Below, one piece after another: positions 1 through 64,000 of a stretch of 64,000 bases of DNA. The stretch spans positions 63,736,001 to 63,800,000 of the forward strand of contig NC_043000.1 of assembly GCF_006345805.1 (NCBI RefSeq), written 5' to 3'. Position numbers and translations under genes: made by a program. Positions within the stretch are counted from its first letter, which is position 1. The number at the start of each line of letters is the position of its first letter. The notes beneath the pieces are model-generated. The model did not search any database and was not told the origin of the DNA. It saw only the letters and a list, made by a program, of their open reading frames with translations. This stretch comes from Octopus sinensis. Lineage: Eukaryota.

Positions 1-361
1 GCGTGCGAGTGAGTGTGTGTGAGCGTGTGTGTGGGTGCACGTGTGTGTGTGTATGTGTGTGCGTGCGGGTGAGTGTGTGAGCGTGTGCGTGTGCGTGTGT
101 GTGTACCTGTATATTTTTATCCTATTCATATTGTTTTATTTACATTTAATAATGATTCTCCTCCTACTCTCAAGGTTTATGACAAATACAGAAATCGCTA
201 TCATTGGCATCGTAGACATTTCCACCTCCTACTCGATATCGTCATCGCCATCGTCATCGTCATTATAATCGTCATCGTTGTCGTCATCGCTAACCTCCTC
301 CTACACCACCACATCTTCAGCAGCAACAACACCAGCGACAACAGCAGCAGCAGCATATAGC

Positions 362-421
<60 letters not shown>
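362..421. repeat. (AGT)n trinucleotide microsatellite, preceded by a degenerate ATC/CAG triplet-rich tract (~230-360)
   Basis: About 20 perfect AGT units read directly. Confidence 0.95.
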
Positions 422-422
<1 letters not shown>

Positions 423-599
423 TCGAATCTTGTTGATTATGACGACAAATCGTCTCAGATGTTCTTCGTAGTCAGACAAAAATAGTATCAATGCTATGGA
501 GCTGCTGTGCTGAAATAGCATGGAATTCGTCTATTAGTTTTGAATCATTAACGAAATAGAAGAATTGTTATAGCTGACTATTCCCTCTCAGCTTCCGCC

Positions 600-707
600 C
601 ACACACACTAGCACACAAACACACACGCACGCACGAGCACACACACACACACACACACACAAGCACACACACACTCACACACATACACACAGGCACACAT
701 ACACACG

Positions 708-759
<52 letters not shown>

Positions 760-854
760 TGTATGTGTGCGTGTGTGTGCGTGTATAAATATATTTATAT
801 ATCACCATATGCTAATACCTCTTTCATCTCTGCGGTATATAATCAGGTGTGATG

Positions 855-886
<32 letters not shown>

Positions 887-1079
887 GATAGATAGATAGA
901 TATATGCATTTATATGTATGTATATAAATATATATATATATATATATATGTATGTATTTATATACATATCTTTATGTATACATTTATACATGCATATAAT
1001 ACGTATATACACACATATACATACATACAAAAAAAACATAAATGTATAGGCATATCACTACGTTGATATATATATATAT

Positions 1080-1114
<35 letters not shown>

Positions 1115-1258
1115 CACGTTTATGCGTATGCATGTATGTATGTATTATGTAGTTATTTAATTTTATTTCAAGATTTCATGCCAATAGCGAAAAGGCCGGT
1201 TTCTAACCTAGATCCAAAGCTCCTTCATTGGAATTTCAACATCAACAGGGTATTTTTG

Positions 1259-1290
<32 letters not shown>

Positions 1291-1321
1291 TGTATGTATG
1301 TATTTGCGTGTGCGTGTGCGC

Positions 1322-1381
<60 letters not shown>

Positions 1382-1385
1382 ATGT
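600..1385. repeat. Compound microsatellite cluster (CA)n, (GATA)n, (TA)n, (TATG)n, (GT)n
   Basis: Runs visible at ~600-780, 855-902, 925-950, 1082-1110 and 1259-1380. Confidence 0.95.
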
Positions 1386-1999
1386 ATTCGTATATTATTC
1401 TTTCCACAAGCCTATACATTTTTAGTTCATTAAATGGCTTGGTGCATTAAGAATATTTATATTTTAACGTGTATACATTCCATTTTTTCCCCGATTCATT
1501 TAACTTATTTCTGTATCTTTCTAGGAATGAGAAGATCAGAAAGAAGTCTAGCCACTTGGTATGAATTACTCAAAGGTAAATCTGAGAATAAATAAAATAT
1601 TTAATCCCTAATCATTAGTCCGGTAAAAGTCTGTTTCAGTTAAGGCTTATTGGGAACTTCAGAAGAAGTTTAGGTAGAGCTAATTTATATATTATGTCCT
1701 TAGCTAAACAGTTCTTAAATGGGCAATTGTTATTGTCACTGTATTTGAAATTCTATGTGGAAAGGTTTTCACTAGTTTTATTTAGCATTTGAGGGTTAGT
1801 AGATGGAATAATTTGTTTGAAATTTGAAGTAGTCGAATATGAAATTTTACTGTATTTTTGTTGAAGATTTTGTACGATCTATGACTTGCTGGGGAGGGGT
1901 GGGGTTCTTAGTAAAGTCAAAAATATTTTCCAGTAAGTGTAGCTATATTTACCTTGTATGGAGGTGTGAAGTTTTTTTTTTTCTTTTGTGTCTTTTACG

Positions 2000-2230
2000 T
2001 GGTTGTGTTGTATAAAAGTGATATCGTTTTGTTTTTTTTGTCTTTTTGTTTTTTGTAGCCGCTTTTGTGGACTGCATCGTTATAATATGTAACAGCTTCT
2101 GTAAATATTTTCCCGTTTGCTGGACAGTAGGAGTCTTCGAGAGCTGTGGGAATAAGGTAGTTCATAATGCTGCTAGAGTGATTAGAGTGTATATGAATGT
2201 AATGCATGATTCGTTTGGTTTATGGTATGG
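2000..2230 (-). mobile_element. Possible degenerate Penelope-like element fragment (RT to GIY-YIG linker)
   Basis: Minus-strand peptide SYCPANGKIFTEAVTY resembles the CP(L)xGxCLTxxxxY linker motif of Penelope-like ORFs. The match is short and from recall only. Confidence 0.3.
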
Positions 2231-3653
2231 GTAGTAGAAAGTTAAATAGATTAAGTGTTACGCCCATGTAGTTGGAAGATTCTTTAGGAAAAAGTCAATA
2301 GCCGGAGAATCGATACTGGTATGACAGGATTCGATCAATCAACTAAATAAACTTTATTCTCATTATATTAATAAGTATTGTAAATAATGTATCTTAATTG
2401 GCATAAAGCTAATGAGGGAAACGTCTTGAGAGCATTCTTTCGATATGAGTCCCATTTACATCACGTGTATTTGTTTACATTTGAAGAAGATCGTCACTTT
2501 CCGTAAAATTTCTATTTTTTTTATATATGTGGGTTAGGGTTAGGGGTGGGGGGAAGGGTATCTTTTTTCTTCAGAAATGTAAAGAAACCCACGTGGGTTT
2601 ATAAGTGACAGTTATGTTACTAGTACCGAATGATCACCGTCTTGAGAAATCCAAGAAACGCAACACGATTTAGAATCTCGTTTAAAGGCATCAAACTTTA
2701 CTTACTTGCTAATCTTTAGAAATGGATGTTTGTCACCTTTTCTCAAACTTTCAAACCCTGAAAAATGTAGGATATTGTACTTAACCAATATAAACTATAC
2801 TTATGATCTTGGGCTCACACATACACAAACGACAAACCAACGAAGGGGATTCCACGCAGCTCTCGATAATGTAGTCTTAGATATACAATAAAAAAAGAGC
2901 TGGTGTCCCAACAAATGCACACTGGGAATGACACAGTGGACAGCCTTATGTATACAAAAAAGACGAAACTGACACGGGTAGAACGCCTCTGAACATTGGT
3001 CTCCATTATCAAGGCCGACTTAAGTTTATGCGATAGCCAACATAAACGACTTTGCACACACATACATGAGTATGCGTCACGCACTCACACACACACACTG
3101 CACTCATATACTCGTCACACACACACGTTCACAAGCCCGCGTATAACACAGATAAAAACACACATGCAATCACAAACCACATATATATAGATGCACACAC
3201 AAACACTCACCATGTGTTTGCAAGAGGCAACTACTAACTGTCGTAATATACAAGTGTCGGCTATTAAAAATTATTGCTTACGTTAACATACATTCATGCA
3301 CATGTGTATAAACGCTCACGCGCATAGAAACATAGACACACACACGCACACTAATAAGATGAGAAAGAGAGAAAGAGTAATAATGATAAACACAGAAAAT
3401 GCAATTGGGATTTTAAATTTTATAAAACAATCACATGTTTAGTAAAATGACTGTCCTTATTACACAAGCCAGATCTTATCAGATTGGCTGCCAATTTTCA
3501 GTCTCTTCGAATTGATTTCATATTTGGTGTGATGATATGGTTTTATATGCTAATCACTGCTTTGAAATTCGCTTTCGCAATAAATCAATAAATAAAGAGT
3601 TATTAGCATTTAAATAATTTTAACTATCGTAAGCCACAGACATATTCATGCCT

Positions 3654-3667
3654 GTTTCCATAGTAAC
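3654..3667. promoter_or_regulatory. RFX X-box motif
   Basis: GTTTCCATAGTAAC fits the GTNNCC-AT-RGYAAC palindromic X-box consensus. An inverted ATTGG/CCAAT pair lies at 3483-3495. Confidence 0.45.
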
Positions 3668-4152
3668 AAGCACGAACATGAGAACTCTTTTGTCTACGAG
3701 ATAGCACGTGTTGACAAATATATTCTACGCTGTATTCTGCTGCTTGAACCTTGGTCGAGAGATGTGCTAAAATTAACAGCCAAATAGGCCTTAAATCACG
3801 CATCCCCAATCATTGTTTTTTTTTTTTTGCATAATCATATGAATTATTGAGTGTAGAAACAAATTCGCAAAAATTTTCTGAAAATTCCAAAAAATAAAAA
3901 TGTTATGAGGGATTATATGGGGTGCATAAAGCAGTAGTTGATTTATTCAGTTTCATATTAAAACAAGTCACTCACAAAATGACAGCTTCCAAATCCTGTT
4001 TTCTGACTGGATGAAAATTATCAAACTTTAAACCTGTATAACTTTTTTTGTATTTTAGATTTTTATGGAAAAAGTGAAATATCTCCATAGATGCAGCTTG
4101 GAATACTACATTAATGTAGCAAATTTTAAAATTTTTTACAAAATAAAAAATT

Positions 4153-4519
4153 AGGCGCAGGAGTGGCTGTGCTTACCAACCACATGGTTCCGGGTCCAGT
4201 CCCACTGCGTGGCACCTTGGGCAAGTGTCATCTACTATAGCCTCGGGCCGACCAAAGCCTTGTGAGTGGATTTGGTAGACAGAAACTGAAAGAAGCCCGT
4301 CATGTGTGTGTGTGTTTGTCCCCGCCACCGTCGCTTGACAACCGACGCTGGAGTGTTTACATTCCTGTAACTTAGCGGTTCAGCAAAAGATACTGATAGA
4401 ATAAGTACTAGGCTTACAAAGAATAAGTCCTGGGGTCGATTTGTTCGACTAAACGCGGTGCTCCAGCATGGCCGCAGTCAAATGACTGAAACAAAGAGTA
4501 AAAAGAGTAAAAGGGTAAA
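4153..4519 (+). mobile_element. tRNA-derived SINE, family A (AGGCGCAGGAGTGGCTGTG head)
   Basis: tRNA-like head with B-box GGGTCCAGTCCC, internal TG run, and conserved tail GGCGGTGCTCCAGCATGGCCGCAGTCAAATGACTGAAAC. Many near-identical copies occur in the window. Confidence 0.85.
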
Positions 4520-5049
4520 CTTCGAATTTTCGAAAATTGGCAGTCAAACTAAAAAGATCCCGCCAGCTAACTAGCCACATGTTGCACATACATACATACA
4601 TACATACATACATACATACATACATACATACATACATACATACATACATACATACATGCATACATACATAGCATACATACACATATACACTCATGCATAC
4701 ACGCAACCCCACACATAACTACTCAGTACAGAGAAGAGAAGGTAAAAGAGATAACTTTGAGGCGATGTAGGCTCAATGATAACAACAGTCATTACAATAC
4801 TAATACATAGCAATAATAGTAGTTACACTACCAACCGTCTGCGCGCATATAAGAAAGTGAACCGAGACAATAGGTCGATATCTCTGACAGATTTGTGGTA
4901 AAAGAACCAAAATTACTTCCCTTTGATGAACAAGGCCTGGGATATTCATAAAAGATTTTTGGGGTTGAAAAGATCCGATTTTTGTAATCCCCAAGCATAA
5001 ACAGGTAGCGCACCGCACTCTCCGACACATCTATGTACACGCGCGCATG

Positions 5050-5101
<52 letters not shown>

Positions 5102-5717
5102 CACACACACACACACATAAAGGCCACCTACATACACAGGCACATATCTCATACAGATTACAGATATGCCCAACTTACCATCATACAGTACAGCAATCAA
5201 ACGCCTTATGTTTTCAATCGTGTACTGAAGCACACACACCAACTTGGTTTCTTTAAAAAACCTCGCGCGAGTATTTGTTTATTTTCACAAACAATGTTAA
5301 ATTATCCAAGTTCCTAAGCCTAATAGAAAAATTTTGCAGAAGCTTAAAGTTTGGTAATCTTTACCCGATCAGAAAATAAGATTTGGAAGCTAGAATTTTC
5401 CGCGCGATAAAATGAAAGTAAATATTACAACAACGAAGTTTTAAACAAAACGAAAGCAATTACATGCCATACCAAGAGAGAGTGAGATATATGTATACAG
5501 AGAGAGATAAAGAGTGTGGTAAATATATATAGAGAGGAGAAAGGTATGAAAAAGAGGGAGAGCCTGATGGAGACAGATAGAGAGTGGTAGATGAGTTATT
5601 TCTCGTAGAAGATTAAATCTTCTGATTAGCTATAACTGAAAACTTTGTTGTTGTGACACACATTTCGCAAATCGAATCCATTTTTCTCGTGGACGTTTAT
5701 ACTCTCATTTATATAGT

Positions 5718-6500
5718 AGATATACATACATACATACATACATACATACATACATACATACATACATACATACATACATACAGTCTCCAGAATTTAAGTT
5801 TTGTTGTGACGGACAGGTCTTCTTGAGCACCGCATATCTCCAGTAATTCTGCTCTTTTGCCATCCCTTCAGTGAATTTAATGAGCCTGAGATCAGCTTTC
5901 ACTACTTCGTCTTACGTCTTCCTGGATCTCAATCTTCAACAAACTTCAGACTTCATAAAATCGCCCTTATCCATACGCATTACAAGTCCATACCAGCTTG
6001 GCCTTCCTTCTTGCACACTGCATCTGATTCCTCTTATGCCCAATTTTTCTCCAAACACATTTTTACTTTGTCCTTCATGCTCTCTTAAGTTGCACATCCA
6101 ACAGAATATGCTAGTTTCATCTCTTCCAGATCTTCTCAAGTCTTCTACATTCAGAGACTGTATCACTACTGCAGTATTGCAGTTAATACACAAGAATCAT
6201 ACAATCTACTTTTCACTTTTTGTTTCAGGAGAAAAACCTTTTGTTGCCAACAGGGGTAATAGTTCTCCGAACATTCTCCAGCCTGTATTGCAACCATGCT
6301 TTCAAAACATCTACTACTTCTAGGAGTCCTTCTAAGCTTCTAAGAAAGTATGCTTCCTGTGCGCTCTTAGTGCTTATTGCGCCTAAATTCTTACCACATA
6401 TAAAGTCTACTTTCTCTTTTAATCTGCCTAAGATAATTTGCATTGGATTCACTGTATAGAATTTTTACCTACACCTCTTCTCCATATTGAGTGGGGTCAT
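5718..6500 (-). mobile_element. 5'-truncated RTE-clade LINE 3' end with (TATG)n tail
   Basis: Minus-strand peptides EKVDFICGKNLG, EDLRR..DETSIFCWMCN and EKLGIRGIRCSVQEGRPSWYGLVMRMD match the RTE ORF C-terminus. Frameshifted. The tail appears as (CATA)n on + at 5718-5780. Confidence 0.8.
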
Positions 6501-6583
6501 TTTCCTGAAGGAATTCTGATGAGTGTGAATACTAAAAACTGAAGATTGATGTTTGTGATATTACTTTTATTTCGTGGTTGGCG

Positions 6584-6746
6584 ATTGTTTCAACAATCCT
6601 ATGGTGACTTCCCACATTGTTTATAAACACGTCCATGGACGGCTATGTATATTACATTACAGGGTATGCACGACTAGATCATTCACAATGGACATGGTTA
6701 TAAAAACATAGTGGGAGAATAGTCTCTATGGAATTGCTGAAACAAT
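6584..6746. repeat. Imperfect inverted repeat (arms ~53 and ~59 bp, ~50 bp spacer), MITE-like
   Basis: 6584-6636 is the reverse complement of 6688-6746 apart from scattered mismatches and small indels. Confidence 0.7.
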
Positions 6747-7133
6747 TGACAAGCATGAAATAAAGTTATATCACAGACTCCAATATTCAGTTTATATTTT
6801 ATATATAATATGCGTATATTAAAAGATATCACTCTCCCACTGGATGGAATACTTATTTGTTAATCCTACTATTAACAGAACAGTAAACTATTTAAATCTG
6901 CCGAATTATTGCTTCCACAGTATGAAACTATTATTAGTTTATGTTTATTTACCGTATATACATACATGTGTGTGTGTGTTACCCGTGATCCATTGGGTTA
7001 CTTTGAAAGTCTGAGTTTCCCAGCAACGGAATTTTGTCTCGTGGGTTTTCTTTTCTTTTCCATGTTATTTCGCATTCTTTCAACGAATGTGACATCGAAA
7101 TCACGCGTAAACGGTTCCTTTCCCCAGAAAAGG

Positions 7134-7252
7134 AAAGATTTGGCTGCTATTTCTTGCACGCCCTGCTACCACATAACAGGTATTTCGGGTCCTTTATCGC
7201 AAATACCTGTTACATGGTAGCAGGGCGTGCAGGAAATAGCAGCCAAATCTTT
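7134..7252. repeat. Near-perfect 52-bp inverted repeat with 15-nt loop
   Basis: 7134-7185 pairs with 7201-7252 with only 3 differences. The peptide KDLAAISCTPCYH appears on both strands in the ORF track. Confidence 0.95.
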
Positions 7253-7335
7253 GGAGCTGAAATATGTTGATTGCACTCGAAATTTTTTTGTAATGGTATT
7301 CCCTTGCCAGCGATCTTTCGCTTTGACTCTCAGAA

Positions 7336-7717
7336 CTGTCATCCGCATCAGCTGGTTTTGTTCGTTAATTTCCGTAATTTTTTTTATTTACTTTTGTTTT
7401 AAAGTGAAAGAGAGGAGAAAGTGAAACATGTATGTACGTGTACATGAAATGAACGTGTGGCGGGGGGAGTGCCACTTACACATACATGAGGACACACACA
7501 TTCACTCACTCTCTCTCTCTCTTTTTCTCTCCCTCTTTCCCCTCCCTCTTTTTCTCTTTCTCTTCCTCTCTCTCTCTCTCTCTCTCTCTCTTTCACACAC
7601 ACACGTCCATTTCAAATATACGTACACACATCTTCCACTTTCTCCTCGGTTTCACTTTAAAACAAAAGTAAATAAATAGAAAATTTTTTACGGAAATTTA
7701 CAAACTCCGGATGACAA
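7336..7717. repeat. Inverted repeat (arms ~85 bp) enclosing a CA/CT microsatellite spacer
   Basis: 7336-7423 is the reverse complement of 7636-7717 (e.g. TTTACTTTTGTTTTAAAGTGAAA vs TTTCACTTTAAAACAAAAGTAAA). Confidence 0.75.
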
Positions 7718-8284
7718 GCGAAAGATCGCCATTCACTTGAAAATAATTTTTAAAAAAACATTAAAATATTGTCTGTTTAAAGAAAGCTAAAATATAAATA
7801 CTTACTGTACAAACAACTTACATTTTTGAAATCACATTCAGTTAAAAACATTTCTAAATGATTAAAACATCGTGTACGCTAAAAGTCGACGTTTTTTTTT
7901 TCCTTAGAGAGCACGAAGACTATGTGTGTGTGTATGTCACAAGTAGCGAACGTGCGTTTGTGTTGATTGACACGCTATGACATTCATTATATGTGGGTGT
8001 ATTCTGTATGTGTGTATGCGTATTGACGTCACGGAAGCCATGTTTTTTTTTTGTTTTTTTCAAGGAATAACAAAAATCGTTTAATCGTTTTCATTAATAA
8101 ATAGAGGTCCATATATCACAAAAATTTGTACTGCACTGCCGAAGGTAATTATAAAAATAAATATGCAAAAGTAGTTAAGATAAAATATACTATTTCTGAG
8201 ATAATTCGGGTGCACACAAACATCTCTAGAGTTTTAGTATAATTAAGATATATATATGTATATACATATATATATGTATATATG

Positions 8285-8403
<119 letters not shown>

Positions 8404-8803
8404 AGATGTGCAGCATGGGCGGATAAGGTATGCACTTCCTACATAGATAAAATTCTAAATATTAATTATCATATATAAAAGATATTTAACTTGATGTATA
8501 TGGTTAAGTGGGAAATTAAACGAATTCCTCCAATTTTCACGTGACGCAGGTATAATATCGCTGCCATTAAGTTTGTATGTATATGCTAACGGGTAAGGCT
8601 ATTAATCATGTGTACCGTCAGTTCAGTTACATGATACATAAAATATAGCCAGAATATAGGTAGAATCTAATCTGCTTTCGTTAACAGGCGTTACACATGG
8701 ATGAGTGCACGTATATGTTACATTGTATGTGTTTGCGCTGAGTTAATTTTAATGACTGAGTTAATTTTAAGACACATGGGTATATGAAGTATTAATAATG
8801 GAT

Positions 8804-8878
<75 letters not shown>

Positions 8879-8979
8879 TGCATGTGTGTGCGTGCGTGCG
8901 TGCGTGTGTGTGTGATAATGCACGCACGCAAGTACGTGACTAAAAATTCGCAAATAAATTAACTTTCCATTATATGTTG

Positions 8980-9325
8980 GTGCGGGCCTGGTAGTATGGT
9001 AAGAGCTTTGCTTTGCAATCACGAAGTCCTGGGTTCAGTCCCACTGCCCCAAACTCTACAAGTCTCTTCTTGTAGGAGCCTGAACCAAACATAGCCTTAT
9101 AAGTAGATATGGTAAAGGCAACTGAAAGAAACCCGTCGTGTGTGTTTGTGTGTGCGTGTGTGTGTGTGTACTGTGTTTGTCCCCAAACCCCGTTTGACAG
9201 CTGGTGCTGTTCTGCTTATGTCCCTCGCAACTTATTGGTTCGGCAAAAGAAACCGATAGAATAAGTACCAGACTTTGACTGAAACCTTTCGATGGCTGAA
9301 ACAAGTAAAAGATTACAATAAAAGG
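8980..9325 (+). mobile_element. Divergent SINE family A copy
   Basis: B-box GGGTTCAGTCCC, GGAAACTGAAAGAA-like core, TG run, and tail ACCGATAGAATAAGTAC...GACTGAAACAAGTAAAAG. Confidence 0.7.
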
Positions 9326-9608
9326 TACAGATATTGCGTAAGTACGATATTGAAAGATCTTAAATACGAACAATGAGAAAGAAACCAATGGATCAAACTC
9401 TAATAAAACGAAAGGGTTCAACTGAGATAAAGAGTTCTATAACAAAAGAAGACCAGTTATGTTCAGCTTGACTGTTTTCAAAAAATAGTATGAATGATTT
9501 TTTTGTTATGATATGGAGGGTCAACTTGTGTCGCAGGCAAATTAGATTTTATTCTTATTAAAAATCATTTAAATGGCACAAAATACCGCCTAATATTTGA
9601 AGATTTTA

Positions 9609-10250
9609 AGGCGGAGAGTTGGCAGAATCGTTAGCACGCTGGGCAAAATACTTAGCGGCATTTCGTCGGTCTCTACGTTCTGAGTTCAAATTCCGCCGAG
9701 GTCGACTTTGCCTTTCATCCTTTCGGGGTCGATAAATTAAGTACCAGTTACGCACTGGGGTCGATGTAATCGACTTAATCCGTTTGTCTGTCCTTGTTTG
9801 TCCCCTCTATGTTTAGCTCCTAGTGGGCAATAAAGAAATAAGAATCGTTAGCACGCCGGGCAAAATACTTAGCGGCATTTCGTCGGTCTCTACGTTCTGA
9901 GTTCAAATTCCGCCGAGGTCGATTCTGCTTTTCATCCTTTCGGGTTGATATAATAGACACCAGTTGGATACTGGAGCCGATGTAACCGATTATCCCCTCC
10001 CTTAAAATTTCTGACTTTGTGCCAAAATTTGAAATCAATATTTGAAGAGAAACATTAATACGCCGGGCGAAATGCTTAGCCGCATTTCGTCCGTCTTTAC
10101 ATTCTACGTTCATATTCCGCCGAGGTCGACTTTGCCTTTCATCTCTCTGGAGTCGATAAAGTAAGTACCAGTTAAGCACTGTTGTCGATGTAATCGATTT
10201 GCTCCCTACCTCGAAATTGCAGGCCTCATGCCAAAATTTGAAACCAACAT
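9609..10250 (+). mobile_element. Three tandem tRNA-derived SINEs, family B (GGCAGAATCGTTAGCACGCCGGGC head)
   Basis: Three successive heads (~9609, 9840, 10060), each with GAGTTCAAATTCCGCCGAGGTCGAC-type B-box region and CTTTCATCC core. Confidence 0.85.
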
Positions 10251-10299
10251 TTGAAAAGACTCTATTAACCAACCATCTCAATGTAGGAATTGATAAGAA

Positions 10300-10640
10300 G
10301 GCCAATCTTTTTCAAGAACGTTTGAAGCTACATATAAGCAAGGTATCGCAAGCTTAAAAAAAGAACTCACAGAATCAAACCTCTTGATTCTTTGGGTTGC
10401 TCAAAGCTCCGATCTTAATCCAATAAAACATGTATAGGAATATTTTGAACAGAAACTTACATGTAAAATCGCCGAAAATTAAATCAATTAAAGAGCATTG
10501 GCTGAAGAGTGGATGAACATGGATCAGTCTGTCATTGATAATTTAATCAGATCTATACTTAATCAGACGAAAGCCGTGATATTAACTGAAGGAAGTCCTA
10601 CAAAACACTGAAACTTTCATCCATTTTCAGTAATTTTTCA
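10300..10640 (+). mobile_element. Tc1/mariner transposase C-terminal relic
   Basis: Translation W-V-A-Q-S-S-D-L-N-P-I-K-H-V-*-E-Y-F-E-Q-K-L matches the Tc1 WPxQSPDLNPIEHxW motif. It is followed by LAEEWMNMDQSVIDNLIRS...KAVI. Confidence 0.75.
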
Positions 10641-10764
10641 AAGTTATTACAAATTTAGTTAACGCTTATTACAAATTGAATTAACTCTGGCTGCAAAGTT
10701 ATTGTAGGCCACTGTGTAGAAGTGTGTGTGTGAGTGCGCGCGTGCATCCATGCGTTTGTGTGCA

Positions 10765-10806
<42 letters not shown>

Positions 10807-11642
10807 CGTGCCTGTGTGTGTGTCTGTGTATCTACTTGAGATCTGACCTGGAAGAAAGAAAACATATTGGTAAGATCGTGAATGGCGACGAAAGGACTTT
10901 AGCTGGTTAAATAATTAACTAATTGACTAATAATAAAGAAACGAAATTGAACCAGTGAGTGCATTTATTATTTGTGCAACGACCCTCCCAAGATACAACA
11001 AAATCCGCTTCAACACACGAGTTCACATCGAGAATCTTGCATTCCAAATACAAAATACGTATTTTGCGCGTTTGAATGTTAACCATAGAAATGTTAACCA
11101 TCGACTGTAACCATAGAAACCAACAAATAAATGGTTTCTCGGCTAATGTATCGGGTATTTATTTCGTACCTGGGAGGTTTGAAAGCGTTAATTAAAATAT
11201 ATTATATACGTGTAGTAAAATAATAAATCATAGGGATGACATTTCATTCAATAGAGTAAAGCAACTGTGATTATAAAACTTTATTATTTCAATCAACTTG
11301 CTGTTATCGAAACAGTCAAAATCTGCAGAAATATTTTCGTCTATTTTCATTTCAGGAAGCAAATTTCATGTGTACAATTAAATTTATTGTGTCTGTCTGT
11401 TCCTTGTGATACGGAAGTATAAGACAGATAATTTAATCACTTTTGTTCTATTTTTGATTGATGACAAGTCTTTAATCGTATTGCTAGACAAAATGTCCGT
11501 TCAGGGGCAGCAAATGTTAGAGAATTTATCGGTAAAAGTTGGTAAATTGTATAAATCTCTATTAGATGTTTCTTACCATTTGCTGATTTTAATATATTTA
11601 TTTATTTATGTACATACTCACTCACACACACACGCGCACGTG

Positions 11643-11683
<41 letters not shown>

Positions 11684-13058
11684 ACACACACACACACAAG
11701 ACATATTTCAGACGGTCTACATATCATGCAAACAACAAACATTCGTTTCATTCATAGAAACTGCAAACGCTGGAAGTTAAGTTATTCTAGAAACATTGTC
11801 AATGTCATCAGCGTATCTTTCCTTTATAACTGGTCTGGTCAAAACCAAAGTCGATAATTGAGGTTATTGTATTTGCTAGCCTCAAAATACACAAATCTGT
11901 AATGGCACATGTTGCCAACGAAAACGTAAGCGTGCTGTGATAAGTGAAAACACCGTTGAAGATGCTATGCTTGGCCAAGAATATGATAAAAACCCAAAAT
12001 TTCTTCATGGGCCACCAAGCATTCATTGACCCAACGGACATAAATTTAGTTATTCTTTGTTGGGTGCAACGATATATTCACCCATAATAACAGTAAATGA
12101 TTCTGTGCCTACTTCCTCAAGTGAATCTCTCAAAATATAGTCAATCATAATAGACTAAACTCATTTTGTATATCGTTGCTCAGCCTTTGTTAAGCCTCCT
12201 CACAAGATCGAAGTCATCTTTCTCATCTCACTCGTACAAGATTACACAAATTAGATTACTCTTCAAAATTTCCTTGCATGACCATTCCTTGTCAGCAAAG
12301 GAAATGCAAACACCCAATAATAATTATTATGTATTTATAATTTGTTTGCATACGTGTTCTTGCAATTTTATTCCACAATTCTTTGACGTTATTTGAATTT
12401 AGGAATTAGAACGTCACTTCAATAACAGCACGGTAACATTCAGAATGTCGATGTTCCTCAAAACACTAACGAGTTTTGTTTTCTAAATACAAAATCGTCC
12501 TGTTAAAATACATTTCTTTATATGTAACATACTGTAATTTTCAATTTCCTCGATACTTTGCACATGATTTAAAAAAAATATGCACAAGTGTAAGTTTGTT
12601 TTAAAGAAAGAAGTCAAAAGCAGTAAACAAATTGATTGGAAATAACGCTTTTGATTATAATAGATGCCCGCTGGGAAAACTAAAATTCATTAGTTAATTT
12701 GCATTATACAAACACTCCAGGGCGGGTTTTTGTTAATTGTTCCTGCTGATATTGACAGAGATAATGAAGTCGGAACTATTTCAATAGAAACAATTTTACT
12801 AGAAGCGTTCGAATATACTTATAATCATGTAATACGATTTGTTTCAGCAGCAGATGAACCCCAAACTATTAAGAATAATCGGTTTGGGGTTGAAAAACAA
12901 GACTATCGTTTGTTACTGGCTACATACATAAAATTGTATTAAAGACAATTTTTGAAACGGAACATTTTCCTAAAATATACTAAACTTGACAAACCCTTTA
13001 AAACCCATTCAACCTCTGAGTATCATATATGAAATTTAAATAGATTAATCCCTAAGAT

Positions 13059-13345
13059 GAGGCACAATGGCCCAGTGATTATGGCAGCGGTCGGAGGATC
13101 GCGGTTTCGATTCCCAGACCGGGCATTGTGTGTGTTTATTGAGCGAAAACACCTAAAGCTCCGGCAGGGGTGGGGCTATCCCTGTTGTACTCTTTCGCCA
13201 CAACTTTCTCTCACTCTTTCTTCCTGTTTCTTGAGTAACGCTGCGATGGACTGGCGTCCTGTCCAGCTGGGAGGAACACATACGCCACAGAAACCGGGAA
13301 ACCGGGCCCATAAGGCTTGAAAAGGGCGCATAAATAAAAAAAAAG
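13059..13345 (+). mobile_element. tRNA-derived SINE, family C
   Basis: Head GGCACAATGGCCCAGTG...GGTTTCGATTCCCAGACCGGG and A-rich tail. A second copy lies at 32167. Confidence 0.85.
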
Positions 13346-13971
13346 TTCCTAAGATAATATAAAGTAATTATATTTTTTATGTTTATTTCATTGAATCTAG
13401 GTCTAATTATTCACCATAGCTTTTGATATAGCAACCATTATTATTTGTTACAATATCATTATATATATAAAACCAATTTACTCAACTTTATATCCAGATC
13501 CAGATTTTTTAGTTTTATCTGCGGCCGCCAAGTGGAATATCGGCAGTAATGCGGATTTTCTCTACTAAATAGTAATACATACTTACAAAACTTATACGAT
13601 TTAAAACAACACGGTTATGATTTGATCAGGAAAAGTGGCCAAAGTTAATTTTTGAGGTTACATCTTTATAAAATTACATCTTTATAAAATGTGCTTTACT
13701 AAATTCGGCAATAAATTCTGAAAATCTTCTTCCTGATATCATTTAACCGAATTATACTTCAATATTCAAATCTCAGTTGTAATATCATATTCTACGTGAA
13801 AATTTATATAAATTATTCCGGAAATGCTAATTTTACAAAATTGTTGCGGTAACCAATATGTTTATACACGTGATATGTTATACTGCGATTAACAATTCCT
13901 CGCAGAGCCATTTTCAATTATGAAAACAGTTTTTACTTATAAAGAAATAATTCGGGACTGAAAACAGTTAA

Positions 13972-14715
13972 TCTATATATAAAAAACTGAGAATGTCTGT
14001 TTGTCTGTCTTTCTGACTGTCTGTATGCATGTATGCGTGCATCCCTAAAACTCGTGAACTACCTTACCGATTTCATTCAAATTTTACACATGCCGTACTT
14101 AGAATCCATGGAGTGTCATGGGCCCAAAACATTTCCAACTTCTTGCCTAATGCGAGCCTGGAGCAATCTTTTATCTCTTACACTGTTTCGGTATTACGTG
14201 TCAAAAGTGAAACAATAACATCCCTATTGTAATGTGATATAATAGTTTCACTATATGGTTTCAATTTCAATTACTTTCACTATGTTTTTATATACATGTC
14301 TGTGTATGTATATATATATATATAATATATATATATATACAAACTGAAAGAAGTCTGTTCTATATATGGTGTGTGTGTGGTGTGTGGTGTGTGTGTGTGT
14401 GTCTGTGTCTGTGTCTGTGTCTGTGTCTGTGTGTCTGTGTCTGTGTGTGTGTGTATTTTTTGTGTCTGTGTTTGTTCTTCTGCCACTATCACTTAGAACC
14501 CGATGTTGGTGTATTTACGTCCCCGTAACTTAGCGGTTCGGCAGAAGATATCGATAGAATAAGCACCAGACTTACAAAGAATAAATCTTGTGGTCGATTT
14601 GTTCGACCAGCGGCGGTGCTCCAGCATGGCCGCAGTCACATGACTGAAACAAGTAAAACAATAAAAAAAAAGCTATGCCATTTTAATCCAGGGCAAGGCC
14701 GGATATCTCTGCTAG
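13972..14715 (+). mobile_element. Non-autonomous Helitron carrying a nested SINE-A tail and microsatellites
   Basis: A|TCTATATATAAAA 5' end followed by a GTCT-rich run. 3' end CCAGGGCAAGGCCGGATATCTCTGCTAG|T (GC-rich subterminal segment then CTAG). Inserted between A and T, no TSD. SINE-A tail at ~14470-14665. Confidence 0.75.
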
Positions 14716-14999
14716 TCCTACCTAATAAGTGAAAAGTCCTGTGGTTGTTATCGTCTGTGTCTACTACGTTAATTGGGTTTTGGTATACCCCGTTCGGTTG
14801 GTGACCCCTGACCCTGTATATGTTTCTACATTCAGTCTATTGAGTTGAATATAGTACATATTTCCTGATGATCAACAGTGGGATAAAAGGAAATGCGGAA
14901 GCTGACTGGCAGGATTTGAACTCAGTAATTAATCAACGAAATTAATTACCTCTTAACCCATTGCCATCAGCGTCACCCTTATAAATCTGATAATAATTG

Positions 15000-15210
15000 T
15001 ATCTATTAAAGGCACAAGGCCTGAAATTTCGGGAGGTGGGGGAGTATTGTCGAGTATATCGCTCTCAGTACATGACTGGTACTTATTCTATCGACTGGAA
15101 AGAATGAAGGACAAAGTCCACTTCAGCGGAGCTTGAATTCAGAGCGTAAAAACGGACGATATGCCGCTGAGCATCTTATCCGGCATGGTAACGATTCAGT
15201 GAGTTCACCA
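15000..15210 (-). mobile_element. SINE family B copy
   Basis: Reverse complement of the family B core and tail (GGCACAAGGCCTGAAATTT, ACTGGTACTTATT, GAATTCAGAGCGTAAA). Confidence 0.7.
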
Positions 15211-16049
15211 CGTTGCAGACCTAATTATAATATCTCAATAAATCATATTAAGAGAATATTAATGATAATGGTTTTTCAAATTTTATCACCAGACAAGTAA
15301 TACTAGGAAGTTGAGGCTGGTTGCATAATCACTGTATTTGACAGCACTTATTTTCCACAAAATAATATCTGAATAAATTCTCTCCACGTCCTATATGCGA
15401 AGTTGCTTTAAATATTACATGATTTAATAATGCACTAAAAATATGTCTTTCCTAAGTATTCGTGATGCTGAAATATATACGATTGACGTATATATATTTT
15501 ATTCAAGTTTGCATGTTTTCGAAATAACTGAGGAATTGAAGTTAAATAAATGTCCGTATTATTAGCTGCTAGTTCTAGCCAGTCGAACGATTACATAATG
15601 GTTCCGTGTATAATATCTAAATACAGTTTATATCGGTCATGGGCCAAATGCGGGACTTTCTGAATGGAACGCTTAACGAAAAATTACCTCAAAGGTTTTG
15701 TAGTGTGGTCCGCCTGATGATGAGCTATGTCAAATGCGGCCTACTTCTCGAAAAAGGTTACCCATATGTTTATGTATTGGTTTGTGACACAGGTACAAGA
15801 TCACAATTAATAAGGATTAATAAAATTTGTTGATTACTTATCATTAGTCGTGTACATGCTGCATCTTGCAACAAAGAGATCAATTCTAATAATGTTTTCC
15901 CAACGCAGTATAGCAAGCTATCTTACTAGTCGATAAACGAATAGGAATAGCAGTTTGAGTAGTGAACGTTTTAATATTGTATTCCTTCAGTTTCTAACGT
16001 TTTCAACTGAAATGAGAGAATTCGGTTCTAAAAATAATAATTTAAATAT

Positions 16050-16370
16050 TTAGAGTGCACTGGTAATACCAGCGGTCGAAATGGAGTTCCTCCGAAGGAT
16101 CTGTGGCTTCACATTGAGAGGTTACAGCTCCTGTACTACGGACATGTCGCAGGAAAGAATAGCAAAACGGATTCTTCAAGCCGAGCCAATAGGCAGAAGA
16201 CGTAGAGGGCAGACCAAGAATGAAATGGCTGTATAATATCCATAGCTTCAATTGGTCATGCTGGGGGAATCCAGCCAGAAAGTGTAATGACGGTTGCTTT
16301 TGATAGAACCCGATGGGGGAGGTATCTGAGGACTCTACTCCACCTCCATGACCTTCCCAAGAATATTGGA
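16050..16370 (+). mobile_element. RTE-clade LINE 3' fragment
   Basis: Peptide pieces AVEMEFLRRICG, IERLQLLYYGH and RIAKRILQAEPIGRRRRGRP. The same family recurs at ~53820-54260. Confidence 0.7.
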
Positions 16371-16380
16371 TGGAAATATA

Positions 16381-16455
16381 CAGTATGATTCAAAAGTCTC
16401 CTGTAGCTTTTTTTTTTTATCAGTTAAATGCTAAAGTGACTTTTGAATTACTCTG
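16381..16455. mobile_element. 75-bp Tc1/mariner-type mini-MITE
   Basis: TA|CAGTATGATTCAAAAGTC ... GACTTTTGAATTACTCTG|TA: 18-bp imperfect TIRs with a TA duplication. Confidence 0.55.
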
Positions 16456-16720
16456 TATGTTGTTTGCATGTTGGAATGACATTTCATTCTCTGAAACAAT
16501 TTTAAACATTTCAAATGTTACAGAAACGTTCTTTTATGATTTTTTAAACATTTGTTTCAGAAAGATTTCTCGGCGTTTTCAAATCTTCATCATCCAATGT
16601 ATCCGTCAGACTATGGATATCGGAGTAGATTATCAAATGTAACCTTTCGATGATGTATCTATCACCATATCATTCAATGTCCCTTCAATGCTTTTCATTC
16701 ACTTTTTTTTTTTGCAACTG

Positions 16721-16893
16721 TAGGCGCTGGGGTGGCTGTGTAGTCAGTAGCTTGCTTACCAACCACATGGTTCCGGGTTCAGTCCCACTGAGTGGCACAT
16801 TGGGCAAGTGTCTTCTACTATAGCCTCAGACCGACCAAAGCCTTGTAAGTGCATTTGGTAGACGGAAACTAAAAGAAGCCCGTTGTATATATG

Positions 16894-16942
<49 letters not shown>

Positions 16943-17158
16943 TTGTGTGTCTGTGTTTGTCCCCCAACATCGCTTGACAACCGATGCTGGTGTGTTTACG
17001 TCCTCGTAACTCAGTGGTTCGACAAAAGAGACCGATAGGATAAGTACTAGGCTTACAAAGAATAAGTCCTGGTGTCGATTTGCTCGACTAGAGGCGGTGC
17101 TCCAGCATGGCCGCAGTAAAATGACTGAAACAAGTAAAAGAGTAAAGAGAGTAAAAGA
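16721..17158 (+). mobile_element. Full-length SINE family A
   Basis: Complete head, internal (TA)n(TG)n run, tail and AAGAGTAA repeats. Confidence 0.9.
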
Positions 17159-17342
17159 CAGTGTAGAATGTGGTTTGAGAGACATTTAGTATTTCTAGTA
17201 AGTCGAGCGATCAAGTAAAGTTTCTGAGTGTGATATCCAAACACGGTTTATATATTAATTTGAAATACAGATACAAGATCACAATTACATTTTTAGTGGC
17301 TGGGTATTTTAGACTATTTGAGCGATACTACTTAGCCTATTG

Positions 17343-17580
17343 TTAAGGCGCGTGGCTTAGTGGCTAGGCTGTTGCACTAATGACCATAAGATTGTGGCTT
17401 TGATTCATGGGCCAGGCGAGAGGTGGTGTTCTGAAATAAAACTCTTCATTTCACATTGCTCCAGTTCACTCAGCTGGCAAAAGTAATTCTGCGACGGACC
17501 GGCGTCTCGTCCAGGAGAGGAATATATATGCCACAGAATCTGGGAAACCAGCCTTATGAACCCATGGCTCGGGAAGAACC
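17343..17580 (+). mobile_element. tRNA-derived SINE, family D
   Basis: Head AAGGCGCGTGGCTTAGTGG and central TTTCACATTGCTCCAGTTCACTCAGCTG domain. Related copies at ~18826, 19529 and 56385. Confidence 0.7.
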
Positions 17581-17889
17581 TTTGATCCGTTTTTCTATTC
17601 TTTATGATTTAAACTATAATATAGACACTAGCTGCTGTTTCTCGCCAGTCGAGCGATCACATAATGCTTCTGTATAATATCCAAATACAGTTTATATTAG
17701 TCGTGGGCAAACTACAGCACGCGGAACTTTCTGAATGGAACGTTTAACGAAAAATGACATCATTTTTTTAGTAGTTCGGCCCACTTGATGATGAGCTATG
17801 TCTCATGCGGCCCGCTTCTCGAAAAAGCTGTCCATACCTGGTTTATACATTGGTTTGTGATATAGGTACAAGGCTACAATTATTTTTTT

Positions 17890-18812
17890 CTTAGTGGAGT
17901 GGTGTCTTGACTTCCATTTTGTTCCAATGCCTGGATGGATTGGATTCTTGGTCGAATGGAGTGTCGATCGAGTTGTGGTGCACAATTTAGTGAAAATAGG
18001 ATTACAGACCTAGATTTTGCTGATGATGAGGTTATTCCTGCTGAGTTTCTAGATGTCTTAAGGAGTGCTCTCCTTTCACTGAGTATTGAGAAAGTGAAAC
18101 CACTTAGCCTTAGAGTATTTTGGGTCAAGACAAAGATTCAGTCCTTCGTTGGCTTCTTGGAGGCCTCCACTTATCTGTCTTTGTTGCGGATGACAATGCC
18201 GAAGTTGTTGGCCGTTTCAGTTATCTCAGCAGCGAGATTCATGGTTGCTTTAGCTGCGAATCTGAAGTCCTAAAAATACGCAGACGAGCTGGTGCAGTTG
18301 TAGACTCATTTGATAAGGGTGTTTGGTGCTACAGATATCTGTGCAGGAGAACAAAGATTCGGGTCTTTAGGTCTCTGGTCCTCTCTGTTCTGCTTTTTAA
18401 GTTGTGAGACTGGGACACGGTCCAAGGCCCTTAAGAGCCACCTCAACTTCTTTGGTAGGATTATGGGTTACCATTTGTCGGATTTCGTATCCAACCAACG
18501 ACTCTACTCAGAACTGGAATGCGACCTGTTACTTGTATGATTGGGGGCACCAACTCAGACTGCTTGGTCATGTTGCTCGATTTTCTGAGTTAGACCCTGC
18601 TTACCATGTCCTCTTCACTGGATCCAGCTGGGTTGACGGCTTGTGTTGGTCGACCACGTACCACATGATTACAGCAAATGAGGAGGTGTTTTGCGGAGAT
18701 GGGGACTGACTGGGACTCTACTTGACGGCTCGCCCAGGAGGACCTGGAAATATAGTGACAAATGGTGAATGCAGCAACGCGCTGCAACAGTGCATGCTAC
18801 AACACCTGACCT
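17890..18812 (+). mobile_element. RTE-clade LINE fragment (RT C-terminal half to 3' end), disrupted
   Basis: MDWIL...ITDLDFADD (RT YADD-type motif), VVGRFSYLSS, TKIRVFRSLVLSVLL and QLRLLGHVAR. Several frameshifts. Confidence 0.85.
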
Positions 18813-18825
18813 CATCTGGGGTGGT

Positions 18826-19140
18826 ATGCATAGCTCTGTGGTTAGAGTGTCGGGCTTACAATCATGAGGTAGTGAATTCTATTCTTGGACCTGGCTGTGT
18901 GTTGTGTTCTTGAGCAAGACACAGTATTTCATGTTGCTCCAATTCACTCAGCTGTAGAAATGAGTTGCGACATCACTGGTGCCAAGCTGTATCGGCCTTT
19001 CCCTTGGATAACATCGGTGGCGTGGAGAGGGGAGACTGGCATACAAAGGGCGATTGCTTGTCTTCCATAAACAACCTTGCCCGGACTTGTGCCTCGGAGG
19101 GTAACTTTCTAGGTGCAGTGCCATGGTCATTCATGACACT
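18826..19140 (+). mobile_element. SINE family D copy
   Basis: TGTGGTTAGAGTGTCGGGC head and GTGTTCTTGAGCAAGACAC domain. Its tail matches the copy at 56385-56700. Confidence 0.75.
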
Positions 19141-19528
19141 ATTTAAAACTATTATATAGATATTAGCTGCTATTTCTAACAAGTCGAATGACCATGTAAA
19201 GTTTTCGTATGTAAAACTCAGAGTTTCTATATATTGATTTGTAACACAGGTACAAGACTACAATTATTTTTAGCTTTTCTTTTATAGGCACAAGTTTTCT
19301 TTTATATGCACAAGTTGCTATTTCTAGCAAGTCGGACGCTCACTTTATATATTGGTTTGTAACACAGATACAAACCCACAAACTAGTGGATGTAGTTGGA
19401 CTCTTATATACGACTGATACTTATTTTACCAACCATCGAAGGACAAAAGACTTCGCTAATCTCCTTTTATCACGTAGCCATACGTATACAAACGAATGCA
19501 CACACACACGCACACGCGCGCGCACAGT

Positions 19529-19860
19529 GAAGGCACGTGGCTTACTGGTTAGAGTATTCGACTCATGATCATAAGGTTGTGAATTCAATTCCTGGCAATG
19601 TGTTGTGTCCTTGAGCAAGACACTTTATTTCATGTTGCTTCCGTCCACTCAACTGGCAAAAATGAGAAGTACCTGTATTACAAAGGGCCAGCCTTGTTAC
19701 ATTCTGTGTCACGCTGAATCTCCCTGAGAACTAAGTTAAGGGGTAAGCGTGTCTGTGGAGTGCTCAGCCACTTACACGTTAATTTCACGAGCAGGCTGTT
19801 ATATTGATCTGATCAAGTGGAACTTTCGTCATCGTAACTGACGGAATGCCAACATATGCG
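19529..19860 (+). mobile_element. SINE family D copy with a different tail
   Basis: AAGGCACGTGGCTTACTGGTTAG head and GTGTCCTTGAGCAAGACACTTTATTTC domain. Confidence 0.75.
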
Positions 19861-20690
19861 TTAAAGGCAGTGGGGCCTCCAAGAGAAATTTTGCAAGGCG
19901 CTACAAGACCCCTTTGGGGCCCCGGGCTGTAAGTAGATACTCTTGGTGTTATCATATGTTCATACAACTAAGCCTACAATAATTAATAATAAATACTAAT
20001 AAAAAGAAGTGTGATATGATAAGTATTGTTTGCGTATGTGTGATATGATAACTATGTGTGATATGATAAGTATGTTTGTGTATGTGAATGTAAGTGTATG
20101 TCGAACTGGGGGTAGTAGAAAGTGCTTGTTTTCAAGGGGGAATGGATGTTGCATGGTTGCTGTGGAGCCCTCCTTAGCTTTTGGGCCCCAGAACAAAGTA
20201 CCGGCTGGACATCCCTCTCTCGTAGGCCCTGAAAGGCAGTGTTTATGACCCTTAACATAACTTCGTTGAATGGTAGAAGAAAGTTATTCTCAGAAATGGA
20301 GACATGGGCTGAATGCTAGCAACAAGAGTGTGTTCTGCTAAAGGCATGCAAGAACCGGGTGGGGGAGTTTAACCGAGCTACGAATTGAGTCTATAAGCCA
20401 CGCAGCCCATGCCGGAATTCGAACTCAGAATGCAATGACTTGGAGTAAATAGCTCATGACATGCCCGTCCGATGCTCCATCGATTTCGCCATCCCACCGA
20501 TCGATCACCCTGCACTGGTCAATTTAACTATTGAGTCCGGAAGCAGGAAAGACAAAGTTGACCTTGGCAGCATTTGAACTTAGAACGTAAAGGGACGCAA
20601 CTAAATACGGTAGCAACAAGGTACGTTGTCCGAGGCTCTACTGATTCAGCCGAGAGATGAGAGAACGGGAGAACGGGGAGAGGAAGGGAG

Positions 20691-20884
20691 AGAAGAAGAA
20701 GAAGAAGAAGAAGAAGAAGAAGAAGAAGAAGAAGAAGAGAAGAAGAAGAGAAGAAAGAAGAAGAAGAAGAAGAAGAAGAAGATGAAGAAGAAGAAGAAGA
20801 AGAAAAGAAGAAGAAGAAGAAGAAGAAGAAGATGAAGAAGAAGAAGATGAAGAAGAAGAAGAAGAAGAAGAAGAAGATGAAGAA

Positions 20885-20919
<35 letters not shown>

Positions 20920-21031
20920 AGAAGAAGAAGAAGAAGAAAAGAAGAAGAAGAAGAAGAAGAAGAGAAGAAGAAGAAGAAGAAGATGAAGAAGAAGAAGATG
21001 AAGAAGAAGAAGATGAAGAAGAAGAAGAAGA
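20691..21031. repeat. ~340-bp (GAA)n polypurine tract with GAT interruptions
   Basis: Read directly. It produces the poly-E/K/R and poly-F/L/S artefact ORFs. Confidence 0.97.
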
Positions 21032-21537
21032 GACTACGTAGGTAATTCAAGCGAAGGACGTGGTAATCGTACTTTTACAATAACACTTGAGCTTATTTTA
21101 AGTCATCCACTACCAAGCAGGCTACACCACCTATACGAACACGCGCACACACACGCATGCACGCACACGCATACACGCACGTATATGTGCGCGTGAAGGC
21201 TTTGTTAGAGTTGTGTATGCGTGTGTGTATGTGCATGTGTGTGTGTGTGCGCATGTGTTTGCGTTTGGGAGAGTGCGCACGTGAGTAATATACACATGGT
21301 CTTATGAGTGTATGAGTGTGAATGTATCTTAGAAGATGAATACGTATTCTGTGTGTGTGTGCGCGTGTGCGTATGTGTGTGTATGTGTGTGTATGTGTGG
21401 TGTGTGTGTGTGTGCACGCGCGATCCGTATGCTGCTATATGAATATAGTCAAGTGTGTATCTGAGTAAATAATATACGATGTTATATAAGCAGTGTCATG
21501 TGTGATGCGTGTATGTAGGTTTGTTTATTTACATTCT

Positions 21538-21580
<43 letters not shown>

Positions 21581-22390
21581 GAGACACACATACTGACAGA
21601 CAGACAGACAGACAAACAGACAGGCAGACAGACAGACAGACAGACAGAGAATGTATTTGTGGTAGAGGGGTATGTTTGGCGTTATGAATGTGGTTTTGTA
21701 TATATGTTTGCTATTATGGTGATGTAGTCTAGTATGTATGTATTGAAACATAATGGTTTTCTGCCTGCATATATGCGCATTGTTTTGATACGGCGATAGC
21801 TTTGTGTATATAAGTGAATGGGTTTTTTTTTTTTTTAATTTATAATCATGTGTAGGACTATGTTTTGGTGCATGTTGCTGTGATAATGTATAAAACAGAG
21901 ATGGAGCAGTCCTTATCACCTCCGGTTGTGCACGTGTGCCTGCGTGCGTAATTGCGTGTATATCATGTATATGTACAGTTAGTTATATCATGTGATTGTG
22001 CATATTAATGTGTATGAGTATATGTATATATATACGTTAACGTGCGGAGAAATCTTTCAGTGTAGGTTTGTTTGTATATTTATAGATGTATAAACAATAA
22101 TACAAGTGTGAATTTGAGAGAGAGAGAAGAGTAAATGAGAGAGAGGGGGAGGGGGAGAAAGAGGGAGAGAGGAAGGGTGAGAGAGAATACAGTGTTTGTA
22201 TGTGAGAGGGTGTAATAGAGGATTTTTTTTGTTGTGTTTGTTTATTTATAGATACATATAAGTATAATTGTGTCAGAGCGAGATTGGTAGAATACCCGAG
22301 CAGCATTGACGTTACCAGTCTCTCTCTGACACAAATAAATCCAAATTCTTTAGCCGACGTCATAACACGGTTTTTTTTGTTCTTGTTATC

Positions 22391-22547
22391 CAGTGGCGTT
22401 GCATAGGGAGTGCGATTAGTGCAGATTGCGCAAAGCAGCCACTTAAGGAGAGGTGGATAAACACACGTTGAAAGTGTGTTACATTTAAGAAAGGGACCTG
22501 CCAATCTAGCTACCATACAGAACACCAGAATCCATGCTACGCTATTG
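22391..22547. mobile_element. Short TIR MITE relic (CAGTGGCGT-type ends)
   Basis: CAGTGGCGTTGCATAG versus reverse complement of CCATGCTACGCTATTG. TSD not preserved. Similar relics at ~54500-54670 and 55690-55830. Confidence 0.4.
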
Positions 22548-23083
22548 TTGCCACCTCTGCAGCAACCTTACTAAATCAAAGGCAACTCTACTCACCCTAC
22601 ATTTATTTTGTTTTAATACTTGCTGAGGATTTATTTTTATTCTCAGCCCCTATCATATATCTGTGATGGAGTTTTCTCTGTTTCTCTCTTCGTGTCACAA
22701 ATTCCTACTCTACTGTTCCTCTCAAGTCCAATACCAACCGAGTAAGACAATGTAGATCTAACAACTCATCCGCGACATCCCACTTTCATTGGAAGTCCTA
22801 TAGTAGTGGTTGCCAGTCTTTTCACAACCATGGCCCCCTTTTATTTAAATGAGTTTTCTCACGGCCCCCTTTCAATATGCTTATCCATCGCGTGTGTACC
22901 GTTGGCGATTTTTTTTCCTCTGTCTTCCCTTCTCTAGATCTTTCCTTCTCCTATGTTTCCGACGAAGAGCTCCGTTCGAAACGTTAAACCCTCCTTCTTC
23001 CCTTCCTTCCTGGGCGTCCAATAATACTATATTTGTTCCACGTCCTCGCGTTGTGTTTTCTCTTTGTGTTTTCATGTTTGGAT

Positions 23084-23124
<41 letters not shown>

Positions 23125-23379
23125 AATTTTGAATTTAATTACGGACCCCCAGTACTCACTATTTTTGCGGACGACAAGTTGGAAACCACTATACTGTAGA
23201 TTGCCATACTCGTGTATTCACACGATCCCTGAATCCGCAAGATTTTTTGGGCACCTCTTTATCCCATCACCAAATATTCAGGTCAAACCATGCTATAATG
23301 GACCGGACCGTTGCTTTCTTATTGCAACATGACTTGGGAAGACAAGCACTTCCACCAGTCACATTCTCCTCATCAATAT

Positions 23380-23605
23380 TCTGAAGTTTAGGTAGCGAGC
23401 TGGAAAAATTGTGAGCACGCTGGGTAAAAAGTTTAACGCCATCTCGTCTCTTTTTACGTTCTGGGTTCAAATTCAGCCGAGGTTGACATCGTCTTTCATC
23501 CTTTCGTGGTCGGTAAAATAAATACCAGTTGAGCACTGGGGTCGATGCAATCGACTTGCTCCCTCCACCGAAATTACTGCCTTTGTGCCAAAATTTGAAA
23601 TTCAA
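23380..23605 (+). mobile_element. SINE family B copy
   Basis: GCGAGCTGG...GGTTCAAATTCAGCCGAGG...TGTGCCAAAATTTGAAA. Confidence 0.75.
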
Positions 23606-24169
23606 TATCATTCTGAAGTTTAGGTTTTGGTTTTTCTTTGTACGAATTTTTTGTGCCTATTTATTTATTTATTTTTTGCTATAGAAAACAACCGGGTACA
23701 ACTTGGAGTTGACTGTCATCACATAGATATTGCTTATGTTAAATTGTTGTTTTAGTGCAGAGCAAATACGTTCAAGACTTGGCTATACAACCATATACAT
23801 TCTGACTGGAATAATTTGCACGTTACTAGGATATGATTCAATAAATGTGTATCTTCCTTGCCGATTACAATTAATAATTTCCATTTCACTTTACCACCAA
23901 GATGACTGGAGACTGAAACAGAACGAATACTGACGGATATGGAAAGAATCATTTAGCTGAATTCATTCCCTTAATTAAGCTCTATAATAGCTTCCCATTC
24001 TTGTGATGACCCTGTAACATTGACGCATTGACTTTCTATTTACGCGGCTTCCGTTAATCAGTCTTTCTCTTCAATCTGGCGAATTTCTCTGGCCACATTA
24101 TTTCGCTAACCTTGTTAATCTGGCAGAGATATCTGAGATCCTTCTTTTTTTTTTCTTTACACGTTAGAT

Positions 24170-24706
24170 CAGGAGTGGGAAAACTTTTTAGTGCGGCGGG
24201 CAAAAATTTACAATAAAAAAGATCCGCGGGCGGATCACAAGTTCTAACTCTTATATCTGTGTAGATCTTGTATATATCTAATATATCTATGTATAATTCG
24301 ATATACATTAATAAAGATAAATTTAACATTAAATTAACGCGTAACATCTTCATTAACGCCGCCACTGAATTTAGGACATTTATATTACTTATGAGATTTC
24401 TGTATTTTTCAGCTAGCGTGTAGTTGGGTCTCAAAGGGGCAGTATAAACCTAGCAATATGTGTTATATAGTGAAAACAAAATTTCCATTCAAATGGCAAT
24501 TATCGGATGATTTTCTGTTCGACTCTAACCATCTTAAGTCGTAGTGGAAACGCGACCTATGTCGAAAATAGACATACGAATATTGTATTAATTTTATAAT
24601 TGAAAAATTTACTATATTTTGTACATACGAGTATAATCAGCCAGCGGGCGAAATAAAATGGGCTCGCGGGCGCAATTGCGCTCGCAGGCAGGGATTCCCC
24701 ACCCCT
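24170..24706. mobile_element. hAT-type MITE
   Basis: Termini CAGGAGTGGGAA and TTCCCACCCCTG (12-bp TIR, 1 mismatch) with GCGGGC-rich subterminal repeats. An 8-bp TSD is not recognisable. Confidence 0.65.
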
Positions 24707-25282
24707 GATGCGCAGTATTAAATATAGCTATTACAGCCAATCCTACCAATCAGTTTCGCATTGGATATTAAACCTAAACCGGATGTTAGATAACAGCATT
24801 GTTACAGCATACTGCATCCTTGTCAGAAAAAGCAAGCATGAAAAATTTTTTTTTTAAATGACTGCCCTCCGTTATTGAAGGTGAAAAATTACATCCGGTT
24901 TGTAGATGCTTAGAAAAAAGACGAAGCGAACTGAACAAGACTTATGTCACTTGGCCTCAAAGCTTTCTGGTATGTATTTCTACAAGCGTTTGGTATATGA
25001 GTAGGATTGGAATGTATGTAGGGGTATTATATGTCTAGTTTTTTTTTTCATGGCGAGCGGTGGTGGGGGTACTCGGCAGGTGCCTGAACGCTAAAGCTCA
25101 TGTTAGCGAGCATGTGTATCTGTGTGTTCGTTTGAGTATGTTTTGATCAAACTTTTTGCTGGCTTTCTCACGATACGGTAGTGAAAGAGCCGAAGATAGA
25201 GAACTGGTGATAGTCATAATGGGTCCCGCAAGAAAGATAAGATATACCTTCTGTCAGGTGGGAAAGAGCTAAAAATCTCACT

Positions 25283-25286
25283 TCTG

Positions 25287-25362
<76 letters not shown>

Positions 25363-25509
25363 TATGCCGAAATTACTACGATGATCCGGTTCTTGACTGA
25401 AGACTGAGGGGTTCGAATGTCCTGTCCATGTTTATTGTATCGTCTTCTATGAGTTATACGTTCTTGTCCATGTGTATTTTTCTACATACCTTAACATATA
25501 TATATATAT

Positions 25510-25575
<66 letters not shown>

Positions 25576-25702
25576 AAATTACTACGATGATCCGGTTCTT
25601 GACTGAAGACTGAGGGGTTCGAATGCTGTCCATGTTTATTGTATCGTCTTCTATGAGTTATACGTTCTTGTCCATGTGTATTTTTCTACATACCTTAAAT
25701 AT

Positions 25703-25736
<34 letters not shown>
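25283..25736. repeat. Two direct copies of a ~125-bp unit, each bracketed by (TA)n
   Basis: GCCGAAATTACTACGATGATCC...CTACATACCTTAA at ~25366-25495 and ~25572-25698, near-identical. Confidence 0.9.
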
Positions 25737-27528
25737 CTAACAGAGCGTAGCTCGGGATTAAAATGGCATAGTTTGTATATTACAGTTATGTTGAAACAGG
25801 TTATACGGGAAAGTGCAGCATTGACGACAAAACATTTGTGGAGTATATGAAGGGCTAATTCGACTAAGCGATATGCCATGCGTCCGTTTGGAAAATTAGG
25901 CATGAGGGGTATGTGATTTTTGAACGTACCGAAAAGCTGTCAGTGGATATACTCTCCTTTGTGGCAATCGGCACTGCGTCTAACACTATCCATCATCTGA
26001 AGTTTTGACACCTCCTTCGGGATTGTTATCCTACATCACTCATAAAGTAAATTTGGAGGAACTGCGGTTGTTCATTTGTGGGTAGCAGGGAACCAATGAG
26101 GTGATAGACTTGTCTTTGAACTTTGAACGTCGGCATAAATCTATGTTCAACTATCTCCTTAGATGCACCAAAATATGTCATTTGAAATGCAGAATTGCAT
26201 TGCCTGATATTGTTCAGAAAATCCTTTGATTGAATGGAAGTACGTTCCAAAAGATCTATAAGAGGTTGAGATGGAGCTGGTAGTGCTGGCAATCTTACCT
26301 TACCGCCTGAGTAGCACATGCCATTAGTTTCATTTGGAAATTTTAAAGCTTTGCAGAAACGACAATTTGAGTTTAGCACACCAATTTGGACAAAGTTATG
26401 ATTTTTATAAGAATGGAATGGATCATATCTGAAAGCCACTCCATAATTTGTACGTAGTCTGTTTCTAAGAGCTATTCTATTGGACATCTGTCTAATCATT
26501 AAAACGTTTTAATGATCCAGCATTAAGTGCTGCAACATGCCATTGCTGATCTTGGAAAAGTCTCATCTCCCTTCTCTCTTGAAACTCCATCTGACGTGCT
26601 GCAGCGTGCGTTTGCTGATCTTGGGAAAGTTGCATCTCCCTTTCCTCTTGAGACTTCATTTGATGTGCTGCAGCATGCATTTACTAATCTTGGGAAAGTC
26701 TCATCATCCTTCTCCCTTGAGACTTCATTTGACGTGCTGTAGCATGTATTTGCTGATCTTGGGAAAGTCTCATCTTCCTTCTGTATTCAGACGTCATCTG
26801 ACGTGCTGCAGAATGCCTTTGCTGATCTTGAGAAAGTCTCATCTCGCTTGTCTTGAGACTCCATTTGATGTGCTGCTGCATGCGTTTGCTGATCTTGAGA
26901 AAGTCTCATCTCCCTTCTCTCTTGAAACTCTCGCCTTCGGTTTTCTACAATTCTCCTTGTTTTATATTTGTTTCTGGAGAGATTACGTCTTTTCTTTGAT
27001 GGCATATTTTTTCAATATTGTAAACAAAAAATTATGAACATAGAAAAAATTATACATTAATCTCTATTCTTGTAAACAGTTGTATGTAGTATGTCTTTAT
27101 TTTTGTATCAATATAAATTAACCAAATATAAGCAAATTAATGAAATAAAAACACATGGATGAACTGCTAATTTAACGGTAAATGCCGCAAAATGATCTTA
27201 GTGTTATCACGTTAGAATTAAAATGGAAGGAATAAAATAGAAACAACATTACAATCTTATCACATTAGAATTAAATGTGAAAGAATAAAAGTGAAGCAAT
27301 ATTATATCACATTACAATATAGATGTTACTCTTTCACTTTTCCCACGTAATACCGAATCAGTGCCGATGTTATATTGTTTTAATCCAAGTAAAAAGATTA
27401 CATGTTGACACTCACGGGGTCTAATACTAATACCTTGTAAAATTTGATATGATTTGGTCGAGCCGTTTGAGAATGCATAGGGAACACACAGACAGACGGA
27501 AAGACAAAGAATTTTATATATATATAGA
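25737..27528 (-). mobile_element. Internally deleted Helitron retaining the N-terminal Rep/Helicase coding region
   Basis: 5' A|TCTATATATATATAAAA at 27528. 3' CCCGAGCTACGCTCTG hairpin then TTAG|T at 25737. Disrupted ORF from ATG 27005 contains CRFCKALKF..ETNGMC..GGKV, NNIRQCNSAFQMTYFGA and PTFKVQRQVYHLIGSLLP..PQFLQIYF, the conserved segment that precedes the Helitron Rep domain. Confidence 0.85.
26520..26940 (-). repeat. 69-bp (23-codon) coding tandem repeat, ~6 units, STPR-like
   Basis: CTGATCTTG anchors at 26546, 26615, 26684, 26753, 26822 and 26889 (period 69, last 67). Minus-strand unit is approximately MEFQERREMRLSQDQQTHAAARQ. Confidence 0.9.
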
Positions 27529-27531
27529 TAT

Positions 27532-28150
27532 ATGACGGGCTTCTTTCAGTTTCTGTCTACCAAATCCACTCACAAAGCTTTGGACAGCCCAATGCTTTAG
27601 TAGAAAACACTTGCCCAAGGTGGGACTGAACCTAGAACCATGTGGTTGGGAAGCAAGCTTCTTACTACATAGCCACTCCTGTGCCTATATATAATATATA
27701 TTTATGTATTTATTTATTTGTGTTGTCTCGACCCTACCACCACCGTCGCTTGACAACCGACGTTGGTGTGTTTACGTTCCCGTAATTTAGCAGTTCAGCG
27801 AAAGAAACAAATAGAATAAGTACTAGGCTTACGAGGAATAAGTCCTGGAGTCGATTTGTTCGACTAAAGGCGGTGCTCCAGCATTGTCGCAGTCAAATGA
27901 CTGAAACAAGTAAAAGAAAAGAATAAAATGTATACATATGAGTGTATGTTTTGTGTTTGTCCTCCACCACGGATTGACAACCGGTGTTACTTTGTTTATG
28001 TCTCCGCAACTTAGCAATTCGGCGAACAGAGACCTACAGAATAAATACCAGACTCCAAAAAAAATACTGTGTCGATTTGTTTGGCTAAACCCTTTAAACT
28101 GGTGCCCCAACAGAGCCGCAGTCCAGCGACTGAGACAAATAAAAGTAAAT
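27532..28150. mobile_element. Fragments of SINE family A: head on - (27532-27688), two tails on + (27720-27925, 27930-28150)
   Basis: Direct similarity to the full-length copies at 16721 and 49650. Confidence 0.75.
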
Positions 28151-28281
28151 TGATAATACACACATACGCGTGCACACATACATACATACATACATACATA
28201 CATACATACATACATACATACATACATACATACATACATACATACATACATACATACATGTTAGTATTTTATAGTAATATA

Positions 28282-28500
28282 AGGTGACGAGCTGGCAGAA
28301 TCGTGAGCACGCCGGGCAAAATGCTTAGCAGCATTTCATCCGTCCTTACGTTCTGAGTTCAAATTCCACCAAGATCGGCTTTGCCTTTCATCCTCGCGTG
28401 GTTGACAAAACAAGTACCAATCAAGCACTAGGGTCGATGTAATCGACTTAGCCCCTTACCCCGAAATTGCTGGCTTTGTGCCAAAATTTGAAACCAATAC
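28282..28500 (+). mobile_element. SINE family B copy
   Basis: AAGGTGACGAGCTGGCAGAATCG...TGTGCCAAAATTTGAAACC. Confidence 0.8.
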
Positions 28501-29756
28501 TTTATAGTAATATTAGGTGGCGAGCTGGCAAGATCGTTAGCAGCGCATTCATACATACATCTATCTATATGTTTACATCCTTCATAGTGTGTTAGCGCAT
28601 GTTTGTATGTGAATGTATGTGTGCGCATATATCATCTTCATACATGCAAACATAAAGATGTCAATAAGTGTGGGAAGAGGAAATTGCTTGGCTTCTATAA
28701 CTAATTGTTGATTATGAATATTCTTCAAAGTGGACGCCTATGTCAAGTAGGATATTATTTTGGCATCAATTAAAATATCAATACAATATCTTTTTCCTCA
28801 AAGAAGTTGTTGCCAAGTGGAACATGCAGTCATATAAACTTCTACTTCGTCCCAGACACAGAATAATATGTATATCATTATATCACCCAGTCACTGATAG
28901 AGTTCAAGACAACAGGGAAGTCTCAATGTGGTCGTTCGATTTGCTAGAAATAGGAAGCGAATATTTCTCAATGCATGTCCTACTATCTTCAAAAAGAACA
29001 CGTCGGATTATGTTTATCTAGGATTATTAGTGTATAGACGAAAATACGACAGGGTGATCATTCCTGGGGTAACCTTTCCTCATAGGTCTGCACATTTAGA
29101 GATGAGGGAAAAATTGACAGATATTTTAGCTGTTACAGCGGCTACAAATCTAAAAGTTTACAAAATCTACAAGACATTATAAGTACCATTTTGAAGGCCA
29201 CCGCATCACCAAGCCTTGTGAATGGAATGAAATCCTATTGTAGGGATCTGTGAAGAAACCCAACCAATCAAACTGTAATTGTTTTGTGTGTGATAGACTT
29301 AATCTCCATCTTGGATACATTCAGTAGAGTTCGGACTCCTGCAAACACTGAAACCGAGATTTCAATCTGAAGATATATTAATATCTCGATAGATATTGCT
29401 TGCCATTGTAGTAAACTATGAGTTAAACTTTATTGTTCTCCCCCCCCCCCAGTAGAACCAAGAAAAATTTTGTAAGCACTATTCTTCCTTCTTTGTCAGG
29501 TAACCACATAATTGACTATACCACATAGCGTCCGCCTCAATTTCGGCACTTCGGTCTATTTTCTGCCATTACTTTCATATTTGTGGTTCTATGATGCTGT
29601 TTTGTCTACAAGATAATCGCTCAGTTATGTAGTGTAACGGGACAGATTAAACTCCATATATAAACAATCCTTTTACCATAGGCACAAGGATTAAAATTTG
29701 AGGGAAGAGTGCTAGTCGATTACATTGCGTGCGTGCTTATGTGTGTATATTTGTGA

Positions 29757-29793
<37 letters not shown>

Positions 29794-29821
29794 TGAGAGA
29801 GAGAGAGAGTGTGTGTGTGTG

Positions 29822-29867
<46 letters not shown>

Positions 29868-31104
29868 GAGCGAGAGAGTGTGTGTGTGTCTGTGTGTGTG
29901 TGAGTTTGCTTCCAATGCCAAAATGTACTATTGCCCAAACAGGCTGAATGTCCAGTCAGTTGTAGCAAATCATCTCATTCCACCTCATTCCAGTCGGACA
30001 GCAGAACAGACATTGTAGAAGAAGTTGATTATTTTCTGAATATCTTGTTCCGTGTGAACTATAAAATCACAAACATCAGCATACAAGTGTGATAAAGGTC
30101 TTTGATTTAGCATTGAGATATTTTAGGCTAAAAAAATTTACTTGCTGAGCGATAGTGGACAAAGATACATAGAGATCTCAGTCGTTAAGTGTATGAGTGA
30201 TCACAACCAAAAAGTGTATGGGGGATAAAGTTGGCGCAGATTTATACACCCTCGTTAACATCATTGTCCACTGGGGCGTTAGAAAAAAAATTAAGTGTTT
30301 TTCTGGGTTTCTTTTCGGTTTTTTTTTTTTGTCATTTAGTTCCGCTTCTCTCCTATCAAACATTTTCTTTACCTTTCAATGAATTATTGATTTTCTCTTT
30401 TAATTAATTGAAAATAAAACTAGAGCAAATATTTCCTTTTAGACAAATGAACATATACGATCTTAAGATTTTAAGTCGCCATTTTGATATTATAAAATTC
30501 AAATTTCAAGACAAAGCGATGTTATAGCTATGCATGCACATGTGTATGTATGTATATATGTATGTATGCATGTATGTATGTATATACATGTGTGCATATC
30601 TATCTAGCTAGCTAATCTATCTATATTTGTATGTGTGTGTGTATGTATATACGTATTTGGGCAGAATTAGAAACACAAAAACATTCCAGAACACGCATAC
30701 ACATACACAAACACATATATGCACACACACACACACACACATACTCACATGCACATATATATACACTCATACATACACCTGGTGTAATTACATAAACAAA
30801 TAAAGGAATAAATAGTATTTAATTTAAATAATTAATGACAAAGAATAAAGAAAGTGGGTGGGGGATGAAGGTGGGGGTAGGGGCCTAAAAGCGAAACAAA
30901 TCAACAGTCGTTTCTAGAAGTGTATAGCATACAAAGGTGGAAAACGAAAGGAAAATTATTGCTATGAGAGATAGCGTTAAGAATATTTAAATTTTAAAAT
31001 AGAATATTCTCTTTAAGTCTGAGCACTATATTACGAAAATATACACGTAAACAAACTCTCACACCAGAACACAAACACTCACGCATACAATCATATATAT
31101 ACAT

Positions 31105-31660
<556 letters not shown>

Positions 31661-32166
31661 TATACATATATATATATGTATACATACATACATACATACC
31701 TGAATATATGTGTAAATATATACAGACTAATATACATGCATATACATATTTAAGCATGTATAAGTTTACATCCAGATATGCATACATGCACATATATGTG
31801 TGTGTGTGTGTGTGTGGTGTGTGTGTGTGTGTATGTGTGTGTGTGTGTTGATTCATACTGACATATGCATACGTACTGACATATATATATATTAATACAT
31901 GCACAGGCATACGCATCAATTATTATTTTACATACAGCTTGCACTGCGGCACATTCCCTTCATCAGCTTTGTTTAGAGACTCAGCGATTTCATCCACTAA
32001 CGACACAACCGCTTCTTACATTGAGGCTACTAGGATATCTCCGGATTATTTAGGCCTATACTGTGACATACTTTCTCTCTTGTCATCTGTGTAGTCACCA
32101 CTGGGTGCAGATGTTACTACTCTAACCATATCGCAATTATTTTGCTTTGCTACTCATTAATGATAT

Positions 32167-32463
32167 GGAGGCGCAATGCCCCAGTGGTTAGGGCAGCGGA
32201 CTCGCGGTCGGAGGATCGCGGTTTCGATTCCCAGACCGGGTGTTGTGTGTGTGTTTATTGAGCAAAAACACCTAAAGTTCCACGAGGCTCCGACAGGGGG
32301 TTGTGGCGACTCCTGTTGTACTCTTGGGCCCCAACTTTCTCTCATTCTTTCTTCCTGTTTCTGGCGCTGGCGTCCCGTCCAGCTGGGGGGAACACATACG
32401 CCATAGAAACCGGGAAACCTGGCCCATGCGCCTGGCTAGGCTTGAAAAGGGCGCATAAATACA

Positions 32464-32514
<51 letters not shown>

Positions 32515-32515
32515 A
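32167..32515 (+). mobile_element. Full-length SINE family C with (AAAT)n tail
   Basis: tRNA-like head GGCGCAATGCCCCAGTGGTTAGGGCAGCGG...GGTTTCGATTCCC; matches the 13059 copy. Confidence 0.9.
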
Positions 32516-33812
32516 ACTCATTAATACTCTCAGTATTGGTCTTTCTGTCACATGTGGCCTCTGCCACATCCATGTTAAAACAATTTATTGCTTGTTTTTC
32601 TGCTACAAGAATTACTAACTTACTGTTCTTCTTAAGTCCAATGGCAGATAAATGGCGCATAAGAGATCTAACTGTAAACCTACAACACCTCACCTCTACT
32701 GTAAGCACTGTATATGCCACCCTTCTGCTTCACACGGCTCCACAAATCATATCGCTTTTAGACCGTTTTTTTTTTTTCATGTGCGCACAAAGTAGCGTCA
32801 AATCCTCGCTCAGGATGTTGTAAAGTTAGACCATGCCATAAGATCAGGAATTCCTTATTTTTGCACTATAGCTTGGGAAGACGAGCTCTTCTTTTAAATC
32901 CGATCGCCCCTTCTCTTCAGTATCACCATTCAATATCATTCAACTAGCGGAGAACACTTCACATCAACATCGAATTACATCGGTAAGGTGCCTTTTCGAA
33001 AATGTTATTTGATACCAAAGAATTACCTGAACAAATAGCATGCTTAGGTGTTTTATCTCACGAAAGTTTGTCGTAAGAAGAATTTTTAATGGTTGGGCTA
33101 CGATAAAAGCAGAATGACAACCTGAAAATAGTTGATATCTTGTCTTAACCGTGTTAAGTTTATTTTCTGGCTTTTATGCTAAAGTACCAGCTTGTGACAT
33201 CAAGCTTGGGTATTGAATTTCTCCTATTTAAACTACATTATCTTTTGTTAACATTCTTACGAAAAGAGCGGGGCGTAATTTTGTAAGGAATCTCATTATA
33301 TTGATGCTACTACTTTCTTGATTTAGTACTTCAATTAGGATACTCCATACTTGGTTACTCTTATATTCTTCAGGTGATGATAAGCTTGCTGTCGGAATAT
33401 ACAGCGATGCATTTTGTCCACACCAATGACAATCAGTAGTTTTACTCCAATCCCATCGTCTACCATTAGCTACGAATGAAAGCACACCGTAAACTGTTCT
33501 CGGGAGGAAACGCAACCTGAGTGAGTCTATTTTCCACAACATGCGTCTCTGTAGCTTTCTCGTTCAGCCGCCTCCTATGGTGCCTATGAGCACTCATGCA
33601 ACTAAGACTGCTTCTTAACTCTGCAGACTTAGTTGCATGCTCCTCTCTTTTCAATTTGAGCGATTTCTTTGGCTACAGTATTTTGCGTTTTCTTTGACCA
33701 TAATATCGCTAACAGGATATTAATTTGTTCAAAGAGGATCTCAGCTGTAACTGAACTTTTACTAGTGAAATAAATGAGAGAGAGAGAGAGAGAGAGAAAG
33801 AGAGACAGAGAC

Positions 33813-33845
<33 letters not shown>

Positions 33846-35281
33846 AAGAGATGATTTTTCGTATTGACTTTATGTTCTTTCGTTCTTGAGAAAATGGCAT
33901 CTTTACGATGAAATATTAATTTTTGATTTTACACAATAATTTCATATACATAAATTGTAATGACTACAATGTAAGGTTTCTTTGCTATTTTATTCAATTT
34001 AACAGTATTTATATCGCTCCTTAATTCCATTTCACTTATATTTTACATCCAGCTAACAACGAGCAAGTGAAATATAAAGAGAAAAGACTAGCAAGATTTT
34101 GCTATAATATCACATTAGCATCAAATTACATCAGTAATGTATTTTTCATAAAATGTCATTTGATACCAAAGGATTACTTGAACGAATAGCCTGTTTAGGG
34201 ATTTTAGCTCACGAAAGCTGATCGCAAGAAGAGTACTACGATAAAAGCGAAATGACAACCTGAAAACATTTGACGTTCCATCTTGACCATGTTGCTTTTG
34301 TTTTCTTTTTCGAGTTTTTATGTTGAAATACTAGCTTTTGACTTTAAGTTTTAATAATTCACTGCAGGCGTGGCTGTGTGGTAAGAAGCTTGCTTCCCAA
34401 CCATGTGGTTCCGGGTTCAGTGAGGGTGCTTGGCTTTTCCAACGTCTTAGCCTCGCCATCGTCTGTGGTAATGTCGCGAGCGTGTTGGCTTGCTTCATTA
34501 GGTTCCGTTGAACCTTGAGGTGTGCGACCAATTGAGGTTCTTGATGTTGAATTGATGTTTTTTTTTACTTCCTCTTTTTCTTTATTTTCTTTCCTTGTTC
34601 TTTATCCATTTTTCCTCCTGGTTTTGGATTTGGATTTTTAAAGTTTTTAAAGTGGTTTTGTATTATATATGTATTTATAGACATATGTGTTATATTTCAA
34701 TAAAAGAATATTAACATTAGCGCTAAAAATAAATTGGGTGGATGGATGGATGGACCCACACCAATACACAAACAAGCAATAAAAAACCATATCCCTCCAA
34801 GGCGATGTATGGTTATTACTTAGCAGAAATCAACATATTCTTCCATACACATGCACACACACACATACGCGCGCGCTTTAAAGGTGTATATGAAATAAAT
34901 TTAAATTATCTTTTCTATTTCTTCTTGTTTCTTTTTGCTTTGATAAAAACAATTTGAGAAGTCAACAGAAAGTTTGGATTAATGAAGTTTCATGGATGTT
35001 GGTAATCATATATTTTAATGGTATATTTACGAAAAGGTAGCAATTTGTTTTGTTTGTATCTTCACATTCTTAAGTCCTTAGACTTGACCTTTAGTATTTG
35101 AGATTATACATACACGACCGATTTTCCGGCAACTGATGATCAGGTACTTCTGTTAATTCTTACATAATTTCCCGCGACCACTATTATTAACTATTTTGCT
35201 ACCAAGCCAACATGATACACATCCGTGTCTTCCCTAGTAACATATCATAAAGGCGGAAACACAGTTTCTTACACCGAACTA

Positions 35282-35500
35282 TCTATTATATAAAATCCGT
35301 TCTGTCTGTCTGTGTGTCTTCTATGATCTCAGTCATCCTCAAATTTGCGCTCAAATTTGATATGTAGATACTGACGGTATCAGAGCGTGTATAAGTCTTG
35401 AAAAATTACAAAAATCGATTCCTAGAGAGAATGCGACCGATAAAGCCGTGGGAACGTGCATTTGTACGCGTCAAGTACATCAGCTGATGCGATCGAGTTT
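35282..35500 (+). mobile_element. Helitron-like 5' terminus (3' end not found)
   Basis: A|TCTATTATATAAAATCCGTTCTGTCTGTCTGTGTG has the same architecture as the 5' ends at 13972 and 27528. Confidence 0.45.
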
Positions 35501-35943
35501 TCATCTAGATTTACCTCCAGTAACCCATTTGCATGCATCGTGTTTGTCCTGATTTTCTTCTGTCAACCTGTACATAACTGCACCTTCCATTTTTGTTGTT
35601 TTTGTACTGCTTAAAGGCACGTTTCTTTCCTTCCAAGCTTACTGTTTAAACCATGTTTGTGTTCTCCCATTCAACAGCCTTATCATTGCTGGTACTTGAA
35701 ACTCTTCGGTTGCATATTTGTGTGAATAAAATCGTTTTTCTTTGGAATAGAAAAAAAAAATCTATCTTTATTTCTTCTTTTGCTGGTGTCTCAAATTTAG
35801 GTTAAATCAGTGTTTCTCAAAGAGGAGGCTTATGGGACGGTCGGACAAGTTGCTTTGAGAAAATTTGGTTTAAATGTTTGACAACTCAGCACCGTCCATT
35901 GGACGGGTGGGGGGCATTTTGCTCGTAATAATATAAAGACGCA

Positions 35944-36145
35944 AGGTGGCCAGCAGGCAGAATCGTTAGCACGCCGGGCAAAATGCTTAGCAGTATTTTG
36001 TCCGTCTTTACGTTCTGAGTTCAAATTCCGCCGAGGTCGACTTTCGGTGTCGATAAAATAAGTACCAGTCGAACACTCGGGTCGAGCCAATCGACTCAGC
36101 CCCTTCCCCGAAATTTCTGGCCTTGTGCTAGAATTTGAAACCAAT
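35944..36145 (+). mobile_element. SINE family B copy
   Basis: GGCAGAATCGTTAGCACGCCGGGCAAAATGCTTAGC...GTGCTAGAATTTGAAACC. Confidence 0.8.
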
Positions 36146-37160
36146 AATATGAAATGTTCGTATTATTTGCTTAATAGCAGAAAGAAAGAGAGAGAGAGAG
36201 AGACTTAGATAGGGTAACACATGATGTTTGATTTTATCTTAAATCAATCATCTGCTACCCAACCTAAGGTTCTCTCCCTGTACGTGTGTAGCAAATTTAT
36301 AGAAAACTTGCCTTCGCTCTGTTGTGAATCCCAGCATGAAAGGTGTATTGTGAAGATTTATCAAAACATTGATTAATAACGAGGCGAAAGTCTGCAAAGA
36401 ATTTACCCAGATTTTTTACTACGTTCCATCTGTTAATCGGCTAAAATGGATAAACCGGAACGAGCCTTGAACCGAAAGTACCGGTAAATTGACGCTGTTC
36501 AAATATTCCATCCTATTTTTGGTTAACTTTATTCTACCAACTCTTTCATTCGTTTAGATATAATTAGCGCGTGTGTGTGTGTGCGTGGACGGGAGAGGTA
36601 TGAAGAAAGATGAAATTTTGGGAAATGAGATAAAGGGAGATAAAGAGAGGTGATAGAAATTTGAAGGTGAAAAAGTGAGTGGGTGGAAAAGCAAGGAGAG
36701 AAGATAAGGTAGATGGAAAAATAAGGAGAGAAAAGTGAGGAGGGAAACGTAAAAGAGAAGAGGGTGCATAATGATTTATTTAATCACTTTCTTCCTTAAT
36801 TTTAATTTATGCATAAACATCTTTTTTGTAGAGGAGACAACCTTATTACTGCTTCATTAAATTTTGTAATAATTTGCTGTTTGCTTGCTGAATATCGGTG
36901 ACAGTAAGGGAATCGTTTTCATTCATTAGATATACCATTTAGATATAGAAAAATACCTATGCGATATGGTTCCCATGTTGTTAGGCCTACATGCAATAGC
37001 AGTCAAATCTCCCTCAAATCATATCCTTATGTCTTAAAAATATATGAAAACAAAGGATGGTGCATTGTCTTATACAAAAAGACTGTATGATTATCACTAA
37101 AATGCTTTTCATCATAGATTTGATGTATTGGACCGATTTGGTCTACACACTAACGATAAC

Positions 37161-37365
37161 AAGAAACGTTAGCACGCCGGGCGAAATGTTTAACAGTATT
37201 TCGTCTGTCTACGTTCTGAATTCAAATTCCGCCTTTCATCCTTTCAGGGTCGATTAAATAAGTACCAGTTACACACTGAGGTCAATGTAATCGACATAAT
37301 CCCTTTGTCTGTCCTTGTTTGTTCCCTCTATGTTTAGCCCCCTGTGGTTAATAAAAAAATAAAAA
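37161..37365 (+). mobile_element. SINE family B copy ending ~100 bp upstream of the TASP1 start
   Basis: CGTTAGCACGCCGGGCGAAATG head; tail TTTGTCTGTCCTTGTTTG...AATAAA. Confidence 0.8.
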
Positions 37366-37398
37366 ATATAGCAGACCGCATCAAGAAAGATATGCTTT

Positions 37399-37471
37399 CG
37401 GAAGTGAAAACTTCCTAATTCAAGGGAAATAACTATGATGTTAAAGGGGGAACACTCACAACAAAATGGCG
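37399..37471 (+). promoter_or_regulatory. Housekeeping-type core promoter motifs: inverted ETS pair and a YY1-like motif over the ATG
   Basis: CGGAAGTGAAAACTTCC at 37399-37415 (GGAAGT/ACTTCC inverted) and AAAATGGCG at 37463-37471. Confidence 0.4.
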
Positions 37472-38608
37472 ATGAAACCTTTTGTTGCTGTTCATGCTGG
37501 AGCTGGCTATCATTCTTTTTCTAAAGAAACTGATTATACTAAAACTAGTAAGACTGCCTGCCAAGTTGGAATTATGTCATTGAAAAATAACGTATCAGCA
37601 CTGAATGCTGTAGTTTCAGTTCTAGCAGTTTTGGAAGATGCGACATGTACAAATGCCGGAATTGGCTCGAATTTAACACTAAATGGAACCGTAGAATGTG
37701 ATGCCTCTGTAATGGACGGACATACAAGGGCTTATGGAGCTGTTGGCGCTGTATCTGGTATAAAAAATCCTGTATGTATAGCAAAAACATTAATTGATGC
37801 TCAGCTGAAAGGATTATCTCTTGGTAGAGTCCCTCCGAGTATTCTAGTCGGACGAGGAGCTTATGACTGGGCTCTGAAGCAAGGTTTAAACCATGTGTCC
37901 GATAGCATTCTCGTAACAGAATCATCACAAAAGACTTATGAAAACTACAAACAAAAGCTTTTGGCACTTGATAACCGGCTTATTTGTAAAGCTAAAAGAA
38001 AATATCTTGAAAAGAAATCGGTTATAAATCATAGAAAAGATTCGTCTTCCAACATTGAAGAAGTTGAAAACAGTGATGACATTTCTCAGCACCAAGATAC
38101 AGTCGGTGCCATATGTGTAGATAAACAAGGGAATATTGCTTGTGCTGTATCTAGTGGTGGACTATCTCTAAAACAACCTGGTCGGCTAGGTTCCGCAGCT
38201 GTTTTTGGTGCTGGTTGCTGGGCGGCTAATAATACTGCGGATTCAGCTGGTATTGGGGTTGTAACATCTGGCACCGGTGAATATCTTATCAGGACCATTT
38301 TTGCAAAAGAATTTGCCGAGTGTATTCTCTCTGAAGAGGATACAACATTAGCTGTTAACAAAGCTTTTGAGCGGAAGTTTTTCGGATCCCCTTTACTGAG
38401 CAATATTAAAGATAAGTATGCTGGTGCATTGCTCATAAAATTAGTAGAAGCTAATGAAATTGAACTTGTGTCGGCACATTGCACCTCAAGTATGTGCGTC
38501 GGCTATGCAATTGATGGAAAAGAACCAAAAGCATATATATCAAGACTCTCAAGCTCACAAAAACCTGGAAAGTCTTTAAGTATTCAAGGGAAACATTTCT
38601 TTTTATGA
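37466..38608 (+). CDS. TASP1: Threonine aspartase 1 (Taspase 1, Ntn-hydrolase, type 2 asparaginase family), 380 aa, single exon
   Basis: Motifs VAVHAGAG, LEDATCTNAGIGSNL, VECDASVMDG, GIKNP, GRVPP, autocleavage site QD/TVGA (D211/T212), SSGGLSLKQPGRLG..FGAGCWA and TSGTGE. A basic NLS-like stretch KAKRKYLEKK is present. The ORF is uninterrupted. Confidence 0.95.
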   Translation: MAMKPFVAVHAGAGYHSFSKETDYTKTSKTACQVGIMSLKNNVSALNAVVSVLAVLEDATCTNAGIGSNLTLNGTVECDASVMDGHTRAYGAVGAVSGIKNPVCIAKTLIDAQLKGLSLGRVPPSILVGRGAYDWALKQGLNHVSDSILVTESSQKTYENYKQKLLALDNRLICKAKRKYLEKKSVINHRKDSSSNIEEVENSDDISQHQDTVGAICVDKQGNIACAVSSGGLSLKQPGRLGSAAVFGAGCWAANNTADSAGIGVVTSGTGEYLIRTIFAKEFAECILSEEDTTLAVNKAFERKFFGSPLLSNIKDKYAGALLIKLVEANEIELVSAHCTSSMCVGYAIDGKEPKAYISRLSSSQKPGKSLSIQGKHFFL

Positions 38609-40639
38609 ATTTCATTTACAAGGTAATTTAATCTTTACAGCAATGAATAACAAGAATCTTACACCAGACAACTTCTGAAGTCCTTGGGTCCAATTCATTT
38701 TGCTATATACTGGAATCTAGTTAATTTTATAAATTAAAAAGACATATTCAAATTAGCTAACCAATATCAAAAAGCACTAAATTGGTTATTTTTTAATGTT
38801 TATTTGCTAAATAATCTTTTACAACGATTTTTTAATATTTTATTTTATTACATTTTGGATTTACATAGTCCAACACTAATCTTTCAGAGTCTCTTGTAGT
38901 TACTTTAAATACTTTGGGTCATTTATAAAAGTGCCAAGTTACAATTTCACTAGCTTAAAATTTGTTATTCACTTACCAATTTAAACCTGCCCAATTTTCC
39001 ATTTTTTCAAACTTTATATTTAGTTAAATAGTATATAGATGCCTTCTACTTGATTTATTACAGTTACCTTAAAGGTCCCTTAAAGTTCACACACATACTT
39101 CATTGTTTACTTTTTTTCTTGTGTGGTGATAATATTTTGTAGGTGACTTTGGTTATTTTATCAAATTATCAGTAAAATATGACCAGTTTGACACTTCTCA
39201 CATGAAAAGTCTTTAAACTCCTGCACAAACTGTTTTTAGACTTGGAGACCTGAATGAAATACAAACGAAAGAGGAGAGTGAATATGTTGCTAGAAATTTG
39301 ATGAAACAGATGAGTCCAAATCCTCAGTATTTGATGAAATGATATTGCAATAATGAATAATACTGCAAATCAGAACAGGCCAAGGCTACAGTTTGCTACC
39401 TCACAGCTGAAGATTTAGTGTGTCTCATTCATAAGTACTGTTCTGTGTTTAGTCCAAGACTATAAACTGTCCTTTAGCTACAAGCAGGTAGAACTGGTAA
39501 GTTGGAAACAGTGACAGGTGTACTAGTCCATCAAATTAACTGTTCACTACATATGAAATAAAATTACTAAAAGAACTATCCAGTAAAAAAAAAAACATAA
39601 AGATAACTGACACCTTAGATTTGTTTTGTGGGTTTTTTGGCGGGGTGGGGGTCATTTTTAAATGGAAACATTGCACCAAACCCTTCATATAACTTTTTCC
39701 CGCCAACTTTCAAGTAATACAATTGCAACTGTATTGACACAAGTGTGGTTTGCTCATCCTTCAACCTGCTAGAAATAGCAATCATATCTCTCTCACAAAA
39801 CCAAACTTTAGTGTCTTTAAAAAAGAAAGGATATATTAGATGATGTAATCCGAGAAACATTGTACCTGATTAAATGGTATGTTGATGAAGGATAGAATAT
39901 CCTTAACCAAAGGTTTACCAGATCAGGTCTGCTTTGAGTTAAACAACTACATTGTTGTATACATAATAGGATTTCCAAGATTTCTACATTGAAAATTGTA
40001 AGGCTAATATAACTTTCAGATGTTGGTACAAAGTATTCTAATGCTATTATATTTATGTCTATCTGAAATTTGTTTAATCAGAAGTCAGCTTTGATTGAGC
40101 AAATCTATGGTCAGTGTCACTCCATCCATAACCACCCCATTATTTTAGGTATATGTATGACTATCCAATATGTCCGCTGCTTTCCAAAAACAGTAGCGTT
40201 TGATTAGCAGAATATTTGGCTGTTGTTTCTTGCAGGTCAAACAAGCATGGAAAGACTCCTTTGTTGGCTTGTTAATATAACCATGCAACTACACATCTTG
40301 CTTGAAAACAGTGTTAGCTATTGGCAGTTTTTATCTTGACAGTATAGATGCCAGATTGGAACATTGTTTTATGCTTACAACGGATAACAAAACCAAGGAT
40401 TGTAAAGTGGAAAACAATAACAATGTACAAGTTACCTATAGAAACAAGCCTATTTGTATTAATACAAAACCATATGGAAGAAGTAAATTATATTAGTGAC
40501 TCTTTCTATAGTATTCAGTCTTGAAAACACTTGATTTGAACTGACTCATTTATACTGAAATTAACTTGCACTCTTGAATATTATGAAATTTATTTCTTTA
40601 AATGCCACAAATTGTATCAAGTGGCACAGCCATTCTTTT

Positions 40640-40850
40640 CTACTCTAGGCACAAGGCCTGAAATTTTGGGTGAGGGGGCCAGTCAATTAGATTGACCCTA
40701 GTATGCAACTGGTACTTAATCTATCGACCCCAAAAGGATGAAAGGCAAAGTCGACCTTGGTGGAATTTGAACTCAGAATGTAAAGACAGACGAAATACCA
40801 CTAAGCATTCTCCCAGTGTGCTAACATTTCTACCAGCTTGCCACCTATTT
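40640..40850 (-). mobile_element. SINE family B copy (further decayed copies at ~41030-41310 and 42430-42610)
   Basis: Reverse complement of the family B core (GGATGAAAGGCAAAGTCGACC, GAATTTGAACTCAGAA). Confidence 0.75.
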
Positions 40851-42828
40851 TCCTTCTTTTATTTGCAGATGACACAGAATGTGTTAGTGCTGTCATTTTA
40901 TTTATTCAGTAGTAAGTATTGTCATGTAGTTAGGGACTAGCCAGCTTTTATACCAAAAAAAAAATATTTTCTCTAACACAAGTACAGAAGCTGAAGTTTG
41001 ATGAGAAAAGTTAGCTGATTAATTTGACCTTATTACTTGATTGATCAACCCTGGAAGGATAAAAGTCTAAGTTAACCTCAGCAGGATTTGAAACCAGAGC
41101 TTAGAGCCAGAAGTAATATTTCTAAAGAAGACACAAGGAGCAAAATTTTGAGGTTAAATAGATTACATCCACCTTTGTACATGATTGCTACTTTTTTTAT
41201 TAACCCAAAATAATGAAGGCCAAAGTCGATCCCAGTGGGATTTGAAATTAGAATGTAATGGACCATAACTAAATACTGCAAAACATTTTGTCCAACACCT
41301 CAATGATTCCACCATTCCAATGCAAAGATGAAATAATGCTTGTCATGATGTCCTGTTTGGTATACTTCAAAGTATGGAATGAATATTATTTAATGAAATT
41401 GTTACAACATAATGGTAGCTGTTGAAGTATGATCTTGTGAAAATATAACCTCTGTGTTCTCATAAGCTGTCCAATATATTGTTAGTGCTAGTCTAGTATT
41501 TTCACAATTAACAGCTACCTTGGTTTAGTAAGGATACTTCTTTAACAAATTTACCATTAGCTTTACAAAGAGAACCCCATATTTCAATCCCTAAACCTTA
41601 GGACTGAATCCTCTGAAATGAAAATTACATGAGTGAATGATTTTTTTTTAATCTGTTTTTTCCATGCTATGATCCCATGAGGGTGTGACTGGGGCTATTC
41701 AAATTTAACAACTAAATATTAATAATTTCATGAGGGAGCTCATTTGTGATCATTCAACAAGCTACAAATATCAGCCAAATTCCATTAGATCACACATCTT
41801 AACTCTAGCATTCAGATTATTCTGTTTAATGTAATGCTTGTTCATTCACATTGTTGTGAATTAATCATACATTATCTGATAGCTTTGAGATTTCCATGAT
41901 GTGCTCTTTTATTCTTAGAATGACATTGTAGGGTAGATGTGAGAGGCTGAAAATGGCCAGTCTGTACATGAAACAGGTATAATATTTGGGCCAGATATGG
42001 CCAGTTTAAAATTAAAGGGTTAAAATAAAGCTGGAAGGACACATTTGACAAGCTAATTCTAGGTATGTCTGCTCAACCAGAGCTGAGCTTGAACTAAGCA
42101 ACAGCTAAATAAAAATCTGACAATCTTGTCATGCAATAAAACAATAAATTGATATCACAGAGCCTACTATATTTTGTTTGCCTTTTGAATGTAGAGTCTT
42201 ATGAAAATATTTATTGATTTGAATCAACAATTTAGGGTAGAGAATACCATATCAGGAAAATATATACATTCTCCAGCTTTTTTTCTTCTTCTCGTTTTGA
42301 ACTTGTAGTTCCTTCATCTAAATTTTACATCAAATTGTATAAAAATTTCTGATGTTATACAATCTAATGTTAGCCTCTCTCTTTCTCTCCATTCCCGTCT
42401 CTCTATCTATCTATCTTTCTTTCTACAATAGGCACAAGGCCTGAAATTTTATGGGAGAGGAATAATCGATTACATCGACCCCAGTACTTGATTGTACTTT
42501 ATTTCATCAACCCCGAAAGAATGAGAGGCAAAGTCGCCCTCGGCGGAAGTTGAGCTGAGAAATATAAAGTAGCAGAACAAATGCTGATAAGCATTTTGTC
42601 CGACGTGCACGTGTTTCCACTAGCTTGCTGCCTTTTCACAGATATTTTAAATGAAAGGGTTGTCTCGTAATGCAAGCATGAGTTAATTCCCTTTATGTTG
42701 ACGACGTCCTTGGTAACAGTGAAATAAACTCGCAAAACAAACTTAGTTTTAAGGGGGAAATTATAAGTATTTGCTTGGTTAAGGCAAAATATTTCAAGTA
42801 GATTCCCCATAGCGCGAACTAGGAAATA

Positions 42829-43054
42829 ATGATTCAAAAAAGCACGTATTTCGAACAATCTATTCAAAATATAGAAATCATCGTTAAAAAAATCCTGCAT
42901 TGTAGTAACTGGTTTAGTAGTGACCGAGTTGACAATGAGCTTGTACACCTCCTTAAAGGTCTTCATCAACTTTGGTTGGACAACAATATACTTCAAAGTT
43001 CCACAGAATGGTCCAGTCAACAAGATTCTCGATATATGTTTTCATCAAGGCAAG
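42829..43054 (+). other. Probable first (5' leader) exon of the downstream multi-exon gene; 5' boundary unknown
   Basis: Unique CpG-containing sequence ending at a strong donor AAG|GTAGGT (43055). All three ATG-initiated frames stop in or just after the next exon. Confidence 0.4.
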
Positions 43055-43092
43055 GTAGGTGTTAAAAACTCATTTCGCAGCAAGAACAAGAT

Positions 43093-43495
43093 AGACACAG
43101 GCATGACTGTGCAGTAAGAAATTTGTTTCCCAACTTCATAGTCTCAGGTTCAATCCTACCGCAGGGCACCTTGGGCAAGTGCATTCTACTATAGCCCCAG
43201 GCCGACCAAAACCTTGTGAGTGGATTTGGTAAACTAGAACTGAAAGAAGCCCATTGTGTGTATGTGTTTGTTACTGTCGCCTTGACTTCATATGATAGTT
43301 GTAAACGAAAATCACCCTCTTGAAAGTTGTGTCCTTTTCCAATCTTCTGTGGAAATGTGAGGTCATGGAAGTATTACCTTACTTGAAAATAGGTACGGGC
43401 TTGCGACAGGAAGGGCGTCTGGCTGTAAAAAAATCTACTTCAATAAATTCTGTCCGACCCATGCAAGCATGAAAAATTAGATAAATGATGATGCT
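43093..43495 (+). mobile_element. SINE with family A head and an alternative tail ending in (GAT)n
   Basis: Family A head followed by GAAGGGCGTCTGGCTGTAAAA...ACCCATGCAAGCATG...GATGATG. The reverse form of this tail occurs at ~48565-48725, 56755-56960 and 62735-62910. Confidence 0.65.
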
Positions 43496-43570
43496 GAATT
43501 AGTTACTGGATAAATTATTTACTATATCCCTTTGAATTTTATGTGAATTCTTGTTTTGGTTTAATGACAG

Positions 43571-43625
43571 GGAGTTGTCCTGGGCTGCTGAGACCGACAT
43601 GGTGAAGAGAGTTAAAATCTACGAG
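43571..43625 (+). other. Probable 55-nt internal leader exon
   Basis: Acceptor TTTTGGTTTAATGACAG| and donor GAG|GTATAA. One open frame (ELSWAAETDMVKRVKIYE), which is out of phase with the next exon found. Confidence 0.4.
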
Positions 43626-43802
43626 GTATAATTATAATTTAGTACCCCCACCACCACGAGTAAACCCTTTTAATACCAACCCCCTTCTACTGATAGCAGT
43701 AGTAGTCAGAACCGATGCCGGCCATGCTCCGACGGCGTGGTCGATATCGCAATGCGGTCCGTCCCCCACAAATTTCAGGCCTTGTGCCTATAGTAGAAAG
43801 GA

Positions 43803-44431
43803 TTATTACCTCCGCCTTAGCGGAGGTATTGTTTTCAGTCATATCTCAAGAACCACTGGATGGATTCTGATGAAACTTTCATGGATGTTTGGCTTCGTGA
43901 CTGGCATGAACTGATTAGATTTTAGGATCGATCTAGTACCAGACAAGGATTCTGGATTATTTGTTATATTTACTTTACACGATTACGGTCTTACATTGAC
44001 TTCAAGTCTTTCTCAATTTTCTCCCTTTAGGCTGTTTCCAAAGTTTTATTTTCGTTTCTCTATTATTAATTTTACTCATATCTCTATCTTAGAAGAAATT
44101 GATGGATAAAGAAATCAAACTATATAAACAAACGGCAGCAAAACCTTTCAGAAATTAAATAACACTAACATGTTTTTATAATATATATATTATATATGCA
44201 TATTAACACTTTACAGTATATTTCCATATATATATACATCGATGAGGATTCTGGATTATTTTTCTGGTTTCTTTACTTAATTTTTGAGAGTGGTCGGGTT
44301 CATTTTTAGTATTCTCGTTTATGAGAGCAGTCAAGTGTATTTCAGATATTCTCATTTTAAAAATCTCCAGCTAATCATTGAGAGGTCACTGGTGTTGCCT
44401 TGGCAGAGGTTTGCACTCTCAGAGTGCTTTT
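43803..44431 (+). mobile_element. Helentron/DINE-like non-autonomous element
   Basis: 5' TTATTACCTCCGC-CTTA-GCGGAGGT (subTIR plus inverted repeat), 3' subTIR GGCAGAGGT, then stem-loop GCACTCT-C-AGAGTGC and TTTT. Confidence 0.7.
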
Positions 44432-44439
44432 GGAAGTAA

Positions 44440-45700
44440 AGTTGACCATGGAAGAATTTGAATGTGAAGACAGACAAAATGCTGCTAGGCATTTCTTCTG
44501 CTGTGCTAACAATTCTGCCAACCTTAATAATAATGATAATAATAATAATAATAATGATCCTTTCTGCTATAGACACAAAGTTTGAAATTTGGGGGAGGGG
44601 ACTGTAATTGACTTCCTTCTCACTTAAAAAATTCCTAGTTTTGTACCGAGGTGGCAAGCTGGCAGAATCGGTAGCACACTGGGCAAAATGCTTCACTGCA
44701 TTTCTTCCATCTTTACATTCTGAGTTCAAATTCTGTCATGGTTAACTTTACCCTTTCATCCTTTCAGGGTCAATAAAATAAGTACTAGCTGTGTACTGTG
44801 GTCGATGTACTCAACTGTCCCCTCCCCCAAATGTCAGGCTTTATGCCTATAGCAGAAAGGATTATTATTATTATTATTATAAAGGTGATATGTTGGCAGA
44901 ATTGTTAGCACATCCGAAGAAATACCTCACAGCATTTTGTCTGTCTTTACATTCAAATTCTGCCATGGTCAACTTAACTTCCATCCTTTCAAGGTCAATG
45001 AAATAAATACCAGTTGCACACTGTGTCAAGGTAGTAACTAGCCATCCCCCACCAAAAAAATTTTAGGCCTTGGGCCTATAGTGGGAGGTATTATTATTAT
45101 CATTAAAACAGTGAACTGGCACAGCCATTAGCATGTTGAACAAAATTGTTTGACAGCATTTCTTCCAGATCTTTACATTGTTGGTTCAAGACCTATGGAA
45201 GTCAACTTTGCCATTCATCATTTTGGGGTCAATAAAATAAGTATTAGTTTAGCACAGTAATTCACTTACGTCTCACTTAAAAAATTCCTGGTTTTGTACC
45301 AAATAGAAAGAATTTGAGATAAGTTGACAGAACTGTTAGCGCACAGGGCAAAATGCTGAGTGGCATTTTGTTTCTCCTTAGCTTTGCCTTTCATTCTTTC
45401 ATGGCCAATACAATAAGTACCAGTTGAGCACTGGGGTTGATGTAATCAACTAACCACCTCCCCCAAAATTTCCAGCTTTGTGTCTAAAGGAGAAAGAATT
45501 ATTATTATTTGATGGTTTCAATTCTTAATGTTCTGAGTTCAAATCTAGTCAAAGTCAACTTGCCTTTCATCCTTTCAGAAACAGTCAAGTACTCGGATTG
45601 ATTTAACCAACTGATTTCTCTACCACCACCACTAAATATCTGGTTTTGTGTTAATCACAGAAAGGATTATTATTGTTGTTGTTAGGGTGGTGAATTGACA
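44440..45700. mobile_element. Cluster of ~6-7 decayed family B SINEs separated by (ATT)n/(AAT)n tails
   Basis: Repeated GGCAGAAT..TTAGCAC heads, CTTTCATCCTTTC cores and GAAAGGATTATTATT tails. Confidence 0.7.
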
Positions 45701-46109
45701 GAGTCATTAGTCAGACAAAACGCTTTGTCATATTTAGTTGCAACCTTTTCTGATCCAAATTCATATTTGGATCTCACCTTACCTTCTGGGATTAATAGAA
45801 TAGAATAACACTTAAGTTACAGGAGTCAGTTTAACTCTTTAGCATTCACATTTCTCTGTCAAATGTAATAAATAATATCTATTTACATTGATTTGAATTA
45901 ATTACACATTACCTTGTAGCTTTGAGATTTCAATGATGTAATTCTTTTATTCTTTTACTTGTTTCAATCATTAGACTGCTTTAAAGGGGTTTTGTCAAAC
46001 AAATTGACCCCAGGACTTATTTTTTAAAGTCTAGTACTTATTGTATTGGATTCTTTTGCCAAACCACTATGTTACAGGTACATAAACACACCAACATCAG
46101 TTGTCAAAT

Positions 46110-46838
46110 GATGATGATAATAATAATGATGAAATTATTGTATACAGTGCTCAGGTGCACCACAACTTGTCAAAAGTGCATACAAAGCATATGCAGTAAT
46201 GTACAAATGTCTGGGAAGTGAACAGTGTATGAGTCAGATACATACTTGCATGTGTATGGAGGGGAGAAAATCAGGTGTAGTGTTGGCGAATCTCAGGAAG
46301 CATGGAAGTTTTGAAGGATGCAGTGCTCCGACAACTAACAACTGATGCCAGCAGTTTGTTCCATACTTCAGCAACTCTTAGCGTGAAAAAATGTTTCCGA
46401 AAGTCATGGGAGCTGTGCTGTTTTCTGACTTTGTAAACATGTCCATGGGTGTTAGACAGGTGGAGCTTGAAAAGGTGCTCTGAGTTATTGTTAGTCAGAT
46501 GGTTAATAATTTTATGGGTGTCTGCCAAGTCAGCTGCCAGACGTCAGAGTTTCAATAGATCCATGCCCAGGGAAGTAAAGCGTTCAGAATATGGCAAATG
46601 CCTGATGGAGGGTATTCTCTTGGTTGCACATCGCTGAACAGTTTCCAGACGATTAATATCCTGGGCAAGATAGGGATTCCAGACTGGTGATGTAAATTCC
46701 AGCTGAGGCCGCACCATAGCTATATAAAGCTTCAGATAGATAGCCAGAGAGCAGCTCACAAAGGACTTGGGAAGTGATGCCAAGACACCCTCAGCCTTCT
46801 TGGCAATTTTAGCAATGTGTTTTGTCCAATGCAAATTG
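46110..46838 (-). mobile_element. 5'-truncated CR1/L2-type LINE 3' end, antisense within an intron
   Basis: Minus-strand LYIAMVRPQLEFTSPVWNPYL..DINRLETVQRCATKRIP..LPYSER and RKHFFTLRVAEVWNKL, the classic CR1/L2 ORF2 C-terminus. Confidence 0.9.
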
Positions 46839-47736
46839 CACACACACACACAGCGAACTGCTTTCAGTTTCTATCTGCCAAATCCATGCACAAAGTTGAA
46901 GACACTTACCCAAGGTGCCATGCAGTGGGCTTGAAATCAGAATCGTGTTGTTAGGTAGTAAACCTCTCACCACACTGCCATGCCTGTGCCTATCATAACT
47001 GTTGATAATAATGAAGCCAACTAGAAAGCCACTATATGGTCCCTCAACCTATTAGAAATAGTAGCCAAATCACACTGTGTTAAATAAAGGTACATTGGAT
47101 AGTGTTGTCCTTTCATAGACAAATATTACAGGACAGTCACAACTGGAATATCTTTGGATCATCAGTCTGTTCAGTTAAGGCTGATCTTATGCTAAATAAC
47201 AATAACAACCATTTTTTTTTTTAATGGCTAGTTTTTTTATTATTTCTTTAACCATTTTGTTGCTATATTTCTGTTGAAATACACTACTATTGTTTCAGTC
47301 AATTTTGAAAATAAGGAACAATTTGTTAAAATAACTTTGTCATTATTAAGTTGGTGTTTAGAACATAAATAAACATGAAGTTTCAATGGAAGTCTTTAAT
47401 TTTGATCCCTTTAAAGCAGGTAGTTTGCACCATTGAATCATAAAGGCAGTCCCTGGTGGATTGTTAGCAAAAGGATTAAATCATTCCACTTCAGTGTTCT
47501 GTTGCTCTGATTTTGTCAGAGCTCTCCCAATGCAAGTCTGCATTCATCTGTTTGATTTTTGACACACGCTGTATCTTTCATAAAACCAATCTAGGATACA
47601 TTATTGCCAAAGTTAAGATTTTGTTTTCTTTTGTTTTATATTGGGTTATTTTATGCTTTGGACATTTCCAGATGTTAGTGAAATGTGTATTTATGTATAC
47701 TGATGTTTTTTTTTTTTGCCTTTTATTTTAGTGCTT

Positions 47737-47877
47737 ATGCAACTTTTAAATGCAACAAGAATCTTTCTGGATGAGTATATGGATAAGTTTGATATACTCA
47801 AATACAGGGAGTTGCAGCCAAACCAAAAGAGTAGCATAGAAGAATGGGCACTTGTATCTTTGAACAATATTAGGATG
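47737..47877 (+). CDS. Unidentified multi-exon gene, coding exon 1 (exon starts 47732, first in-frame ATG 47737)
   Basis: Long poly-T acceptor TTTTATTTTAG| and donor ATG|GTGAGA. 47 codons (MQLLNATRIFLDEYMDKF...NNIRM), phase 0, matching the next exon. Confidence 0.7.
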
Positions 47878-48984
47878 GTGAGAGAATATCTCTTTGTTAA
47901 CATGTTATTTACCTACTATTTTTAATTATATGGTAAGTAAGGTGTTGAGCTGGCAGAATTGTTGGCAAAATGCTTAGCAGCATTTTGTCTGTTTGACCAT
48001 TCTGAGTTCAAAGCCAAGATCAACTTTGCCTTTCATCCTTTCAGGGTGGATAAAATAAGTACCAGTTGAGAACTAAGGTTGATGTAATTAACTTATCCTC
48101 TTCCTTGAAACTGCTGGCTTTGTGCCAGAATTTGAAACCATTATATGGTAAGTATTTCCAAGGACCTGATTAATTGTAGTAGTGGAAAGACTTGCTTGGT
48201 ACCTTGAACCTGAGAACTATACCATTTTATTATCATCAAGCAGACCTATCAACAAAGGTGTTCTATCTGTGACTATTCTTATTTCTAGCTATAGAAAAGA
48301 ACACATTTAATATGTTCTTTTTTTATAACGGTAATATGTTACTTCAGAGAGATTTTACAGTTATTTCTTGCTATATTTGTAAAAGATTCTATGACAATGA
48401 CAGGCTTAGGTTAAAAATAATTTCTTCAAAAATGCTATATATACACAGAGAAACCATCTTCCTATAATAACATCTAGTTACATTCATTCTTTCTAAGGCG
48501 GAGAGTTGACAGAATTGTTAGCTTGCTGGACAAAATTCTTAGTAGCATTTCATCCATCTGTATATTCATCATCATCATCGTCATTTAACATCCGCTTTCC
48601 ATACTGGCATGGGTTGGATGGTTTGACTGAGGGCTGGCAAGCCAGAATGCTGTACCAGCTGGATGCCCTTCCTAATGCCAACCACTCCAAGAGTGTAGTG
48701 GGTGCTTTTTATGTGCCACCAGCATTTTGTCCATCTTTATGTTCCGAGTTAGGATTATGCTGAGGTCAACTTGGACTTTCATCCTTTCAGAGTTGATAAA
48801 ATAAGTACCAGTTGAACAATGGGGTCCATGTAATCAACTTATTCCTCCCCTAAAGCTGCTGGTTTGGGACCAAAATTTGAAAACTATCAACATATTCTTT
48901 CTTTCTTCAACTCTCTTAGAATTCAAAATTTGCATCATTCCCTTTTCTTATTTTTTACTATCCACTTCATTTTCACTTGTTTTA

Positions 48985-49405
48985 TCTCTCTCTTTACACT
49001 TTACTCTTTTACTTGTTTCAGTCATTTGACTGCGGCCATGCTGGAGCACCGCCTTTAGTCGAGCAACTCGACCCTGGGACTTATTCTTTGTAAGCCCAGT
49101 ACTTATTCTGTCGATCTCTTTTGCCGAACCGCTAAGTGACGGGGACGTAAATACACCAGCATCGGTTGTCAAGCAATGCTAGGGGGACAAACACAGACAC
49201 ACAAACATATACACACACATACATATATATACATATATACGACAGGCTTCTTTCAGTTTCCGTCTACCAAATCCACTCACAAGGCTTTGGTCGGCCCGAG
49301 GCTATAGCAGAAGACACTTACCCAAGATGTCACGCAGTGGGACTGTTCCCGGAACCATGTGGTTGGTTAGCAAGCTACTTACCACACAGCCACTACTGCG
49401 CCTCA
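48985..49405 (-). mobile_element. Full-length SINE family A
   Basis: Reverse complement of the complete consensus; closely similar to the copy at 49650. Confidence 0.9.
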
Positions 49406-49649
49406 CCATCTTTTTTTTCTCTCTATTTTATCTCTTGAGATTTTGCTGCAGATATCATATTGTGCTCTTAAATTGCATGTACAGTTTTGTTTGCCTTAGT
49501 CTGCTTATATATAGATTGTTGTATTTACTCTTGTTGTTGTTGAGTCCCAAGTACACTCTGACTGAGCAGGCTTATGATTAAAAATATTCCGGCCATGACT
49601 ATCTTGTCTGTTTAAAGTTATGTAGGATTACATTATTTAATGTATCTAT

Positions 49650-50051
49650 AGGCGCAGGAGTGGCTGTGTGGTAAGTACCTTGCTTACCAACCATATGGTT
49701 CCGGGTTCAGTCCCACTGCGTGGCACCTTGGGCAAGTATCTTCTACTATAGCCCCGGGCCGACCAAAGCCTTGTGAGTGGATTTGGTAGATGGAAACTGA
49801 AAGAAGCCCGTCGTATATATGTATATATATATGCGTGTTTGTGTGTCTGTGTTTGTCCCCTAGCATTGCTTGACAACCGATGCTGGTGTGTTTATGTCCC
49901 CGTTACTTAGCAGTTCGGCAAAAGAGACCGATAGAATAAGTACTGGGCTTACAAAAGAATAAGTCCCGGGGTCGAGTTGTGCGATTAAAGGCGGTGCTCC
50001 AGCATGGCCGCAGTCAAATGACTGAAACAAGTAAAAAGAGTAAAAAGAGTA
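49650..50051 (+). mobile_element. Full-length SINE family A
   Basis: Intact A-box TGGCTGTGTGG, B-box GGTTCAGTCCC, core and tail. Confidence 0.9.
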
Positions 50052-51018
50052 TCCCTTATTTAAGAAATTAGTATGAAAGCTGTGGTAGATTCAGTTGCTA
50101 TTTCTTGTAGTTGACATGACTATGCAGAGGCTCATATAAAAATTGGCTCATTGGCTCATATAAAAATAAGTATTTCATATATACTAGCATATAAGATGAC
50201 ATGTTAATCTTAAAGAATACTATCCAAAATAGTTGAGATTATTTCCAATCTTGATATAAAATAGAAAGTTGTTAGCATGGCTGATGGTTGACTATAGGCT
50301 GACTTTTACCTTGATAACAACAGACATACCTTATAACTCTAATCCTTTTAAACACCAACATATACAGTAATTGATAAATAATTCTTGCATGCTTGAATGA
50401 TTAGCAAAATAGCAGTTGCTCCAATAACACTGTGTAACAAATTTTTTTTTTTTATTTTTTGCCTTTGATCAATAAGTGTTATCTCCTATTTGCTTTTATC
50501 TAGAAATCAAAGGAAATGACTACAATTCCCTTCAAACTTTGCTTTTGCAACTTGGACATCGATGTTTTGAAACTCAACTATTCTCCATTACATTTCAGAC
50601 AGATTCAGTGCTGAGTTACTGAAGCAAAAATATCGTTATAGCAAATATTCTGCTCAGTACCACAGATTTGTTTGTCAGTTGTTTGACCTTAACCACTTGA
50701 ATATGTCTCTTAATGGCTGACAATATGTGCATCTCTGATCATGAGCAGGAAAAGTTGTGGGGCATCATAGCCATGTATTGGGAGGGATTCTTTGGAGTTT
50801 GAATAAATATCATAATAAAAGCAAAGTTTGAAGAAAATATTAGCCATTTTTCATACTTTCTGGGGGTAAACAAATAGGAAATAACACTTGCTACCCAAAG
50901 TCAAAAATCACGCTGCACAGTGTAATTCATATGAAATAACAATATTTTAGAATATTTATTTCTATAATCTATAAGGGTATTTCAATTATTAGGCCTTTGG
51001 ATAATGTTTTAATTGCAG

Positions 51019-51208
51019 AAGTTAGAATCCCACATTACTGCTTCTAATGACCGGATCCAACTTTTTAGTGATAACACGGGTGTTACGGATCGATACACAG
51101 GATATCGCAACAATTTGACAAAACAATCAAAGCAACCATTCATTTATGAACCTGATTGGATGAAAGGCAGACAGCAACCATTAGAGGAAACAGATGCCAT
51201 TTTACTTG
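51019..51208 (+). CDS. Unidentified gene, coding exon 2
   Basis: TTTTAATTGCAG| acceptor and CTTG|GTAAGT donor. 190 nt open (KLESH...DAILL), phase 0 to 1. Confidence 0.8.
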
Positions 51209-51547
51209 GTAAGTTCACAACATTACATTTGTTTAAGTTCTACTTTGCTTTTAATTTATTTTCTTTAAACTTTCTTTATATATATATATTACACATTCAT
51301 AAAGATATTTTTCTTGCTTATGTGTTGATCTTCACAGCACATTTAAATAATTCCAGCTCTAGCAAGTGTCTCTAATGTTTCTTTTTCATTCCTTATACTA
51401 GTTCAAAATACCAAGGCTCATCTACTCATAGGATTAGGTCATCATTCTCTTCAACTCTTATTCAATAACAGAAGCTGCTTACTGGATTATATTTCAAAGT
51501 AATTTTAGAATATATTCTTCATAAATAATATTGTAATAATATTATAA

Positions 51548-52160
51548 TCTATACATACATAAACGGCAATCTGTTTGTTTGTGTCAAGTTGCCGTCTACA
51601 CTCGTTAACGAATCATCATGAAACTTTGCATACATGTTAAACCAACATCCAGTTTGTTACTAGGCTCATTGCAGTTTAATAGAAATCTATAATTGGACGC
51701 CTAGGGCCCCTAGAAGGGATCCAGATATACCCATCTATTTTCCTTTAACAGCCAAGGGGAAATAACCCATTCATTTTTCTTTATTTTTCCCTTTTGCCCA
51801 CTGGTCATTTCTTCCTCCATTTATTAGAAAGCAATATCATTAGAGTGACTGGTTGCCAGTCATTACGTTGTATAAATACATATGCATTCTACATTACATG
51901 GACCTTCTTGCAAGAAGTTGTCAGACAAGGTCAGTGATTTTATTATCAATCTAACCCTTGTCCTAAGTCAATATATAAATTTAATGATATTTCATAAACC
52001 TACCTAAAATTTTTCATTTAAAACAAATTTGAATAAAATCTGACCATGGGTTATGGAGATATCAATGCCACAACTTATTTGCAAATTTTACCATTAACGT
52101 GCTATTTCCAAGGCAACCATGCAAAAATGTTTCAAAATATTACTTTTTATTTGGTATAAA
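51548..52160 (+). mobile_element. Helitron-like 5' end and body (3' end not resolved)
   Basis: A|TCTATACATACATAAACGGCAATCTGTTTGTTTGTG followed by ATCATGAAACTTTGCATAC. An internal segment is duplicated at ~52975-53060. Confidence 0.4.
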
Positions 52161-52166
52161 TCAAGT

Positions 52167-52541
52167 CTCTTTTACTTGTTTCAGTCATTTGACTGCGGCC
52201 ATGCTGGAGCACCACCTTTAGTCGAGCAAATCGACCCCAGGACTTATTCTTTGTAAGCCTAGTATTTATTCTACCGGTCTCTTTTGCCGAACTGCTAAGT
52301 TACGGGGACGCAAACACACCAGCATCGGTTGTCAAGTGATGTTGGGGGAACAAACACAGCACACACACATATACATATATACGACGGGCTTCTTTCAGTT
52401 TCTGTCTACCAAATCCACTCATAAGGCTTTGGTCAGCCTGAGGCTATAGTAGAAGACACTTGCCTAAGGTGCCACGCAGTGGGACTGAACCTGGAGCCAT
52501 GTGGTTGGTAAGCAAGCTACTTACCACACAGCCACTCCTGC
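52167..52541 (-). mobile_element. Full-length SINE family A
   Basis: Reverse complement of the consensus. Confidence 0.9.
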
Positions 52542-53819
52542 ACTCTGTATGTCGAGTATGTTTATTTCTTAGTATTTGAACTGTTAGGGTTATTTTTGCA
52601 CTTTACCCAGAACACCCCTTATTTCAGTTAGTGACTTATTCACGAATATGCCATGAATGACGATGCCTTTCATGTCACTTCAGTCAATTGACAAGTGCTG
52701 CATGAAGAACTGTTCTACTTTTAGATAAATGCACTGTCATCACAAAGGTCAAACCCTGTTTACAAGAAGAAACACCTTCCTAATTTATAATGATAGATGT
52801 GTTAATGTTTCGTAACAGTGTTCTCTATGTAACAACCAACCACACAAGAAGACAGAAATTGCCATTTATCTATCAATAATATTGCTATCTATACTGTCCT
52901 CATAAAGTTCTCATGCTGTTTACATGTAGGAACATCTTCTTAATTTATAGTGATAGCTGTGTTAATGTTTCCTTAAGATATACCCTTTACTATTTTTTAA
53001 CGGCCAAGAGGAAATAACCCATTTAAAATCCTTTATTTTTCTTTTCTACCCACTGGTCATCTACACTGTCACACGCCAATTACTTGATAGAACACTTTCC
53101 TAATTTATATTGATAGTTGTGTTGATATTATGTAAAGATGTACTCTACAACAAAGACAAGTTTTAGTATGCCAAGCCTCACTTACATCACACCCTACTGT
53201 TCTAAAAAATAATGTTGAATAATGTTGTCGTAGCTACACTGTATTTAAATAAAATACAGAATGATAACAACCAGGTCTTAGATCATAGTCTTACTTCATC
53301 TAAACACTATCAACTACCATAGACCCATTTTTTCTTGTCTGTAGTACTGGAACTGTAACCTCTCAGTGAAGAAGTAGCAGCTCAATATGGAGAACCTCCC
53401 TAATCTCAAAACCCTTTACTCTGTTGAGTAATGTTACTCCAGAGTCCCTTTAGAGAAACCTCATTACAGCATTTGGTCAGAACCACACCTTACGTTTTTT
53501 TCAAAAGGAACATTTATACACAGATATAACACACACACATACAAACAAACATGCATCATCATTGTTGGCGTTCTTTTTTTTCTTTTTTCTTTTTCTTTTT
53601 TTTTTGTCTGCTGGAATGGATTGGACAAGATAGCGATGAAAACCAAATTGAAGTTATGATTTTGGCCTTTTTACCAACCTTTCCTCTTCTTTTCTACTCT
53701 AGGCACAAGGCCTGAATTTTTGGGGGAGGGGGCCAGTTGATTAGATCAACCCCAGTGTGCAAGGATGGGGATAGAATGCTAGAGCAGGTACATCATGAAT
53801 TCAGTTTTTGTATGTATTC

Positions 53820-54260
53820 TCACCTGTAGGTATGAATGTTAGGTAATGAACAAAAGAGTATGATTGCAAATACAAGTGACCAAAATGGGATTCTTCTGAA
53901 GGTGTGAGGAGTAATGTTAGTGGACAGAGTGTATGGCTTGAAGATCAGGGAGTCTCTCCAGGTCAAGTTGCTATGTTTCTGGATTGAGAGGTCACAGCTC
54001 CAGTACTATGGACATGCAATTAGAATAACACAAGAAAGAATCGACAAAAGACAGATTCTTCAAGCCAAGCCTACTGACAGGAGACTCAGGGGTAGACCAA
54101 GAATGAGATAGTTGGATAATATCCATAGTCTCAGCTGGTTGTGCTTGGGAAGCTCTAAAATCTAAAGACAATTGCCTCTAATAGGACCCTATGAAGGAAG
54201 TAACTGGGAGCTCCATTACCATAGCCCTCCCAGGAATAATGAGAAGAGAAGATGGGTGCA
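53820..54260 (+). mobile_element. RTE-clade LINE 3' fragment
   Basis: IERSQLQYYGHAIR...RQILQAKPTDRRLRGRPR; same family as 16050. Confidence 0.7.
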
Positions 54261-56384
54261 TGTGTGGATTGACTATTTTTGTGCCATCAGCTAATGGTTG
54301 ACTCATAGTGACTTCTTTCACAATGCTATGCAGTTGCCATTGAATTTTTATGTATAAATACAAAGATAATTTCCTGTTGCCTTCCTTGGTTAGTTTTTAT
54401 ACGACATGTTCCTATCAGCTAGATACAAACAAATCCATCACACTAGCCTGGGTGCTTGGAACATAAAGGCCAGGAATAAATAGTACACTCTTACAATTCT
54501 GTCAGCCTAATGATGTAGCTAGAATGTGTGTCCCCTGAGGTAGCCCTTGAGTTTTCCATGCTCCAAATTGTAATCTACACAGGCTTATACAACATACCCA
54601 AACGTTCTATCCCATACAAGTATCACTGGGGTGCACTGGCCCATTACCCCCTCCAGCTATACTACTGTGCAAGTCCAAAGCTCTAAACTGGTACTTTATT
54701 TTATAGACGTCCAGAATAATGAAGTTGACGTAAGCAGGATTTGATCTCAGAAAATAGAGAGCCAGAACAAACACTGCACTGTTTTGTCTGACACTCTAAC
54801 AATTCTGCCAATAGCAATTTTAAAGATTATTTCTTACAAAACATTGTTTTTCACTCTTCAGTAATTGACAGCACCTTTAGGTCCACTATTCCTATCAACT
54901 CTGATGTCAACAAACAAACAAGAGAGTCACTGAACTTGCTAGAAATAGCAAGTCTCTCTCTCTCAAATCATATTCTATTTTCTTCCAAAAGAAAAGGATA
55001 CATTGGGTAATGTAATCCTAGATGCACTATATTCGAAAAAAAAGATTGGATGATCACGGATGGAATGTCTTTGATCATAGATCTGCTCATTTGAGTTCAT
55101 TTCTCTAAGTTCAGTTCATTTTATATATGCAGATTGTACTGGCCAAAACTTTTTCTAACTCATTAGCAGGCTTAGACAAAAGTTTGAGCAGAAACAAAAC
55201 AAAGGAACAAACGCAAAATTCACACACAAGACAGGACGTTACTAATTCCTTATCAGTTATTATCCAAAAGATCCTCACAATTTCACACCTTTCCTGATAA
55301 GATCTCATAGACTGAAACATATCCACAGTGATCTCTTGCCTGCTACCAAAGATCAGATTTTCCCCTAAACCTGAGAGATAAGTTCTTAATTTCTTTAAAT
55401 TGTCTCCCCTTCGCATTGAACGTTGCAAACAATTGCTGCTTGATTTTTGTTTTTCTCCAACAAATTTATGAGAATATCAATTAAGAACTATTTACATACA
55501 GCATTCAGTATATCATCTCTTAACTGCTTTATCAATATTTCAGCCTAGTTAGCTGCAAATAAGTGCTACTTTCGAGAAGTATTGTTCACAGCTGTAGACA
55601 ATATTGACAACATATAACTGACAAAGGTTTAGTTATCTTCTAGTACTTAGCTCAGATCATATCATCAATAATGTTTATATCCCTCTCACACTAACATAGC
55701 TAGAGTGTGTGCTGCCTGGGGTAGCCCTTCTGTTCGCTGCCCCCAGACCCTACAAAAAACACATATTGCCTACAGCAGATCCAAAAATGTTGCCCCTACC
55801 ACCTCACCCCACTAGCTACACTAGTGCTCTCTCAGAGTAGAAGCTATGGTTGTTGAGTAACCCTAGATCAACTCTCATCAAGCAGACCTATCATTAATTG
55901 TATTCCAATAGTGACCATCCTGTGTTTTTTCAAACTTAGTATATCTAGAACTGCATTATTCAATGTGTCCCTTTTTTAAGATGGTAAAGTCTGCAAAATT
56001 TAACTGCTATTTCTAGCAGGTCTAGCGATTCTATAGAGTACCTCTTATTGTTTAACAGGGGAAATAAAAGAGTCAACCCCTAAATGAAAGGTCATCAAAT
56101 GCACTACATTTTGTATATTTGAGCAGTACTCTTACACATACTTCACTTCAACTAAGTTTTGGATGTGGTTATTAAATCATCTGGGTATATTATCTTATAT
56201 CTAGTGTCCTACATCCATAGAGGGAGGAGACAGGATTATCTTTTAGTGACTAAATATACCTGCTTCTCAGAGACAGGTGATGTACACAATAATCTGTAGT
56301 GAAAAAAAATTTTCTCTACCAAGATTCAGTCAACAATTCTAATATTAATAATATATACTTACCTAATTTATACTCCAGATACTG

Positions 56385-56700
56385 AAGATACATGGCTCAG
56401 TGGTTAGAGCATCAGGCTCACAATCATGAGATAGTGAGTTCAATTCCTAGTCTGGGTTGTGCGTTGTGTTCTTGAGCAAGATACTTTATTTCATGTTACT
56501 CCAGTTCAATCATCTGTAGAAAAGGAGTTGTGACATTGCAGGTGCCACGCTGTATCAGCCTTTGCCTTTCCCTTAGACAATATCAGTAAGTGTGGAGAGA
56601 GGAAGATGGTATGCATGGGCAACTGCTGGCCTTCCACAAACAACCTTGCCCAGACATGTGCCTCGGAGGGGAACTTTCTAGGTGCAATCCCATGGTGCAA
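56385..56700 (+). mobile_element. SINE family D copy
   Basis: TGGCTCAGTGGTTAGAGC head and GTGTTCTTGAGCAAGATAC domain. Confidence 0.75.
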
Positions 56701-57317
56701 TCCAAAGGGCGTTTTTACCCTTTTACCCTATAACTGACTCCATATATAAACCTATTTATCATCATCATCATCATCATCACTTACCATGTTCAACGCTGAC
56801 ATGGGTTGGATGATTTGACAGGACCCAATGGGTCCAAGGACTGCATCATGCTCCATTTGTCTACTTTAGCATGGTTTCAGTGGCTGAATGCCCTTCCTAA
56901 CACCAACCACTTTGAATACTAAATTGAGTGCTTTTTTTGTACCACTAGCACTCTTAAGGTTGCCTTGCAGCTCACAAGACTACAAACACCAAGGGAGTGC
57001 AAGTGGGGGAGTCCATTTTTCATTGAAGCTAAAGAGATTACTAGTTATTTAGACTAACCCTTTTGTTACCATATTTCTGTTGAAATGTGCTGCCTTTGTT
57101 TCGATTACTTTAAAAAATAATGAAGAATTTAGTAAAATAATTTGGTCGTTATTAAGCTGCTGGTTTTTGATGGAAGATTTAATTTATGTCACTTTAAAAC
57201 AAGAAGTTTATATCATAGAACAAAGTGCAATTCAAGTAGATTGGTAAGAAAAGGGTTAAATTAATATATGTAAGTGAAATTTCTTTTAAGTATGTTTTAT
57301 GAATTCTTTTATTTCAG

Positions 57318-57431
57318 AACATCAAGCAAAAGGATTAAGGAAACATATTTTACCAATTCCACCAACAGACCTCTATTATCAGTCTCTAGGAGACTTTCCA
57401 CAATCTTATAGTGGTGACCTTTTAGCTACAG
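57318..57431 (+). CDS. Unidentified gene, coding exon 3
   Basis: TTTTATTTCAG| acceptor and ACAG|GTAAGA donor. 114 nt, phase 1-1, open (EHQAKGLRKHILPIPP...DLLAT). Confidence 0.8.
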
Positions 57432-57521
57432 GTAAGAAATGAAATAGCAACTGTGATGTTTCTTTTGAACTTATTTTAATTAAGTTAGAACTCGTTTAGA
57501 AATTGTTATATTTCGGGATAC

Positions 57522-57775
57522 CCTTTTACTCTTCTATTTGCATCAGTTATTTAACTGCAGGCATGCTGTAGCACCGCCTTTAGTCAAACAAATCAATCCC
57601 AGAACTTATTCTTTGTAAGCCTCGTACTTATTCTGTCAGTTTCTTTTGCCAAACTGCTAAGTTACAGGGACGTAAACGCACCAGTATCAGTTGTTAAGCG
57701 ATGATGGCAGGGACAAGCATAGACACACAAACATATACATATACACAACGCATATATATATATGCATAAGTGCAA

Positions 57776-57811
<36 letters not shown>

Positions 57812-57980
57812 TTACACTTATGCATATATATATATATATATATGACGGGATTCTTTCAGTTTCCGTCTACCAAATCTACTCACAAAGTTTGGTCAGCCTG
57901 AGTTTATAGCAGAAGACACTTGCCCGAGGTGTCACGCAATGGGACTCAACCCAGAAGCATGTGGTTGGTAATCAAGCTAC
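57522..57980 (-). mobile_element. SINE family A copy
   Basis: Reverse complement of the consensus with an expanded TA run. Confidence 0.85.
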
Positions 57981-58309
57981 TTACCACACAGCCATTCCTG
58001 GTCTTTTTTTTTTTTTTGTCAAATAAACACATGCACTATACATGCATTCTTCACTTCAATTTTTTTTCACACATCCTGTGACCTCTTCAGCAACTCTCCA
58101 TCCTACGTGTTTCCTCCTGTTCTGTTTAGTCCATTCTTTCGTTTAGAAATCTTTTAGGTTTTTTTTGTCATTTTTATCAAAAGTAAGACTGTCACTTTAA
58201 AATTTAGCTTACAATGCTCTCAATCTTAATATGTATCATTTCTTTTTCTATCTAATATCATTTGATCAGAACCATGCCTTTCATTTTCTCAAAAGGAACA
58301 TTTATCACA

Positions 58310-58341
<32 letters not shown>

Positions 58342-59478
58342 TACACACACGTCTGTTGGCATGGATTGAATGAGACATAATTAGGCAGTATTCTATGTCC
58401 AGATCCTGATCCTTTTTGTCATCAACCCATATTTGTTTTCCCAAATAAAGTACTTTTTACATAATATGACCTCACACATCAAAACTACTCAAAAGGCTTT
58501 GGGACTGAACTCAAAACCATGTGGTTGAGATGCCAACTTCTTAAACAATGACTCCTGCACCTGTGTGCGTGTGTGTGTGTGTAAACAGTTGTATTGAGTT
58601 GCCTCCCTTTACACCACACCTTAGTCGTTTGATAGTCAGAGATTGGCACAATATGTAGCAGATTAAAATAAATACTAAATTCAATATGATCAACTAAAAC
58701 CATTAAAATTGGTCCACCAGCACGTCAATAGTCTAGAGATTGAAACCAGTAAAAGAATAAAAGGATACTCAAAGGGTTAAATGATAATTTCAACTAAACT
58801 AATCAGTTTGGAGTTATTACATAATAATCCCAGTTTTTCAGATTATTCGAAACAAATCCTTTAGGTGTTGGTAATCTGTTAGCTATATAGAACCAACTCG
58901 ACCATTTGGATAAACAGTATTTCATCATAACATAAAATATGTTAATTAACCAGTTCTTAAACTAGAATTCTAACCTGAGTTAAAGACCTGCTGATCTTTT
59001 TTCTAAACTCTGTTAACTCAGCTTAATTCTGACTGAAAGCAAGAACCAATGAGGTCCTTGTATCTAGGAAACTTAGCTTTCGATTGTAATTTATCTTGGT
59101 TATACTACATAGATGAATAATTATTATTTAACATGTGTGCCATTAGCAGAGTTCATTCTGTTGCAAACATTCAGACCAGCTCATCAGTCTGACAGTAACT
59201 TCCTTCTTTTGTTCCACCAATATTAGAACCCCTCAAAAAAAAATGTCATGGTTTTCCTCTGCTAAGCCACTGAAAGCCATTTATGGCAGTTTAAACCACA
59301 CGTGAAAAGAAAAGTGAAAAATTAGATAAAAAGAAAAATTATGATGCTAAGTAATTTGAAAATTCTTATATTATCCATGGGTTTGGTAAGTTCAAAGTAC
59401 AAACATTTGAAATGTACTTTAATGTACCGTTGTCTCAATAGTAATCTTATCAATGTATTTTTGTTTTTAATTTCACAG

Positions 59479-59604
59479 CACCTGGTGCCGTTAAACAAAT
59501 AAATCCCATTGAAAAGATTAACCGTGCTGTTGAGAAACCAACAGGTGTACTAGGAACAAAACTTAGAACTGGAGCAGCTCTACTTCCGGAATTGACCACA
59601 AGAG
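59479..59604 (+). CDS. Unidentified gene, coding exon 4 (GC donor at 59605; alternative GT donor at 59545)
   Basis: TTTCACAG| acceptor. Open frame APGAVKQINP...PELTTR. AGAG|GCAAGT and ACAG|GTGTAC are both phase 1. Confidence 0.75.
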
Positions 59605-59859
59605 GCAAGTAAAAGAATATATAACACGCTAATAAATGTTTCCATCAATTTTTATGAATAATTTCTAATAACATCCAAATTGAGGTGGTATAACGTAATT
59701 GATGTTTTCAAAAAAAAATGCTAAGTGTTAAAAAGGAAATTTGTCAGTTTTCATATTCTTTTTGATAATAAATTAAAAATTGTATTCAGTTTTAAAAATA
59801 AAAAAGGAAGGCTTCACTGTTGAACCAATTAATTTCACTGGCACTCAATTTCATAGGTC

Positions 59860-60116
59860 ATGGGAGAATTCCTGCAAGAGGGAGTTCCTGAGCTGGGAAG
59901 GATAATGTTCTAAGGAGTAAGGACCAGGCTAAGACGTTGGTGCAGAGCTTGAAGAATATTGGTGACAAGAGGAGAGACAAGTTGGAAATATTTGTATGGA
60001 GGTGGTATGGGATCATCCAGTTTCAAGGTGAAGGGGCCACTATAGTAGTATAGATAAGAAAGGGATGGAGAAGACCGTAGATCTATAGTACAAAAGTTGG
60101 AGTGTAGTGTTGACAA
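59860..60116 (-). mobile_element. Decayed L2/CR1-like LINE 3' fragment
   Basis: Minus-strand SLSYLYYYSG..L...IPPP resembles the SLFYRYYHG-type C-terminal segment. Confidence 0.4.
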
Positions 60117-61684
60117 ATAACTTCATACTAATCACTAGGATGTCTGTAAGAACTCTTGATTTTTTGACTAAATATCTTCACCCACATTATCTTTCCACAA
60201 AAGTAAAAGTGAAAAGCAAGTGATCTTTTTAGTAAGTTGTTCCTTTTTCATCTGATTTATCTGGTGCATCTTCCTCTCAACCTGTTTTTCTTTTCAACTT
60301 GTCCTATTTATGCTTATCTGGAGATCTTAACCTCTACAAAACTTAACCAGACCACTGAGCCAATGATGAAACATCTCTATATGGTTTTTCAGTATTTTAG
60401 AAATATAAGTAAAATCTCCCTCATATCACATCCTACCATTTTAAAAAGGAGGAAGACACTGAAAAATAGCCTCTAATCACAAATCAGCTCATTCAAGGCC
60501 AGTTGAATGTAAACAAAAACAAAACCAGTGGAAATTATCAGCCAGCAAGTATATTTTACATACTAAAGTTCAACTTTGTAATATCAACTCAAGAACAAAC
60601 CACTGAAATTCAAACATGAAACACATAATAATGACTCTGAGTATGACTGAAGTTTTACCATACATTTTCTATTTGGCCAGGGTTAGTCACACCCTTTGTA
60701 CGGTATATTACCAGTAGTCACAAACTGTTATCTCATCTGGGAAACACAGCCTCTAGATATTTGACCTCTTTACATCTCTTGCATTTGACAGCAGTTGATT
60801 CTATTCAGCATTCATTATCAGTTTACACATCTCCATACCATACAGTTGTCCTTCCTACTGATGCCTAACCATCTTTGCAGCTTAATCATGTCCCACTTTT
60901 TGTGCAAACCTTACACACCCAATGGAACATGGTCATCTTATTTCTCTTCAGTCTCTGCAGATTTCTCATATTCAATTCCCTTATCTCAGTTCCATGCAGC
61001 ATCACTCTCTTCACATGTTTCAGATGGTGTGCTTCTCACATAGAAAAAAAAAAACTTTTAGTGCTAAAAAAAAAGTACCAGTTCCTTGAATTTCTTCCAC
61101 ATTGGTACTGCCATCTTGGTGCTGCTTATTTGGCATCACTGATTCAATGCTGACTTATTTGACATGAGACATTTTAATATTTCTTTTGTTCTCTCTCTCC
61201 CTCTCTTCTTTCTCTTTGTCTGTCTATCTCTCTTTCCTTTATTCCTCTCTCTCTATCTGTTTATGTCAGTTGCATTCAGCTAATAAATTGTAATGACATC
61301 TCTCTTTCTCTCTCTTTCCTCTCTCTCTCTCTCCCTCCCCCTCTCTCTATGTATGTATGTAAGTATGCCTGCATGTATGTGTATATTTCTGCACACACAT
61401 GTGCATATATATGTTTACTTCCAGTGCTAAAGACTATTTTCACCAAAGCAGGCTCCAAATCCAATCATTTGTGCCAAATCGTCTCTTTCCGTCCCTTACT
61501 CTTGCTATTATTGTGCTGGAGTAACCACTTGACTTATGTCTGGGAAACCAGCAGTTATTTAATAAGGAGTTTAATTATGGTTGACTTATTAAACCATCTG
61601 TTTAATATAAACAATACTAACAATAATAATGAGGATACAAGATGTAAATGTAATAAATGTTTGTATTGTTTTATTTTGGAACAG

Positions 61685-61956
61685 GTTATCTCACCATCGA
61701 CAGTCTTTATCCTCAAGAAACAGTTGAGCTCCATGATCCTTTACCTATTTTTTGCAATGATACAAGTGAATCAGCCTACAGCAAAATTTTGAAAAAGACT
61801 GATGAGTCATTAAGGGCATACCAACAAGAAACAAAACCTCTAAGTAAAGAGGAAGCCTTAAAAGCTGCCCAGTTGGCTGCTGGCTTGGAGCCTATTCTAA
61901 GTTACAAAAGTGAATATAAAGACAACTTTATCAAACCAGCAATTAATCGATTCTAG
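61685..61956 (+). CDS. Unidentified gene, terminal coding exon
   Basis: TTTTATTTTGGAACAG| acceptor, phase 1, open to TAG (GYLTIDSLYPQ...YKSEYKDNFIKPAINRF*). AATAAA at 62176-62181. Confidence 0.8.
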
Positions 61957-62238
61957 AATTTATAAATTTGATTATGTAAACCAGTTATTGAGACTGTTGG
62001 TTTTTTTTATAAATGTTGCTTTTCAAGATTCACTTCAATGAAACTCTTTGGAATAACAAAAACATCGGGGAACTATGCAGGTTGAAGCTTTTGCTGTTTC
62101 ATCCTTATATACCTTTATTTGTATTATGTACATTGAATCAACTGAAGATATATTATAGGTATTTACCATATTATTAATAAATATATATTCTTTACATATA
62201 TCGATATGGTGTTCATCTTATGTCTTTAGAGTTCACAA

Positions 62239-62631
62239 TCTCTCTATATATAAAGCTGAAGTTGTCTGCGTATGGCAGGTTTGGTAGCCTTCAACTAACA
62301 CTATCTCCTCCGAGACCCTGCGGTGCAAGTTGACCAAAATTGAGAGTGTGATAGAAGAAGGCTTGCTCTTCCTTCTGTAGAAGAAAAACTTCAAATTGGA
62401 CCATGTTAACACCAAAATTTATTTACATCAAAAGGTGCTTTTTTTCTATGAAAATCCCTTTTTTTTTTACGATTTTTTTATTGCTGTGTCGCCATTTTTC
62501 AGTGTATTTCAACCAGAAAAATGTTCACTTAAAGAGAATAACAAGCTACATAATGTAAAATTTTTACTTTTCAAAAATTCCAATTCTAAAGGGTCGAAAC
62601 AAACCTGAGCAATGCTGGGCGATATTTCTAG
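62239..62631 (+). mobile_element. Complete 393-bp non-autonomous Helitron
   Basis: A|TCTCTCTATATATAAAG 5' end; subterminal hairpin CCTGAGCAATGCTGGG; 3' CTAG|T. Confidence 0.75.
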
Positions 62632-63589
62632 TTAAGTAATAAAGCCAATTATCATGTTATTTACTTTATTTACAATTACAAATACTTCAGGTGTGTGAGT
62701 GGTTGAAGTTGATTATATTTTAATATAATGTAACTTACATCATCATCATCATTTAATGTCTATTTTGCATTCTGTCATAGGTTGGACGTTTTAATAGGAG
62801 CTGGCAAATCAGAGGACTGCATCAAGTTCTGATCTGACATGGTTTCTGCAACTAGATATCCTTCCTAATGTCAACCATTTTATAGAGTGTACTGGGTGCT
62901 TTTTACTTGGGATCAGCTTTAGTATCTTTCTTGCAAAATAAAACCCTCAACTGAAGTGGGGGGAGTTGTATTGAGGGAGGTGGCTTGATGTCAGGTGATG
63001 AGAGATTCAAGTATGATTGGATAGATGTCTTGTTGTAAGGGAGATCCATGGTTACCTCTTCTCACTGCTACTACTGTTGTTCGTCTGCCAAGTATATGGT
63101 TTTTAGCTTTGACAAATGTTTCTTTTCAATTTTCTTCTTTTGTCAGCTTCTGATAAGCATAATAACAGACATGCTTCATATCCTGTTGATTATAGGATTT
63201 CTGTAACAGTGTTCTGCCATTATGTCTTTCAAAGTTAATAATATCTGATTGTCACTGCTTCTCATAGAAATATTGTTGTTGGGATTTACTTTTTCATTCA
63301 TCCTTAATGTGCAAGCAGTACTAAGAATACTTACTTGGGATTCTTAGCCATAGTTTCATTGCTTGAAGAAACCTGGGAGACATCAGCTCTCTTGTGCCAT
63401 CTGATTGATTAAAGATGTCTGGTGATGTAACACAACAATCACATAGATCTCGTCATAGAATTTTTGTAGAATACAAAGATGGTCTCCCTTGGCTTTTCTT
63501 TAATGTTTTTTACAAGACATCATCATGTCAGCTATAGTTGATTTTAAAAACGTGAGAGAAAAGAAAGAAGAATTAGCCACAGTACATGA

Positions 63590-63720
63590 CTAGTATTTTA
63601 TTTATCGACCCCTTGCCCCAAAGATAAAAAGCAAAGTTGGCTTTGGTGAGATTTGAACTCAGAGTGCAGAGAGCTCAAATAAATTCCGCACAGCATTGTA
63701 ACTAATACTGTAACAATTTT
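63590..63720 (-). mobile_element. Decayed SINE family B copy
   Basis: TTTATCGACCCC...AAAGTTGGC..GATTTGAACTCAGAG. Confidence 0.6.
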
Positions 63721-64000
63721 GCTTTGAGACCAGTGGCAGCACCCCCTATTTCCACTTGATATTTTCGATAACATTCAATATAATGAGTCCTTTTTTCTTT
63801 AATTCTTTCTTTATACTTGTACATTATATAATCTTTAAGCTTAAAGTCAGTAGCCATCCCCTAATTTATGAAATAAATACAAAAATCCTTGTATAGAACT
63901 GTGTGCTTCACGGTTCCTGCAATGTGGTGTTTGGCTTTTGTGTGCTTGCTCACATGTCCAAGATAGGAAGCTTCACACTAGGGAGAGAGAGCACTGTGTG

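What the first reader, a model, noticed from the sequence alone, without database searches (positions are those of the whole stretch)
7134..7252. Near-perfect 52-bp hairpin: candidate miRNA/hpRNA precursor or ADAR substrate
The arms differ at only 3 positions. On the minus-strand transcript two become G-U wobbles (one mismatch remains); on plus, one is a wobble. The loop is 15 nt. The sequence is unique in the window, fairly GC-balanced and lacks TIR/TSD hallmarks. Coleoid cephalopods have many lineage-specific miRNAs and heavy A-to-I editing (established), so an expressed hairpin here could be a new small-RNA locus. A recent local inverted duplication is the alternative.
Basis: partly seen in the sequence, partly recalled or inferred. 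Interest (0 to 1): 0.7.

Follow-up and report, generated by a model that had tools for sequence, protein, structure and literature searches.

The report
Young perfect hairpin inside octopus repeat
The 52-bp hairpin is real, but it is the internal inverted repeat of a non-coding repeat family found in several copies in another octopus, and only this copy has near-perfect arms, so it is more likely a recently re-copied piece of repetitive DNA than a conserved microRNA gene.

Summary
Arms 7134-7185 and 7201-7252 pair at 49 of 52 positions around a 15-nt loop. It is the only non-microsatellite hairpin of this size in the window and far beyond chance. The window is Octopus sinensis chromosome CM016862.1.

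The sequence is not unique in octopods. Translating a chance ORF across the hairpin recovered five diverged paralogous copies from genomic contigs of one related octopodid. All five share about 150 nt to the left of the hairpin, the hairpin itself and at least 30 nt to its right, so it is not a stand-alone MITE. In those copies the arms have decayed independently: 62-79% Watson-Crick pairs, no covariation above shuffles.

At arm positions 22 and 47 every other copy is mismatched, while the window's right arm carries the complement of its left arm. The three arm differences are transitions, and two are decay of one ancestral CpG.

Best reading: a repeat-borne inverted repeat whose arms were recently made identical. 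This happened either by a template switch or arm-to-arm conversion, or because this is a young copy. It is now decaying neutrally.

The stem is about 20 bp longer than the Microprocessor prefers, and no Rfam family matches above threshold. Expression, small RNAs and editing could not be tested. Interest is low.

The parts
7134..7185 (.). Left arm of the hairpin (52 nt)
   Evidence: At the family's asymmetric sites (arm positions 22, 47, and also 27, 28) this arm carries the left-arm state shared by the other copies.
7186..7200 (.). 15-nt spacer/loop, CGGGTCCTTTATCGC. It differs from the family consensus loop at one of 13 scorable sites.
7201..7252 (.). Right arm (52 nt). At arm positions 22 (7231) and 47 (7206) it carries the complement of the left arm, whereas all five other copies are mismatched there.
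6982..7133 (.). Left flank shared by all family copies (segment A). The hairpin is therefore internal to a longer repeat.
   Evidence: blastn 73-80% identity to L006, L007, L008, L010 and L011; alignment A2
6955..6981 (.). (ACAT)n(GT)n microsatellite at the left edge of the repeat. Four of six copies have a CA/GT run here, and sequences further left are unrelated between copies.
7253..7290 (.). Right flank shared by the family copies (segment B, ...GGAGCTGAAATATGTTGATTGCAC...)
7306..7460 (.). Left arm of a second, older inverted repeat (IR-C). It is shared with copy L011.
7461..7599 (.). Spacer of IR-C, in which the (CT)n/(CA)n microsatellite occupies about 7505-7605
7600..7735 (.). Right arm of IR-C (about 83% identical to the left arm, with indels). 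Its inner part is shared with copy L006.
7732..8200 (.). Segment D. It is homologous to L006 (75%, alignable to about 8200) and to L008 (90% over 7732-7840), which shows the repeated unit is at least about 1.2 kb in some copies.

Best explanation
The hairpin is the internal inverted repeat of a non-coding dispersed repeat family of octopodid genomes. The core shared by all copies is at least about 300 bp and lies at window ~6982-7290. Some copies share about 1.2 kb, up to ~8200. The family's ancestral element already carried this inverted repeat, with a few mismatches. In old copies the two arms have drifted apart independently, so the structure is not under selection across the family. In the O. 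sinensis copy the arms are almost identical because they were made identical recently. One route is that one arm (most simply the right) was re-synthesised as the reverse complement of the other, by an intramolecular template switch during replication or by arm-to-arm gene conversion. The other route is that this copy descends recently from a master element with a perfect hairpin. Since then the copy has picked up three transitions, two of them decay of one CpG, which is ordinary neutral decay.

Shown: the hairpin exists; paralogous copies with different flanks exist; the arms have decayed in those copies; covariation is absent; two sites are paired only in the window copy.

Inferred: the template-switch or conversion mechanism, its direction, its age (after the split from the related species), and the lack of function.

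If the locus is transcribed, a 52-bp near-perfect duplex would be an incidental Dicer or ADAR substrate, but nothing here shows transcription.
For: (1) The hairpin is real and non-random.

(2) phmmer with the chance 78-aa ORF across the hairpin found 5 ORF translations (E 1.7e-16 to 1e-6) covering both the flank and both arms. All lie on about 1-kb Logan contigs of one sequencing project, and four of the five were fetched from the same run.

(3) These copies are 73-80% identical to window 6982-7290 and 68-73% identical to each other, and their upstream flanks are unrelated.

(4) Watson-Crick pairs per copy: window 49/52; others 35/52, 38/52, 30/38, 32/52 and 24/34. MFE is -91 kcal/mol (z -20.6) for the window against -26 to -48 (z -1.5 to -6.1) for the others.

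(5) Covariation test: 83.2% of cells are paired against 82.3 +/- 0.8 in shuffles (83 of 500 as high); score 0.158 against 0.140 (52 of 500).

(6) Arm positions 22 and 47 are paired only in the window. Elsewhere the left arm is T and the right arm (read as reverse complement) is A in every copy at position 22. At position 47 the left arm is G or A and the right arm is T or C. The window's right arm matches its left arm at both, through two transversions.

(7) The arms are more alike than independent decay predicts from flank divergence. The window differs from the consensus at 18 of 158 flank sites. P(<=3 mismatches in 52) is 0.002-0.006 for d = 0.10-0.114 (0.066 at d = 0.07). Hairpin 3/104 against flanks 18/158 gives Fisher p = 0.018.

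(8) Arm positions 39-40 are CG in the family consensus. The window has CA in the left arm and TG (read as reverse complement) in the right arm, the classic pattern of CpG decay.

(9) Template switching is documented both to create perfect stems and to fix the pairing of existing stems in a single event (PMC8794818, PMC10710096).
Against: No true orthologue of the locus was recovered, so the ancestral state rests on paralogues from another species. A perfect ancestral hairpin with two mutations in the other species' master copy is equally parsimonious at positions 22 and 47. Only six sequences are available. The consensus in the flanks rests on five diverged copies, which may inflate the estimate of flank divergence. 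The class of the repeat (TE type, termini, TSD) and its copy number in O. sinensis are unknown, and only one copy lies in this 64 kb. Selection for pairing in this one copy would produce the same compensatory pattern. No expression data could be consulted, so lack of function is an inference.
Confidence: 0.68

Rival explanations
1. The locus produces small RNAs. It would be a young, lineage-specific miRNA-like or hairpin endo-siRNA precursor exapted from the repeat, or a hyper-edited ADAR substrate within a longer transcript.
For: A 52-bp near-perfect duplex with an 8-15-nt loop folds very stably on either strand. Structure-only similarity to palindromic mir families: mir-5444 at 53.6 bits, mir-3914 at 46.4 and mir-3116 at 44.1. 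Two sites are paired only in this copy, which could reflect selection for pairing. Octopus has many young miRNA families, and its A-to-I editing is concentrated in introns and 3'UTRs, which are richer in hairpin structures (PMC9699675). Template-switch hairpins have given rise to new miRNAs in primates (PMC10710096).
Against: All Rfam hits are far below the gathering scores (90, 97 and 65) and occur on both strands. The whole window has no hit at gathering thresholds. The helix is about 52-55 bp against the preferred ~35 bp. The structure has decayed in every other family copy and shows no covariation. Two of the three arm differences are CpG decay that breaks pairing on the + strand. The only recognisable gene in the window is 30 kb away. 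No transcript or small-RNA evidence was obtainable.
Confidence: 0.12
2. The 119-bp palindrome is itself a stand-alone MITE or foldback transposon inserted at this site.
For: The element is a full-length inverted repeat, and related copies exist in another octopod.
Against: In all five related copies homology continues about 150 nt to the left and at least 30 nt to the right of the palindrome, so the element's ends are not the ends of the inverted repeat. There is no TSD beyond GG/GG, and that dinucleotide is part of the family consensus. A MITE that inserted into the family's progenitor before it amplified cannot be excluded.
Confidence: 0.04
3. A purely de novo local inverted duplication of previously unique sequence, with no pre-existing inverted repeat.
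For: The arms are nearly identical and the spacer is short, and the sequence is unique in the window.
Against: All five paralogues in the other species carry both arms in the same arrangement with the same loop. The inverted repeat therefore predates this copy.
Confidence: 0.03
4. An assembly or sequencing artefact, such as a palindromic chimera.
For: None specific. Long-read and amplification artefacts can create inverted duplications.
Against: The same inverted repeat, in decayed form, is present in independent short-read contigs of another species, and L006 recurs in five samples. The arms differ at three sites, which an artefactual copy would not.
Confidence: 0.01

Closest known systems
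Template-switch-mutation (TSM) hairpins (Monttinen and Loytynoja, PNAS 2022, PMC8794818; Monttinen et al., PNAS 2023, PMC10710096)
   Same: A short-spacer reverse-complement repeat with near-perfect pairing. The pairing of an existing imperfect stem appears to have been fixed at several sites at once, with one arm taking the complement of the other (arm positions 22 and 47, possibly 27 and 28).
   Different: No orthologous outgroup or ancestral reconstruction was available here, only paralogues from another species. The four switch points cannot be placed, and no expression is shown.
Repeat- or MITE-derived palindromic miRNA precursors (for example human mir-548 from Made1, recalled from memory; Rfam mir-3914, mir-3116 and mir-5444 as structural look-alikes)
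   Same: A long, almost perfect palindrome embedded in repetitive DNA that folds on both strands. It gives sub-threshold, structure-driven covariance-model hits on both strands.
   Different: It is not a stand-alone MITE, has no TSD and has no sequence similarity to those families. Scores are far below the gathering thresholds, and there is no small-RNA evidence.
Canonical animal miRNA genes as curated in MirGeneDB, including the octopus set of Zolotarov et al. 2022 (PMC9699675)
   Same: A hairpin in an octopus genome, in a lineage known for many young miRNA families.
   Different: The stem is 52-55 bp instead of about 35 bp and almost free of bulges. The perfect form is probably younger than the split from the related octopodid. 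Homologous copies have lost the structure. Zolotarov et al. required a novel miRNA to be present in a second octopus species, and that could not be checked here.
Drosophila-type hpRNA / endo-siRNA hairpins (from memory)
   Same: A perfect intramolecular dsRNA that would suit Dicer better than Drosha.
   Different: hpRNAs are usually hundreds of bp long and derive from inverted duplications of their target genes. Here the arm is 52 bp and comes from a repeat. A dedicated siRNA pathway acting on such hairpins in octopus was not examined.
Arm-to-arm gene conversion in genomic palindromes (for example primate sex-chromosome palindromes, from memory)
   Same: The arms are kept or made more similar to each other than to paralogous copies or than the flanks would predict.
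   Different: The scale is 52 bp against kilobases to megabases, and this looks like a single event rather than ongoing conversion.

Membership tests
Canonical animal miRNA precursor | Imperfect hairpin with at least 16 paired nucleotides between the two arms | tested here: met
   49 of 52 pairs. This is trivially satisfied by any long inverted repeat.
Canonical animal miRNA precursor | Stem of about 35 bp flanked by single-stranded segments, with an unstructured apical loop of 10 nt or more (as summarised in PMC10710096) | tested here: not met
   The helix is continuous over about 52-55 bp with an effective apical loop of 8 nt (+) or 10 nt (-). On the + strand the base of the stem is extended by further pairs.
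Canonical animal miRNA precursor | Match to a described miRNA family | tested here: not met
   Rfam 15 gives 0 hits in the window at gathering thresholds. The best sub-threshold hits are 53.6, 46.4 and 44.1 bits against thresholds of 90, 97 and 65, on both strands.
Canonical animal miRNA precursor | Hairpin and mature sequence conserved in a second species (the criterion of Zolotarov et al. 2022) | tested here: inconclusive
   No orthologue was recovered. Five paralogous copies in a related octopodid have decayed arms (62-79% Watson-Crick pairs) and show no covariation.
Canonical animal miRNA precursor | Reads of 20-26 nt from both arms with 2-nt 3' offsets and homogeneous 5' ends | not testable with these tools
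   No small-RNA data are reachable.
MITE / foldback transposon | Terminal inverted repeats | tested here: met
   The whole 119-bp unit is an inverted repeat.
MITE / foldback transposon | Target-site duplication directly flanking the inverted repeats | tested here: not met
   The flanks are CCAGAAAAGG | GGAGCTGAAA and share only GG/GG. These bases belong to the family consensus.
MITE / foldback transposon | Copies share the element only, and homology stops at the ends of the inverted repeats | tested here: not met
   Homology runs about 150 nt to the left and at least 30 nt (up to about 950 nt) to the right in all five copies.
Dispersed repeat family (class undetermined) | Several diverged copies within one genome, each in a different sequence context | tested here: met
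   There are five distinct contigs (L006, L007, L008/L009, L010, L011). Four of the five were fetched from run SRR11869391. They are 68-73% identical to each other and have unrelated upstream flanks.
Dispersed repeat family (class undetermined) | Defined termini, TSD or coding capacity that would assign a transposon class | tested here: inconclusive
   The left edge lies at a CA/GT microsatellite (~6955-6985) in four of six copies, and the right edge was not reached. There are no Pfam domains nearby, no tRNA-like head and no Rfam hit in the loci.
Template-switch-generated or -repaired hairpin | The derived arm equals the reverse complement of the neighbouring arm at sites where the ancestral or outgroup state was unpaired | tested here: inconclusive
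   This is met at arm positions 22 and 47, and compatibly at 27 and 28, when paralogues serve as the outgroup. However, no orthologue was available, and a perfect ancestor is equally parsimonious.
hpRNA / endo-siRNA hairpin | Long inverted repeat (hundreds of bp) yielding 21-nt siRNAs | tested here: not met
   The arm is only 52 bp. siRNA production is not testable here.
ADAR substrate | dsRNA of roughly 30 bp or more within an expressed transcript, with clustered A-to-G mismatches | not testable with these tools
   The structural requirement is met. Transcription and editing could not be examined.

The most novel reading that the evidence does not exclude
A decayed hairpin carried by a repeat was restored to a perfect 52-bp stem in one template-switch event in the O. 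sinensis/O. vulgaris lineage and is now transcribed and diced. This would be a very young, species-group-specific miRNA-like or hairpin-siRNA locus. It would give a concrete example of how the raw material for the coleoid miRNA expansion arises, a source that Zolotarov et al. 2022 say is not known.
Probability: 0.07. Interest if true: 0.55.

Novelty: new member of a known kind. Interest (0 to 1): 0.2.

Why it matters
As it stands this is ordinary: an inverted repeat inside repetitive, non-coding octopus DNA. Its modest value is as a clean case. Paralogues show that an old, imperfect stem has been made perfect in one copy, which is the template-switch or conversion process proposed to seed new hairpin RNA genes. 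If small-RNA data showed processing, it would link repeat-borne hairpins and template switching to the unexplained origin of the many young octopus miRNAs. If not, it serves as a caution that near-perfect long hairpins in cephalopod genomes are more likely young repeat structures than miRNA genes.

Tried and rejected
- Rfam at gathering thresholds on the whole window gave nothing. In E-value mode it gave only structure-driven, two-strand, sub-threshold mir hits. The five related loci gave no Rfam hit at E <= 0.01.
- I searched the supplements of Zolotarov et al. 2022 for six 11-12-mers of the arms and found nothing. The files hold k-mer tables, not precursor sequences, so this negative result is uninformative.
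- Exact look-ups of 20 chance ORFs around the hairpin, with literal and with M starts, found none in the protein collection.
- The search for homologous proteins with the 78-aa ORF failed because the relatives are longer than 1.75 times the query. An alignment query returned only the same proteins.
- I first read the related-species contigs as RNA-seq, because the taspase contig seemed to skip 240 nt of the window. This was rejected. The gap is a SINE-like insertion with an A-rich tail in O. sinensis, contigs end at microsatellites, and contig numbers reach 4.8 million. The runs are therefore most likely whole-genome shotgun data and say nothing about transcription.
- One metagenome scan with a degenerate 32-mer found nothing.
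- A Pfam scan of 122 stop-to-stop ORFs of at least 75 aa found only the Asparaginase_2 gene, so there is no transposase or reverse transcriptase to classify the repeat. ARAGORN found no tRNA-like sequence.
- The stand-alone MITE, de novo duplication and assembly-artefact readings were rejected (see the rival explanations).
- I could not identify the orthologue. L006 is colinear with the window up to ~8200 at 75-77%, close to the ~80% expected for orthologous non-coding DNA, but its left flank is hidden by a SINE-like repeat. L008 is 90% identical in segment D but 78% in the hairpin part.

Full report
**1. The observation**

The sequence at 7134-7252 is a 52-nt inverted repeat with a 15-nt spacer, and 49 of 52 positions are complementary. 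The three exceptions are 7154T/7232G, 7172C/7214A and 7173A/7213C, all transitions. As RNA the + strand folds at -98.0 kcal/mol (159 nt, z = -15.7) and the - strand at -97.5 (z = -14.2). None of 200 dinucleotide-preserving shuffles folds as well.

Three (+) or two (-) extra pairs form inside the spacer, leaving an apical loop of 8-10 nt.

My own scan for stems with loops of 3-40 nt found six hairpins in the 64 kb. Five are (TA)n-like microsatellites, and this one is the only complex sequence. Neither the arm nor its flanks recurs in the window.

**2. Where the window comes from**

The window is AT-rich (36.7% GC) and full of microsatellites. Its only ORF with a recognisable protein domain is an intact 380-aa Asparaginase_2 / threonine aspartase-like gene at 37466-38608.

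That protein is 100% identical to an NCBI protein on record CM016862.1 of GCA_006345805.1, which is Octopus sinensis (PMC10700109). The window is therefore CM016862.1:63,736,001-63,800,000, and the hairpin is at 63,743,134-63,743,252. The O. bimaculoides protein is 96% identical and that of Argonauta hians 82%.

A set of Logan contigs from runs SRR11869384-94 carries a 93% identical protein. Against the window these contigs are 93.0% identical in the CDS, 81.9% in the 3' flank and 78.9% upstream. They therefore come from a more distant octopodid whose orthologous non-coding DNA is about 80% identical to O. sinensis.

I first took these runs for RNA-seq, but that was wrong. The apparent intron (window 37143-37380) is a SINE-like insertion with an A-rich tail that the other species lacks. 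The contigs break at microsatellites, and contig numbers run to 4.8 million. They are most likely whole-genome shotgun data and give no information on transcription.

**3. The hairpin is not unique: it sits inside a repeat family**

No DNA search of cephalopod genomes is available here, so I translated the chance 78-aa ORF that spans the hairpin (7034-7267, +) and searched 1.84 billion protein representatives. Five accidental ORFs matched (E 1.7e-16 to 1e-6, 54-63% identity) over residues 6-75, which cover the left flank and both arms.

All five lie on about 1-kb contigs of the SRR118693xx project, and four of the five were fetched from the same run. At DNA level:
- The copies match window ~6982-7290 at 73-80% identity.
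- They match each other at 68-73%.
- Their upstream sequences are unrelated to the window and to each other. In four of six copies a CA/GT microsatellite marks the left edge.
- To the right, L011 continues like the window to 7434. L006 is alignable with the window to ~8200 apart from indels. L008 matches 7732-7840 at 90%.

So the hairpin is an internal module of a dispersed, non-coding repeat. The core shared by all copies is at least about 300 bp, and some copies share about 1.2 kb.

This detection route only sees copies in which a long accidental ORF spans the element. The ORFs were evidently called with TGA read as Trp. The true copy number is therefore probably much higher than five, but I could not measure it. 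I could not assign the family to a transposon class: there is no Pfam domain, no tRNA-like head, no Rfam hit and no clear TSD.

**4. The structure is not conserved in the family**

Watson-Crick pairs per copy, on the window's 52 pairs, are: window 49/52, L006 35/52, L007 38/52, L008 30/38, L010 32/52, L011 24/34. L008 and L011 also have deletions in one arm. The MFE of the 119-nt unit is -91 kcal/mol (z -20.6) for the window and -26 to -48 (z -1.5 to -6.1) for the others.

Counting pairs on the alignment gives 83.2% paired cells against 82.3 +/- 0.8 in shuffles (83 of 500 as high), and a covariation score of 0.158 against 0.140 (52 of 500). This is what independent neutral decay of two arms looks like. 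It is not a selected RNA structure.

**5. Why this copy is nearly perfect**

Several observations bear on this.

- The window copy lies closest to the family consensus: 10% from a leave-one-out consensus, against 18-24% for the others.

- At arm positions 22 and 47 the window is the only paired copy. At position 22 every other copy has T in the left arm and A in the right arm (read as reverse complement). At position 47 the left arm is G or A and the right arm is T or C. The window's right arm (7231, 7206) carries exactly the complement of its left arm, which requires two transversions. Positions 27 and 28 behave the same way, but 27 is a CpG site and could reflect recurrent decay.

- The arms are more alike than the flanks predict. 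The window differs from the majority of the other copies at 18 of 158 flank sites. If the arms had evolved independently at that rate, about 10-11 mismatches would be expected, and three are seen. P is 0.002-0.006 for d = 0.10-0.114 and 0.066 for d = 0.07. Against a ten-sample consensus the arms differ at only three single-arm sites (3/104), compared with 18/158 in the flanks (Fisher p = 0.018).

- The differences that do exist look neutral. Positions 39-40 are CG in the family consensus. The window now reads CA in the left arm and TG in the right arm (as reverse complement), which is two deaminations of the same ancestral CpG. The third difference is an A-to-G transition in the right arm.

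The simplest account is that the two arms were made identical recently. The arm-to-arm difference is 5.8%, compared with roughly 20% between the two species in orthologous non-coding DNA, which places the event after that split. There are two possible routes:
- An intramolecular template switch or arm-to-arm conversion overwrote the right arm with the complement of the left. This process is documented to create perfect stems and to fix existing stems in one event (PMC8794818, PMC10710096).
- This copy descends recently from a master element with a perfect stem.

With paralogues as the only outgroup these two cannot be separated, and selection for pairing in this single copy cannot be excluded.

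**6. The neighbourhood**

The region has two more local inverted repeats:
- 7306-7460 / 7600-7735, about 83% identical with indels, around a CT/CA microsatellite.
- 6533-6796, about 70% identical.

Elsewhere in the window there are several other inverted pairs, some of them made of SINE-like copies. Local inverted duplication is therefore common in this genome. The annotated gene range that contains the Asparaginase_2 ORF starts at window ~33.5 kb on the + strand, and the ORF itself lies 30 kb from the hairpin. Whether any annotated transcript covers the hairpin is unknown.

**7. Comparison with known kinds**

- Canonical miRNA precursor: it fails the stem-length expectation (about 35 bp, PMC10710096), has no family match and shows no conservation of structure. 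Read evidence is untestable here.
- MITE: it fails, because homology extends beyond the inverted repeat on both sides and there is no TSD.
- Template-switch hairpins and repeat-derived palindromic miRNA precursors: it resembles these most closely. If transcribed it would suit Dicer or ADAR better than Drosha.
- Octopus context: A-to-I editing is concentrated in introns and 3'UTRs, which are richer in hairpin structures. Novel octopus miRNAs were accepted only if present in both O. vulgaris and O. bimaculoides (PMC9699675). This hairpin's perfect form may be too young to pass that filter.

**8. Verdict**

The hairpin is real, and its interpretation is ordinary: a young, near-perfect copy of an inverted repeat that belongs to a dispersed octopodid repeat. 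It is most likely functionless, with a small residual chance (about 0.1) of being an expressed small-RNA or editing substrate. The decisive data are the syntenic loci in O. vulgaris, O. bimaculoides and A. fangsiao, the genome-wide copy number, and small-RNA and RNA-seq mapping.

Noticed in passing
window 37466-38608 (+): An intact 380-aa threonine aspartase-like gene (Pfam Asparaginase_2, E 5e-52) in a single coding exon. It is 100% identical to an annotated O. sinensis protein, 96% to O. bimaculoides, 93% to the SRR118693xx species and 82% to Argonauta hians. CDS identity of 93% against about 80% in the flanks indicates purifying selection. Longer cephalopod-like hits (458-481 aa, 59-66% identity over half the query) suggest this may be an old intronless paralogue of the canonical taspase gene. 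It lies inside the annotated range of another + strand gene (357-aa product) that starts at window ~33,520.
   Followed up: partly
window 37143-37380: A roughly 240-bp SINE-like insertion with an A-rich tail (AATAAAAAAATAAAAAA). It is present in O. sinensis just upstream of the taspase-like ORF and absent from the orthologous contigs of the related species (an empty site). A possible 9-10-bp target duplication (AxCAAGAAA) flanks it.
   Followed up: partly
window 7306-7460 and 7600-7735: A second, older inverted repeat (arms of about 150 nt, about 83% identical, with indels) flanks a (CT)n/(CA)n microsatellite 55 bp to the right of the hairpin. Its left arm is shared with copy L011, and the inner part of its right arm with L006.
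   Followed up: partly
window 6533-6796: A third local inverted repeat (about 70% identity over 272 nt, with a core of 6566-6609 / 6721-6764 at 80%) lies just left of the repeat family's edge. Three inverted structures of different apparent ages fall within 1.2 kb.
   Followed up: no
window 49000-49403 and 49650-50044: A large inverted repeat with 406-nt arms at 90.6% identity and a 247-nt spacer. Part of it is homologous to a SINE-like repeat that occurs many times in the window (for example 4430, 14596, 27845, 52179) and in locus L006 1-160.
   Followed up: no
window 8024-8033; L006 ~885-895: A perfect CRE-like palindrome, TGACGTCA (within TTGACGTCA), is conserved between the window and paralogue L006 inside segment D of the repeat, while the surrounding sequence is only about 75% identical.
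   Followed up: no
window 9820-10305, 23267-23611, 35830-36144, 44352-44729 (all -): A recurrent SINE-like element whose chance translation contains RPRRNLNSERKDGRNAAKHFARRAND. Two copies in inverted orientation form the inverted repeat at 44431-44983.
   Followed up: no
window 5936-6193 (-), 18404-18709 (+), 46544-46849 (-): ORF fragments with motifs that I recall from the C-terminus of LINE ORF2 proteins (for example ...WYGLVMRMD..., ...LLGHVARF...). Pfam gave no hit at E <= 0.01 for the two it was run on (18404-18706 and 46547-46849), so this rests on memory only.
   Followed up: partly
loci L006-L011 (Logan contigs of SRR118693xx): The accidental ORFs that led to the paralogues do not translate with the standard code and are rich in W at TGA positions. 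The collection's gene caller apparently used a TGA=Trp code on this AT-rich eukaryotic DNA, which explains why only ORFs of 138 aa or more were on record.
   Followed up: partly
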